NCBI GenBank assembly: GCA_036169915.1
Contig: JAVHOF010000087.1
Coordinates: forward strand, 1 to 43,809
Direction of reading: 5' to 3'
Source: Candidatus Pacearchaeota archaeon
Lineage (GTDB): Archaea; Nanobdellota; Nanobdellia; Pacearchaeales; GW2011-AR1
Length of the DNA: 43,809 bases
The notes beneath the pieces are model-generated. The model ran no database searches. It saw only the letters and a list, made by a program, of their open reading frames with translations, and had not been told where the DNA came from. Both the position numbers and the translations under genes were made by a program. Positions 1 through 43,809 of the stretch are shown here, piece by piece; positions within the stretch are counted from its first letter, which is position 1, and every line of letters starts with the position of its first letter.

Positions 1-456
1 GATATCAACCAGAATTGTCTCTTCATCAAAGGAAATTATGTCCGTATTTATTTTTGAGAAATATGGAATGCCTTTATGTGTAACTCCTTTTTTATCGTCG
101 AATGAAATTGAGTCGCCTCCATTTTTAAAAGCGAGAACTGTGTTTTCTTGACTAATAACCAACAACTCCAATTTTCTTGATTCATCCGCCAGATTCATCC
201 GAGCCTCTGTTTCCAAGGTATTGCGGCCATTGGTTCTTTTGGTATCAATTACCGATTTTTCTGAAATCAGGTCATCAAGTTTTTTTTGTTCCTTTATTAC
301 AACAGCATTTTTTGCCTTCACCATCGCCTCACGAAGTTCTGAAAAATCATCAGGAGTCAACTTGCTCAGAAATTCATGCGCGAGTTCTTCGTGTGATTTT
401 TTCACATCACCGCCAGTGTCAAAATGCCTGATGAATTTTATTTGTGGATCAATCAT
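1..456 (-). CDS. 5' part of a protein with [F]xxGG motifs; runs off the left edge
   Basis: Not in the ORF track. Manual translation from ATG at 456 gives MIDPQIKFIRHFDTGGDVKK...AFKNGGDSISF... with no stop down to position 1. Confidence 0.85.
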   Translation of the reverse strand, partial: MIDPQIKFIRHFDTGGDVKKSHEELAHEFLSKLTPDDFSELREAMVKAKNAVVIKEQKKLDDLISEKSVIDTKRTNGRNTLETEARMNLADESRKLELLVISQENTVLAFKNGGDSISFDDKKGVTHKGIPYFSKINTDIISFDEETILVDI

Positions 457-487
457 GATGTTTTTTTACGTTTTCAAAGTTTTGCAC

Positions 488-495
488 TATATTTG
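488..495 (+). promoter_or_regulatory. Bacteroidota-type -7 promoter element TATATTTG
   Basis: Matches TAnnTTTG and lies immediately upstream of hairpin unit 1. Confidence 0.55.
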
Positions 496-500
496 TAGTG

Positions 501-570
501 TGTTTGATTGATTGAGTAACCTCAGCGGAATGGGACTGCTGCTTGCTCTACCAATCAAACGTTTTATTTT
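501..570 (+). ncRNA. Candidate structured small RNA, copy 1
   Basis: Stems 502-510/552-560, 514-519/543-548 and 523-528/536-541; loop AAUGGGA; followed by a U-rich tract; G-U pairs favour the + strand. Confidence 0.6.
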
Positions 571-614
571 CCACACTACCACCATCTTTCTTTTTTTCAA
601 AATTTTATGGTAAC

Positions 615-622
615 TACATTTG
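615..622 (+). promoter_or_regulatory. Bacteroidota-type -7 promoter element TACATTTG
   Basis: Matches TAnnTTTG and lies immediately upstream of hairpin unit 2. Confidence 0.55.
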
Positions 623-624
623 TG

Positions 625-692
625 TGCTTGATTAGTTTTGTAACGTCGGCGCAATTGGAGCGCCGTTTACTTAACCAATCAAGCATTTTTTT
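625..692 (+). ncRNA. Candidate structured small RNA, copy 2
   Basis: Stems 625-633/677-685, 640-643/667-670 and 647-652/660-665; loop AAUUGGA; followed by U7; same architecture as copy 1 with compensatory changes. Confidence 0.6.
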
Positions 693-3043
693 CATACGCC
701 AAAGATCATTTTCAATACTGGGTTTCCTGTTATGCCATGGTTAGAATTAATGCTTCCTCCCTTTTCAAAATACTGATCCATTAATTTTGCGGTTGGCCTG
801 ATCCATACTTCATTCGAATCAATTGGGTTTTCTGAAACTCTTATAAAATGATTGTCGATGGCCTGTTGGATTCCCTCCATGCGAGCTTCGTGCTTTGGAT
901 TATCCTTAAGAAAAGTCTTGCGTTGAATCTTTCCGTCTTTCATGTATTGGACAAAATCCTTACTGTGTCCTGTTAATTCTGAAATATCACAGCCATTCTC
1001 CATCTTATCAATTTTTTCAGTCAACATCTTTACCTCAAAATTTGCTGAATTCAAATCGGCATTGCTCTTTGCATTTCTTACGCGAAGTCTTGCATCCGAT
1101 AATTCCTTTTTCAATTCTGACATGATCAAATCAGCAATTCCGCCACCGGTTTCCATTTTATCTTCTGAAACCAACTTCCATTCGCCTTGTTTGATATATT
1201 TGTCAACCTTTTCTTTCCCAAAAGGATGATATCCACCAGTTCCACCAAAATTAGTAAACCAATACTCATCACCTTTTATTTCGCGAAGAAACAACCCTTT
1301 CCCAACAGCATTCAAAACTTTATCTCCAACATTTAATCCATTGAATGAATCAAGTCTTTTCCAGTCAACTCCTCCTCCTGTTTCCATTTTATTTGATAAT
1401 TTTAAAACAAGTTTATCAGAAACTTCTCGTGGTAATTTTGTTTTATATCCAGATGCCTGAATATAAACTGTGGCCGTTGGATATTTTGAATAATCTTCAA
1501 TGAATTTATCTGTGTCGGCTTCCCCATATGAAAAACTTACGTTTTCAGAAAGTGTGTCCGATTGGTTTTTAAGCAGAATCGGCTTATTGAATCTTGGAAG
1601 AAAATATTCCGTAACCTTCTCCAGAAATTTTCCCCATGTTTCACCTTTAAACAAGGCGCCTGTAACTTTTTTATCCAATATTTCTCCGCCACGTTCCATT
1701 TTATTTTCAGAAAGCCATTTGTCTAATCCCAGTTTTACTTTTTCATACATCTTCCTATATTTTCCTCCTTTATCATCCCTTGAATTGAATTTATGAAAAT
1801 ATTCTTCACCTTCTTTGCTTATTCCATAACCATAATTACCAACAATAGATTCCGCCATTGCCAATCTATATTTCTCTCCATTAAATTCAAAATCTATATC
1901 ACCGGTATTTTCCCCTCTTTTTGTAATGTGGTATCCTATTATTTTGATATTGCCGACTGCGCCTCCTTGCTCCATTTTATCGGAAAACACACCCGCTCCG
2001 TCCAAATAATATACCAAGTATTCTTCCGGCGTCACATTGAACTTATCGGCGCCTTCGTCAATCAATTGTATTATTTCTTCAGCCGATTCCCCTTGTGCAA
2101 AATATGGATTGTTGTGTGGATGGTTTACGGCAACATAAGGCAATCCCCTGTTGATTTCCACAAGAGGCGCCATTCCTTTTTTATCTTCCACATTATAATA
2201 TTCTTTCTTGATTTTTTTAAATGTTCCAAGAATATTTGATTTTATTTCTCCGCCAGTTGCCATTTTGGTTGTATTATTAAATTTTTCAAATTCAATTGCA
2301 TTCAATTGCCATATGGTTCTGAAAGCAATGTCCTGTTTGTTGTAAGTGTTTGTTTCCTTCAATAAATTTCCATCCTTATCATAAACCCTTATGTGGAAAT
2401 CAGGGCTGTAATGATTTTCTGTTGTGGCTGATTTTCTTTTTTCATCCTTCACATCAACTTTGTATTCGTCAATGAGAAATGTTTTTTCTCGGCCAATTGG
2501 ATCAGAAAAGTCCGTCTTGAAATATTCAATCATGTTGATTCCAAAATCGTGATTATCGTGGTATTTGGCAGCATATTCATTCTTCTCGGGGTTGCTGATT
2601 TTATCCTTCATGTCCGGGAGATGCTTGAAGAAAAATTCCTTTTCAACATATTCAGAAACCAATCTTCCCCTTTTTGAATCGACCTCAATGTTGATTTGTC
2701 CCGATGGCAGATTTTCAATGTTAAGAATTCCGGCTTTGTCCTTTAAATTCTTATTAACCTTGTTTCTGATTGCAACAGCTTCCTTGAAATTATTTTCAGT
2801 TGACATGAATTCCAAACTGTTTCCAATGCCCGACAATGTTTTTGCACAATCCATTCCAACACGCGCCTCTTTCCCTTCAGCGGATTCTATGACAGCTACG
2901 TTTGCAATCAGCTTTCCGCAGTTGTCACATATCTGTGGATTTTCCATGATGCCACCGGTGTAATATGCATCGGTGATTTTATAAGTTGTGTTGATCGGAA
3001 GATTTCTCCGTACAACTTTTTTTATTTTTTTTTCGTCGCTCAT
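692..3043 (-). CDS. Modular 783-aa protein segmented by KMExGG motifs; putative virion-internal or polyvalent protein
   Basis: N-terminal CxxC...VGMDC Zn motif; motifs KMATGG, KMEQGG, KMERGG, KMETGG (x2), KMENGC, FEKGG; C-terminus GNPVLKMIFGV. The function is inferred. Confidence 0.8.
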   Translation of the reverse strand: MSDEKKIKKVVRRNLPINTTYKITDAYYTGGIMENPQICDNCGKLIANVAVIESAEGKEARVGMDCAKTLSGIGNSLEFMSTENNFKEAVAIRNKVNKNLKDKAGILNIENLPSGQINIEVDSKRGRLVSEYVEKEFFFKHLPDMKDKISNPEKNEYAAKYHDNHDFGINMIEYFKTDFSDPIGREKTFLIDEYKVDVKDEKRKSATTENHYSPDFHIRVYDKDGNLLKETNTYNKQDIAFRTIWQLNAIEFEKFNNTTKMATGGEIKSNILGTFKKIKKEYYNVEDKKGMAPLVEINRGLPYVAVNHPHNNPYFAQGESAEEIIQLIDEGADKFNVTPEEYLVYYLDGAGVFSDKMEQGGAVGNIKIIGYHITKRGENTGDIDFEFNGEKYRLAMAESIVGNYGYGISKEGEEYFHKFNSRDDKGGKYRKMYEKVKLGLDKWLSENKMERGGEILDKKVTGALFKGETWGKFLEKVTEYFLPRFNKPILLKNQSDTLSENVSFSYGEADTDKFIEDYSKYPTATVYIQASGYKTKLPREVSDKLVLKLSNKMETGGGVDWKRLDSFNGLNVGDKVLNAVGKGLFLREIKGDEYWFTNFGGTGGYHPFGKEKVDKYIKQGEWKLVSEDKMETGGGIADLIMSELKKELSDARLRVRNAKSNADLNSANFEVKMLTEKIDKMENGCDISELTGHSKDFVQYMKDGKIQRKTFLKDNPKHEARMEGIQQAIDNHFIRVSENPIDSNEVWIRPTAKLMDQYFEKGGSINSNHGITGNPVLKMIFGV

Positions 3044-4296
3044 ACTCCAAAAATTGTTTTAAGAATTGCGTTTCCGAAAAATTCATTTGAGGTTGATTCA
3101 ATACCCCCGCCTTTTCCAAATGCTTTATTGTAAAAGCCCTTGATTCTCATTTGATGTGGCTCCTGATACATTATTATCTTGTTTCCAGATTCATCATAAT
3201 GCCCGAAATTAATATGCCATTGTGGTTTAAATGCCGTCCATGGCTTTTCCTTTATTCCAAAAACCCTGCCCAGCGTATTTCCTTGTGACACTAATTTGCC
3301 GATGCGCACCAATTCTTCTTGCGGAATTTCATCATCAAAATTCTTTTCCAACTCATACGGCGGATGATACCCTTTTGTCCTGCCTTCAGATATCTGCTCT
3401 CCAACTTTCATAAATAGCGAGGCGTCACTTATGGCGCGATTAATATCATCATAGTCGAATTTACGTTTGTTATCCCGATATATTTTTGACCATTTTTTTG
3501 CGATGGAAGAAAGTTTTGGGCTCAATGTGGTATAATCTCCCTGAGAAAGGTGAATCAAATACTGAAGTTGCCCTGCCTTCGAATATTGCCTTGGCTCATA
3601 TGCATTAAGATTCATTGATTGATATGTTATCTGCCTTTTTTCATTGGCCGTCAATGAATCCATATCAAAATTTTCCAAGTCTTCCTTGAGGCTTGTTTTT
3701 GGAATGATTGCCCCGCCTTGTTCCATTATGCTTTCCGGAAATACATAAAGCCTTATGTATGAAATATCCTGCATTGCCCTTATAAATCTGCTTATGCGCT
3801 CAATGCCAACATTTTCAAGTCCAAAAATATTTTCTTTGTCAAACACTTCTGCACGATTGATGAAAATTGTTATCCATTTTTCTTCGAAAGATTGCTGGCC
3901 TAAATGTTTTTTTGAAGTGATTGACTTAATTATCCATTCCGATATTTGTTCAAAATAATAATCAAGGTTTTTTTCTATATCCTTCTCGGCTTGATATTCA
4001 ATGACATAAAAATAATCATATTCGTCTTTTGTCGGAGTGGTAATAAAGAATGACATTTGTCCATTGGTATATGCCGTGCAGAATATGGTAATTCCCCCTT
4101 TTGACAACTTGTACATCTTTCCACTTTTCCATTCCTTGTTGAAATCTTTTCCCTTTGAGATCGGAAAGATGCAATGATGGTATATTGTGGAAACAAATTT
4201 TGACAGATGATCAATATCAACAATCCGCATTTCCTCGTGATCAAGCAGGTGGTAATATTTCTGTTCGTCGATAGGAATTATTTCATTGTTTTTCAT
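3040..4296 (-). CDS. GG-motif protein with the shared C-terminal tail
   Basis: Start moved from 4341 to ATG 4296 because of the ATGA overlap with the upstream gene. Contains MEQGG and FGKGG; ends GNAILKTIFGV. Confidence 0.8.
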   Translation of the reverse strand: MKNNEIIPIDEQKYYHLLDHEEMRIVDIDHLSKFVSTIYHHCIFPISKGKDFNKEWKSGKMYKLSKGGITIFCTAYTNGQMSFFITTPTKDEYDYFYVIEYQAEKDIEKNLDYYFEQISEWIIKSITSKKHLGQQSFEEKWITIFINRAEVFDKENIFGLENVGIERISRFIRAMQDISYIRLYVFPESIMEQGGAIIPKTSLKEDLENFDMDSLTANEKRQITYQSMNLNAYEPRQYSKAGQLQYLIHLSQGDYTTLSPKLSSIAKKWSKIYRDNKRKFDYDDINRAISDASLFMKVGEQISEGRTKGYHPPYELEKNFDDEIPQEELVRIGKLVSQGNTLGRVFGIKEKPWTAFKPQWHINFGHYDESGNKIIMYQEPHQMRIKGFYNKAFGKGGGIESTSNEFFGNAILKTIFGV

Positions 4297-4982
4297 ACTC
4301 CAAGTATTAGTCTGAGAATTGGATTTCCATAAACACCGCATTGCGCAACTTCGTTCACATTAACAACAACTGCCCCACCTGAATTATATCCCGGCATTTG
4401 TGAAATGCTTATCGGAACCATCAGTCCAGCCGACTCAATGATTATCCTTGCTTCAGCCGGTGACATTCTTCCAGCTGCTATCGCCTCGTTGTATTTGGAT
4501 GCAAGCATTGCCTGCTCAACTGCAATCTTATGTTCGTTTGGCGCAGCAGCTTCCTGCGTTGCATCCCATTTTTCATTCAATTTATGGCGCTGGAACATCA
4601 GGTATTCGCGAACGGTCATCATCCATGGTTCCGTTTTGGGATTGCCCATCAAGTCATTTCCAGCTATTGATCCGCCATACCTGAACTCTGTTGGTGTGCC
4701 ATCGGGATTTGTTGCGATGGGAACACCATTTCCACCTTGGGTGTTTATCTGGCTTAGCACCTGTGCATTGGTGCCGGTGTATGTGTGGATTTCCGGATCG
4801 GCAACATTCGTCTTGTTGATGATCACCTCTTTCCCTTCGAGAAGAACGGGTTTGTTATTGTCGGTTACAACAACCGCCTGAATTCCACCGGATGGTGCGC
4901 TATGGGCATCGCCCTTCAGCATCCCGCCCTGTTTTCCGTCACTGGTTTGTGTTGTTGCCAGTGTTGGTTCTGTATTCGCCAT
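4293..4982 (-). CDS. GG-motif protein with the shared C-terminal tail; phage structural or cargo-like
   Basis: GGMLKGDAHS..GGI...LEGKEVIINK segment resembles the G-x-SH-x-x-GG...EGxE-x-IIN motif I recall from phage virion proteins; also FRYGG and YNSGG; ends GNPILRLILGV. Confidence 0.75.
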   Translation of the reverse strand: MANTEPTLATTQTSDGKQGGMLKGDAHSAPSGGIQAVVVTDNNKPVLLEGKEVIINKTNVADPEIHTYTGTNAQVLSQINTQGGNGVPIATNPDGTPTEFRYGGSIAGNDLMGNPKTEPWMMTVREYLMFQRHKLNEKWDATQEAAAPNEHKIAVEQAMLASKYNEAIAAGRMSPAEARIIIESAGLMVPISISQMPGYNSGGAVVVNVNEVAQCGVYGNPILRLILGV

Positions 4983-5035
4983 GGGGTTAAAATTTTATTT
5001 TTTTTTCTTGGTTATATTAAAATACAACTTTCAAT

Positions 5036-5200
5036 TTACGGTGCAACGGCATAGGTTATCATTGTTGCTTTAAGAATGTTGCTTTTGGAGAATATCCCGA
5101 CCGCAATGAAAACAACGCCGATGCCGATCATTATTCCGGAAAGCGCCTTTCCCGGCAATGACGCCTCGAAGTGTTTCAACTCATCGACAAAAGAAGACAT
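5036..5200 (-). CDS. Small 54-aa single-TM membrane protein
   Basis: Manual translation: MSSFVDELKHFEASLPGKALSGIMIGIGVVFIAVGIFSKSNILKATMITYAVAP*. Confidence 0.65.
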   Translation of the reverse strand: MSSFVDELKHFEASLPGKALSGIMIGIGVVFIAVGIFSKSNILKATMITYAVAP

Positions 5201-5268
5201 TGTGAAATGGGGTTAATTTCAGGGGAGAAAAGTACGAAAAAATATCCTGATGGGCAAATGGTGTTTTC

Positions 5269-5427
5269 TCAGTGGCAAAAATCATTGAAAAGCCTGAAAA
5301 GTCCATATGCAATATATCCAAACATGCCCAACAGCAACAGAATCTTGAACCACTGGTCTTTTGGCGGTTCCGGTGGCTTTGGAAGATGTTTCTTTTTTTG
5401 TAGAAACAGGCGATTTCTCAATCTCAT
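5269..5427 (-). CDS. Small membrane protein with a basic/Pro-rich N-terminus
   Basis: MRLRNRLFLQKKKHLPKPPEPPKDQWFKILLLLGMFGYIAYGLF...; ATG after an A-rich leader. Confidence 0.55.
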   Translation of the reverse strand: MRLRNRLFLQKKKHLPKPPEPPKDQWFKILLLLGMFGYIAYGLFRLFNDFCH

Positions 5428-6067
5428 TTTTTTTGTTTTTATTCGCGTGTGTGTGCACGATTTTACCTCCAAAAATTTTACTGTGCAATTTTATTTTTCA
5501 ACTTATGAATGTTTTTATTCACAGGAAGGAAAATCACATTCGTTTTCCGGCTGATTTTGTGGTTTTGAAACTTTTTTAAACATGCCCTTAAAAATAACGC
5601 ATTAGGCGTTTTTTTTCATCAAAAGGGTGCTTGGAGGGGTAGGATGCCATAAATGGGGTAGGATTCGTCTCAGGCGATAAAAATGCGTTTTTGAAATTTC
5701 TGGAATTTTATTTTGAAATTTTGTAATAATTATTGTTTTTTGAAAAATAATAAATCAGAAGTTAGAAGTTAGAGTTATAGCCATATAAGGTAGTAGCAAA
5801 ATTGTTTTGTACTTATAAAGTAAAATATTGAAAATCAAATGATTGATATTTTATTGTCAAAATGTCATGTTTTTTAAAATGACTTTTCCGCCAGAAAAAA
5901 TATTTTTTGAAAAATAATGGTGCAGCAAATAGTCTGGCAAAATAGTACTTATGTACTTATATATGATAATAAATATAATAAGTATAATTTTGGTGCTATA
6001 TTGTAAATAGTAAAATTGTTTTACATTTACGATTGTTTTATAAGTACAAGTACAAAACAACGACAAT
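5428..6067. other. Long AT-rich divergent intergenic region; control region or possible origin
   Basis: Longest stretch without a credible ORF; A/T tracts; short GAAGTTA repeats near 5758-5778; TAATTTTG at 5985-5992 on the + strand. Confidence 0.4.
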
Positions 6068-6799
6068 TTGGAAAAAATAAACAAAAACAGGATCGAGCTT
6101 GATATTTCATTTATCATGCACGACATCAAAATCAATGAACTTTCCGCTTCAACTTATGGGATTTTCATCAGAATACTGTGTTTTATGCACAATGAGAATA
6201 ATTATGGAAAAATATTATTGCTTGAAAAACACCGGGAAAGCAAGAAAAAAGACAAGAACATTGCAATAATGCTCGTGAAACACTTGCCATATTCACAGGT
6301 GGAATTATGTTCCGCCATTGAGGAATTGGTGCAATCGGAAGTATTGTTCTATGATGGGGAAAATCTCTGCTGCCAGAAAATGATTGATGATTTTGAGAAA
6401 TATATCATCAGAAAAAATAAAGGCCGCACATCAATTCCAATTTATGAATTTGACTTGAGTGGCAAATTGATAAATACATATTCATCATTGAGCGTTTGTT
6501 CCGACAATAACAATACTATTCCACAATCAATAAATAACGCAATTATAAGTGGACAATGCTTCAGGAAGAAAAGTTATTTTTCAAGAGACGGAAATTTCAT
6601 TATTCCTAAAAGAAAGGAAAGGGGATCAAGTAATTTCGTTTATGAATTTGATTTGAAATTAAATCCGACAGAAAATTATGGATCGACTGAAAGTGCCGCA
6701 GTAGCCCACAAGACCACAATAAAAAATATCTATGCGGCAATCAGGACAAGAAAATGTTTTGATGGCAAGTGTTATTTTTCGAGAAACGGAACTTGGTAA
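6068..6799 (+). CDS. Phage replication-initiator-like N-terminal domain fused to two NUMOD1 DNA-binding repeats
   Basis: LSASTYGIFIRILCFMH..YGKILL...LPY...IEELVQSEVL resembles initiator N-domains; PIYEFDLSGKLINTYSS and VYEFDLKLNPTENYGS are NUMOD1-like; TTG start. Confidence 0.6.
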   Translation: MEKINKNRIELDISFIMHDIKINELSASTYGIFIRILCFMHNENNYGKILLLEKHRESKKKDKNIAIMLVKHLPYSQVELCSAIEELVQSEVLFYDGENLCCQKMIDDFEKYIIRKNKGRTSIPIYEFDLSGKLINTYSSLSVCSDNNNTIPQSINNAIISGQCFRKKSYFSRDGNFIIPKRKERGSSNFVYEFDLKLNPTENYGSTESAAVAHKTTIKNIYAAIRTRKCFDGKCYFSRNGTW

Positions 6800-6819
6800 T
6801 GATAATCAAAGGATAATTT

Positions 6820-7053
6820 CTACTCTTTTGTTGGATAACCGAAAATGACATTTCTGATATCAGAGGTTACATTATTTGTAACTTCAGCAACGAAAACAAA
6901 CTCTGGACGCGATGGAAACTGTCCGAGTTTTTTCAACCTCTTTTTCTTTTTTCTCGGATAACGGATTTTGAAGTGTGTGATTTTAGTGAGCGGCATTTCT
7001 TTTTGTTTTGAATTACGATCAGTCAACAATTTTCCAATCATGCCCAATTGCAT
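6820..7053 (-). CDS. Hypothetical basic protein
   Basis: ORF in the minus-strand run; YPRKKKKRLKK. Confidence 0.5.
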   Translation of the reverse strand: MQLGMIGKLLTDRNSKQKEMPLTKITHFKIRYPRKKKKRLKKLGQFPSRPEFVFVAEVTNNVTSDIRNVIFGYPTKE

Positions 7054-7333
7054 CTTTTCCGTATCCGGTTTCGATCAATTGAATTACAACCTCAAAAGGA
7101 ATAACGATTTGATCAGACGGCTTACACCCGTAACGAATGGCTTCAGGAAATTCAATGCGATGATTATTCCCCCATGGAATTTTGGCAGCTTGAACATTAA
7201 TAATCTTCACAGCAGGAAGCTGCATTAATGGTTGCGCAACCTTCTTGCCGATTAATTTCTCCCAATAATCAAGGAATTTTTGTTCTTCGGTAAACATCGG
7301 ATAACCGAATGGATGATCATTTTTCTTTTTCAT
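7019..7333 (-). CDS. Hypothetical protein
   Basis: Start moved to MKKKNDH (7333), just after the stop of the upstream gene. Confidence 0.6.
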   Translation of the reverse strand: MKKKNDHPFGYPMFTEEQKFLDYWEKLIGKKVAQPLMQLPAVKIINVQAAKIPWGNNHRIEFPEAIRYGCKPSDQIVIPFEVVIQLIETGYGKDAIGHDWKIVD

Positions 7334-7337
7334 GATT

Positions 7338-7577
7338 TTAGTATTCGATAATATCCTTTGCCTTAATATCAAGACAATTGCAAATTCGTTCCAGTAACAA
7401 TGGATATGCTTTTTTTGTAAGTGTACACTGCAATGCTTTTTTCCCTTCACAGATCATGCGTAAAGTCTTGTTGTTTGCCGGTGGATAACCTTTTGCCACC
7501 ATTAATGTGTTCAATGCATAGCTGGTCAACCCGCGTTCATCAAGAATTTTTTCCAGTTTTGTTTTTGTTGGTTCCAT
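7338..7577 (-). CDS. Cro/C1-type HTH regulator
   Basis: KLEKILDERGLTSYAL...LERICNCLDIKAKDIIEY pattern. Confidence 0.75.
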   Translation of the reverse strand: MEPTKTKLEKILDERGLTSYALNTLMVAKGYPPANNKTLRMICEGKKALQCTLTKKAYPLLLERICNCLDIKAKDIIEY

Positions 7578-7589
7578 AAATGATAAGGA

Positions 7590-7794
7590 TTATTTTTTGT
7601 CTAAATTATGTAGCGATTCAATTCTTTGCAGATAATCATAATCAGGATCAATGTATCCCAAAAACACTTTTTCAAGTTCTTCGCATTCATATTTAGATAA
7701 TTCACTTTCGAATATTCCAGAACCCTTTAGGCGAATTGTTTAGTTGGTTCGAGCAGGCCTTTTTAAATCGTTCAATCGCATCTTGTTTTTTCAT
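7590..7794 (-). pseudogene. Small gene broken by a +1 frameshift (or sequencing error)
   Basis: MKKQDAIERFKKACSNQL continues in the +1 frame as TIRLKGSGIFESEL...LDKK*; the 205-nt span is 3n+1. Confidence 0.45.
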
Positions 7795-7797
7795 GTG

Positions 7798-8856
7798 CTA
7801 ATAGGTTATTCCTTCATATGTATTTGGCTTGTCATTTTTTTTCTCTTCAATGATTTCAACAATAGGCTCGACTGCAACATTTGTTTCAGGAACTACAATT
7901 GGTTCAACAACCGGTTCATCCTGTAACTGTAGTTTCTTCGGTACCTGACTTCCGGTTAATTCAGGAAGCACTGGTGCAACCGGCGCAGAAATGATTTCCA
8001 TGAACTTTCGTGCACGTTCAAAATAAGTGTGGTTTGCCTTTGCCCTTTTGTGTCCGGCTTCCGCAATTGCAAACGCCTCTTCTGGGTGCGATAGGTAATA
8101 ATGGCACTTTCTCAACAAGTCCTCTTCACCATTATATTCGATGATTTCCGCCCCTATTTCAAAAAGCGTTGCAAGCCCATTCGTGAAGTTGGTAAGCAAC
8201 AGGGTTCCGCATCCGCATGTTTCGAAAGTGCGGTAGTTGATATCCTTGTTTATATTGAAATTGAAGTGTATCAGATAGGAATTAACCGCCCTTACCATAT
8301 CATCCCCGATAACGAAAATGTCTTTCCTTATCCCGAACTTTTCTCCAAGCAATGCTACAGCCGCATCCCGGATTCCATGGCCTTCACTTCCACAGAAACC
8401 AAGTCCAAAATCCTTATGTATCGATTCGATCGGGAACATGAGACTGTCATCATATGCATTTGGAAACCATTCAGACTTAACCTTCATTTCATGAAAGGCG
8501 CCAACACAATCGATGTTGCTGTTTAGCACAACCTGTATTCCATGGTCGGTGACAAATTTCTTGTGCTTGTCCAGAACCATGTGTCCGTCGATTGACCAGA
8601 ACACCTTTAATATATCCGATGGAATTGTATCGAACTTCGGAATCCAATCCATTTCGTAATTTTCAAGAACAAGGATTGTTGAATAATCCTTAACCATTTC
8701 CGCGAATGGGGTGTTGTAAGTTTCGAAACCTTTTCCCCAGATTCCACATGGGATGTTTAGTTTATCGAATGCACGTTTCATGCAAAGGCATTCGCGATAG
8801 TTCCAATTCTTTTCGTGATGGCCGGCGGCCTGAATGATAAGTATTCCTTTTTCCAT
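7798..8856 (-). CDS. Glycosyltransferase, CgeB/YkvP-like (Glyco_trans_1_2)
   Basis: WFPNAYD, FCGS, INYRTFETCGCGTLLLT, IAEAGHKRAKANHTY..R; Pro/Val/Glu-rich C-terminal tail. Confidence 0.85.
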   Translation of the reverse strand: MEKGILIIQAAGHHEKNWNYRECLCMKRAFDKLNIPCGIWGKGFETYNTPFAEMVKDYSTILVLENYEMDWIPKFDTIPSDILKVFWSIDGHMVLDKHKKFVTDHGIQVVLNSNIDCVGAFHEMKVKSEWFPNAYDDSLMFPIESIHKDFGLGFCGSEGHGIRDAAVALLGEKFGIRKDIFVIGDDMVRAVNSYLIHFNFNINKDINYRTFETCGCGTLLLTNFTNGLATLFEIGAEIIEYNGEEDLLRKCHYYLSHPEEAFAIAEAGHKRAKANHTYFERARKFMEIISAPVAPVLPELTGSQVPKKLQLQDEPVVEPIVVPETNVAVEPIVEIIEEKKNDKPNTYEGITY

Positions 8857-8891
8857 TAGTGATTTGTAATGATGTATTTGTTAATCCTGAA

Positions 8892-9440
8892 TTATTTTGT
8901 TGAGACGTGATCTTTCAATGTGCTTCCATGGCCGCGTTCTGAAACCCAATCTCTTGTTTTATGTCGCCAACGACCATCTTCAAATGAATAGTCGGATATT
9001 CTTTCAAGTCCAACTACACCATGCGCGTATGCGTGATCTCCTAATTTTTCACCGGATTTCTCGTTTTGAATTGTTTCAAAGACTCCGTAAAACCTATGAC
9101 CCATTTTTTTCCGATTATATTTTGGTGCCCACCTTGATCCGCCATAAGCATAGTGCTTATCCCATAATTCCAAAACATAATTATGGTCTTGTGACGGAGC
9201 AACCTTGGTGACGCAATTTGGAGCAACTCGATATAGTGTTCTGTTTCCTTGATCCTCCATCATGTAGCATTCAAATATAGCTAGGAAAGGAATAGTCCAT
9301 TTTGGTTTTGATTGCATATGCGCTAAATCCATGTATGAATCGCGCCATCTACTTGCTTCTTCTTCATCCCAAATACGTGACGGCATGCCAGCACTTACAT
9401 ATACACTGTGCAGTTCTTCTGAAATATTCCCCATTGACAA
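8892..9440 (-). CDS. Hypothetical protein
   Basis: 182-aa ORF tiled in the operon. Confidence 0.6.
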   Translation of the reverse strand: MSMGNISEELHSVYVSAGMPSRIWDEEEASRWRDSYMDLAHMQSKPKWTIPFLAIFECYMMEDQGNRTLYRVAPNCVTKVAPSQDHNYVLELWDKHYAYGGSRWAPKYNRKKMGHRFYGVFETIQNEKSGEKLGDHAYAHGVVGLERISDYSFEDGRWRHKTRDWVSERGHGSTLKDHVSTK

Positions 9441-9449
9441 GTGTATTTA

Positions 9450-9701
9450 TTAGCGTGATTTTTTAAAATGCCTGTAACAAAATGTATCGACAACCTTACT
9501 GGGTTTATATGGCACCACTTTTCCCCAATCCCTTTGAGCGGTCTTATCCAATAATAATTCTTCCTCTTCCGTATAAGGGGAAGCCAGAACCTCAACCTTG
9601 ATCATGTATGACCCTTCTTTGTCATTGAAATCATAAGGTGTTGTTTGGTAACATTCACCTTTCGTCCTTATATGGGCAGCTTCTTCAGAAATTTCTTCCA
9701 T
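9450..9701 (-). CDS. Hypothetical protein
   Basis: 83-aa ORF with ATG start. Confidence 0.55.
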   Translation of the reverse strand: MEEISEEAAHIRTKGECYQTTPYDFNDKEGSYMIKVEVLASPYTEEEELLLDKTAQRDWGKVVPYKPSKVVDTFCYRHFKKSR

Positions 9702-9712
9702 CGGTTGGATTT

Positions 9713-10046
9713 TTAGAATTCGTATCGCTCTTCAGTTGCTTCGATTATCTCACCAATAATAGGTTCTGACCTATTCCACTTGCCATCAACACAACTGTAA
9801 ATGATCTTGTAGATTCTTCTTTCATAAACTCCCCAACTGTTACACAGTTTTGCTTGTTGCTTATAAATAAGCTCAACGCTGTCCGCATTGACAATGGTTC
9901 CCAGCCATGAGCTCTTTCGGCTCTTTTGTTTTCAATTGATCCAGTGCCATATTATAGCTAACAACCAACATGCCCAAGGCATTAACTGTTGTTGGAATGT
10001 AATCCGCTGGGAATATCCTGTCGTGTGATGATGGCTCGATTTGCAT
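9713..10046 (-). pseudogene. Small gene broken by a +1 frameshift (or sequencing error)
   Basis: MQIEPSSHDR...KELMAG continues in the +1 frame as TIVNADSVELIY...EERYEF*; the 334-nt span is 3n+1. Confidence 0.5.
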
Positions 10047-10130
10047 GGTAAATGATTTTGGTTTAGTGTGTATTGATAAATATAGTTGTTACCTATGATA
10101 AGTTGTGTTTTTGGCTAATCATAATATGTA

Positions 10131-10922
10131 TTAATAAATATACTGCTTGAGAAGGGTAAGGTCTGCCGCCCCAGCTCCAGCATCAAAGGAGCGATGTAGA
10201 TTAGCCTCGATGTATTGTCCGGACTTAAGCATAGTAGGTTCAATGTGCCAATCACTTCTATCGATCCATTGCGTGTAGGTATTTATTCTTCGGTCGCGAT
10301 AAATCACTTCATCTGGACTAAGGTTTTTATGGATCAGTGCACGGATAAGCGACTCATCCGAGAACTGTGTTTTGGGATTCATGACATTTTCCTTTTCATC
10401 AAAAGTGTTCATTATCCATGACTGGAATAATTCATAGTAACTTATCCCTTTTGGATTGAACAGCTTTTTGAAAACATCACCGCTAGCCGTGGTTGAACTT
10501 GCAGGAACCTTTCCATCGTGTGGCGTTCCGCGATAAACGTCAGCCCCGACAGTAAGCAATTTTCCCGGAACATAATCCTTCATCAAGTCAATCCAATATT
10601 GTGACTGAAGCGGAATGGTGTCAATGTCATGGATCAATGAAATCTTATCCCCCTGTTCCGATGCCAGAATCCAACGGAGCATCTTTGCCGCGTTTGCCGA
10701 AGGAACGCCCGGAACTTCCGGATACAAGACAACTTCATCGGCATAGCTTTCGAAGTTTTTCCTGTCTGTTCCATCCGTTAGGAAAGCCAATTTGATCTTC
10801 ACTCCCGGGAAGAATTTTCTCCAAGCCATTGAGACCAATGGAAGGTGATTGTAATAAGCGGGATCGTCGTTAACGGAAAGGATCACGTTATCGAATAGTT
10901 TCAGTGCAGCTGCGTTGCTCAT
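10131..10922 (-). CDS. Putative GT-A fold glycosyltransferase-like protein
   Basis: DxD motif (HDIDTIPL) after a beta strand; late FSDE motif; glycan-gene context. Confidence 0.55.
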   Translation of the reverse strand: MSNAAALKLFDNVILSVNDDPAYYNHLPLVSMAWRKFFPGVKIKLAFLTDGTDRKNFESYADEVVLYPEVPGVPSANAAKMLRWILASEQGDKISLIHDIDTIPLQSQYWIDLMKDYVPGKLLTVGADVYRGTPHDGKVPASSTTASGDVFKKLFNPKGISYYELFQSWIMNTFDEKENVMNPKTQFSDESLIRALIHKNLSPDEVIYRDRRINTYTQWIDRSDWHIEPTMLKSGQYIEANLHRSFDAGAGAADLTLLKQYIY

Positions 10923-10952
10923 GATTTTTATTTTTTTTAGTTGATTTGTTTT

Positions 10953-11135
10953 TTAATGCAATCCCGCTAATATGCCTTCTGCAAATCCACAACTCCAATG
11001 ATCACCACGATGCCGGAATTTGCTTGGCCATGTTTCACAGCCCTTGATATTGAATCCACTTATTTTTGGATCGTAAAACCTGTTTGCCAAGGCAAAAGAT
11101 TTTCCTTCACTGAAACCCTGATTCCACATTTCCAT
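10953..11135 (-). CDS. Hypothetical protein
   Basis: 60-aa ORF tiled between neighbours. Confidence 0.5.
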   Translation of the reverse strand: MEMWNQGFSEGKSFALANRFYDPKISGFNIKGCETWPSKFRHRGDHWSCGFAEGILAGLH

Positions 11136-11138
11136 TTG

Positions 11139-11372
11139 TTACTTTTTCTTTTTGATTTTTGTTTCCTTGACTGAAATCTCGTATTCAAATTCACCCAAGC
11201 GTACCATTTGCTTTTTGTTTTTCCAACAGGTAACAACTGCATGAATGAAATCATTATGGATGTCTTTTTTTTCTTTCCAAAGCATCGGGTTCTTCTTGTC
11301 CATTATTCCAACAGCAGCTTTTTCTTCCAACGCAGTTATTCCCAATCTCAAATCATTAAGTTCAACTTTCAT
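11139..11372 (-). CDS. Hypothetical protein
   Basis: ATGA overlap with the upstream gene. Confidence 0.65.
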   Translation of the reverse strand: MKVELNDLRLGITALEEKAAVGIMDKKNPMLWKEKKDIHNDFIHAVVTCWKNKKQMVRLGEFEYEISVKETKIKKKK

Positions 11373-11854
11373 TTGTCACTATGTATTGATGAATACTCTT
11401 CTTTTAATCTTGCTTCAAGTTCAAACATTGGTTTCCATAATGGATTATCAATGATTTCCGATCGCGGATGCTTATCCCAAATATCATGTTCTTCTTGAGT
11501 GAGCAAAACAATATTATCGGGATTTAGCATGAATTCCGGGTATTGGTTTTGCGCCTTACTCAGTACATGCGCGAAGAACCATGAATAGGCGTCATCTCCA
11601 AGTTTCTTATTGCTGATGAAGGAAACGTGCTTTCTTGTTTTCCAAATCTTTTCAAAAACTTCTTTTTGTCCAGTCGCCTTTGGCTTGAAGGTGTATTGCT
11701 TTGGCTTTATTCCCCGATCCAATTTTTCCTGTGCAAGCCTTTTGTTATTACACGTGTAACACCATGCGCCCGAGCTGGACAAGACCTTGGCAATTACCAA
11801 ACCGGTTCTATTGCAGTTTGGCTGATCACAGGTTCCTTGGCGTAGTGGATTCAT
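11369..11854 (-). CDS. Phage HNH-like nuclease with N-terminal Cys motifs
   Basis: CxxxxC and CxxC, then FAHVLSK...NIVLLTQEEH. Confidence 0.55.
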   Translation of the reverse strand: MNPLRQGTCDQPNCNRTGLVIAKVLSSSGAWCYTCNNKRLAQEKLDRGIKPKQYTFKPKATGQKEVFEKIWKTRKHVSFISNKKLGDDAYSWFFAHVLSKAQNQYPEFMLNPDNIVLLTQEEHDIWDKHPRSEIIDNPLWKPMFELEARLKEEYSSIHSDK

Positions 11855-12234
11855 TTGAGCAATTCTGAATTATCAAATATATTCCCAACAACCTCACAAT
11901 CGGTTGCCTCAAATGCTTCTCCAAACCAATGGCTGAAACCCCATCCATCCCTTTCAATGCAGAATGAAGCAAATCTTTTACTCCAAGTTATCACCATTAA
12001 TTTGTCGGTTCCAGTTCTTACAATATCGCCTTCGTAAATTTCTGTTCCGTTCTTATCGAGCATTCCAGTGAACTGTCCAACGGATTCTCGTATTGCAGTG
12101 GTTTCAGAAAAATCACCCTTGTATTTCTCGTCTTGCTCGATAATTATAGGCGGCTCTTTTTGAGATAACAAGTCACCATAAATCCATTGCCCAGTCAATT
12201 CACTTTTTGCGCGAAACTTAATTGGCCTTGTCAT
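11851..12234 (-). CDS. yopX: YopX family protein
   Basis: IKFRAK...W.YG...VGQFTGMLDKNGTEIYEGDIV...EVVGNIFDNSELL. Confidence 0.95.
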   Translation of the reverse strand: MTRPIKFRAKSELTGQWIYGDLLSQKEPPIIIEQDEKYKGDFSETTAIRESVGQFTGMLDKNGTEIYEGDIVRTGTDKLMVITWSKRFASFCIERDGWGFSHWFGEAFEATDCEVVGNIFDNSELLK

Positions 12235-12581
12235 AACGCTCTTTTTAAGATCAGGTCTGATCCCTCTGTTATTTTTTTAAAAAACGACTCGTTCGGATAT
12301 TTTTCAATGCAATTTTTTAAAAACAAATCAAATTTATGCCCCTCGCTATATGTATGGGATGTCACATATTCCACTTTTTCATTTTTATACAAAAGCGTAA
12401 TGTCGGTGTATAGCATGCATGATGCCCAATGAATTTCAAAATCACCCCCATTCAATGTTCCTATTGTAATGTCATCGTTGAAAGTCCAATCTTTTACCCT
12501 AATCCCATTTTCGATTTTTGATCTCGCCCATTGGATTTTTGTTTTGAATCCCAATCGATTAAGATAGTCTATTGTTTTCAT
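12231..12581 (-). CDS. Hypothetical protein
   Basis: Coupled to yopX by a 4-nt overlap. Confidence 0.65.
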   Translation of the reverse strand: MKTIDYLNRLGFKTKIQWARSKIENGIRVKDWTFNDDITIGTLNGGDFEIHWASCMLYTDITLLYKNEKVEYVTSHTYSEGHKFDLFLKNCIEKYPNESFFKKITEGSDLILKRAL

Positions 12582-12637
12582 TGAAAAATTATTTGGTAAT
12601 TAAGTATTTTTACCGCGAAATTTAATTTCCCTTGTTT

Positions 12638-12904
12638 TCATAGTGTATCAAATTCCTTTTGCAGTTCAGCAATCCGAACATCAAATTGATTGATGATAAA
12701 TGCAGCATCTTCCTTGTATCGTTTGTCAAACCTGATATTGCCGCCACCTATTTTAAAGACATTGCCTTCTCCGGCAAAATTGATGGAAACAGAAACATCG
12801 AAAAAACTTTTTTCGAAACACTCTGCAAAATATTTCTTCGCCCGTTTCAGATTATCCATCCTGTCCGTAAGTTCTTGGCCTTTCTTGAAATGATCTGCGT
12901 TCAT
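12638..12904 (-). CDS. Hypothetical protein
   Basis: 88-aa ORF tiled in the operon. Confidence 0.65.
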   Translation of the reverse strand: MNADHFKKGQELTDRMDNLKRAKKYFAECFEKSFFDVSVSINFAGEGNVFKIGGGNIRFDKRYKEDAAFIINQFDVRIAELQKEFDTL

Positions 12905-12907
12905 GAG

Positions 12908-13594
12908 TTATTGTTTTTTATAAATTATAAAATCCTCAAAGGTTGTTCCTTTTGTCTTTTTCGATTTGATGATGTCACCCGCAACAAAATCCCCGATTCT
13001 GGAAACCTGTTCAAATTCGTGCTCGTCTTCCCTTACACCAAATACGAATACGCAATCGGGTGAACATATTTTTTCGAGGCTGTATTTCCTGAACGCTTCC
13101 TCTATCGACCAGTGAAACCCAATTGAATGGAACGAGTAAACAAGATCAATGTCCCTGAGTTTTTTTATTTCGTTCCCGGACAGGTCAATGATATTTACAT
13201 TTTCCAGATTATTGTTTGCACAGAATTCCCTTGTAATATCCAAGCTGTTGTATGGAATGGAATCGGCATTGTGATGCATTCCACAGGATTCACAATCCTC
13301 ATTTACGCCAGTCCATTGCACCTTGTTGAAATCCGCCAGATAAAATGTGCCGGTTAAATCGAAAACATTCCTGAAGGCCACACTGCTCCGTCCCATGCCA
13401 CATCCCAAGTCAAGAATCTTCCTGTACTTTTTGGGATTTTGAAATACATAGTCCTTAAGGCACTCCACTTCGTCAAAGCTACAGGTGTAACCCGTTTCCT
13501 CATGGCCATCCAATTGCAACAGCCGCAATTGTTTCATCAATCCCGGATCAGAGGAATCGTAATTGAATTTGAAATCGTTGATGTTGGTTGGCAT
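12908..13594 (-). CDS. Class I SAM-dependent methyltransferase
   Basis: ILDLGCGMGR motif I; DLVYSFHSIGFHW. Confidence 0.85.
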   Translation of the reverse strand: MPTNINDFKFNYDSSDPGLMKQLRLLQLDGHEETGYTCSFDEVECLKDYVFQNPKKYRKILDLGCGMGRSSVAFRNVFDLTGTFYLADFNKVQWTGVNEDCESCGMHHNADSIPYNSLDITREFCANNNLENVNIIDLSGNEIKKLRDIDLVYSFHSIGFHWSIEEAFRKYSLEKICSPDCVFVFGVREDEHEFEQVSRIGDFVAGDIIKSKKTKGTTFEDFIIYKKQ

Positions 13595-14001
13595 TATCTG
13601 TTCGGGATTGTTTTCATGTACATCTTTTTCAACCGCAAAAGCACATCTTTCGAATTATGCCCATCGAATGCGGGAACCTTTGGGTATGTTTTTAAAAAAG
13701 AAGTGTCTTTCCATAGCTTGATCGGAAGGTGAAAGGTAACCTGTTCTCCCGGTTCGGTGTCGAGCCCAGCGACAAACCAACCTTTTGGGCAAGACTTTCC
13801 ATCGAAATGTTTTTTTGATCTCCACGCATGCGGCGGATTGCCGGAATGCCTTGCGCCAAGATTTGCCACCTTGCAAAGAATCAGGAAGAGCGATGTGCGC
13901 TGTTCGTACAATTCATCGAACATGTGATAGCCATCAGAGATTTTTCCCGTTCTGGTTTTTGATCGACTGATGAGATCATTGATTTGTTGAACCTTGTTCA
14001 T
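13594..14001 (-). CDS. Conserved phage protein, WDGH-like
   Basis: ISDGYH.FDELY...WRSK.H.DG...GWF..G...TFHLP...FDGH..DVL.RL. Confidence 0.7.
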   Translation of the reverse strand: MNKVQQINDLISRSKTRTGKISDGYHMFDELYEQRTSLFLILCKVANLGARHSGNPPHAWRSKKHFDGKSCPKGWFVAGLDTEPGEQVTFHLPIKLWKDTSFLKTYPKVPAFDGHNSKDVLLRLKKMYMKTIPNR

Positions 14002-14212
14002 TGAAAATATGGTTTTTTAATTCTTCTTTTGTCTTGAATATTGAGTTTTCCGCAAAACTCTGCCCCTTGTAACTTTTGAAATTGTAACTGATCTGGATAT
14101 TTGGAATTCCACCAATTGTCAGTTTAATGAATTCAATATTATCTTCCACTGGCTTGCTTCCAAGCATAAGCCACCGAACATCTCCAATATCATGCTTGGT
14201 CTTGACTTCCAT
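13976..14212 (-). CDS. Hypothetical protein
   Basis: KTKHDIGD...IFKTKEEL, typical of small phage ORFs. Confidence 0.65.
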   Translation of the reverse strand: MEVKTKHDIGDVRWLMLGSKPVEDNIEFIKLTIGGIPNIQISYNFKSYKGQSFAENSIFKTKEELKNHIFNEQGSTNQ

Positions 14213-14510
14213 TGATTTTGTTTTTTGGATAAAAAGTGATTTTTACTTTTTTAACTGGCTTGTTGAGAACTGGCGTTTCGAACTTCCATCCGCATTCAGC
14301 GCATTTGTAGAAAATGTATTTTGGGATCAACTTTATTTTTGTTGTTCCACCCATCTTGAACTCCATGGGTTGTTCGAGAATCGGAGGTTCGATGAATTCG
14401 CAATCATCAAGATCAATGCGCGAATCATCGGTAATGAATTCTGTTTTTCCGCAAAGCCCACATGTGACTGGATTATTGTTTCCATTTAAAATCCTGAAAT
14501 GATCCATCAA
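14190..14510 (-). CDS. Zn-ribbon-like hypothetical protein
   Basis: CGLCG and CAECG motifs. Confidence 0.6.
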   Translation of the reverse strand: MMDHFRILNGNNNPVTCGLCGKTEFITDDSRIDLDDCEFIEPPILEQPMEFKMGGTTKIKLIPKYIFYKCAECGWKFETPVLNKPVKKVKITFYPKNKINGSQDQA

Positions 14511-14557
14511 TGATTGCCGTTGTTACAGTGTGTATTCCTAAATCCTTTTCAAAAAAA

Positions 14558-15094
14558 TCAAAACATCAAATAAATAATAAGCTCGCCTTTCAAGTAATCG
14601 TTTCGTATAATCTTCTTTGTGCAAATCAACGGTGCTAAAATAGAATTAATTTCCCAGACATTGGTATATCGAAGGCCTTTATTTTTCATTGGCTTATCAC
14701 CATTATATAGGAAGGTGACCGCCACACCCTTGTTTGCAATGGAAAGCATGTGTGATAATTTTCGCCTTACATCAGACTTCCAGAACAGCCGTGTATTGTT
14801 GAATACACCTCTCGAAACAACCCAATCCCATTTGCCATTGTGCATGTGGTCGATGTTTGCTTCGAAGAAATCATTGTCTGGGTAACGTTTTTCAGCGATG
14901 TTGATCCATTGCGGATCGGCATCCATTCCCGTGTAGTTTATGTTTTCATAATCCATCCAGAATAACCGGGCAAGCATATCTCCGGTTCCACATTGCACAT
15001 CAAGCACGGACTCCCCATTTTCAATTCCAATTTCGGATATGGCACGAAAGGAAATGCGCTGTCTGTTGAATTCGGTTATCGGTTTTTTGTTCAT
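14558..15094 (-). CDS. Class I SAM-dependent methyltransferase
   Basis: SVLDVQCGTGD, YTGMD, DWVVSRGVFN. Confidence 0.8.
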   Translation of the reverse strand: MNKKPITEFNRQRISFRAISEIGIENGESVLDVQCGTGDMLARLFWMDYENINYTGMDADPQWINIAEKRYPDNDFFEANIDHMHNGKWDWVVSRGVFNNTRLFWKSDVRRKLSHMLSIANKGVAVTFLYNGDKPMKNKGLRYTNVWEINSILAPLICTKKIIRNDYLKGELIIYLMF

Positions 15095-15477
15095 TATGGC
15101 AAGTCCGGGTTTTGTGGTTCATCAATTACAGGCTCATCAAAATCAATGTCATCGCGATCAGGGAAGCCGCCTGTAGCTTGCTCATGAGGCGCTGGGGTTA
15201 ATTCAACAGTTTTCTTTTTCCTCTTGAATAATTTCTTGATTTTCCAGCAAAGGAGAAACGGCATTATAATAGGGATCATCACCAATATTCCAAGTATGCA
15301 CAATCCCAAAACAATAGGATATTTTTTTAAAGGAGACAGCACATATACCTTCCAAACCACCTTTGCATGAATAAAGGATTGGTAACTCTCTTTCTTCATT
15401 GTAACTACAGTCCACCATACAAGCAATGCCATTAGTGGATAGGAAAGAATTAAATAAGAAAGTAGGATTGTGTTCAT
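15094..15477 (-). CDS. Membrane protein
   Basis: Two hydrophobic segments and an acidic tail. Confidence 0.65.
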   Translation of the reverse strand: MNTILLSYLILSYPLMALLVWWTVVTMKKESYQSFIHAKVVWKVYVLSPLKKYPIVLGLCILGILVMIPIIMPFLLCWKIKKLFKRKKKTVELTPAPHEQATGGFPDRDDIDFDEPVIDEPQNPDLP

Positions 15478-15488
15478 TGATTTTAGTT

Positions 15489-16082
15489 TTAATTTTTGGT
15501 TAGGCGCTGTTTCAATATTTCCAATATCGGGGTGTAATCCTGATTCTCCTGAAATTCTACAGGTAACCCAATGTTCGTGAACTTCTGCAAGTCCAGATAA
15601 TGTCTTCCACTGCTCCCGGACAAATAAGAATCTGCCTTATAGTACATCAGTATATTTATCAATCTGTCAGTTGACTTCAATATGCTTGGGTAATCATAAT
15701 CAATGATTGTCTTTATTCCAAGCAACGAAACTATTTCAACGATGATTGCGCTGTTTGTTGTTTCGAGATCACCTTTGCCATCTGTGATTATTTTATCAAA
15801 CAGTGAAAGTTCTTTTGCATACTGCGGCAAATTCAATTTTATTTTCTTCCAATCTTCCTCGTAGTGCAAGTATTTCTTTTTGCTGATCGGCTCCAATCCG
15901 CGGTTGACAGTCATTGTTGCCCAGCCTCCATTTATCCCATTATTGATCTTGAACCTGTTTTGATAATTGTTCTTTTCGAATTGGCAATGGCGCATGATAA
16001 TGAATTTGTCACACTGCTCGATCTTCTGGAAGTATGCGTAAGTTGGGAAAAAATTAGGTTGGTGTATTGCAATTTTTTGCAC
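15489..16082 (-). CDS. wbqC: WbqC family protein
   Basis: IAIHQPNFFP..YFQKI..CD.F.....QF....YQNR; YLSGSSGRHYLD. Confidence 0.9.
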   Translation of the reverse strand: MQKIAIHQPNFFPTYAYFQKIEQCDKFIIMRHCQFEKNNYQNRFKINNGINGGWATMTVNRGLEPISKKKYLHYEEDWKKIKLNLPQYAKELSLFDKIITDGKGDLETTNSAIIVEIVSLLGIKTIIDYDYPSILKSTDRLINILMYYKADSYLSGSSGRHYLDLQKFTNIGLPVEFQENQDYTPILEILKQRLTKN

Positions 16083-16103
16083 AAAATATATTTTAAAATA
16101 ATG

Positions 16104-16400
16104 TTAGTATTGTTCGACGCAGAACGTTTTGATTTCATTAGGAAAGCAGATGTCATTCCAGAAATCCCACTCGTGTTTTTGTTTTTTCTTTTGACGTGAA
16201 AGTTTGACATGAAAAAAGGCGCCAACTCCCAAAATTGCTATTGCCGCCCCAACAGTCAGTTGTGTTTTCAATGAAAAAATCCATTGTTTTGCGCCCAACG
16301 CCTTCGCCATTTCAAACTGGATTTTCCTGTTTTCAAGAACAGTCGAATCCAGTTCCTTATGCATTTGTTTGTACCAGTCGGTACTTCCGCGCTGTGTCAT
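16104..16400 (-). CDS. Hypothetical single-TM protein
   Basis: Hydrophobic stretch VGAAIAILGVGAFF. Confidence 0.55.
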   Translation of the reverse strand: MTQRGSTDWYKQMHKELDSTVLENRKIQFEMAKALGAKQWIFSLKTQLTVGAAIAILGVGAFFHVKLSRQKKKQKHEWDFWNDICFPNEIKTFCVEQY

Positions 16401-16422
16401 TGTTGTTGTTGTTTTTGAATTG

Positions 16423-16629
16423 TTATTTTCTTGAAAATATTACACCAGCCGCCCAAAGAAAAAGAATTCCACAAACAAATTTCCAGTATTCCAAAATCGG
16501 ATAGTCGAATTTTGAAGCGAGATAATTATATAGGCCATTCAAGATTGCGGCAACCGCCAAAAGTAAAATGAACAGGATGAAAATGGTAAGGCACCCCATT
16601 TCGTCATTCTTTTGGTTGCTGTTCTCCAT
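16423..16629 (-). CDS. Small membrane protein
   Basis: Two hydrophobic helices. Confidence 0.6.
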   Translation of the reverse strand: MENSNQKNDEMGCLTIFILFILLLAVAAILNGLYNYLASKFDYPILEYWKFVCGILFLWAAGVIFSRK

Positions 16630-16825
16630 TGGGGTTAGTGTAATTCTGTGTACGTCTCACCGGTTTTCTCTTTTTTGTCAACGACCAAACCAAGACATAT
16701 CCAATCGCGACAACAACAAGTGGCCAAAGGAATGCTGCGATCACATTCAGGAAGCCATTGCTGCTGCTGGTGATTCCCATTATCAAAATGGAAATTATAA
16801 CACCTGAAAAATAAATCTCCTGCAT
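16604..16825 (-). CDS. Small membrane protein
   Basis: Two hydrophobic helices containing FLWP. Confidence 0.6.
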   Translation of the reverse strand: MQEIYFSGVIISILIMGITSSSNGFLNVIAAFLWPLVVVAIGYVLVWSLTKKRKPVRRTQNYTNPNGEQQPKE

Positions 16826-16828
16826 GGC

Positions 16829-17104
16829 TCAGTTGAAAGAATAATCAAATCCGATTATTGAAGTCATTTTCACAGGCTCGCAATGTTTCAAATCGCACTT
16901 TTCAATTGCCTCGATTGCCTTTTCGTATTTGAAAACGGATGCACCACAAACACCCAAAAGCAAATGATATTCATTGCCGCCCTTTTCAAAATCGTTGTGC
17001 AGAAAATAATCCGGTGAATTCATCGAGCGGACGAAATACGCATTTCCCGTAACAGCGTTAAGGGAAAACGGGATTTCAACAACGTCTGACAACTGGCCTT
17101 CCAT
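16829..17104 (-). CDS. Hypothetical protein
   Basis: 91-aa ORF tiled in the operon. Confidence 0.6.
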   Translation of the reverse strand: MEGQLSDVVEIPFSLNAVTGNAYFVRSMNSPDYFLHNDFEKGGNEYHLLLGVCGASVFKYEKAIEAIEKCDLKHCEPVKMTSIIGFDYSFN

Positions 17105-17113
17105 GGGTGAAAA

Positions 17114-18355
17114 TTACAAAAAATATTCATTGAGTTTATCCACTGTCCATAATCTTGGGTGTAGGTACCATAGCATTCGCTCATGGTTCCATGGTTCATG
17201 TTCCATATTTGTCCATCCATCTTCAGTGAAACGATGAATTGTAAAACCGAATTCCCTGCAAATCGACATTGTATTACCATCAAATTTATTGAACGGCGGA
17301 ACGAAAATCTTGCTTCTTGTAAGTGACGCCCCGGCGATAATCGACATCTCCTGTTCGCGTCTGGAAAGGAACCTGTGATCCACATGGAATAATCCATGGT
17401 TGGCTCTAACAACAAAGTTTGGAACCAATTCATCGGAAACCATTCCCATTTTTTCAACAGCAAAGAAATTACGAACATCCGATTGTGCATTGAATATTGA
17501 TGGGAACGTCCGCTGCCGTTCGGATTTGTTTTCGTTTTCAAGATTGAAAACAAGCGGACTCATTGCATACTGGATTTCCGCATAAGGAAAACGCTCTCTA
17601 ATGCAGTTGGCCAAGGCGTTGCAGTTTTCCATATCGGTGTTTGTACAGATGTCATCGAATCGGAAAATCTTTTTTTCGCGTGGGTCAATCGTTTCGTGTT
17701 TTCTTACGGTGTAATGGTAAAGTGGTTCATCAATGAAATGCATTTTGTGACCGGCATAAACAATCTGTTTCCACATCCCATGATCCTCGATTCCATCAGC
17801 ATCTTTTGTTTCATTGTATTGGAATGTTTTTGCAACATCGGTTTTGAACATAACCGTGCACCCCGGGATTGGATTCTCATCAATGAGTTTCATGTAAGTC
17901 AGGTTATCGACCTTCATTGCAGTATCCAAATCAACCGCATTGTCATTGCCAACCTGAAACATGTTTGTTGCAACGTAATTGCATTCCGGATGATCAAGCA
18001 TGTATTTCACCTGCTTCTCGATCTTTGTCGGCTCCATCATGTCATCAGCATCAAGCCAACATGCAAGTTCCGTATTGCATGAAGTTACAAGCTGATTTCT
18101 TGCCGCGCCGCGCATGATATGGTTTCGGAGTATAATGTGTTTTATTTTTCCAGCGTAATTTGTATTCTGCATTTCAATTACAAACTGCCCCGTTCCATCA
18201 GTGCTGCCATCATCCAAAACATTGATGTAGATATTTGGATATGTTTGGTTTGCTGCCGAATCAATTGCACGTTTAATCGTTGCGATTGCATTTCGTGCCG
18301 GAATCAGTATTGTTACGCATGGCGCTACCGCCCCATCTGTATTTTCTTCGTTCAT
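17114..18355 (-). CDS. GT2 glycosyltransferase fused to a polysaccharide-deacetylase-like (DUF2334/NodB-like) domain
   Basis: ILIPARN, DDGSTD, ARN, LDADD and ED motifs; C-domain with FRFDD, NHGLFH and FVPPFN. Confidence 0.85.
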   Translation of the reverse strand: MNEENTDGAVAPCVTILIPARNAIATIKRAIDSAANQTYPNIYINVLDDGSTDGTGQFVIEMQNTNYAGKIKHIILRNHIMRGAARNQLVTSCNTELACWLDADDMMEPTKIEKQVKYMLDHPECNYVATNMFQVGNDNAVDLDTAMKVDNLTYMKLIDENPIPGCTVMFKTDVAKTFQYNETKDADGIEDHGMWKQIVYAGHKMHFIDEPLYHYTVRKHETIDPREKKIFRFDDICTNTDMENCNALANCIRERFPYAEIQYAMSPLVFNLENENKSERQRTFPSIFNAQSDVRNFFAVEKMGMVSDELVPNFVVRANHGLFHVDHRFLSRREQEMSIIAGASLTRSKIFVPPFNKFDGNTMSICREFGFTIHRFTEDGWTNMEHEPWNHERMLWYLHPRLWTVDKLNEYFL

Positions 18356-18366
18356 TTTTTTGAATA

Positions 18367-18570
18367 TTAATTCGATCGCTTGAAATATAATTCTACAAGC
18401 TGACAGATTTTTTGAATCTCGTGTATATCCTTATCAGGTACATTGACTTGAATTGTAGAAGTGGATTTTGTGAATGGGAAGATTTTAAAATCAGTGAACC
18501 CTTTTGCAGTGAGTTCTTTCTTGAACCTATCCAGCTTGTAATTATCCACAACTATCCCGGCTTTTTTCAT
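18367..18570 (-). CDS. Hypothetical protein
   Basis: 67 aa; its ATG overlaps the TGA of the orphan fragment at 18567. Confidence 0.7.
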   Translation of the reverse strand: MKKAGIVVDNYKLDRFKKELTAKGFTDFKIFPFTKSTSTIQVNVPDKDIHEIQKICQLVELYFKRSN

Positions 18571-18671
18571 GACCCAACAGTTTCGTTTGTTCCATCCCAG
18601 ATGAATTCACTCACTGGCAAATGTTTGTTGCAGTGAACACAAAAAGTGGCACCATAGAACTTCGGGTCTCT
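18567..18671 (-). pseudogene. Displaced 3' end (34 codons) of the 19219-19725 gene
   Basis: Translates RDPKFYGATFCVHCNKHLPVSEFIWDGTNETVGS*, colinear with RDNTFYSSTFCVHCNEHFPLNEFIWDGTNIIVGA*. Confidence 0.9.
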
Positions 18672-19206
18672 ATTCAACTTTAACATATTGAGAAATTCTT
18701 GGTTTATATCCTTTCATTCTACCAGCATTACATGAGTTACATGATGGAACTAAATTAGTCACATCATTGTTGTGTCTATTGTGATCTAAATGGTCGACAC
18801 ATAATTTTTCATGTTCAACTCCATGCCAATCTAATGGTATGCTACACCAAAAACATGGAAGTTTTGACCCATTTACAAAATCATATAATACCTTTCTATG
18901 TAAAAGAACTCTACCATTTTTAAATGCTAAGGGATGATTTCTATCTGTTATTAAACGGTATCTTTTTGGGTTTAACGTTTTTAATTCGCCAGTTAAGCTA
19001 TGACCGTTTTTAGCTCTTTTATAATGCATTTGACAATATCCATGGGCTTTATATTTTTTATCACAACCTTTTACTAAGCAATTTTTCTTTATATGAAATA
19101 AATTTATTGAAGGGTCGTCATGAGTTTTAAGTCTAACATAATGCATTTGACATAAACCTCTTGCCTCGTGTTTTTTATTACATCCTTCTATTGAACAAAT
19201 TTTCAT
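18670..19206 (-). CDS. Free-standing HNH homing endonuclease
   Basis: Two C-x-x-x-GC...G.C.MHY repeats, then CFWC...VDHLDHNRHNN...NLVPSCNSCN. Confidence 0.9.
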   Translation of the reverse strand: MKICSIEGCNKKHEARGLCQMHYVRLKTHDDPSINLFHIKKNCLVKGCDKKYKAHGYCQMHYKRAKNGHSLTGELKTLNPKRYRLITDRNHPLAFKNGRVLLHRKVLYDFVNGSKLPCFWCSIPLDWHGVEHEKLCVDHLDHNRHNNDVTNLVPSCNSCNAGRMKGYKPRISQYVKVE

Positions 19207-19218
19207 ATTAAATAAATA

Positions 19219-19725
19219 TTATGCGCCAACAATTATATTAGTTCCGTCCCAAATAAATTCATTTAATGGAAAATGCTCATTACAATGAACACAAAAAGTA
19301 GAACTATAAAACGTATTATCTCTTGCATAGGTTTCAGCAAGTGCTTGTGCCATTTTTGTTAAACCATTGCATCCGCCAACATGATCCTTGCCGTTTTGAA
19401 ATGCATCAAATTCTTTCTGTCTTAAAAATGTACCAATAGCAGAGTTTTCGCTTTCCGAATATTTTAAAAATCCACCCCATCCATTTTCTTTGGTGTATTC
19501 ATTTTTTGCAGAATCAGACATATTTTCCAATGCTTCTTCGAGTGATTGAAGCATTCCTTTTCTTTCAATCCTTTTCCCAATATGAATGTAGGAATCACGG
19601 AATGGGCGGACAAATCCTTTTGCCCTTTCTTCTTCTGAAAGAACCAGATAGATTTTGTGTTGGCCAACCGAATTGGCTTGGCCTTCTTTTAATTTTGGGT
19701 CGGTTGGGTCGGTGGTTAGGCTCAT
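19219..19725 (-). CDS. Conserved phage protein with C-terminal CxxCxxH; target of the HNH insertion
   Basis: LTTDPTDP...YLVLSEEERAKGFVRP.R.SY.H...AETYAR; start moved to MSLTT. Confidence 0.8.
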   Translation of the reverse strand: MSLTTDPTDPKLKEGQANSVGQHKIYLVLSEEERAKGFVRPFRDSYIHIGKRIERKGMLQSLEEALENMSDSAKNEYTKENGWGGFLKYSESENSAIGTFLRQKEFDAFQNGKDHVGGCNGLTKMAQALAETYARDNTFYSSTFCVHCNEHFPLNEFIWDGTNIIVGA

Positions 19726-19729
19726 TTTT

Positions 19730-20035
19730 TTATCTTTTAATTTTTCGATACATAACTTTGCAATTTGCATCAGGCGCCATCATCTTTTGAAAATCCTCGT
19801 CCGAAAAAACATTCCCAAAAATAGGAAGACAAGCCTCCTTGATTTCCTCGATGGACTTTGGAACAAACCATTCCCATTCCGGTTTTAATGTTTGGTCAAC
19901 CTGATAATTATTGCTCCAAGCCAGCTCCTTGCATATCGGACAAAGAATGCTTGCAGGGGTAACTTCTCTTGGTTCACAATCAAGGGTTATTATCCCGTGT
20001 AATTTCGCGCAGATATATGTGTTGATGAAACTCAT
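19730..20035 (-). CDS. Hypothetical Cys-containing protein
   Basis: Start at MSFINTY (ATGA overlap); CPIC and EWEWFVP. Confidence 0.65.
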   Translation of the reverse strand: MSFINTYICAKLHGIITLDCEPREVTPASILCPICKELAWSNNYQVDQTLKPEWEWFVPKSIEEIKEACLPIFGNVFSDEDFQKMMAPDANCKVMYRKIKR

Positions 20036-20211
20036 TCTGTTTCTCCCTTGGTGATTGTTGCGACATAAGCAAAGCCTTCGCAATATATTCCGTTAGACAA
20101 GACAAAAGTGCGCGAACCCCAGACAATCGCATCAGGCATAATTATGAATGCTGGAATTATTACAGTTGTCACATATCCGCCATCTCTTGTATATAATTTT
20201 ACTTCTTGCAT
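20032..20211 (-). CDS. Small hypothetical protein (59 aa)
   Basis: Manual translation MQEVKLYTRDGGYVTTVIIPAF..PDAIVWGSRTFV...KGETE*. Confidence 0.65.
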   Translation of the reverse strand: MQEVKLYTRDGGYVTTVIIPAFIIMPDAIVWGSRTFVLSNGIYCEGFAYVATITKGETE

Positions 20212-20214
20212 TTT

Positions 20215-20491
20215 TCAGCTTTTAAAAACATCAACGAACACTTTAACAACTTTTGCTTTTTTGCATTCAACAACAGTGGTGAATTGTTTTAGGTTTCCGC
20301 CTTTTTCAGTGCGACCGTTAAATGCCTTTTGCGCATCGACTCTTTTTCTGAACAAAGTTGGTGGTGGAACAGGTGCAAATTTCTTATCGGGTGCAGCAAA
20401 GTAGAAATGTTTTTTTTTCTTGCCAGCAAAGGAATTTTTCCCCTTCTGTTGTTATTGCTTCAATTGCGTAGAATTGATTTTGAGTTTTCAT
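20215..20491 (-). pseudogene. Gene frameshifted (+1) at an A9 tract
   Basis: MKTQNQFYAIE...WQEKK joins HFYFAAPDKK...VFKS* if the A9 at 20410-20418 is read as A8. Confidence 0.6.
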
Positions 20492-20519
20492 GGTTTTGTT
20501 TTTGGTGATTGGTTTTAAA

Positions 20520-21188
20520 TTATTGTTTTGTTGCCGTTTGTAAATCGTATTGCGCCTTGGCGATTATCCTGTGCTGTGGGTTCAATGGCGTATCATCAAT
20601 TGACATTTGTTCTCCTATGAACGAGTAATCATCATTTGGGGGCATCAAAAGCATATTGCTCCTGTAAATGTCGTTCATTACAATCGGATAAATGCTGGTT
20701 GTTAAAAACTCTTGATCATTTTGGTATTCCAATTGTAAATCCCATTTTTTCAATAGAGGAATGAACTCAGGGCAAATGCCTTTTCTCATTCCGAACAATC
20801 CACCCAAGATCGGTACCGTAAAATGATATGGGTGCGCATGTATCGTATGCATCCCCTTTCCGCTTTCAATCCATTTGTCAACCTCTTTTTTTTCCTGCAA
20901 CGTTGGCCTGCAATCCGCATCACGGAAAATCGTGTAGTCGTAAGCATTTTCCTCAATTGCATAATATCTCCAGAACAATCCAGCCCATGAATTCGATTCC
21001 GGCATATCAACAACATTGCATCCCACCTGAATTAGTTTTTCGCGTATTCCATTCCTGATATCCGAAGCCGCATAAACACGAACATCCCAATCAGGGAATA
21101 TTTCCCTTGCCTGTTCAGCAAAGCGAACACATCCTATGTTGTAAGTCGGATTGTTACCCCAGAGTGAAAGGGAGATCAGTTTTTTCAT
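20520..21188 (-). CDS. Putative GT-A-like protein
   Basis: ISLSLWG..P.Y..G, FWRY, IFRDADCR, H.H..H...ILGGLFG, DQ.FL...IYP motifs. Confidence 0.6.
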   Translation of the reverse strand: MKKLISLSLWGNNPTYNIGCVRFAEQAREIFPDWDVRVYAASDIRNGIREKLIQVGCNVVDMPESNSWAGLFWRYYAIEENAYDYTIFRDADCRPTLQEKKEVDKWIESGKGMHTIHAHPYHFTVPILGGLFGMRKGICPEFIPLLKKWDLQLEYQNDQEFLTTSIYPIVMNDIYRSNMLLMPPNDDYSFIGEQMSIDDTPLNPQHRIIAKAQYDLQTATKQ

Positions 21189-21508
21189 TTTCCCATATAA
21201 TCTTCAGGAGACCTATCACAGTAAACGGCTATTGTCGTTATCCCATCTTTTCCAACAGACATCTCAAAAGTGTTTTTCCCTTTGTCAAATGTAGTTGAAA
21301 CAAATTTGCGCTCCGCTTTGTCAAAGAATTTAATGTCAAAGATTTCAGGATATCCAACAGCGATGAATTTTTCACATAGGTTATCATAATTCAAATTACC
21401 GGTCTGCATTGTAATCGAAGTTCCATTTGGTGCTTTTGCCCATAATTTACATAGCAATGAAATCTGATTTGATATGCCACAAAACTGCAATATAAAAGGA
21501 TTTTTCAT
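21185..21508 (-). CDS. Hypothetical protein
   Basis: Tiled ORF. Confidence 0.6.
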   Translation of the reverse strand: MKNPFILQFCGISNQISLLCKLWAKAPNGTSITMQTGNLNYDNLCEKFIAVGYPEIFDIKFFDKAERKFVSTTFDKGKNTFEMSVGKDGITTIAVYCDRSPEDYMGK

Positions 21509-21781
21509 TTAGTAGGCGAGTAAAAACGCGGCACAATATTCCTTTTCAAAAATCACCCTATAATTATCATTAATTACTGCCTTGAACAAGGACTCCTTAC
21601 CACGAAATATGGGTGATTCTTTTCCATCAGCTATTCTTTTTGCCATCCTTTTTGCGGCAGTTAATGTGTCAAATTGTTTTCCAAATTGAATGTAGCTGCC
21701 GAACTGGGAAACGGCAAACACCTTGTATTTGTTTTTTCCAAATGCCAGTAAAGAATTTCTCATTTTTGTTGCTCCTTCCAT
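21509..21781 (-). CDS. Hypothetical protein
   Basis: Tiled ORF. Confidence 0.6.
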   Translation of the reverse strand: MEGATKMRNSLLAFGKNKYKVFAVSQFGSYIQFGKQFDTLTAAKRMAKRIADGKESPIFRGKESLFKAVINDNYRVIFEKEYCAAFLLAY

Positions 21782-22572
21782 TTTTCAAATGAATCCTTTG
21801 CTCGCTGTGCGGCTTTTGCTTTTAAAATTTCAATCTCAACAAGTTCGTTTTTCAACCGAATAAACGCTCCCAACGGATTCTTTTGCAAACCAAAATTAAT
21901 GCTTTTACGCCTGTCAAAAGTACCCTTGTCTTCCGGTGCATCCAACTTTGCTTTCTTCAACAAGTCATCTTCTTCGGTGTTCAACCAAAAAGAATGTTGG
22001 TGAAGGAAAAGTGTTATCGGCCTGTATTTGTATTTGCCAAGTATTTTTGATACTTGGGTCAATTCATCATCACAGAAAAACTGTTTGTATGCAGGATTAT
22101 ACAAATAACCGAATCGCATGAAATAAGTGAAGCCCAGTATCGTTAAGGTCACCAGCTCCTCGTTTTTATAGCCATCAGGATAATGCATTACGCCGTCAAG
22201 ATCAGGAAAGAATTCATTGAAATCATTTCTGATCTGCGTGTCCCACCCCAATCCACTTGCTTTTGCTTCTTTTGAAAGAAATCGCATGTCATCAGAAGTC
22301 TGAACACAAATGTCCCATGGTGGCGCCAGCTCCATATCGCGGTTGATTGCATCAATCTTGCTTTTGCTTTTACCGGAAACAACTTGGATGCTGCTTGGAA
22401 ATTTTGCTTTCAACGCCCATTGCATTGTTTCATCATCTTCATCAATTGTAATCAGGAAATGGATGTTTGACAAATCATCGGCTGTCTCCTGTAGATTAAG
22501 GAGACAATCACGGAATTTTTGTGGCCGTGATCTTGTCGGGAATTTTACCAGAATCTTGTATGGAGTATTCAT
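21760..22572 (-). CDS. GT-A fold (GT2-like) glycosyltransferase
   Basis: VKFPTRSRP, IDEDD, KIDAIN, SDDM, FFCDDE, HQH; start moved to MNTPYK. Confidence 0.75.
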   Translation of the reverse strand: MNTPYKILVKFPTRSRPQKFRDCLLNLQETADDLSNIHFLITIDEDDETMQWALKAKFPSSIQVVSGKSKSKIDAINRDMELAPPWDICVQTSDDMRFLSKEAKASGLGWDTQIRNDFNEFFPDLDGVMHYPDGYKNEELVTLTILGFTYFMRFGYLYNPAYKQFFCDDELTQVSKILGKYKYRPITLFLHQHSFWLNTEEDDLLKKAKLDAPEDKGTFDRRKSINFGLQKNPLGAFIRLKNELVEIEILKAKAAQRAKDSFEKWKEQQK

Positions 22573-22573
22573 T

Positions 22574-22816
22574 TTACAGATCAGAAAATTTACATCCATT
22601 TTTTTCTTGCCATTCTTCCATTCGAAGAGCATGTTGTTCCGCAAGCATGATGTTTTTGATGTCAGCTTTTGGGTTCATTCGTTGTGCGCTTGCCCATTGA
22701 CGTACAATCGATGGAGCAGTAATGTCTTTTGCGCGAAGCAGGAAAACCGGTTCGTCTTCTGCAATTTTGTTTTCTGGGTCTTGGATTCTGTTGTAATCGT
22801 CTCTTGCGTGAATCAT
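22574..22816 (-). CDS. Conserved phage hypothetical protein
   Basis: DEPVFLLRAKD..AP..V..W motif. Confidence 0.75.
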   Translation of the reverse strand: MIHARDDYNRIQDPENKIAEDEPVFLLRAKDITAPSIVRQWASAQRMNPKADIKNIMLAEQHALRMEEWQEKNGCKFSDL

Positions 22817-22835
22817 TTTTTTTAAATTATATGCG

Positions 22836-23162
22836 TTATTCCTTATTGATTATTTCCCATTTGTAGATAGAGTTCTTTGTCTTAAATGTGTTCTCTGAAA
22901 GAATTTCCTGTACGACACTTGTATGCGCATGATTTTTTGCAGTAGGGAAATCGACATAAAATGATTGTCCTACCGCAACTGGGCGTAACATCAATCCTTC
23001 AAAAATTGCACCCGCTTTTATATGACGAGGATGACCTGCCGGGTATTTTGCATTTTCCGCGTTATCAAGTTTTGTCAATCTAACGATGGGGAAATTATCA
23101 CCCTTTTTACTGGTGAATGCAGCAAACACCGACAGTACTGATTTAGTTCCATCTAAATTCAT
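22836..23162 (-). CDS. Hypothetical protein
   Basis: TS.V.EI....FKTKNSIY motif, typical of phage ORFs. Confidence 0.65.
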   Translation of the reverse strand: MNLDGTKSVLSVFAAFTSKKGDNFPIVRLTKLDNAENAKYPAGHPRHIKAGAIFEGLMLRPVAVGQSFYVDFPTAKNHAHTSVVQEILSENTFKTKNSIYKWEIINKE

Positions 23163-23169
23163 AGTTACG

Positions 23170-24030
23170 TTAGATTAAAATCCATTCATCACGGTAAAGG
23201 TCATCGACATTCCATTGTGAATAGGCGACACCGTACCATTTGTCTTTTGTTGGCGCAATGATTATTTTATTCTTGTTTTCACACAGAAACGAACTCCACC
23301 ACGAAAATGTTGAGTTGGAAACAATATGACTTGAGCACAACGTCATGAGAAACATATCCTGTGGCTGATCATTACCTTCTGCAAAAATAATTCGATCCTT
23401 GAATATCGGCACATCAGAAAATTCCTTTTTACACCATTTCAAATCATCCGAGCACACAACAAATTTTATTTTCGCTTTCTGTTTTTCATCCAACATTGAA
23501 ATTATCCTTTCCGCGCCAGCAACATAATATTCCACCGGCAATACAGGATGGTTGTTTGGATGTTTCAGGTAATCACCCCTGCGAACGTGAATGGAAATCA
23601 GGTATGGGTCATCCGCTTTCGGATGTAGGATTGTTGAATATTTTTCCTCAATGTATTTTCTTGTGGCATCATTGAAGGTGAAAATCTTGCGGATCAAATC
23701 CTCGTATTGCGCCCAGTATTTTTTGGTTTGGTAATATCCGAGAAGGTTATAGTTTTTTGTCTTGTCCTCAAAAACAACCGGATCATAATGGTAATTCCTT
23801 TCGGTATAATCAGTTGTAGGTAGAGAGTTCAATCCTTCCTGTTGTGGTATTCCGCCTTCAACAAACGCATCAAAATAATTTTTTGTCCATTCCGATCGCG
23901 GGAATACATAGCCCATTCCATTGCTTATTGCAATGCCGATTGTTGCAGCTGTTTGGAAAAGCACATTTCCATGCCAACCAGTGTACCCTGCAATTTTTTC
24001 ATAGACCACAACACCATTCTTATTTTCCAT
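23170..24030 (-). CDS. GT11 alpha-1,2-fucosyl/colitosyltransferase-like
   Basis: GNVLFQ, GYYQ, SIHVRRGDY, SDD, SNSTFSWW. Confidence 0.92.
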   Translation of the reverse strand: MENKNGVVVYEKIAGYTGWHGNVLFQTAATIGIAISNGMGYVFPRSEWTKNYFDAFVEGGIPQQEGLNSLPTTDYTERNYHYDPVVFEDKTKNYNLLGYYQTKKYWAQYEDLIRKIFTFNDATRKYIEEKYSTILHPKADDPYLISIHVRRGDYLKHPNNHPVLPVEYYVAGAERIISMLDEKQKAKIKFVVCSDDLKWCKKEFSDVPIFKDRIIFAEGNDQPQDMFLMTLCSSHIVSNSTFSWWSSFLCENKNKIIIAPTKDKWYGVAYSQWNVDDLYRDEWILI

Positions 24031-24031
24031 T

Positions 24032-24562
24032 TTAAATTTTGTTTGTATCGTTTACATTACACCATTTTTCATAAGGATTGTACGACCAATGAACATCTGC
24101 CAATTTTTCCTGAAGATAAGAAACGTACCGAAGCAATCTATTGTATTCTTCAACCGCAATGGCGGATTGCTTGATGACCGAAGTCAGCCAGATTTCAATT
24201 TCAGAAACATTGTCATCACTTTGACTGAATTCAAAAACATCACCCGCCTTAAATTCAAGTTCATAATTATTGAAATAGCATGCCGCACCTTCTTCAAGCA
24301 TAAAAGGATTGACAATGAATTTCTCAGCAAGGATGATCTTGTCTCCGATTTTCAGTTCACATAAATGCGGACTCTTTGGGTTTTTCAATTTCAATTTCAC
24401 CAACCCAATGGTTCCCCCAACAGGAAAAGTGTCGGATATTTTTTTGCCTGTAAGAAATTTGAAACACGCACTTTGATTTTCAACAATAAGTTCCATAAAA
24501 AGAATTATTTCACGTTCCAGTATCCAAAACATTTTCTCATTTCGTTCAGCCGATCCTCGCAA
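24032..24562 (-). CDS. Hypothetical protein
   Basis: Tiled ORF; the true start is probably downstream. Confidence 0.6.
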   Translation of the reverse strand: MRGSAERNEKMFWILEREIILFMELIVENQSACFKFLTGKKISDTFPVGGTIGLVKLKLKNPKSPHLCELKIGDKIILAEKFIVNPFMLEEGAACYFNNYELEFKAGDVFEFSQSDDNVSEIEIWLTSVIKQSAIAVEEYNRLLRYVSYLQEKLADVHWSYNPYEKWCNVNDTNKI

Positions 24563-24882
24563 AGTATTCGCATATGCATGCTTTTCGAATGGATCGCAAG
24601 ATATGCCAGTCCGCCAACAGTTGTTGCATTCGCTTTCTTGATTTCCGATTTTGTTTTTGGAATCGAAAAATCAGCAATCAATTCTTCCTGTGCCCTTTCA
24701 TCATCACAAGCCATTCGCATAACCTCGTCGGCATATTTTGCAAGAGCCTTCGTTGGCTTTTTCAGCATGGATGGAAACATCTTGTTCAATTCGTTAATAT
24801 CGTGATGCAAGCCGTTGCTTGTGAGTGTTACGGTTTGAAAAATTTCCGTCAATCGCGATTTCCTTGGAATATCCATACTCAT
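24505..24882 (-). CDS. Hypothetical protein
   Basis: Tiled ORF. Confidence 0.6.
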   Translation of the reverse strand: MSMDIPRKSRLTEIFQTVTLTSNGLHHDINELNKMFPSMLKKPTKALAKYADEVMRMACDDERAQEELIADFSIPKTKSEIKKANATTVGGLAYLAIHSKSMHMRILCEDRLNEMRKCFGYWNVK

Positions 24883-24896
24883 GAGAATCGTTTTTG

Positions 24897-25784
24897 TTAC
24901 TCTCTTAAATGCACATAGTTTGTATTCTTATCCAGAATGTCGGAAAAACTTTCGCGCTGGAAAGCAATATGCGGTCTGAAGCAATATGAATGGAATTTCG
25001 AATGCAGCGATCCGATATTGATATCCACTTTTTCTTTCTGCTGCAACACATCGATCATCGCATCATAAACAGATTCCCTGATGGCATACGCATGTGTTGT
25101 GTATGTGTAGAATATCTTTGCAATGTTTGAATCATTCGACAACAATTGCAATCCGCCTTTCGAATGATTTCCGCCAAAGTACAGGAAATCCCAATCATCA
25201 GGAACCTGTGAAAAATAATCAGGAAATATTGCATTGAAGTTTTCCGCAAATTCAACATCATCTTCAAGAATAAGAATTTGTTTCAATCCACGCTCTTTTG
25301 CCAGCTGGACTATTTTCAAGTGCGAAAGTGTGCAGCCCATGTCGCCATTGCTTACCGGCAATGTGTCCTGTGATGTTGCCTGTGGATCAGGAAGTGTTTT
25401 GCCGTCAATGCCGGTTATGAATTCAACTTGGATATTGTGTTTCGCGAATTCCGCTTCAGCTTGGATTTTACGGTCTGGCCTCCGTTCAAGATTCAAGCAG
25501 AAAATAGCATCGAAGTATTTGTTCAGCAACAGTTTTTCCTTTGGTTCCTTGAAGATTCTTTCGTATTCCACATCTGACTTAGCACAACTATTGCAAGTAA
25601 CCATGCTTGTTTGATGTGAAATATAATCTCCAAAAGTTCCACTGAACATTGCATCAAAATGATGTTTTGGATTTGTGTCTCCACATACTTTGCAATGAAA
25701 CGGATTATAAGAATCGATTTTCTTTTGAATCTCCTCTTTTTCCAGATACAGTTTTTTTAATTCAACAAGATTTACGAATCGCAT
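24897..25784 (-). CDS. GT25 glycosyltransferase with an N-terminal CxxC/CxxC extension
   Basis: LNLERRPDR, IDG, GCTLSH, ILEDD, THAYAI. Confidence 0.9.
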   Translation of the reverse strand: MRFVNLVELKKLYLEKEEIQKKIDSYNPFHCKVCGDTNPKHHFDAMFSGTFGDYISHQTSMVTCNSCAKSDVEYERIFKEPKEKLLLNKYFDAIFCLNLERRPDRKIQAEAEFAKHNIQVEFITGIDGKTLPDPQATSQDTLPVSNGDMGCTLSHLKIVQLAKERGLKQILILEDDVEFAENFNAIFPDYFSQVPDDWDFLYFGGNHSKGGLQLLSNDSNIAKIFYTYTTHAYAIRESVYDAMIDVLQQKEKVDINIGSLHSKFHSYCFRPHIAFQRESFSDILDKNTNYVHLRE

Positions 25785-25787
25785 GGC

Positions 25788-26213
25788 TTACTTGTTGGTT
25801 ATTGGTGCTGTTTTACCTGTCGTATTCAATCTCGATGCCTCCATTATGGGCATATTGGCTTCCGTCGGAACGTAGATTGTATTGGCCTTTTGGATATTGT
25901 CAATCCAAAGCCATTGCAGGTATTCAGGATTGTTTTTGAGTGATGTTCCGATAATCTTGTTTGAAGATGCGATGCCATGCGCCCTGATGGTGTCAGCCTG
26001 TGCCTCATAAATTGCACTTTCCATTTTAGCTTTTGCTTCTGATACGGCAACCTCTTTCGATGATTGTGCATGAGCCAACAGCGCCTCACCCTCCAATCTT
26101 GAAGAGTAAACATTATAGTTGGGACAGCCCCACATGAATGCGACTATTAACACTATTAACAGCCAAGCGATCCTTACGGCTGATTTGATGATGTTTGTTG
26201 TTTCTGTGTTCAT
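25788..26213 (-). CDS. Membrane protein, phage SPFH/band-7-related
   Basis: TM, then an Ala-rich coil, then YLQWLWI...IYVPTEANMPIMEA. Confidence 0.6.
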   Translation of the reverse strand: MNTETTNIIKSAVRIAWLLIVLIVAFMWGCPNYNVYSSRLEGEALLAHAQSSKEVAVSEAKAKMESAIYEAQADTIRAHGIASSNKIIGTSLKNNPEYLQWLWIDNIQKANTIYVPTEANMPIMEASRLNTTGKTAPITNK

Positions 26214-26224
26214 TGGAATTTGTT

Positions 26225-28864
26225 TTAGGTATTTGTTTTGTTGATGATTCGGTTTACAATGTCACAAACGAATTTTATTTCTTCTTCAGTGAGTGACTGG
26301 TGATTGGGCAAATAACACCCGTATTCATCGGCCTTGTTTGCAAATGGCAAATCTTTTTTACCAAATAATTTCTCATAAAATGGATGAAGGCCAATATTCC
26401 CGCTGATCAATGGCCGCACTTCCACATTGTTTCCACGTAGCGCTTCAACGATTTCATCCAGCTTCGGGGAGATCAATGGATAGCCAAGATTTGAAGTCAC
26501 ACAATTTTCCCGCTCAACCGGTTTCCAGTAATCATTTTCAATAAGGGAATTGTACAGAAGGAAATTCCTGTGCCTTTTCTCAATGAACGATCCCAATTTA
26601 TCCAGCTGCCGCAATCCCAAGAAAGCGCCAATCTCATTGTTGCGGAAATTAAATCCATCTGTATGGAAACGGTAAAGCTGATTGAACTTTGTGGTTCCCT
26701 GAATCTTCCTTAACTCCCTTCTTTTTTCCTCGCTGATATCGCGATCCCATCCGTGGCTTCTTTTCATCTTCAGGATATTGAAATAGCTCTCGTCATCAGT
26801 GGTGATCATTCCACCTTCCACAGTAGAGTTATGCAAACAGATAGGTTGTTGCCCCCCGATAAAATTTTCATGAATAGGCACAGAAAAATCATACACATAT
26901 TCATAATCAGGCACTATTTCTTCTATGCTCTTTACCTGCAAAAGTGTTAAGTCTCCATATTTTAATTTTTGCGCTCCAATGCTATTGGATAAATATTCTT
27001 TTTGTTTTAATAGTTCAACAAATTTTTTCTTCCCTGTTTTTTTTAATTTTTCACTATAATATGGAACTTCAAATGTTTCTTTTTCTGCTAATGATGAATG
27101 ATAGCAATTTTTGTCAACTTTTAATATTTTTCCGTCCTTTGTTAATTCGACATTATACATCCTAAAAGACCTTACACCTTTTGAATGTGATAAGTTTTTA
27201 TTATTATTAATTCTAAATGTTTTCTCTTTGTTGGTTTGGACAATTGACCCCCTTACGCCAAACATAGATAACATATAAGATACATCGTTAATTAAATCAT
27301 ATGATATACTTGCTACGCTTAATCTATTTTTATAAAAAGTTCCATCACCACAAAAGTAAGCGTATAGGAATGCCAATTTGCATTCATCGTTAAATTTCCA
27401 AACCATGTCTGGTATTCTCTTGTTTTTAGCCCCCCTTTTTATTCCTAGAAATGATTCAAAAAAATATTGAATCGTGGCAGACGAAATGAGCAGTATGATT
27501 ACATTACCTTTATTTGAAAGAGATGTTTCGAGCCCGAATGTTTTTTCAACTATGTCACATACATCATTTATGTATTCATGTTCGTCTTTATGAAATACCA
27601 GAGCGAGCCCAGCTTCAGAATAGCAACCTTCTGCTAAAAAATACCCAATCAGCCTAGATAATTCAATAGTAACAGGAACATATAATGGCAAATATTTATT
27701 ATTTGGAGTACGTTTATAAGCGATTCTAAGAGACTCTGTTTTTTTTGTTAAATATTTTAATGGCAAAACGCCCCTTGCTTTATAATTATCTATTTGTCTC
27801 CTGTGTGGGCTTCTACAAGTACCCCTAGGAGCATTTTTTAAATTATCCTTATCGTAATTTATGACGAAGAATTTATCTTCGTCCTTTTTGCAGAACGAAT
27901 AAAAGTCCAATGTCTCAATAATGTCTGGAGGAGTCGGTATTCTTTTTGGGACAACTATATAATCACCCTTTTTTATTTCTATACCAGTTTTTGCGGTTAT
28001 TTTTAAAGAAGAATCGCAAACAGAAAACACACTATGGTCTTCTGTTATTTCAACTGTTCGGTTATTTCTTAAAGTTATCCTGAATATTTTTTTTTCTAAA
28101 TCTATCTTATGTTTTATTATTGCAGAAGGCTTGGCGAATAATGTTTTATTATTTTCATTATTAAATGAAATCACCTTTATCTTTTCTGGCGTTTTTTGGT
28201 ATTTGTCAAATATCTCAGAGATTGGGTATATTTTGTATGTTCCATTTTCATCAATAAATGGAATCGGAGTTTTTGGAGCAACACTTGTAATATGGCCATA
28301 GTAGCTACTGCACGTTGCCATCAGCGCATAATTTTCAATTCTGCGCGCATTAAAGGTCGATCCCTGCGATTCGCAACCATCGAGTAATAGTGTCACGCCA
28401 TATTTTGCACACAACCCACTGATCGCATCCATATCCGGAACCATTCCCAATACGGAAACCAAAAACAATCCGGCAGGTTTTTCCTTCTTGAAAATGTCTT
28501 CGAGATTATTCAATTCAACACTGAGATCGGAAAGGTTGACGTCACAAAGAATCGGTTCCAATCCCAATTGTATGATCGGGGAAATTGTTGTGATCCATGC
28601 AATCCCGGGAATGACAACCTTTTTATTCTTCAACCCGCCATCTGAAATCAATGTTGAGATCGCAAGAAGATTTGCGCTTGATCCCGAGTTTACGAAAACA
28701 GCGTATTTGCTTCCAACATTGGCAGCATATTTTTCCTCATACTCAACCGTGAGTTTTGATTTTGTAAGCTGTGGTGTTGGGTCTTGTTGAAGCCATGCGC
28801 AAAGTGCGTCAATGTCAGATTTATCAATTGTATCGGAAGCGAGCTTGATTGGTAACTGAGCCAT
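26225..28864 (-). CDS. colD: DegT/DnrJ-family PLP enzyme, ColD-like GDP-4-keto-6-deoxymannose 3-dehydratase, containing an intein
   Basis: VNSGSSANL, W.T, D.CES.G, RSHGWDR; the spliced motif SSYYGHITSTVEGGM has His at the usual Lys position; extein 393 aa. Confidence 0.85.
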   Translation of the reverse strand: MAQLPIKLASDTIDKSDIDALCAWLQQDPTPQLTKSKLTVEYEEKYAANVGSKYAVFVNSGSSANLLAISTLISDGGLKNKKVVIPGIAWITTISPIIQLGLEPILCDVNLSDLSVELNNLEDIFKKEKPAGLFLVSVLGMVPDMDAISGLCAKYGVTLLLDGCESQGSTFNARRIENYALMATCSSYYGHITSVAPKTPIPFIDENGTYKIYPISEIFDKYQKTPEKIKVISFNNENNKTLFAKPSAIIKHKIDLEKKIFRITLRNNRTVEITEDHSVFSVCDSSLKITAKTGIEIKKGDYIVVPKRIPTPPDIIETLDFYSFCKKDEDKFFVINYDKDNLKNAPRGTCRSPHRRQIDNYKARGVLPLKYLTKKTESLRIAYKRTPNNKYLPLYVPVTIELSRLIGYFLAEGCYSEAGLALVFHKDEHEYINDVCDIVEKTFGLETSLSNKGNVIILLISSATIQYFFESFLGIKRGAKNKRIPDMVWKFNDECKLAFLYAYFCGDGTFYKNRLSVASISYDLINDVSYMLSMFGVRGSIVQTNKEKTFRINNNKNLSHSKGVRSFRMYNVELTKDGKILKVDKNCYHSSLAEKETFEVPYYSEKLKKTGKKKFVELLKQKEYLSNSIGAQKLKYGDLTLLQVKSIEEIVPDYEYVYDFSVPIHENFIGGQQPICLHNSTVEGGMITTDDESYFNILKMKRSHGWDRDISEEKRRELRKIQGTTKFNQLYRFHTDGFNFRNNEIGAFLGLRQLDKLGSFIEKRHRNFLLYNSLIENDYWKPVERENCVTSNLGYPLISPKLDEIVEALRGNNVEVRPLISGNIGLHPFYEKLFGKKDLPFANKADEYGCYLPNHQSLTEEEIKFVCDIVNRIINKTNT
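26828..28285 (-). mobile_element. Intein (486 aa) with LAGLIDADG endonuclease
   Basis: N-terminal SVAPKTP; block B ITEDHSV; LIGYFLAEG and FLYAYFCGDG; C-terminal YVYDFSVP.HENF...CLHN followed by +1 Ser. Confidence 0.93.
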
Positions 28865-28898
28865 GAATTAAACCGGATATGGATAAAATCAAAAACAA

Positions 28899-28930
28899 CA
28901 AAAATACAAATGGGGTTAATTCGACCCAAA
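28899..28930 (-). promoter_or_regulatory. Bacteroidota sigma70-type promoter
   Basis: TTTG (28930-28927), 20-nt spacer, TATTTTTG (28906-28899), 35 nt upstream of the colD-like ATG. Confidence 0.6.
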
Positions 28931-28994
28931 AATAAATTATTTTTTCAAATGACAATGGAAAAGTTTCCAACAGGAAATTGTTAGGAACAAATCA

Positions 28995-29348
28995 TCATTC
29001 GTACATGGTGCCACAAATCAAATCAGGAGATTTGCAATCCTTCATGAACTCCTCGATTGTTTGGGATTCAAAATCTTCAGGGTCATTTGGATCGTATTCC
29101 GAATTCCTGATTGTGATTTTTGACCACTCTTCCTTTGGGATTTCAACTATTTCATCATCTTCATCGAGATCAGAAAAATCTGTTCCCGTAATTCTGAAAT
29201 AAGCATGCAGTGCTCCAATATTCGTATTGGCTGCAATCCATTCTTTTTCATCCTGTGCGATCCAACGCAATTCAAACACTTTCATCATTTTACTTTGTGT
29301 TTTTGTCGATAGTCCAAAAATCTTTTTTGTAAGGATTTGTCGTGCCAC
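28995..29348 (-). CDS. Acidic hypothetical protein
   Basis: Tiled ORF; the start may be the internal MMKV. Confidence 0.65.
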   Translation of the reverse strand: MARQILTKKIFGLSTKTQSKMMKVFELRWIAQDEKEWIAANTNIGALHAYFRITGTDFSDLDEDDEIVEIPKEEWSKITIRNSEYDPNDPEDFESQTIEEFMKDCKSPDLICGTMYE

Positions 29349-29503
29349 ATATTTTTCTTGCGCAGGATGAATCTCATTTCCAAAAAGTCAAAAACAGCTT
29401 CTTCTGTATTTGTTCCTCTCCATCCATTCAATCGATTTGAAATTTCCGGTTCTGAAATAGGTCTTATCATCGTATTAATTCTTGGCATTTCAAATTGTAA
29501 CAA
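29285..29503 (-). CDS. Hypothetical protein
   Basis: Fills the gap between neighbours; start uncertain. Confidence 0.4.
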   Translation of the reverse strand: MLQFEMPRINTMIRPISEPEISNRLNGWRGTNTEEAVFDFLEMRFILRKKNMWHDKSLQKRFLDYRQKHKVK

Positions 29504-29964
29504 TCAACAGAAACAACCCAATTGTTGCTGCCATGCATCTCACCTTTTTTAAATAACATTGCTTTTTTGTAATAATCTTCCTTGCTGATCCACCCCATGA
29601 ATTGGAGCATGTTCGTTTTCCTGTTGTAGGAATAGAAAATGTACCAGTCAACATTAAAATCCTTTTGTCGCGCTTCCACAGCCGCATCAAAATCCAAAGT
29701 GGCATCAACTGTTCGATCCTTGCATTTTACATCAATCCGTTTTCCCTTGAGAATGAAGTCGGCATGTGTATCATGTTCGCTTACCCTTTTTGCATCCGGA
29801 TATGTTTGCTGGAAAACTATTTCAGCAATATCTGAAACGAATCTGTGAAATTCATCTTTCCTGATGCTGAATTCATTTCCCTTGAATTCCGACCACGTTT
29901 TTTGCAACTCAAGTATTTCCGGAGTTATTTCAAAAACAGCGATTGGATTTTCCACGAGACTCAT
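29467..29964 (-). CDS. PD-(D/E)xK-like phage nuclease
   Basis: AE...ADFILKGKRIDVK...YIF...GWIS pattern. Confidence 0.6.
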   Translation of the reverse strand: MSLVENPIAVFEITPEILELQKTWSEFKGNEFSIRKDEFHRFVSDIAEIVFQQTYPDAKRVSEHDTHADFILKGKRIDVKCKDRTVDATLDFDAAVEARQKDFNVDWYIFYSYNRKTNMLQFMGWISKEDYYKKAMLFKKGEMHGSNNWVVSVDCYNLKCQELIR

Positions 29965-30905
29965 TTCCCGAATTTTTCGTAATGTTTATACGTTTCGCGT
30001 ATCCCATTGATAAGCGGAATGAATTTCAAATCAGGGAACATGGATTTCATTCTTGAATTATCAGCAGCCTTGTTCATCTGGCCGTTCGGTTTTGTATTAT
30101 CCCAGATGATTTTCAAATGAGCAGCATCGCATGCAGCCAATGCGCATTCGGCAATTGTTTTTGTTGACAGATTTTCATCCGGTGCAATGTTGAATGATTC
30201 CGTGATGTCATTGTCAATGCATGATTTGATTATTTGTGCTACAGATTCCGAATTCACGAATTGTCTTTTTGGAGTTCCATCACCGAAGAGTGTGATGTGA
30301 TCCGCCCCACCTGTTTTTGCATCATGAATCTTTTTTATCAGCGCCCCCACAAAATGCGATCGCGCTTCATCGTATTTGTCACCGATGCCATAAATGTTCG
30401 AAGGGATGATGTAATTGTACCTTGTCCCGTATTGTTGGTTGTACGCATCGATCTGGCATGCAGCTGCACGTTTTGCAATCCCATAACTGAAATTCGTTTT
30501 TGTCGGGCTTCCCTCATGAAGCATGTTCTCCGTGTATGGGACAAAATCAATTCCGTCAATATCGCGATCAGGATAAACACAGGTGGAAAGCATTCCGATG
30601 AATCGCTTGCAGCCGAATTCGTGCGCGTACCGCAAGACAAAGGTGTTCATCAAAACATTGTCATCGAAAAATTCTGCCGGGCATTTTATATTTTCCTGAA
30701 TCCCCCCTACGTGAGCAGAAAGGTTACAGACCACTTCCGGTTTTATTTTCTGGAATAAATCAAACACGCCACGTTGATCCGTCAAGTCACAATCCTTAGA
30801 GCTCAAATAAATTGCATCAGGCATTATTCGCTGGAGTGCATTCCCAACCAATCCTGTTCCGCCTGTCACGAGTGTTATTTTATTTTTCACTGTTGAAAAT
30901 TTCAT
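29961..30905 (-). CDS. fcl: GDP-L-fucose/GDP-L-colitose synthase (Fcl/ColC family)
   Basis: VTGGTGLVG, SAHVGGI, LSTCVYP, YGIAK, P.NIYG, SH.V.ALI, GDGTP.R.F, KPNGQ. Confidence 0.92.
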   Translation of the reverse strand: MKFSTVKNKITLVTGGTGLVGNALQRIMPDAIYLSSKDCDLTDQRGVFDLFQKIKPEVVCNLSAHVGGIQENIKCPAEFFDDNVLMNTFVLRYAHEFGCKRFIGMLSTCVYPDRDIDGIDFVPYTENMLHEGSPTKTNFSYGIAKRAAACQIDAYNQQYGTRYNYIIPSNIYGIGDKYDEARSHFVGALIKKIHDAKTGGADHITLFGDGTPKRQFVNSESVAQIIKSCIDNDITESFNIAPDENLSTKTIAECALAACDAAHLKIIWDNTKPNGQMNKAADNSRMKSMFPDLKFIPLINGIRETYKHYEKFGK

Positions 30906-31071
30906 TGTTCAATTCACCCAACCCAAGATCGAAATAATATATTTTTTCCCCGCGCTTTATCCGTTCCTCAAGTTCACGGAATGTTTCATGCGATTTTCTT
31001 GTTGCGTTCGTGACAGGAAAAACACCCATCAATTTTGGGGTTCTGATTTCAGTTTTCTTTTTTTGTTTCAT
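30880..31071 (-). CDS. Hypothetical protein
   Basis: Tiled ORF. Confidence 0.55.
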   Translation of the reverse strand: MKQKKKTEIRTPKLMGVFPVTNATRKSHETFRELEERIKRGEKIYYFDLGLGELNNEIFNSEK

Positions 31072-31078
31072 CTGGATT

Positions 31079-31390
31079 TCAGTTTTGTTTCACGCCTTTC
31101 AACTCGTCGCGTTCCTTGGAGATTGACAAAATCAAATTCCAAACAGGTTTGCTGATGGGATAGCGTTTTTCATTGATCACAACTACGAAATCATAATTCT
31201 CATTTGTAGAATTTGATAAATGCTTAACCGCTTTTATGGTATCGTTAATCAATTCTGCCGATAACTTTTTTTCATCAGGCATGGTTGTCCAATCCCAACC
31301 ATATTTTTCCTGAAGAAGTTCAAGAACCCGTTTGTATTCCTTTTCAGGATTTTCAGTTGTCATGATTTCCCATTTTTTGTTGCCATGCAA
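31079..31390 (-). CDS. Hypothetical protein
   Basis: Tiled ORF. Confidence 0.6.
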   Translation of the reverse strand: MHGNKKWEIMTTENPEKEYKRVLELLQEKYGWDWTTMPDEKKLSAELINDTIKAVKHLSNSTNENYDFVVVINEKRYPISKPVWNLILSISKERDELKGVKQN

Positions 31391-31635
31391 TATACATAGT
31401 AATTTACATTTTTGTCTTCATTTTCTTTCAGGGAAGAGTCGTACCAGTCAAATATTTTTCCTTTCGGTTGTTTCGTGTCGATATCCAAACGGATATCATT
31501 GAAGTTGAAATAATAATCGGAACATTCCGCAATTGTTCCGACATTATCTCCCACCCAATAATTAAATTGCAAATCATGTTTCCTGCAAAATACATTTACA
31601 TATTCTGCAACCGCCTTTTCAAATTTTTCTTTCAT
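31360..31635 (-). CDS. Conserved phage hypothetical protein
   Basis: Y...FC.KHD....YWVG..VG.I....DY.FNF.DIR.DID motif. Confidence 0.7.
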   Translation of the reverse strand: MKEKFEKAVAEYVNVFCRKHDLQFNYWVGDNVGTIAECSDYYFNFNDIRLDIDTKQPKGKIFDWYDSSLKENEDKNVNYYVYCMATKNGKS

Positions 31636-31710
31636 TTTAATGTTTTTTTCAGAATACGATTTCTTTGGTTCAGATATTTTTCTTAACCAAATGTCTTTAT
31701 CAGCTGTGTC

Positions 31711-31771
31711 ACCACATCCTTATTTTTGTTCAAAACGAAATAAACGTTTTGAACAAAAATAAGGATGTGGT
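31711..31771. repeat. Perfect 27-bp inverted repeat with a 7-nt spacer
   Basis: ACCACATCCTTATTTTTGTTCAAAACG-AAATAAA-CGTTTTGAACAAAAATAAGGATGTGGT. Confidence 0.97.
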
Positions 31772-32013
31772 ATGTACGGAAGAAATAATTCAATTTTTTC
31801 ATATCCCAATCGTCTCAATGCATCGTTTGCCAACAACAACTTCATTATGTCATCAGAATTATTGCATCTTGCATAAATGATGGCAGAGCCATCAGCGCAA
31901 TCTTGCTCATTGAATTTTACGGAAACCTCACCCCCGGTAAATACGAAAGACTTGTATTTTAAACTAGCCGAAAGTTTTGGAAAACCATTTAAGTAAATAG
32001 GTGTAGTGGTCAT
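31720..32013 (-). pseudogene. prs: Truncated ribose-phosphate pyrophosphokinase-like gene
   Basis: F.GGEV.V...S.DIM.LLL..DALRR....I.L.LPYIP is the PRS N-terminus; it breaks where YARQDR is expected, at the inverted repeat. Confidence 0.8.
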
Positions 32014-32063
32014 AGTGGATTTGTCGTTGTGATTTCAAAGGAAAACAATAAGCATGACACTAA

Positions 32064-32071
32064 CAAATATA
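32064..32071 (-). promoter_or_regulatory. -7 element TATATTTG upstream of the prs-like gene
   Basis: TAnnTTTG in the intergenic gap; no correctly spaced -33 element seen. Confidence 0.4.
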
Positions 32072-32115
32072 TTGTTTAATATAAACGTAAGTTATTGTAA
32101 ATCAAAATAATAAAA

Positions 32116-32709
32116 TCAAATATTTTTTCCGTGAACCCCGATCAATTCCTTCTCCTGACCAGCGATAAGGTCACAAACTGTCACTAACCATATCATATGG
32201 ATTGTTTCAACAACATTATAAATCTTACTGTCAAGCCAAAAATTGATATCCCCAACATGTTTTAATTTATTATTTTTTTCGAAACCAGTCAAGGTAACCA
32301 CTTTCATGCCCATTTCCTTGGCTGTCTGAGCAGCTTTTATAACGTTGGATGAATTACCGCTTGAAGAAATGAGTATTGCCACATCACTTTCCTGTGCGTT
32401 TATTTTCAGGTATCGTGAAAACACGTCCTCATATCCAAAATCATTTGCAAAACACGTTAGAATGGAGGAGTTGTTTATGCTCATAGCCTTTACCGCAAGC
32501 TGGTTGTTGTAATCCAATGCAGCATGCGCGGATATTGTTTCGCTGGCTCCATTTCCGGCAAAAAAAAGTTTACCGTTGTTTTTTCTTGTTTCCAAAACAA
32601 GTTCCTTCAACTGGATCATTGGTTCGGTTATCAAATTATTCAAATTCAATGAGCGCTGAATGCCACCTACGTATTCGTAAATAAAATCTTTATCAGTTTG
32701 CTGTTCCAT
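32116..32709 (-). CDS. gmhA: SIS-domain phosphoheptose isomerase-like protein
   Basis: AGNGAS...AH, TCFANDFGYE..F, ISSSGNS.NV, E..H; start moved to MEQQ. Confidence 0.85.
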   Translation of the reverse strand: MEQQTDKDFIYEYVGGIQRSLNLNNLITEPMIQLKELVLETRKNNGKLFFAGNGASETISAHAALDYNNQLAVKAMSINNSSILTCFANDFGYEDVFSRYLKINAQESDVAILISSSGNSSNVIKAAQTAKEMGMKVVTLTGFEKNNKLKHVGDINFWLDSKIYNVVETIHMIWLVTVCDLIAGQEKELIGVHGKNI

Positions 32710-32854
32710 TTTTTTGGTTTTTGTGTTAATAACCTCAATTACAAAATAAGCACTATAATACCTTTTTGCCATGTTTTTAACATTTTGAATTAGCAGATAT
32801 TGATCAAATGGTATTATAGTACTTATTTGGTGTTTGGCGTTATCAACAATATTT

Positions 32855-33196
32855 TCAGACAAAAATATCCGATGGCTCGTCTGAATTATCGTCATACAAT
32901 TTTTTCACTGGAATCTTTCCATTCACTTTGTTTGGGGTTACGAATTTTCGGCGGAAAGATTGATTCCATTCAAAACATTCCGTATTGCCACCGAAAATTG
33001 GCATGGAAATTCCGATCGCTCCCTTGCAAGCCGGGCATTTGGTTTTGAATAACGGATATTTTGCCTTTTCAATTTTGTCGCTGGCGTCAAATTCAAATGT
33101 GCAGATCGGGCATTTCACCAATGACTCCATGTAGGTAATCAGCATTCCGTTTCCGATTATTATGCTCATTTTTTCTATTTGTTTTTGTCGGAACAA
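32855..33196 (-). CDS. Zn-ribbon hypothetical protein
   Basis: CPIC and CPAC motifs. Confidence 0.6.
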   Translation of the reverse strand: MFRQKQIEKMSIIIGNGMLITYMESLVKCPICTFEFDASDKIEKAKYPLFKTKCPACKGAIGISMPIFGGNTECFEWNQSFRRKFVTPNKVNGKIPVKKLYDDNSDEPSDIFV

Positions 33197-33405
33197 TCAA
33201 AATCGGATTCCTTTAGCGACACTCCATTTTCATCACGTAAATCCATGCAGTAAAAACGTGCATAAACCACCCCGCCAAGATGTACGGAAGGATCACCATT
33301 ATCATATCGCAATTTTTTCCCCACAGTAATTGGTCTTGTTTTGTAATGTTCGGAGTAAACATTCATCAATTGTTCCATATCATTTTTGCAGATAAATCTC
33401 ATCAA
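33175..33405 (-). CDS. Hypothetical protein
   Basis: Tiled ORF. Confidence 0.55.
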   Translation of the reverse strand: MMRFICKNDMEQLMNVYSEHYKTRPITVGKKLRYDNGDPSVHLGGVVYARFYCMDLRDENGVSLKESDFDCSDKNK

Positions 33406-34357
33406 TTATTTTCATGAGTGAAAGCGCATCCAAACTATTTCCTGTTTTTATCGGAATATCTTTTTTTACACAATCAAAAAAATGTTCCACTTCACTGTTC
33501 CAAGAATTATCCACATCGTAAGTTATGTTTATTTCCTCTGTGAATGTCGCTTTGGGTGCCGTGGTTCTATTCTTCGCGATCGTGAGCATTTCCTTGCCGT
33601 ATTTTCCTGTGCTCGTTTTAAGTCCATTCAAAACCAAATATCCGGATGATAAAAAAACCTCCAATGAGAAAATGAATCGCCAATCGGTCATTGTTGAATG
33701 CAGCTGTGCCGAAACGCCTGTTTTCGAATTTGCCATTATTGCAAACACATTGTCTTCCACACCGTGGATTTTCCAGTAATTATTCGAGACCACGGATTTC
33801 ACTACATCAAAGTCACTGTACAAATGCAAAAACAAATCAACCATGTGGATTCCCTGATCCATCAAAATACCAGCGCCACTTAATTCTTTCGATGCCCTCC
33901 ATGTCTTGAAAAAATCATCGTCAACACTTTTTCCATAACGTCCGCGCATCCATAGAATATTTCCGTATTCATTCGAATCGATTAATTGCTTCATGTATTT
34001 TATCGACTCATGATGCCGGTGATTGAAACCGTACATCAACTTCTTTCCGGATCGAACTTCTGCTGCCCTTATCTCCATAACCTCGTCAGCGGTGAAGCAA
34101 GGTGGTTTCTCGCAGAAAACATTCTTCCCGGATTGCAATGCCCTTATCGTGTATTCTTTATTGAATGAATTCGGTGTGCAGATGAAAATGCAATCAAGAT
34201 TTTCATCATTGAATATCTCTTCAACAGAATTTGCTTTTTTATAATCAGTTTTTATTTCCGACTTTTCAAAAATGCATTCCACGGTTCCACCACATTGTTC
34301 GATAGCGGAAGCCCTGACCTTTCCCATTTTCCCATATCCGATTATCGCGCATCTCAT
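33380..34357 (-). CDS. Gfo/Idh/MocA oxidoreductase
   Basis: IIGYGKMG, ICTPN, CEKP, GFNHR, G.G.LMDQGIH..D. Confidence 0.92.
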   Translation of the reverse strand: MRCAIIGYGKMGKVRASAIEQCGGTVECIFEKSEIKTDYKKANSVEEIFNDENLDCIFICTPNSFNKEYTIRALQSGKNVFCEKPPCFTADEVMEIRAAEVRSGKKLMYGFNHRHHESIKYMKQLIDSNEYGNILWMRGRYGKSVDDDFFKTWRASKELSGAGILMDQGIHMVDLFLHLYSDFDVVKSVVSNNYWKIHGVEDNVFAIMANSKTGVSAQLHSTMTDWRFIFSLEVFLSSGYLVLNGLKTSTGKYGKEMLTIAKNRTTAPKATFTEEINITYDVDNSWNSEVEHFFDCVKKDIPIKTGNSLDALSLMKIIDEIYLQK

Positions 34358-35325
34358 AACTCACCTTTCTTTTTCTGGTGGGTGCGGTCAGGCAATTCAA
34401 TTGACGAAATCGACCAGCCACTTTGTAAAAAAACAAGAACGTTATCTATCGAATCGTTTTCCATTCTTGTCCGCGCATCGATTGTACATGATCCGATGTG
34501 CGGGGTAATGATTATGTTTTTCAGGCTACACAATTTTCCAGTATACGGCTCCTGTTCGAATGTGTCAATCGCCGCCATTCGGGAACCGTTTTCTTCCAGC
34601 CAAGTGTAAATGTCATTCTCATTGATTATTCCGCCACGCGAATTGTTCAGGATCATCTTGCACTTGAATTCAGACAACTCTTTTTTGGCAATCATGTTAT
34701 GCGTTTCATTTGTCAGGGGGACGTGAAGCGTGACAATGTTGCATTGTTGGTAGATTTCCATTTTTGTTTTCACATCCAATCCCATTTGCAATGCCAATTC
34801 CTTTTTCTCAAGACTGATGTCGTTGACCATTATTTCACAACCGAATTGCGATAACAATTTGCAAACACGTTGGCCTATCCTTCCAAAACCGATGATGCCA
34901 ACCTTGCATAATGATAGGCCAAGTCCAATTGCCCGATTCCATTTGAATGCTTTCAGGTCATTGGAAACATTTATCAAATTTCTGCACATGCACAACATTT
35001 CAGCCACCGTCAATTCTGCAACGGCTTTTGTTTGTGCATCCGGGGTATTCGTCACGGTGATGTTTCTTTTTTTGCATTCATCCAGATCAATGGAATCCAA
35101 TCCCGTTCCAACGCGGCTGATCATTTTCAGGTTCGTGCACAAATCCAAAATTTCACTGTCGTATTTTTCGGTTCCCGCAATTATTATTGTGGGATTATAT
35201 TTTTTCAACACTTCAATCAATTCAATGCGACTCATTTTTCGCTTGAATGAATTGTAGATTGTTCGCTGGTCATTCAGGAAAGGAACCGTTTCGGTGAATG
35301 GATATGTGGTTACAAGTATTTTCAT
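34354..35325 (-). CDS. D-2-hydroxyacid dehydrogenase (phosphoglycerate-dehydrogenase-like)
   Basis: SRVGTGLD.ID, GIIGFGRIG, LHVPL, N.SRG, D.FE.EP, TPHIG; start moved to MKILVTT (ATGA overlap). Confidence 0.92.
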   Translation of the reverse strand: MKILVTTYPFTETVPFLNDQRTIYNSFKRKMSRIELIEVLKKYNPTIIIAGTEKYDSEILDLCTNLKMISRVGTGLDSIDLDECKKRNITVTNTPDAQTKAVAELTVAEMLCMCRNLINVSNDLKAFKWNRAIGLGLSLCKVGIIGFGRIGQRVCKLLSQFGCEIMVNDISLEKKELALQMGLDVKTKMEIYQQCNIVTLHVPLTNETHNMIAKKELSEFKCKMILNNSRGGIINENDIYTWLEENGSRMAAIDTFEQEPYTGKLCSLKNIIITPHIGSCTIDARTRMENDSIDNVLVFLQSGWSISSIELPDRTHQKKKGEL

Positions 35326-35804
35326 GTATCGTTTCTCTGGTTTTTGTTGCAAGATAGAATATACATTGTTGTCTCATGCTTTGTTTTCCATAATCTCAAT
35401 GCCTGAAGCGCATTTACAGGGATCGCAATCATTATAGACAAGGCTCTCGCGTCCTCATCAGTCAGCGCCTCCAAATTTTTCTCCAAGATGTATTTTTCAA
35501 ACCATTCAATATCCGCTTGGTTTATTTTAAGTATTTCATCGATGGGGATATTCATTTCCTCATTATGCCTTCTAATCAACTCTTCAGTTTTTATGGTACC
35601 CCCATTTTCATCACCAGCCCATTCCAAGTCCATTGCTTCAGGGGATACGCTTCTGATGTCGTCGTCGTCGATTTTACCTTTTTCAATACTGTCACCTATG
35701 TATTTGAACGCAGAAACGGAAAATTGTGCAGCGGATATTATACGCCTTATCTTATCAAACGAATTGTCATCATCCTCAATGACGTTATTGTTTTCGGTGA
35801 ACAT
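35322..35804 (-). CDS. Acidic hypothetical protein
   Basis: Tiled ORF. Confidence 0.65.
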   Translation of the reverse strand: MFTENNNVIEDDDNSFDKIRRIISAAQFSVSAFKYIGDSIEKGKIDDDDIRSVSPEAMDLEWAGDENGGTIKTEELIRRHNEEMNIPIDEILKINQADIEWFEKYILEKNLEALTDEDARALSIMIAIPVNALQALRLWKTKHETTMYILSCNKNQRNDT

Positions 35805-35810
35805 GTTTTT

Positions 35811-36053
35811 TTATTTAAGTATTTCAGTATTTGCATTGTGACTCATGCTAATCACTTCACAATCATATTTATTTTCAATAGCAGAAGTTATTATATCATA
35901 TACTGCCCTTAATTCATAACTGCCTTCCTTGGCATTCACAAACTTATTCTCTATTTGCACAGTCCCATATTGCAATCCCGCAATTGGACGCCCTTCTTTT
36001 TCTGCCGTATAAGTTACTTTGATCGTTTTCATTGTCATTTTCATTTTATGCAA
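35811..36053 (-). CDS. Hypothetical protein
   Basis: Tiled ORF. Confidence 0.55.
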   Translation of the reverse strand: MHKMKMTMKTIKVTYTAEKEGRPIAGLQYGTVQIENKFVNAKEGSYELRAVYDIITSAIENKYDCEVISMSHNANTEILK

Positions 36054-36646
36054 AATATTTTTTTCGTGAATTCGTGTTTCTGTATGTTGGAAACAATATC
36101 AGGATCAAACCCATTCCAACTTTCCCTTACCTGTACATTGAAATTAACATGATTCCCCTCGTGGAAATCCTTATGATCGAGATTCACCGTGATGAAAACA
36201 CATTCTCCCTTGCTTCGTGAAGTGATTTCAGATTTTATTTTTTCAAAAATGGCACGGTCACCATCCTTTACAAAGGCGAGTATTGTTAGGAACACAATTG
36301 GATTTCCGGATTCAAGCAAATCAAAAAAGCGCTTGAACCTGCGGATATATTTTTTTGTCACTTCATCAATGGAATAACCCTCGTTGAAATCATGGGGAAA
36401 CCATGTGTTGTCTTCCACGCTTCGCTTTGTTGTAAGATCGATGTTGTTGATATAATTTGTAAGGTATTCTTCCAGACCCTCTTTTGGCAACTTCACGAAT
36501 TTCAGTATTGATCCCGGGTCAATGTCGATCCAGTCAAACGGATAAGAGTTTGTGCGCTTGTGAAAAACATCACTGATGATGGATGCGCTGTTGCATCGTG
36601 CGCCCAGTGAAACGTAATGCGTGTTTTCAGGATTGACTGTCTCCAT
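36041..36646 (-). CDS. DUF1796-like putative papain-like peptidase
   Basis: VSLG..C, YPFDW, FPHDF, KY.RR..RF. Confidence 0.75.
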   Translation of the reverse strand: METVNPENTHYVSLGARCNSASIISDVFHKRTNSYPFDWIDIDPGSILKFVKLPKEGLEEYLTNYINNIDLTTKRSVEDNTWFPHDFNEGYSIDEVTKKYIRRFKRFFDLLESGNPIVFLTILAFVKDGDRAIFEKIKSEITSRSKGECVFITVNLDHKDFHEGNHVNFNVQVRESWNGFDPDIVSNIQKHEFTKKIFCIK

Positions 36647-37607
36647 GGGTCATTTTTATTTTCAAATTATTTTTCATCACATCGAATGATTTTGTCAATC
36701 CTTCACGAAGTGTATGTTTTGGTTTCCATTCGTAATATTCTTCAGATAAATTTCCATCACTTCCAAGTCCATAGGGACGTATGATTTCCCGAGTGTGATA
36801 TTTCAACAATGAAATATCCGTTACGAATTTCATCACGCCGGAAACGGGAATGTTTAAATCAATGATTTCCTTCCCGGACAATTCTGAAATTATGTCACAA
36901 ACCTCTCCGACTGTATGGCTTGTTCCCGATCCAAGATTAACAGTACCGGTAAATTCCGATTCAATCAACCGCATTATCGCTTCAGCTGCATCTTCGGCAA
37001 AAATAAAATCACGGCATGGTGCCTTGTTCCAGACTTGAACATTTTCCTTTGTAAGTGAATCCAAGATCAGCGTTGGAACAAGATCGGGACGGATAAGTGA
37101 AGTCGCCCCATAAACGTTTGAGAGACGGATGTTGATGATCGGAACCTGACTTTTGAATTGTTCAACAACCTGTTCCGCCAGATATTTTGAGAACAAATAA
37201 TTGTTGTCTTTCTGGAATGGGAATATCGGATCGCTTTCGTTTACAGGCCGGTTCAATGGTTCATTGCCGTACAATAAGATGGAAGTGAGACAGACGAATT
37301 TCTTCAGTTTCCTTTTCTTGAAATAATTCAGCGCATTGAAAAGGGGAAGCACGTTGTATTCGAGTCCATTCAACTCCCCGCTGTTTATCAGGTGGTGATT
37401 GCTGTTGCCAATTAAAAATATCACACTGTCAAATTCCACTTCATCCAAAACTGAAAGATCAGCTGTGCTTTCAATGAAATAATGCCTTTTCCCCTTGAAT
37501 GGATCGGTTCTTCCAACGGAAATCAGTTCCGGATATTTTTCAAGAATCACATTTCCCAATAACCCCGATCCGCCAAAAACAATTGTATTGCCCATTTTAA
37601 CATACAT
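36627..37607 (-). CDS. NAD-dependent epimerase/dehydratase (extended SDR)
   Basis: GGSGLLG, YLFSK, RLSNVYG, RDFIF..D, NLGSG. Confidence 0.9.
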   Translation of the reverse strand: MYVKMGNTIVFGGSGLLGNVILEKYPELISVGRTDPFKGKRHYFIESTADLSVLDEVEFDSVIFLIGNSNHHLINSGELNGLEYNVLPLFNALNYFKKRKLKKFVCLTSILLYGNEPLNRPVNESDPIFPFQKDNNYLFSKYLAEQVVEQFKSQVPIINIRLSNVYGATSLIRPDLVPTLILDSLTKENVQVWNKAPCRDFIFAEDAAEAIMRLIESEFTGTVNLGSGTSHTVGEVCDIISELSGKEIIDLNIPVSGVMKFVTDISLLKYHTREIIRPYGLGSDGNLSEEYYEWKPKHTLREGLTKSFDVMKNNLKIKMTHGDSQS

Positions 37608-38418
37608 ATAAATTTTCCGAAAGATAGTTATCCAATCTAATCCTTTTATCCGTTTTCACCAATTGTTTGAAAAAACTTATTTGACTGCGAGTATCATGTA
37701 TGTCGCTTCGAGCCTGAGCCATTGTTGTTACCCTGTTCTCATTCCATTCGTAAAGCCCGGCTTTTTTTGTCACCACATCATAATATTCGTTGTTATAGCA
37801 TTTACCGAATTTACCCATGTTGTAGAAGGTCATGCCTGTTACATAAATTTCCTTCAAGTCATAATTAAGAAGCGTTACCAATCCCGACATTCCGACATTC
37901 GCTATCGTTCCGATTTCCTTGAACATGCGAAACAAATACCTGTCATCGACGTTTTCCGTTTTGCAGCCAAGTGATTCAAGCTCTTCCAAAAACACCGTAT
38001 GGCCACCTATGAAATCAGTTGACACCATCGAGCATAAAACATATTTCAGTCTTTTGAAAAATTCCATATTCCTTTTCGCTTCCGGGATTTCCATCTCGTT
38101 GAAACTATGCACCAAGATGTCCGTTCTTGATCCGTAATCACAATAAAGGCTTGGAGAAACATCGCGTAGATTTCCAACGCGCACAACAATATCATACGAG
38201 TCAATTAATGCACCGGTATTCAATCCAACCAAATTTGGAGCTGGACAAACGAATGCGATTCTCTTGCCGTCCAAAAGTTTTCGCAAGTGATCATTTTTCC
38301 TGTAATCAATGAATTCACTTACCGCAACATCGGGCGATGGGGATGATGAAATCCAAGGAGGAAATGTTTTTTGTTGCATGATTTTTTCACGACACAACTT
38401 GTACATACCCAACTTCAT
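37597..38418 (-). CDS. GT29 (sialyltransferase)-like glycosyltransferase
   Basis: Sialylmotif-L-like KRIAFVCPA..L....G.LIDSYDIVVRV...YGSRTD; motif-S-like N.GM......L....EIYVTGMTFY; late His. Confidence 0.7.
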   Translation of the reverse strand: MKLGMYKLCREKIMQQKTFPPWISSSPSPDVAVSEFIDYRKNDHLRKLLDGKRIAFVCPAPNLVGLNTGALIDSYDIVVRVGNLRDVSPSLYCDYGSRTDILVHSFNEMEIPEAKRNMEFFKRLKYVLCSMVSTDFIGGHTVFLEELESLGCKTENVDDRYLFRMFKEIGTIANVGMSGLVTLLNYDLKEIYVTGMTFYNMGKFGKCYNNEYYDVVTKKAGLYEWNENRVTTMAQARSDIHDTRSQISFFKQLVKTDKRIRLDNYLSENLYVC

Positions 38419-38743
38419 CCAAAATAAATTTCACATTTCCGTTTTTCTTTTTTGACATTTCAGCTTCCCCTATCGCCCATGTCGTGAAGCAATATAAATC
38501 CCTTTCCTCTTTAATTCCATCAGCCCCATAGTGTACATAAGCCAATAATCGGGACATGTAATATAATCCATTTAAGATTATGTTTTTTGGATACCCCAAA
38601 TTTTCAAAATGAAGTATAACATCAGTACGATTTATGGATTTTGGCTTTATTCCATTTGGCATGGACTTCGATACGGTTTCCTGATACATGAATTCTGCAA
38701 TCAGAATCCTGAGTTCCAATGTTGAAATTTTTGTTTCTTGCAT
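38387..38743 (-). CDS. Hypothetical protein
   Basis: Tiled ORF. Confidence 0.6.
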   Translation of the reverse strand: MQETKISTLELRILIAEFMYQETVSKSMPNGIKPKSINRTDVILHFENLGYPKNIILNGLYYMSRLLAYVHYGADGIKEERDLYCFTTWAIGEAEMSKKKNGNVKFILDEVGYVQVVS

Positions 38744-38758
38744 TTTGCTGTTTTTTTT

Positions 38759-38854
38759 TCAATGCCTGAGCCACCAAACATCGTGTTTTGTTTCATCCTT
38801 TATGGGACGATTCTTGAACCAATTCTGAATACCTTCTATGATTTTTCGCCACAT
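38759..38854 (-). CDS. Possible 31-aa micro-protein
   Basis: MWRKIIEGIQNWFKNRPIKDETKHDVWWLRH* fills the gap between two genes. Confidence 0.3.
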   Translation of the reverse strand: MWRKIIEGIQNWFKNRPIKDETKHDVWWLRH

Positions 38855-39879
38855 GAAATATATTCTTGGATTTGGTTCAGTAACAAACTGTCGTTTTTGA
38901 TCGGGACTTTTATGAATTCTGTGTTGGCAAAAGGGAGAATAAAGTTAATCGAATTTTCGGTGTTTTTCTTGTCAGCTGACATTATTTGAATGAATTGTTT
39001 TGCACTTTTGATTGTGAATTCAGGAATATTGAATTCAATGAGACCCGTTAGGTAATCGTAACGTTTTTTTGTTATGAGACCGAACTTCCATGCAAGCCAA
39101 TTTGCCATATCCATTCCTTTTGTAACTGCAAGTCCATGAGGTAGATTGAAGTTTGAAATGGATTCGCATGCGTGACCGAAAGTGTGACCGTAATTGAAAA
39201 GGTTTCGTATTCCCTTATCGAATTCATCAAGCAATACGTATCTTTTTTTTAACCGCAAACTCATTTTAATCCAAGGCAATAAACAATCCGATCCATAATC
39301 ACATTCAAAAAGTGCAAGGGAACCTTCAAGATCATGAATTTCCTTCCCTTTTCCAAACAGAATCAGGTAATGGAGAATTTCCCCAATACCGCTTTTAATT
39401 TCCTGTTCTGGTAATGTTTCAAGAAACTTTGTGCAGATGGTTATTTTCGATGGGGGATAAAATGTTCCAATGATATTTTTTCTGCCACAGAAATTTATTG
39501 ATGTCTTGCTTCCAATACAACTGTCAGCCTGCGCAACCAATGTGGTTGGATAAAAAACCCATTTCACGCCCCTAAAAAGGATTGAGGAAACAAATCCAGC
39601 GACATCTTGAACTGCGCCACCGCCTACCACCACAATCCGATTGTTCTTCTTGAAGTTCATCAATAACAATTGGGTGATGATCAAGTTTATTTCCTTGAAT
39701 TCCTTTGCCTGCTCACTTGCCCTTATCACAAAAATATTTTTTGTTTTAGGGAATTGTTTTTTGTAAAGGCGATGAACATTTTCATCGACAAAAAGAAAAT
39801 CATCCTTTTGGAAATCAATCTTTATTTTATCTTGGAATTCAACTGTGTAATTCCTGATCTTGGATTTTATTTCAAACAT
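38836..39879 (-). CDS. 3-dehydroquinate-synthase-like sugar-phosphate cyclase
   Basis: E..K, GGGAVQDV.GF, PTTL.AQ.DS.IG.K..IN, KN..G.F..P, SG.GE, NYGHTFGHA.E, HG.AV, DKK. Confidence 0.9.
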   Translation of the reverse strand: MFEIKSKIRNYTVEFQDKIKIDFQKDDFLFVDENVHRLYKKQFPKTKNIFVIRASEQAKEFKEINLIITQLLLMNFKKNNRIVVVGGGAVQDVAGFVSSILFRGVKWVFYPTTLVAQADSCIGSKTSINFCGRKNIIGTFYPPSKITICTKFLETLPEQEIKSGIGEILHYLILFGKGKEIHDLEGSLALFECDYGSDCLLPWIKMSLRLKKRYVLLDEFDKGIRNLFNYGHTFGHACESISNFNLPHGLAVTKGMDMANWLAWKFGLITKKRYDYLTGLIEFNIPEFTIKSAKQFIQIMSADKKNTENSINFILPFANTEFIKVPIKNDSLLLNQIQEYISCGEKS

Positions 39880-39889
39880 GTTTCAGGTT

Positions 39890-40582
39890 TTATAAAAATG
39901 AAAAACTTGGGATTCCACCGTGTCCCAATGGAGCTGCAAATAACCCTCTCCATTTTATAATGTCTTCTTGAATGATGACTGGGAAAATCTCATCCTTTGC
40001 ATTTTTGAAAGTCATTGCTTTCAGGTTGTCATCAAAAACATATTCTCCCCTAAAAACAACCCCATTTGCATCGATTTCAATCAGATGTCCTGCTGGCGGA
40101 AACTCATCAGAAAGCAAATGCCATTCAAACCACTGTCCTGATTTTTCTTCATTAAACTGATCCACCCCAAACTGATTTTCTTTATAGTTAAAGTCATCAT
40201 CAACACTTTTCCATTCATCATTTGGTATCTGTGGTATCTGCCTTGTGAACCACCCAAATGGATTTAATGGCTGTTGTGGTTGGCGTGGTTGCAAAAAAAC
40301 AGGTGGCGGAACTCGATATACAATTCTTGGATGACGATTTCTGCTATAAGATTCACTCGCAATCTTATAGCACCTTTGGATGAAAGAGAACATTTCCGGA
40401 TCAGCATCCCATTCAAAAACAATAAAATGGGTATAGCTTTCTTTACTCCACGAGTCATCACCATCATGATATGGGATAAAGCAGCTGGTGAATTCCATCA
40501 TTTTGGAATTACGGCATCTGTAGTATCCAGTTTTGTCTGGCCTCTTATCCGAAATATTAACCCATTGTGTCATTAACTTCAA
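39890..40582 (-). CDS. Hypothetical phage protein with DUF551-like segments
   Basis: W...S...P segments at the N-terminus and internally (WHLLSDEFP...IIKWR). Confidence 0.6.
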   Translation of the reverse strand: MKLMTQWVNISDKRPDKTGYYRCRNSKMMEFTSCFIPYHDGDDSWSKESYTHFIVFEWDADPEMFSFIQRCYKIASESYSRNRHPRIVYRVPPPVFLQPRQPQQPLNPFGWFTRQIPQIPNDEWKSVDDDFNYKENQFGVDQFNEEKSGQWFEWHLLSDEFPPAGHLIEIDANGVVFRGEYVFDDNLKAMTFKNAKDEIFPVIIQEDIIKWRGLFAAPLGHGGIPSFSFL

Positions 40583-40588
40583 TTTTTT

Positions 40589-40777
40589 TTAGCTATGTTC
40601 TTCGTTATACTTTAATGGTGGTGTATTTAATTCCGTTTCAACTTTTTCAATTTTTTTGCCGTCCGACTCAAGGCTAAACTTAATCCAAGTATTTATGAAT
40701 TTTTCAATATCACTATCGTATAAGTAATAGGTTATTTCGCCATTAACTCTTATTATTGCCTGTATCTTATTTGTCAT
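40589..40777 (-). CDS. Hypothetical protein
   Basis: Start at MTNK (ATGA overlap). Confidence 0.55.
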   Translation of the reverse strand: MTNKIQAIIRVNGEITYYLYDSDIEKFINTWIKFSLESDGKKIEKVETELNTPPLKYNEEHS

Positions 40778-41427
40778 AGGGATGATGAATTGACTATTGA
40801 ATTTATTCCTGTTGTACGATCGTTCAATGGAGAGCAAGCCACAAGAACTTTCTTGGCGATTTTTTCAACAGAAAGCAATTCCATTTCATTTGCCTGTGCA
40901 CCCAGCATTGTCCGTGTCATGTCGGTATCCGTAACGTCTGGGGAAATCATGTTGACCGTAATTCCATATTCCTTTAAATCTTCCGCCATTGATCGTGTCG
41001 CTCCCAATAAAGCGTGTTTTGAGCTTATGTACCCAAGCCTATTATCCCTTGCACTGTTAGCATAAATGGAGCCTATGTTAATGATTCTACCCCATTTTTT
41101 TTTCTTCATGTTTTCGATAACGGATTGACAAAGGATAATTGGGGTGTAAAAATTCACATTCATCATTTTCATTATTTCTTCAACCGAAACATTTTCAATG
41201 CTGTTTTTCCAATTCACTCCAGCACAATTAATCAGAATGTCGATATCTAAATTTTTTAAATAGTTGAAAAGCAGTTTAACGTCATTCAAATTATATAAAT
41301 CGCATTCACTTGAACTTAGCCCGAACACAGTTGCACCATTTTCCTTGAACATATCGTAAATGGCTTTTCCTATTCCGCGTGAATGGCCTGTGACCAATAC
41401 CTTTTTACCAATGAAATCTATTTTCAT
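40774..41427 (-). CDS. Classical SDR oxidoreductase (FabG-like)
   Basis: TGHSRGIG, INCAG, IINIGS, YISSK. Confidence 0.92.
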   Translation of the reverse strand: MKIDFIGKKVLVTGHSRGIGKAIYDMFKENGATVFGLSSSECDLYNLNDVKLLFNYLKNLDIDILINCAGVNWKNSIENVSVEEIMKMMNVNFYTPIILCQSVIENMKKKKWGRIINIGSIYANSARDNRLGYISSKHALLGATRSMAEDLKEYGITVNMISPDVTDTDMTRTMLGAQANEMELLSVEKIAKKVLVACSPLNDRTTGINSIVNSSSL

Positions 41428-41675
41428 TTTTCAAATCTTTTCCGTGCAATTATCTGTTTCTTAATGAATGGGATTTCCGTATCGGGAAGGATTTCGAAAG
41501 TTATTCCGGTATGGAAAATCTTCTTCAGGTGATTCACGATTTTCCTTGCGTCCTTTTCAGAATCGAAAACTTGATATCCACGTCTCTTGCTTGTTCCGGA
41601 ATGCAAGCCAAATGTATGATCCCAATATCTGGTTTTCCCGAAAACATTTACGCGGATGAAAAACTTTTCTCTCAT
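41424..41675 (-). CDS. Hypothetical protein
   Basis: 4-nt overlaps on both sides. Confidence 0.65.
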   Translation of the reverse strand: MREKFFIRVNVFGKTRYWDHTFGLHSGTSKRRGYQVFDSEKDARKIVNHLKKIFHTGITFEILPDTEIPFIKKQIIARKRFEK

Positions 41676-42832
41676 TGCAGTGATTTTTTAATTATTTCAA
41701 TTGCCGAATAAACTTCATCAGAGGTGACTGCCAAGGAAGGGCGCAGGCGAATTGTTTTTTCCCCTGTTGGATTTGCCATCAATCCATTTTCAAATGTTTT
41801 CTTGTAGAATGCATCGCGAAGTTCTTTTGTATCAAAATCAAATGCAACAAGCCCACCCATTCCACGGACATTCTTCAGCTGTGTTATTTCTTCAAGTTCA
41901 TTTCTGATGATGAATCCCATCACCGTACTATGTCTTAGTAAATTCTGTTGTTCTATTGCCTTGATGATATATTTGCTTCTGATGGCATCAAGGGCGTCTC
42001 CATCATACGTCACTTTCAATCTCCAAAAATCTTCCTTTATTTTATCAAAACCTTCCCGGACAATTATTCCTGAAATCTGGAATTTCTTTCCAAATACAAT
42101 GATGTCCGGCTCTATGTTATCCCCTTTTTCGTAGTGTTGGAAATAAAATATTTGTCCGGTTGACAAGCCCGTTTGAATCTCATCGTAAATAAGAACAATG
42201 TTGAATTTTGTACAGAGCTCACGGATTCTTTTCAGTGTTGTAAAAGGAACATAATAATCACCGTAGGTGCATTGTATTGGCTCTACAATGACAGCCGCAA
42301 TTTCTTCGTGATGGATTTCAATATAGGATTGCCATGCATCAGTCCAGTCGAATTTTTCAACCCAATCAACTGTCGGAATTCCATCAAGGCGTGAACTGGT
42401 TGTAAGGAAATTACCGAATGAGTTCACTCCATGGAACGAGTTGTGAAACGATACAACCTTTTTTCGCTTGTAATCATGATGCGCCCACGAACTTTTTATT
42501 GCCGCTTCCACGGAAAGTCCACCAGTACAAGCAAAATGTGTATAATCAAATCCTTTTGGAACAGCAAACTCTCTGAATGATTTCAAGAATGAATCAAATT
42601 CATCTGAACCATATTCGCACAATGATGTTTTTATATGGCACACACGATTCACTTCTTCCAGATACCCCTTTGATTGCAATATCGGATGTTTATACCCAAG
42701 AGGCAATGACGAAAAATGTGATAAAAAATCCAAAATAAAGCGATTGGAATTCTTATCATAGACATAACTGCCATGACTTTTCTCGTAGTCTATTTTAATT
42801 CCGAAATTACCCATTTGTTTTTTTTCGTTCAA
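41672..42832 (-). CDS. Class III PLP aminotransferase (lysine-epsilon/GABA-T-like)
   Basis: LGYKHP, G..SVE.A.K, SFHG, IVEPIQ, DEIQTG, PDI..FGKK, RG.G, IRLRP.L. Confidence 0.9.
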   Translation of the reverse strand: MNEKKQMGNFGIKIDYEKSHGSYVYDKNSNRFILDFLSHFSSLPLGYKHPILQSKGYLEEVNRVCHIKTSLCEYGSDEFDSFLKSFREFAVPKGFDYTHFACTGGLSVEAAIKSSWAHHDYKRKKVVSFHNSFHGVNSFGNFLTTSSRLDGIPTVDWVEKFDWTDAWQSYIEIHHEEIAAVIVEPIQCTYGDYYVPFTTLKRIRELCTKFNIVLIYDEIQTGLSTGQIFYFQHYEKGDNIEPDIIVFGKKFQISGIIVREGFDKIKEDFWRLKVTYDGDALDAIRSKYIIKAIEQQNLLRHSTVMGFIIRNELEEITQLKNVRGMGGLVAFDFDTKELRDAFYKKTFENGLMANPTGEKTIRLRPSLAVTSDEVYSAIEIIKKSLQ

Positions 42833-43127
42833 ATATTGTAGTTATTAGCCCAATTGCAAGAGCAATCAGCAACAAAAAAGAATATATAAACCCAGCTGAA
42901 TAATGATCCCAACTCCAAATAGATGTTTTGGGAAATAATTTAGCGTTTAGTTGAATTGCACCGACACAAATGATTACAGCAGATATCATGAACAAAAATC
43001 TCGGCCAGCTGAATTTGTATTTTGCCTTTTCCTTTTCGATCTCCTTTTGTATTTCAGAATCCATCTCTGAAACCTTTCTGTTCCTTTCCTTTATGAGTTT
43101 TTTGATTTTGTCGTTTGAATATTCCAT
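42807..43127 (-). CDS. Membrane protein
   Basis: Coiled N-terminus followed by two TM segments. Confidence 0.65.
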   Translation of the reverse strand: MEYSNDKIKKLIKERNRKVSEMDSEIQKEIEKEKAKYKFSWPRFLFMISAVIICVGAIQLNAKLFPKTSIWSWDHYSAGFIYSFLLLIALAIGLITTIFERKKTNG

Positions 43128-43128
43128 T

Positions 43129-43809
43129 TCACTTATTTTTTTGGTTCAGGTTTTCCATGTATTGTTCAAATGGCAAATATGGAATGAATGCATTCAGGTT
43201 TGAATTCTCGCTGCATGAGATTATTTCAAGATCAGGATACAATACGGGCTTAACCAACTCCATGAAACTTTTCCATATTTGGATTATCACTTCCTGATTT
43301 GACGCCCCGAACATTATATCCTTTCCAAAATAATCCTTCCTGAAATGATTTGCATCATCATCACTTCTTGCCTTGTAGGAGTTTCCATGCACTCCCACAT
43401 CGCGGTATTTCGAATCATCCACATATCTTGCATCCATTCCAAGCAAGCATATTTTCCTGTAACCCAAATGATACATTGTTTTCAATCCGACAAATCCCGC
43501 ATTACAAACAATGCTTGTTGTGAGAATATTTCCTTCAACTGAAAAATCATCCAACAATGGATAATCCAATTTCCCAACAAGCGTATCGTTGAACAAAAAA
43601 ACCCTTTTGTTCAATTCATAAATTCCATCGTTATCCCGGTAATCATTATCCTGAAAACATTCCTTGACGTGTTTTTGATTGTCGGTGAGTTTGTAAAGGA
43701 AAAACTTTTCGATTGCACTGTTTTTTATCAGATTGTTTATGTCCTTGTAGTATGAGCGCAAATCATTTCCATCTATGCACAAATAATAACTCGGGTCAAA
43801 TCCCCAATC
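43129..43809 (-). CDS. Maf/DUF115-like (GT-related) protein, 5'-partial
   Basis: Frame stays open to the right edge (DWGFDPSYYLCID); G......YHLGYRKICLLGMD..Y and D.NHF..DYF motifs. Confidence 0.65.
   Translation of the reverse strand, partial: DWGFDPSYYLCIDGNDLRSYYKDINNLIKNSAIEKFFLYKLTDNQKHVKECFQDNDYRDNDGIYELNKRVFLFNDTLVGKLDYPLLDDFSVEGNILTTSIVCNAGFVGLKTMYHLGYRKICLLGMDARYVDDSKYRDVGVHGNSYKARSDDDANHFRKDYFGKDIMFGASNQEVIIQIWKSFMELVKPVLYPDLEIISCSENSNLNAFIPYLPFEQYMENLNQKNK

Follow-up and report, generated by a model that had tools for sequence, protein, structure and literature searches.

The window, a 43,809-nt stretch of DNA, opens with four genes on the minus strand (positions 1–4982). They encode p229 (4293–4982; 229 aa), p433 (3040–4341; 433 aa), p783 (692–3043; 783 aa) and p152 (1–456; 152 aa, truncated by the contig end), with p229 the first gene of the set. 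A likelier p433 start, at 4296, gives 418 aa and an ATGA overlap with the stop of the upstream gene; the p433 stop overlaps the p783 start (also ATGA), and a repeat search placed DNA repeats D3/D5 at the p433 gene ends. Between p783 and p152 lies a gap with a pair of hairpins, related to each other and each about 71 nt long (495–696, minus strand; family D4, 73% identity, z = −4.7 and −8.6). All four genes probably form one transcription unit, and the source is probably an uncultured tailed phage. The contig has a GC content of 38% and was binned together with a small genome of 28–29% GC.

No recognised structural genes were present in the window, and a Pfam search of 37 window ORFs gave no match for the four proteins or for the modules of p783. 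Searches of PDB sequences with p229 and p783 returned nothing significant, and no p433 homologue was found in the locally searched protein sets. Neither positions 1–5200 (megablast) nor p783 (tblastn) matched any of 50,697 phage records; in the same set, P0210 had matches in just 3 records, all of them partial and limited to a single domain. The best Protein Atlas score for p229 was 0.88, which we treat as a lead only.

The four proteins share a recurrent [MFY]xxGG motif. p229 carries FRYGG (4665–4685) and YNSGG (4368–4388), p433 carries MEQGG (3706–3726) and FGKGG (3100–3120), and p152 carries FDTGG (403–423), which ends a 16-aa leader, and FKNGG (109–129), all on the minus strand; the junctions of p783 read, in order, MATGG, MEQGG, MERGG, METGG, METGG, MENGC (degenerate) and FEKGG. 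Every copy listed in the original prediction, 12 intact and one degenerate, was present, and its account of the flanking residues held: x-[IV] directly follows 11 of 13 copies, and Lys directly precedes 6 of the 7 p783 junction copies (MENGC counted). YYTGG at p783 aa 27, which was not in that list, was rejected as a junction, since it is conserved inside module 1 itself, where free-standing homologues read FYTGG. The motif is strongly enriched, with 13 copies in the 1597 aa of the four proteins versus 3 in 9774 aa of the rest of the window (43 other minus-strand ORFs, ≥100 aa), and shuffling the four proteins (n = 5000) gave a mean of 1.17 and a maximum of 6. For a stricter form, [MFY]xxGGx[IV], the genome-wide count over stop-to-stop segments (596,168 residues) was 49, of which 12 fall on this contig.

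In p783 the junctions bound modules at aa 1–260, 266–356, 362–448, 454–552, 558–629, 635–680 and 686–758, that is, a 260-aa N-terminal block, inter-junction blocks of 91, 87, 99, 72, 46 and 73 aa, and a 20-aa tail. The motif had been proposed to separate dissimilar blocks; indeed, it marks the borders of modules that occur independently. Five modules (1, 3, 5, 6 and 8) have independent homologues elsewhere, which are small stand-alone proteins lacking the motif or parts of larger proteins (up to 2123 aa) with another module order; for modules 3, 5 and 8, the motif was absent from the stand-alone homologues. Module 1 starts p783, yet comes after EMADGG or EMERGG in P0002 and P0003; in P0002 it is directly followed by module 3, and insertions and deletions of modules fall exactly at the motif. 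Only 6 of 151 local domain matches cross a p783 junction: four do so at aa 261 and two at aa 553, and none crosses any of the remaining five. In fused homologues a motif lies within 15 aa of 18/27 N-side and 10/20 C-side edges, and module 6 has motifs on both sides in P0105, P0115, P0144 and p783. In all, p783 consists of seven or more independent modules strung together. Loci related to module 1 numbered one in metagenome_contigs and none in viral_contigs or genome_contigs.

Module 5 (aa 454–552; 1388–1684, minus strand) is a predicted compact alpha/beta domain, found free-standing and without the motif as proteins of 105–114 aa (P0034, P0036, P0045, P0052, P0087, P0100, P0110 and P0128). Its AlphaFold model, built from a 13-sequence alignment, had a pLDDT of 79.5 overall and 87–96 over the core. 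The motifs might have been buried inside a folded domain; in the model, the confident core includes neither of the flanking motifs, and K-M-E closes the last helix, with Gly-Gly breaking it and opening a low-confidence stretch. Foldseek with this model found nothing at E ≤ 0.001, and the best VIA-align match, ERH (Z 5.3), was not distinctive. Folding p783 without an alignment gave an unusable model (pLDDT 36.9).

The ends of the proteins are also shared. By alignment and local phmmer, p229 begins with a 'starter' domain (aa 12–95; 4698–4949, minus strand) of consensus GGxLxGxxHSxxxGG[IV]...KPVELExxE[VI]IIN...ILSxIN..GNGVPI, which is common to 89 large proteins (E ≤ 1e-3) and heads most related polyvalent proteins. 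It had no match in Pfam, PDB or crAss_CARG1. A by-eye likeness to the C-termini of lambda gpH and T5 pb2 (GE-x-[VI]-[VI]-x-K-E-A) gained no support as homology from hhalign (probability 0.7% and 0.1%, respectively). At the other end, p229, p433 and p783 finish in a common hydrophobic tail, GN[PA][IV]L[KR]xI[FL]GV, 15–28 residues past a last Gly-Gly motif (GNPILRLILGV, 4296–4328; GNAILKTIFGV, 3043–3075; and GNPVLKMIFGV, 695–727; all minus strand), and the motif precedes the tail in 7/7 tails found. Most motifs are internal, and short leaders ending in the motif occur in p152, locus L002 (5877–6713) and locus L024 (8370–9305). The motif joins short leaders and tails even on single-domain proteins: the ART proteins of locus L027 end in R-YNKGG-ITESGTPDYLKFLIG, and a kinase-like protein of L024 begins MKNKINYSEF-YENGG and ends MENGG-DVTPCCPDYVRLLFKW.

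In 83 related proteins we counted 829 copies of the junction peptide K-[YFM]-[AEK]-x-G-G-x-[IVL] (8.4 per 1000 aa), versus a mean of 185 and a maximum of 214 when these proteins were shuffled. The Gly-Gly is invariant in these relatives while flanking residues vary, with positions −4, −3 and +2 holding their residue class. In the window genes the Gly-Gly codons vary from site to site, so the peptide is kept at the protein level. Literature searches on polyvalent proteins and with motif strings turned up no description of the junction motif.

Polyvalent proteins are phage and conjugative-element polypeptides that each join two to fifteen distinct domains, according to the sections on their architecture in Iyer, Burroughs, Anand, de Souza and Aravind (2017; PMC5512222). 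By domain organization, the four window proteins are polyvalent proteins in this sense. Like the described examples, they carry many unrelated small domains per chain, at least seven blocks in p783, and have a putative zincin peptidase fused or adjacent. They differ in that the window's own modules lack Pfam matches, and any tie to the family's shared domain network (MPTase, ART, methylase, SNF2, ParB and LPDs) would run indirectly, through domains carried by their homologues, namely ART-PolyVal, LPD23 and LPD1, which are Pfam domains proper to the family, and DUF5661, N6 methylase, MutS_I, Zeta-toxin-like and ParB-like, and through the match of p152 to zincin-bearing units. A word search of the main text of Iyer et al. 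(PMC5512222) found no mention of the junction peptide, the starter domain or the C-terminal tail.

By homology, p152 represents the N-terminal portion of a zincin peptidase protein (HExxH; MPTase-like, of the phage type); it stops before the HExxH region, and the window holds no complete protease. Residues 12–150 match P0180 (1061–1205) and P0160 (925–1068) with E of about 1e-17 (phmmer), and p152 also matches the N-region of a 654-aa HExxH protein at L027. A p152-like unit is fused inside P0180, P0160 and P0029, and at L022, L023 and L027 the zincin gene is flanked by two motif-rich giants. The signatures AHE..H..D, KISHTG and ECFAR occur in L027_654, L022_833, P0180, P0160 and P0029, and the HExxH-xxD with an upstream His fits the phage-type MPTase as the passages on that family in Iyer et al. 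describe it (PMC5512222); a helix with a downstream Glu is a further mark of that family. The L027 zincin scored 13.5 bits against MPTase-PolyVal (PF18818), below the 27.5 cut-off, and PF18818 had no match in five related viral genomes, of which four are ≥90% complete; a zincin profile matched 2 of these 5. Among the 105 retrieved proteins with ≥400 aa, just 3 carried a zincin; HExxH itself matched 16 of these 105, but 13 of the 16 were THEQWH of the ART domain and were rejected as zincins. When the zincin domain of L027 was modelled together with Zn and a peptide of 63 aa holding two motifs, the score was 0.00 in a run made without controls, a result that counts neither in favour of binding nor against it.

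Conservation over hundreds of junctions in the relatives is to be expected of a processing or docking signal that is recognized by its sequence, and the junction peptide is probably a site where multi-part phage proteins are cut or handled. The best reading, which we adopt tentatively and place a little short of an even chance, is a recognition site cut by a dedicated protease. The chains would consist of independently folding small modules, of a kind thought to be carried in the particle and sent into the host with the DNA. A protease recognizing the junction peptide would cut them, the leading candidate being the zincin where it is present and some phage or host protease elsewhere. Cutting, whether in the course of assembly or only after injection, would free the modules and strip off their leader and tail peptides, and the C-terminal tail may be a signal directing the protein into the particle.

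Several observations count against cutting. Of 746 inter-motif gaps in the 83 relatives, 179 are <30 aa, too short for a domain. The last motif lies ≤3 residues from the C-terminus in 10/83 relatives (for example, ...SGGTI and ...QGGFI) and ≤30 aa from it in 17 more; at the very C-terminus a cut would take off almost nothing. The zincin was not found in G001 and G004, both rated 100% complete and both with motif-rich proteins. Moreover, Iyer et al. (PMC5512222), who propose the fused or adjacent zincin MPTase as the processing enzyme of polyvalent proteins, state in the passages concerned that three MPTase-bearing proteins, N4 virion RNA polymerase, ArdC and TraC1, are delivered without being cut.

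These C-terminal motifs, the zincin-free complete genomes and the uncut polyvalent proteins would instead suit a docking tag that is never cut, a possible explanation that we nevertheless lean against. Junction and tail would bind a particle component or loading factor, the string would be packed and released whole, and repeated copies would add avidity. Tandem motifs 5–8 aa apart in relatives and motifs at both ends of single-domain proteins fit this arrangement, as does a MoxR-type AAA_5 ATPase with a DUF7192 protein after the motif-rich gene at L013, L015, L020, L024 and L026. However, the motif falls in a low-confidence linker of the model rather than on a defined surface, a handle need not sit exactly at each module border, and free-standing homologues manage without it.

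The exact placement of module insertions and deletions could alternatively reflect a passive hinge kept by descent, that is, a flexible helix-capping joint spread by module recombination at similar coding sequence and read by no factor. The KMExGG sites have about 67–75% of 32 nt in common (repeat family D1), and the modelled helix end with its Gly-Gly break is what such a joint would look like. We consider this unlikely: the Gly-Gly codons differ between sites, ordinary linkers are less constant than a Gly-Gly that is invariant, with class-kept neighbours, in 83 proteins whose DNA must differ, and the motif also follows short leaders and precedes short tails, where no two domains join. The original prediction's suggestion that a short DNA repeat drives the shuffling is weak, since those codons differ and, in the relatives, flanking residues vary around a constant Gly-Gly.

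Adenovirus protease cuts (M/L/I)xGG-x, and ASFV pS273R cuts GG-x, in virion polyproteins, and on this resemblance the original prediction had proposed a CE-clan, C39 or prohead protease. Peptidase_C48 (PF02902, CE clan; control positive in 1/14 genomes), Peptidase_C39 (PF03412; control positive in 7/14) and Peptidase_S78 (PF04586) were each found in 0/5 related viral genomes, and no CE-clan family was present among the 37 window ORFs. A DUF1796 'putative papain-like peptidase' gene (36041–36646; Pfam search) is part of a sugar-enzyme cluster, and no counterpart turned up in the ORFs of contigs C21 and C64. Despite the shared Gly-Gly and upstream hydrophobic residue, a protease of these classes cutting right after Gly-Gly is very improbable, given these searches and a spacing in which the hydrophobic residue stands three places before the first Gly and hence fifth before the putative cut, versus fourth in (M/L/I)xGG. 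Adenovirus and ASFV also differ in having eukaryotic hosts. The prediction of maturation or docking sites is supported in part: the border motif is real, enriched and conserved, and the protease classes named found no support.

T4 gp21 and phiKZ gp175, assemblin-type serine proteases with a consensus ending in Glu, process internal or ejected head proteins at short consensus sites and remove targeting peptides after packaging. The present system would be similar in having many packaged proteins with short sites, but its consensus is another one, and the T4-type S77 family (PF03420) gave a single sub-threshold match (19.9 bits) on contig C85 of the bin and none on this contig.

Returning to the cutting reading, tape-measure proteins of T5 and lambda offer a parallel. 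Among tape-measure proteins, the one cut that has been mapped is that of T5 pb2 after R1127, as described by Linares et al. (2023; PMC10038345), and the T5 record reads FVPR|AEGGMM around it. Lambda gpH is cut to gpH* in a Gly-rich C-terminal region, with the site described as not known in the part of PMC12617516 that deals with it; gpH has FATGG at aa 733, YATGG at aa 778 and MRDGG at aa 842. Both are virion proteins leaving first via the tail, and in both a protease that is not known splits off an enzyme-bearing C-terminal piece; in T5 it cuts beside A-E-G-G, and in lambda the cut may lie at or near an [FY]-A-T-G-G peptide. Each is cut once, not along a string of junctions as proposed for the window proteins. 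Because the T5 cut follows Arg and not an aromatic residue, three residues before Gly-Gly, the parallel is loose.

A more speculative and rather doubtful extension of the cutting reading is a two-part cargo code. Here a tail ([IV][LM]xx[IQ]FG class) or leader would load the string, and a Gly-Gly cut would strip the signals and free the modules at the same kind of site as in T5 and lambda tape-measure trimming, by a never-identified protease or by self-cleavage. If true, sequence alone would suffice to predict the fragments released from hundreds of polyvalent proteins that are still uncharacterised. Such proteins are regarded as a chief means by which phages deliver counter-defence enzymes. 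Although processing has been proposed for them, the place where it happens has never been pinpointed; a conserved junction that is defined by its sequence makes it a concrete hypothesis open to bench test and may tie these proteins to the unexplained T5 and lambda trimming. The junction can also be used to divide giant orphan proteins into functional units, and modules of the p783 type, which lack a known fold or family, form a pool of candidate host-takeover factors.

crAss001 cargo protein 1 (PF25725) resembles p229 as presumed particle cargo of an uncultured-type phage, but differs in that p229 had no match to crAss_CARG1 (PF25725) at E ≤ 1; PF25725 was silent in the bin and the five related genomes, where all controls were silent too, which makes these genome results weak. 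In the Protein Atlas results for p229, a row scoring 0.84 had pointed to this cargo protein. For G005, which has many short ORFs, reading through TAG or TGA gave no gain that would point to stop-codon recoding. Contig C64 of the same bin encodes a DarB-like methylase-helicase giant protein.

The four adjacent minus-strand genes at 1-4982, encoding p229, p433, p783 and p152 (the last cut by the contig end), were all present, together with every [MFY]xxGG copy listed in the original prediction. The predicted enrichment was borne out: the four proteins, 1597 aa in total, contain 13 copies, whereas the 43 other minus-strand open reading frames (ORFs) of at least 100 aa in the window, totalling 9774 aa, contain three. 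When the four sequences were shuffled 5000 times, an average of 1.17 copies arose and never more than 6. The sequence x-[IV] follows 11 of 13 copies, and Lys precedes six of the seven junction copies in p783, both as described before. An additional copy, YYTGG at p783 aa 27, is, judging by its conservation as FYTGG in free-standing homologues of module 1, part of that module's fold and no junction. ATGA stop/start overlaps link the genes, so p433 likely starts at codon 16 of its listed ORF. A short DNA repeat had also been suggested to drive module shuffling; Gly-Gly codons vary among junction sites, an indication that selection acts on the protein and not on a DNA repeat.

Across 83 related proteins (P0152-P0234; 98,148 aa), the broader pattern [MFYLWIV]xxGG occurs 829 times (200 shuffles: mean 185, maximum 214), with the hydrophobic residue three places upstream in 829 of 1310 Gly-Gly pairs. 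The junction profile of this set reads K-[YFM]-[AEK]-[KDE]-G-G-[EK]-[IVL], and the gap between motifs has a median of 80 aa, being shorter than 30 aa in 179 of 746 cases. Consistent with the claim that the motif separates dissimilar blocks, just 6 of 151 local domain matches to p783 crossed a junction. In fused homologues, the motif lies at most 15 aa from the module edge on the N-side in 18/27 cases and on the C-side in 10/20, and module 6 has motifs on both sides in all four contexts seen. Burial within folded domains had been named as grounds for rejecting the idea. In an AlphaFold model covering residues 436-575 of p783 (13 sequences; pLDDT 79.5), the motifs fall outside the confident core, which spans aa 457-555: the upstream copy is coil (pLDDT ~60), while K-M-E of the downstream copy closes the last helix and its Gly-Gly starts a stretch with pLDDT <50, so that neither is predicted to be buried.

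None of the four proteins matched a Pfam family, even at E<=1. A word-indexed search found the close p783 relatives P0002 and P0003, and a metagenome scan found one locus, L002. An exhaustive HMMER search with p783 against 1.84 billion representatives returned 273 proteins at E<=0.001, the matches being to single blocks. Block 1 (aa 8-260) is free-standing as ~230-aa proteins, block 5 (aa 454-552) as 105-114-aa proteins, block 3 as a 92-aa protein and block 8 as 80-100-aa proteins; blocks are also embedded in proteins of up to 2123 aa. In a three-way alignment, block 1 stands at the very start of p783 but is preceded by EMADGG in P0002 and by EMERGG in P0003; in P0002, block 3 comes directly after block 1, with block 2 absent between them. 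P0002 also contains a VIDGNHRL stretch, which we take to be ParB-like. The N-terminal 100 aa of p229, here called the starter domain, also head P0003, P0011-13 and P0098, and their profile matched 89 proteins of 211-2000 aa, whose precomputed domains include ART-PolyVal, DUF5661, Zeta_toxin/AAA_33, DUF5824, Fic, ParBc and GNAT. Pfam families were found on 12 of 21 large relatives examined (ART-PolyVal, LPD23, DUF5661, DUF3140, N6 methylase/Eco57I, sliding-clamp-like and MutS_I). By this domain content, the relatives, and through them probably the window proteins, are polyvalent proteins in the sense given in the text of Iyer et al. 2017 (PMC5512222). Module 1 was absent from a 50,697-record collection of cultured phages, in which the relative P0210 found nothing beyond a single-domain match.

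Short end-peptides are attached to single domains through the motif as well. The proteins p229, p433 and p783 share the C-terminus GN[PA][IV]L[KR]xI[FL]GV, 15-28 residues past a last motif. Tails of the same class end two ART proteins of locus L027 (R-YNKGG-ITESGTPDYLKFLIG) and a kinase-like protein of locus L024 (MENGG-DVTPCCPDYVRLLFKW), the N-terminus of which is MKNKINYSEF-YENGG. The tail pattern occurred in four distinct cases among the 2164 segments of the loci that end in a stop, each with the motif in the last 45 aa. Other relatives end, past the last motif, in ...IMxxQFGxxx or ...EFKPITTPL, and in 10/83 the C-terminus is the motif plus 2-3 residues. Leaders of 16-18 aa ending in the motif are found in p152 and in the module-1 protein of L002.

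Residues 102-151 of p152 resemble a stretch (aa 89-138) of an L027 protein of 654 aa (52% over 48 aa). A longer part, aa 12-150, resembles units within P0180 and P0160 (E about 1e-17) as well as the beginning of P0029. In all four relatives an HExxH lies a further ~330-470 aa along the chain (FAHELAHFID, ILAHEVAHWID, MAHEIAHFID); KISHTG precedes it and ECFAR follows it. This region fits, by its sequence features, the phage-type zincin (HExxH metallopeptidase) that the text of Iyer et al. 2017 (PMC5512222) characterizes by an Asp three residues past HExxH and a conserved His before it, and proposes as a processing enzyme; it scores under the Pfam cut-off for MPTase-PolyVal. In L022, L023 and L027 the zincin gene, itself with 0-1 motifs, is flanked by two giants that carry 6-26 motifs, and the L022/L023 form carries LPD1. 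The zincin profile matched two of five related viral genomes and did not match G001 or G004, each with a completeness rating of 100%, which disfavours the zincin as a general processing enzyme. The CE-clan, C39 or prohead protease sought in the original prediction did not emerge: Peptidase_C48, C39 and S78 were found in 0/5 of these genomes. In the zincin-less viral contigs L013, L015, L020, L024 and L026, a MoxR-type AAA_5 ATPase gene comes after a motif-rich gene; it is split by a LAGLIDADG intein in L015 and L020, and a DUF7192 protein gene follows in L015, L020 and L026. The ATPase and DUF7192 protein may form a machine that loads or unfolds cargo.

We favour the reading of the junction motif as a putative cut site, at a little under even confidence, because the modules are autonomous units, signal-like end-peptides attach through the motif, and some family members have a fused or neighbouring peptidase. 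A further reason is that two model phages trim their first-ejected protein beside a like peptide. T5 pb2 is cleaved after R1127, according to Linares et al. 2023 (PMC10038345), and its record reads ...SFVPR|AEGGMMYPGV at the cut. Lambda gpH loses ~14 kDa from a glycine-rich C-terminal region, with site and enzyme given as not known in PMC12617516; the 853-aa protein has FATGG at 733, YATGG at 778 and MRDGG at 842. Both parallels are loose; hhalign did not support homology of the starter domain to the gpH or pb2 regions. A docking tag, in which the motif is a putative binding handle, seems less likely to us; motifs at extreme C-termini, tandem copies and genomes without a zincin speak for it. 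A passive linker would not account for an eight-residue pattern held constant over hundreds of junctions, leaders and tails, a pattern that would need a sequence-specific reader, whether protease or binding partner. Polyvalent proteins and their presumed processing by zincins are already known; the literature searched, which took in the main text of Iyer et al., gave no description of the junction peptide, starter domain or tail class.

The contig (43,809 bp, 38% GC) is one of 212 in a 1.56-Mb bin (83.8% complete, 2.1% contaminated) of mostly 28-29% GC. Nearly all its genes are on the minus strand; two HNH endonucleases are encoded outside the four genes, and no tRNA genes were found in the window. 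A one-strand glycan block of ~36 kb (7000-43800) encodes glycosyltransferases of several families, epimerases/dehydratases, aminotransferases, dehydroquinate-synthase-like, WbqC-like and SIS proteins, methyltransferases and a DUF1796 'papain-like' protein. Within this sugar-biosynthesis cluster, an 879-aa DegT/DnrJ-type aminotransferase (26225-28864) is split by an intein that contains a LAGLIDADG homing endonuclease (Pfam Intein_splicing 207-679). Given the differing GC, one-strand genes, glycan, HNH and intein content and lack of tRNA genes, the contig appears to be a piece of a large phage genome that was placed in the bin of an unrelated host. The bin holds several different phages with motif-rich proteins, since these also occur on contigs C21, C64 and C126 (loci L003-L008) at 43%, 32% and 27% GC. 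On C21, a 485-aa ORF carries four motifs and a tail as in the window proteins (METGGSVISSHNGIFNNTVLKSIFGF); on C64, a 2118-aa SNF2/methylase protein matching DarB-like PHROGs adjoins a DUF5661 giant with the motif.

Several smaller observations were made alongside. C126 consists of one open frame of 674 aa, which contains FEKGG, YKHGG and MNKGG. Related viral contigs, too, have a glycosyltransferase cluster just upstream of the polyvalent genes, and L002 carries at 3122-4381 a 419-aa TnpB-like ORF (IS200/IS605 family, by eye) beside lysis and polyvalent genes. In the 70-kb viral genome G005 (L028-L031, rated complete), the presumed late region consists of many 100-250-aa ORFs, and a terminase-like match covers the C-terminal half of the family only, in a 278-aa ORF; stop-codon recoding was rejected there, as frames grew no longer with TAG or TGA read through. 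Finally, p783 and p152 are separated by 235 nt, within which lie, at 495-696, two related ~71-nt elements (73% identical), each forming a long hairpin on the gene strand (-22.4 and -31.7 kcal/mol; z -4.7 and -8.6). These elements might act as terminators or processing sites, or represent a small mobile repeat.

What the first reader, a model, noticed from the sequence alone, without database searches (positions are those of the whole stretch)
488..692. Two tandem, structurally homologous small-RNA genes with covarying stems
Seen: two units about 125 nt apart, each with a TAnnTTTG box, a ~60-nt three-part hairpin and a U tract. Shared features are an outer stem (G[U/C]UUGAUU with AAUCAA[A/G]C), GUAAC[C/G]UC forming a 3x1 internal loop, a 6-bp top stem and the heptaloop AAU[G/U]GGA. 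Differences between copies preserve pairing: CAGCGG/CUGCUG versus CGGCGC/GCGCCG, and U-A versus C-G in the outer stem. G-U pairs work on the + strand only, opposite to the flanking genes. Known: TAnnTTTG is the Bacteroidota -7 element, and CsrA/RsmA proteins bind GGA in hairpin loops. Inference: an independently transcribed phage sRNA family, possibly a protein decoy, an antitoxin or CRISPR mimic, or a packaged RNA. I do not recognise it as a known family.
Basis: partly seen in the sequence, partly recalled or inferred. Interest (0 to 1): 0.85.

Follow-up and report, generated by a model that had tools for sequence, protein, structure and literature searches.

The report
Orphan pair of antisense hairpin-RNA cassettes
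Two neighbouring copies of a small promoter-hairpin-terminator cassette that elsewhere lies backwards inside the tail of a phage nuclease-like gene sit here without that gene, and they appear to belong to an undescribed family of small regulatory RNAs.

Summary
Window 498-568 and 622-692 are 73% identical direct repeats. Each has a TAnnTTTG box, a three-part hairpin with a heptaloop, and a T tract, all on the + strand.

They are not a local oddity. The same cassette occurs in more than 50 places in viral contigs, Bacteroidota genomes and metagenomes. It nearly always lies on the strand opposite to, and directly after, the coding sequence of a MuF_C domain, a predicted PBECR RNase fold, in polyvalent or stand-alone proteins.

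The constraint is on nucleic acid:
- stems covary;
- third codon positions are unusually conserved;
- the loop is read in two codon phases;
- non-coding copies exist, for example between tRNA genes.

G-U pairs, the promoter box and the T tract all favour the + strand.

In the window the MuF_C domain is gone and the frame through both units is broken, yet the RNA features are intact.

Best reading: cis-antisense sRNA genes that work like lambda OOP or a type I antitoxin RNA. Transcription is not shown. There is no Rfam match. The tail peptide may also be real.

The parts
471..483 (+). Conserved block TTTTCAAAGTTTT upstream of the unit 1 box. It is the spacer of the putative promoter, and on the minus strand it is the QNFEN codons of the tail.
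   Evidence: Repeat D2. The same block is seen in relatives.
488..495 (+). Unit 1 -7 box TATATTTG (TAnnTTTG).
   Evidence: It ends 6 nt before the outer stem. The consensus is quoted from PMC7366714 (passages).
502..560 (+). Unit 1 three-part hairpin: outer 502-510/552-560, middle 514-519/543-548, top CAGCGG/CUGCUG 523-528/536-541, loop AAUGGGA 529-535.
   Evidence: Model R1 scores 73.7 bits.
562..570 (+). Unit 1 T tract TTTTATTTT.
   Evidence: Mean 6.9 T in the 12 columns after the stem across 39 elements.
594..606 (+). Conserved block TTTTCAAAATTTT upstream of the unit 2 box.
   Evidence: Repeat D2.
615..622 (+). Unit 2 -7 box TACATTTG.
   Evidence: It ends 3 nt before the outer stem.
624..686 (+). 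Unit 2 three-part hairpin: outer 624-633/677-686, middle 635-637/673-675 and 640-643/667-670, top CGGCGC/GCGCCG 647-652/660-665, loop AAUUGGA 653-659.
   Evidence: R1 scores 77.1 bits. The core is identical to that of L248, where it is in frame after a MuF_C domain.
686..692 (+). Unit 2 T tract (7 T).
597..695 (-). 32-codon ORF through unit 2 (MKKMLDWLSKRRSNCADVTKLIKHTNVVTIKF). Its ATG overlaps the TGA of the upstream gene, and it is in the -1 frame relative to that gene. It is a remnant of a MuF_C tail.
449..598 (-). Broken tail frame through unit 1: ..NFEKKKDGGSVENKTFDW-TAG(548-550)-SKQQSHSAEVTQSIKHTTNIVQNFENVKKHHD-stop. The stop overlaps the start of the next gene.
   Evidence: tblastn of MuF_C-tail proteins hits 464-568 and 600-707 only.
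692..3043 (-). Upstream gene P0002, 783 aa. It is a polyvalent-type multidomain protein with six K-M-E-x-G-G linkers and no MuF_C domain.
   Evidence: Its homologues P0003-P0005 share the N-terminal module and the linkers, and P0004 carries ART-PolyVal.
1..456 (-). Downstream gene, cut by the contig end. Its start is 32 nt from the unit 1 box. No family match.

Best explanation
Each unit is a small gene read from the + strand. A Bacteroidota-type promoter (the -7 box TAnnTTTG, with a T-rich -33 region 19 nt upstream) would start an RNA a few bases before a roughly 60-nt three-part hairpin. The base of that hairpin, followed by a U tract, would end the transcript, giving an sRNA of about 65-70 nt.

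The family belongs to the 3' tail of genes that encode a MuF_C (PBECR RNase-fold) domain. There the sRNA is perfectly antisense to the last 30 or so codons of the mRNA. I infer that it pairs with that mRNA tail, initiating through the heptaloop, and lowers expression of the MuF_C or polyvalent gene and perhaps of the overlapping next gene. This is how lambda OOP acts on cII and how 3'-overlapping type I antitoxin RNAs act on their toxin mRNAs.

In this window the MuF_C domain has been lost and the tail frame is broken in three places. The two cassettes are therefore orphans. They are either still made and act in trans on related tails, or they are recent relics.

Shown: the anatomy, the family, the covariation, the nucleic-acid-level constraint, and the link to MuF_C. 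Inferred: transcription, polarity, and the pairing mechanism.
For: Family and structure:
- 39 elements align without gaps.
- 87.0% of 897 cells pair, against 70.6% in shuffles (0 of 500 shuffles reach it) and 31-49% when the partners are slid.
- 16 of 23 pairs change on both sides. This includes 14 of 17 pairs in the outer and middle helix, most of which (positions 10-24/54-68) was no part of any search pattern.
- There are 21 top-stem/loop combinations with 12 different 5' arms, all complementary.

Unbiased sample. 30 viral loci were fetched with a MuF_C-only protein alignment and gave 18 distinct downstream sequences:
- The best 75-nt fold averages -31.5 kcal/mol, against -19.0 in control windows of the same genes (Mann-Whitney p 1.4e-8).
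- An exact box is present in 15 of 18.
- A T-rich run follows the stem in 16 of 18.

Nucleic acid rather than peptide:
- Third-codon-position conservation is 0.714 in the 21 tail codons outside the search pattern, against 0.533 in 97 MuF_C codons (p 3.1e-5). Amino-acid conservation is equal (0.632 against 0.659).
- The loop UCCAAUU is read as TCC AAT T in most elements but as xTC CAA TTx (LQLP) in L189, L190 and a Stx-phage gene.
- Non-coding copies exist: between two tRNA genes on the tRNA strand (L051), after a stop and before a terminator (L130 and L132), and just past the stop of stand-alone MuF_C genes (L139 and L151).

Polarity:
- G-U pairs that work on + only fill 88 cells. A-C/C-A pairs, which would work on minus only, fill 18 cells.
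- An exact TAnnTTTG ends 0-12 nt (mostly 6) before the stem in 20 of 39 elements, against 0.8% of background 20-nt windows.
- T tracts follow the stem on + only.

Partner:
- Pfam MuF_C matched 7 of 7 abutting proteins of this kind that I tested.
- No conserved protein neighbour was seen. The next genes are pyrF, Dus, an LPD38 protein or unknowns.

Window: both units keep the box, the hairpin and the T tract although the coding frame is broken.
Against: - No transcript has been seen. No RNA run holds the stretch, so promoter use, ends and strand are inferences.
- The minus strand folds at least as well.
- The first copy is translated as part of the protein in every intact MuF_C locus examined, except that a second copy in L139 and L151 lies past the stop.
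- AlphaFold models the tail as two confident helices (pLDDT 90-94). A peptide role is therefore real competition, and dual constraint could inflate the nucleotide conservation.
- Many aligned elements are related, so the counts are not independent events.
- 12 of the 15 sequences in the codon test were found through a nucleotide pattern in the core. I excluded those 9 codons, but the neighbouring codons may still be biased.
- A cis-antisense RNA does not need the near-invariant 25-nt core that is seen across distant hosts. That fits protein recognition better.
- Some second copies in tandem arrays have no box of their own.
- Foldseek gave no PDB match (0 with E <= 0.001). The RNase fold of MuF_C therefore rests on Pfam naming and on Iyer et al. 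2017.
- The window copies may simply be young relics.
Confidence: 0.45

Rival explanations
1. The hairpin RNA is a direct partner of the MuF_C RNase-like domain: an inhibitor, decoy or processed substrate. That would make it a type III-like antitoxin or an RNA 'immunity' factor. It would be made by the element to keep its own effector silent, and orphan copies (this window, tRNA arrays, Prevotellaceae chromosomes) would protect against foreign MuF_C effectors.
For: - A near-invariant 25-nt core and loop occur across distant hosts and contexts. A 7-nt loop and a 3x1 internal loop are conserved while the stems covary. This pattern is typical of a protein-binding site.
- Tandem arrays of 2-3 units occur in 7 loci: the window, L155, L137, L139, L151, L180 and L189.
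- Orphan copies lie far from any MuF_C gene: L051, and the Prevotellaceae-type loci L143, L148 and L156 plus L159.
- Stand-alone MuF_C genes of 134-224 aa sit among housekeeping genes with no protein partner.
- MuF_C keeps the His and Ser that Iyer et al. give as the PBECR active configuration. These are invariant H and R-S in A3 and A5 (PMC5512222 section 19 read whole).
- Other BECR toxins have protein immunity partners (preprint 10.64898/2026.08.28.747851, passages).
Against: - The geometry is not that of known type III systems, where the RNA lies upstream of the toxin on the same strand.
- No sign of processing was seen.
- Toxicity and RNase activity of MuF_C are untested, and my model found no solved fold match.
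- The loop varies (10 variants).
Confidence: 0.2
2. In this window the units are only decaying remains of a protein-coding tail, a helix-loop-helix that follows MuF_C. They have no present function, and the hairpin persists by inertia.
For: - Peptide homology to MuF_C tails.
- Three frame-breaking lesions and loss of the MuF_C domain.
- The tail is modelled as two helices at pLDDT 90-94.
- In intact loci the first copy is translated.
Against: - The two units are 27% diverged yet both keep the box, all three helices and the T tract, with 3 compensatory changes between them.
- The family-wide evidence for a nucleic-acid constraint stands.
- Non-coding copies are maintained elsewhere.
Confidence: 0.15
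3. The conserved element works on the sense (minus) strand mRNA or as DNA. It could be an mRNA stabiliser or pause site at a domain boundary, or a conserved joint at which modules of polyvalent genes recombine.
For: - The minus strand folds as well.
- The element sits at module boundaries of mosaic polyvalent proteins, next to K-M-x-G-G linkers.
- The same core is joined to unrelated upstream proteins. P0001 and P0002 show no similarity. In L249 it follows a non-MuF_C module.
Against: - G-U cells outnumber A-C cells 88 to 18 in favour of +.
- The box at a fixed 6-nt distance and the T tract have no role on the minus strand.
- The element shares the strand of the tRNA genes in L051.
- Covariation argues for a folded single strand rather than duplex DNA.
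Confidence: 0.1
4. One reading: a CsrA/RsmA-titrating decoy, a CRISPR-repeat mimic, or a packaged RNA.
For: A GGA sits in the heptaloop of both window units.
Against: - There is one loop per unit.
- The GGA is replaced by GUA, GTA-type or ACA loops in relatives.
- No locus shows an array with spacers. The most seen is 3-4 copies with conserved flanks.
- Nothing bears on packaging.
Confidence: 0.03

Closest known systems
Lambda OOP RNA (antisense to the 3' end of cII)
   Same: A short phage RNA with its own promoter and its own terminator hairpin, transcribed against a coding gene and overlapping its 3' end. 52 bases of oop overlap the end of cII (PMC5869508, passages). The size class and geometry match the relatives of the window units.
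   Different: There is no sequence relation. The host phylum and promoter type differ. The partner gene is a MuF_C domain and not a regulator. Here the RNA core is conserved across many unrelated elements, occurs in tandem, and occurs as orphans. Action through RNase III is only an analogy.
Type I toxin-antitoxin systems with 3'-overlapping antisense RNA (for example txpA/RatA and bsrG/SR4; recalled, not looked up)
   Same: A cis-encoded antisense sRNA with its own promoter and terminator overlaps the 3' end of the partner ORF. Compact two-part loci are scattered in chromosomes and mobile elements.
   Different: The partner is a 130-220 aa RNase-fold domain, or a module of a giant protein, and not a small membrane peptide. 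Toxicity is unknown.
Type III toxin-antitoxin systems (ToxIN-like; recalled)
   Same: A structured RNA, sometimes in tandem direct repeats, is coupled to a predicted endoribonuclease.
   Different: Here the RNA is on the opposite strand at the 3' end. In type III systems it lies upstream on the same strand. The protein fold differs, and there is no evidence of processing.
MuF_C / PBECR domains of polyvalent proteins (Pfam PF18819; Iyer et al. 2017, PMC5512222)
   Same: The window units are homologous to the DNA that follows this domain in 7 of 7 Pfam-tested relatives. The upstream gene P0002 is of the polyvalent type.
   Different: The paper describes proteins only, and no RNA is mentioned in the passages or in section 19, which I read. 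The window has no MuF_C domain.
Rickettsia palindromic elements (in-frame palindromic repeats; recalled)
   Same: A palindromic element is translated in frame inside proteins and is also found in non-coding and tRNA-adjacent DNA.
   Different: Here the position is fixed, directly after one domain family. It carries a promoter box and a T tract. There is no sign of dispersal by insertion.

Membership tests
Any Rfam 15 family | Covariance-model score at or above the family's gathering threshold. | tested here: not met
   0 matches in the whole window. At E <= 10 in 400-760 only SNORA29 (E 2.4) and mir-5014 (E 6.2) appeared. In 12 relatives' loci only tRNA and tmRNA matched. L197 gave none relevant.
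Bacteroidota sRNA gene (sigma-ABfr promoter plus intrinsic terminator) | -7 box TAnnTTTG close to the 5' end. | tested here: met
   Boxes at 488-495 and 615-622. 20 of 39 relatives have an exact box 0-12 nt before the stem, against a background of 0.8%. The consensus is from PMC7366714 (passages).
Bacteroidota sRNA gene (sigma-ABfr promoter plus intrinsic terminator) | Stable hairpin followed by a U tract on the same strand. | tested here: met
   The simple scan flags only the top stem of unit 2 as terminator-like, because the long interrupted stems lie outside its rule.
Bacteroidota sRNA gene (sigma-ABfr promoter plus intrinsic terminator) | A mapped transcription start and a discrete transcript. 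| not testable with these tools
   No RNA holder was listed.
Type I antitoxin RNA | Cis-encoded antisense RNA that overlaps the partner ORF. | tested here: inconclusive
   The geometry is met in relatives: 14 of 34 true pattern hits lie in an open antisense frame of 150 or more codons. In the window the ORF is broken.
Type I antitoxin RNA | The toxin is a small hydrophobic peptide. | tested here: not met
   The partner is a MuF_C domain of about 100 aa inside proteins of 134 to more than 3000 aa.
Type III toxin-antitoxin | RNA repeats upstream of the toxin gene and on its strand. | tested here: not met
   The elements lie on the opposite strand, at or past the 3' end.
Type III toxin-antitoxin | The toxin cuts the repeat RNA and stays bound to it. 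| not testable with these tools
   Needs biochemistry.
MuF_C tail (DNA that follows PF18819) | Lies directly 3' of a MuF_C-coding segment. | tested here: not met
   In the window, Pfam finds no family in P0002, and tblastn with 10 MuF_C proteins hits only the two tails. In relatives the feature is met.
MuF_C tail (DNA that follows PF18819) | Homology of the minus-strand reading to the tail peptide. | tested here: met
   50-64% identity over 22-36 aa; the L248 tail.
CsrA/RsmA-sequestering RNA | Several conserved GGA motifs in loops. | tested here: not met
   There is one loop per unit, and 10 loop variants include GUA and ACA. Presence of csrA in the hosts was not tested.
CRISPR repeat or solitary-repeat mimic | Regular array with unique spacers, or likeness to a host repeat. 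| tested here: inconclusive
   No array was seen in any locus: at most 3-4 copies, with conserved flanks. Likeness to host repeats was not tested.
Intrinsic terminator of the flanking minus-strand genes | T tract after the hairpin on the minus strand. | tested here: not met
   On the minus strand an A run precedes the hairpin and no T run follows it. The scan finds no terminator-like site on the minus strand in 400-800.

The most novel reading that the evidence does not exclude
The hairpin is an RNA immunity factor for a BECR-fold RNase effector. It is written backwards into the effector's own coding tail and is kept through changes of reading frame, from Bacteroidota phages to Stx-converting phages of E. 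coli. Free-standing copies in phage tRNA arrays, in this contig and next to tRNA genes in Prevotellaceae chromosomes would act as decoys that disarm MuF_C effectors injected by rival phages.
Probability: 0.15. Interest if true: 0.85.

Novelty: new variant of a known kind. Interest (0 to 1): 0.62.

Why it matters
Polyvalent proteins and MuF-linked BECR nucleases are thought to be injected effectors in phage-host conflict. How the producing element controls them is unknown, and for other BECR toxins only protein immunity is described.

A conserved small RNA gene embedded antisense in the tail of the MuF_C module would be a new control layer, and possibly an RNA antidote. It would also be a clear case of one DNA stretch carrying a promoter, an RNA structure and two protein helices at once.

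Stand-alone loci in cultivable Chitinophaga isolates make the idea directly testable. For annotation, it warns that short 'intergenic' hairpin repeats after polyvalent genes can be the remains of coding tails.

Tried and rejected
Searches that found nothing or too little:
- tRNA or tmRNA: none in the window.
- Rfam: nothing relevant.
- Cultured phage records and plasmids by blastn with a 99-nt element: no match. The first 8 kb of the window against phages: no match.
- First viral pattern: 11 stretches, of which only L005 is real.
After a stem filter only a handful were real.
- Genome scan: 27 stretches. I dropped L147, L149 and L158 as chance because their flanks lack stems (by eye).
- Metagenome scan: 61 stretches, of which only 6 are true by model R1.

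Limits of model R1. It is narrow:
- It misses the diverged element on the MAG's own contig C131 and those of L174, L182, L189 and L190.
- It found 0 of 150 other genomes of the MAG's phylum and 0 of 150 of the phylum of G151. Both runs used stricter filters and scored 29 candidates per genome. The family is therefore sporadic, and these zeros are weak.

Other negative or unused results:
- P0002 relatives in viral contigs: none.
- Foldseek of the MuF_C-plus-tail model against the PDB: 0 matches at E <= 0.001. I could not confirm the BECR fold.
- No RNA holder was listed for the window. Run X5 laid nothing.
- sigma-70 scans: 1 weak site in the window, no more than in shuffles. None in the Stx-phage locus, where the hairpin's z-score is only -1.7.
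- Reading TGA or TAG as sense was rejected. TGA ends 25 of 48 long minus-strand ORFs, and reading through it does not join P0002 to the tails.
- A programmed -1 frameshift at A_AAC_CCA (about 722-728) that would join P0002 to unit 2 is possible on paper but has no support.
Supplementary Data 2 of PMC7366714 (lists of antisense RNAs) and the supplements of PMC5512222 could bear on whether such an RNA was seen before.
- Not-in-print claim: it rests on (core word, 0 papers; PBECR plus antitoxin, 3 papers, none about RNA).
Full report
THE OBSERVATION

The interval 457-691 lies between two minus-strand genes: a 783-aa ORF (692..3043) and an ORF that starts at 456. It holds two 71-nt direct repeats, 498-568 and 622-692, which are 73% identical and 124 nt apart. 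Two shorter co-spaced repeats lie upstream of them.

Each repeat is preceded by TAnnTTTG (488-495 and 615-622). Each folds on the + strand into a three-part hairpin with a 6-bp top stem and a heptaloop (AAUGGGA and AAUUGGA). Each is followed by a T tract. The + strand folds beat all 200 shuffles (z -3.64 and -5.64). The minus-strand folds are as good or better (z -5.13 and -7.70), so energy does not choose the strand.

Over the 23 consensus pairs, the copies differ by 3 compensatory double changes and 2 G-U/Watson-Crick switches. Unitigs from 3 runs, which may be the source samples, carry 1-1500 unchanged.

IT IS A FAMILY, AND IT HAS A CODING FACE

Rfam has nothing, and there is no tRNA.

Pattern scans with the shared core found the following:
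- 7 stretches in viral contigs, 6 of them distinct because L130 and L132 carry the same element.
- 27 stretches in one-genome-per-species contigs. I keep 24 of these as real. 22 carry Bacteroidota-type titles (Prevotellaceae, Chitinophaga, Flavobacteriaceae, Azobacteroides and others; the phylum assignment is my own knowledge). The other 2 are MAGs labelled otherwise.

The first relative, L005, changed the picture. There the element lies inside the last 50 codons of a 2359-aa minus-sense ORF, and the opposite-strand reading is conserved with the window. L005 reads ..LEWIGKQQSNSADVTNTIKN..VLQNFEN. Unit 1 reads FDW-TAG-SKQQSHSAEVTQSIKHTTNIVQNFEN. Unit 2 reads MLDWLSKRRSNCADVTKLIKHT.

That ORF carries PBECR1 and, ending just before the element, MuF_C. 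Of 34 true pattern hits, 14 lie in an open antisense frame of 150 or more codons in the same phase. Their upstream 120 residues align as one MuF_C subfamily.

Pfam confirmed MuF_C in 7 of 7 abutting proteins of this kind that I tested. These include stand-alone genes of 134-224 aa among housekeeping genes in Chitinophaga isolates and in termite-symbiont MAGs. In those loci the next gene is Dus or pyrF, or the neighbour is an LD-carboxypeptidase.

Iyer et al. 2017 (PMC5512222; passages, section 19 read whole) classify MuF-C as a PBECR domain. This is a predicted metal-independent RNase fold whose active form has a His and a Ser/Thr, found in virion-packaged polyvalent proteins. Our subfamily keeps an invariant His and an invariant Arg-Ser.

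NUCLEIC ACID OR PEPTIDE?

Five results point to a constraint on the nucleic acid.

1. Covariation. In an ungapped alignment of 39 elements, 87.0% of 897 cells pair, against 70.6% in shuffles (0 of 500 reach it) and 31-49% for slid partners. 16 of 23 pairs change on both sides. This includes 14 of 17 pairs in the outer and middle helix, most of which (positions 10-24/54-68) was never in a search pattern. Across all variants there are 21 top-stem/loop combinations with 12 different 5' arms, all complementary.

2. An unbiased sample. A MuF_C-only protein alignment fetched 30 viral loci, which gave 18 distinct downstream sequences.
   - Their best 75-nt fold averages -31.5 kcal/mol, against -19.0 for control windows in the same genes (p 1.4e-8).
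   - 15 of 18 have an exact box.
   - 16 of 18 have a T-rich run after the stem.
   - The tail peptide meanwhile diverges, for example SNSSTPANVDD, STHPSNPGAS and RLQLPQVRKLP.

3. Codon positions. The major-allele frequency at positions 1, 2 and 3 is 0.724, 0.826 and 0.533 in 97 MuF_C codons. In the 21 tail codons outside the search pattern it is 0.714, 0.841 and 0.714 (position 3, p 3.1e-5). Amino-acid conservation is equal.

4. Phase. The loop UCCAAUU is read as TCC AAT T in most elements. It is read as xTC CAA TTx (LQLP) in L189, L190 and a polyvalent gene of Stx-converting phages.

5. Non-coding copies:
   - between two tRNA genes on the tRNA strand, in a contig that also carries a CUA-anticodon tRNA (L051);
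   - after a + strand stop and before a canonical terminator (L130 and L132);
   - past the stop of stand-alone MuF_C genes (L139 and L151);
   - a Prevotellaceae type, seen downstream of tRNA genes in L148, L150 and L156 and amid glycoside-hydrolase and membrane-protein genes in L143 and L148.

Against a purely RNA reading, the first copy is translated in intact loci. AlphaFold (15-row alignment, mean pLDDT 88.0, pTM 0.83) models the tail as two helices at pLDDT 90-94. I therefore regard the stretch as dual-coded.

WHICH STRAND?

- G-U pairs that work only on the + strand fill 88 cells. A-C/C-A pairs fill 18. Without the two most frequent sites the counts are 49 and 18.
- An exact TAnnTTTG ends 0-12 nt (mostly exactly 6) before the outer stem in 20 of 39 elements, and lies within 75 nt in 28 of 39. 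Only 0.8% of background 20-nt windows hold one.
- Its two synonymous third positions on the coding strand are fixed.
- A TTTG or TTG usually lies 19 nt upstream of the box.
- The consensus -7 TAnnTTTG and -33 TTTG for sigma-ABfr is quoted from Ryan et al. 2020 (PMC7366714, passages).
- T tracts follow the stem on + only.
- The tRNA-array and terminator contexts agree with +.

No transcript data exist for this DNA, so the polarity is inferred.

THE WINDOW COPIES

The contig is a whole contig (C87) of a 1.56-Mb MAG. Its GC is 37.9%, against a bin mean of 30.6%. The relatives of the MAG's phylum have 0.5-1.6-Mb genomes, and none of the 150 searched holds the element. The contig is therefore probably mis-binned.

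None of 48 long ORFs on C87 has a Shine-Dalgarno-like motif. Positions 8-43 kb encode sugar and glycan enzymes. I cannot say that the contig is a phage.

P0002 has no MuF_C and no similarity to P0001. It is nevertheless of the polyvalent type. It has six K-M-E-x-G-G linkers. Its three homologues share the N-terminal module and the linkers, and one of them carries ART-PolyVal.

A metagenome relative, L248, has the core of unit 2 letter for letter. There it is in frame after MuF_C (residues 488-586) and before a K-M-N-G-G linker.

Measured against such relatives, the window has:
- lost the MuF_C domain; tblastn finds only the two tails;
- placed unit 2 in the -1 frame of P0002;
- gained 4 nt between the unit 2 hairpin and the NFE block;
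- acquired a TAG in unit 1.

The boxes, helices and T tracts survive in both units. Tandem copies are a recurrent trait: the window, L155, L137, L139, L151, L180 and L189. The MAG's contig C131 carries a MuF_C-like gene with a diverged element of its own: outer stem of 11 bp, top stem UCGGGG/CCCUGA, loop AAUUACA.

MECHANISM

I commit to a cis-antisense sRNA cassette, working like lambda OOP. OOP has its own promoter and its own terminator hairpin, and 52 bases overlap the 3' end of cII (PMC5869508, passages). It also resembles 3'-overlapping type I antitoxin RNAs (recalled). I give this 0.45.

The main rival is a direct RNA partner of the RNase-like domain (0.2). The near-invariant core, the orphans and the tandem arrays fit this rival better.

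The other rivals are a relic without function in this window (0.15) and a sense-strand or DNA-level role (0.1).

NOVELTY

No Rfam family matches. No paper holds the core word. No RNA partner is mentioned in the PBECR/BECR literature that I could read. Supplements were closed. I rate it a new variant of a known kind (antisense sRNA or RNA antidote) with an unusual dual-coded, domain-linked form.

Noticed in passing
window 26225-28864 (-): An 879-aa DegT/DnrJ-type aminotransferase is interrupted by an intein with a LAGLIDADG domain (Pfam).
   Followed up: no
window 1-43809; G000: The contig's GC is 37.9% against a bin mean of 30.6% (sd 3.9). The bin's phylum relatives have 0.5-1.6-Mb genomes and lack the element. 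The contig is probably mis-binned.
   Followed up: partly
window 692-3043 (-): P0002 carries six K-M-E-x-G-G motifs between modules. Homologues P0003-P0005 and L248 and L249 have the same linker. It may be a cleavage or joint motif of polyvalent proteins.
   Followed up: partly
window about 722-728 (-): The heptamer A_AAC_CCA lies in the P0002 frame, with the -1 frame open into the unit 2 tail. A frameshift is conceivable but unsupported.
   Followed up: no
G000 contig C131 about 5100-5700: A second MuF_C-like gene in the same bin has a diverged antisense hairpin with an 11-bp outer stem and loop AAUUACA. Model R1 misses it.
   Followed up: partly
L051 599-810 and 2502-2574: A viral contig carries the hairpin between two CAU-anticodon tRNA genes, and 1.7 kb away a CUA-anticodon (amber-reading) tRNA.
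   Followed up: no
L197 (NC_049922.1 54990-56740) 1040-1130: In Stx-converting phages a hairpin follows the MuF_C-like part of the LPD5-domain gene on the opposite strand: a 12-bp outer stem, GGGC-AAUUGGA-GCCC, and a T-rich run. 182 records hold the protein match. The fold z-score is only -1.7 and no sigma-70 site was found.
   Followed up: partly
L143, L148, L150, L156, L160, L134: A Prevotellaceae type has the box 40 nt upstream, an extra 5' hairpin and the outer stem ACGCCC/GGGCGU. In L148, L150 and L156 it lies downstream of tRNA genes. The neighbours tested in L143, L148 and L156 have no MuF_C.
   Followed up: partly
window, all frames: The share of the contig covered by open frames of 200 or more codons rises from 0.61 to 1.19 if TGA is read as sense. 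Other contigs of the bin rise far less. TGA is nevertheless a normal stop here, ending 25 of 48 long ORFs.
   Followed up: partly
window 1-30: Two other unitigs (2102 and 60 nt) overlap the first 30 bases in three runs, so the contig ends at an assembly branch point.
   Followed up: no
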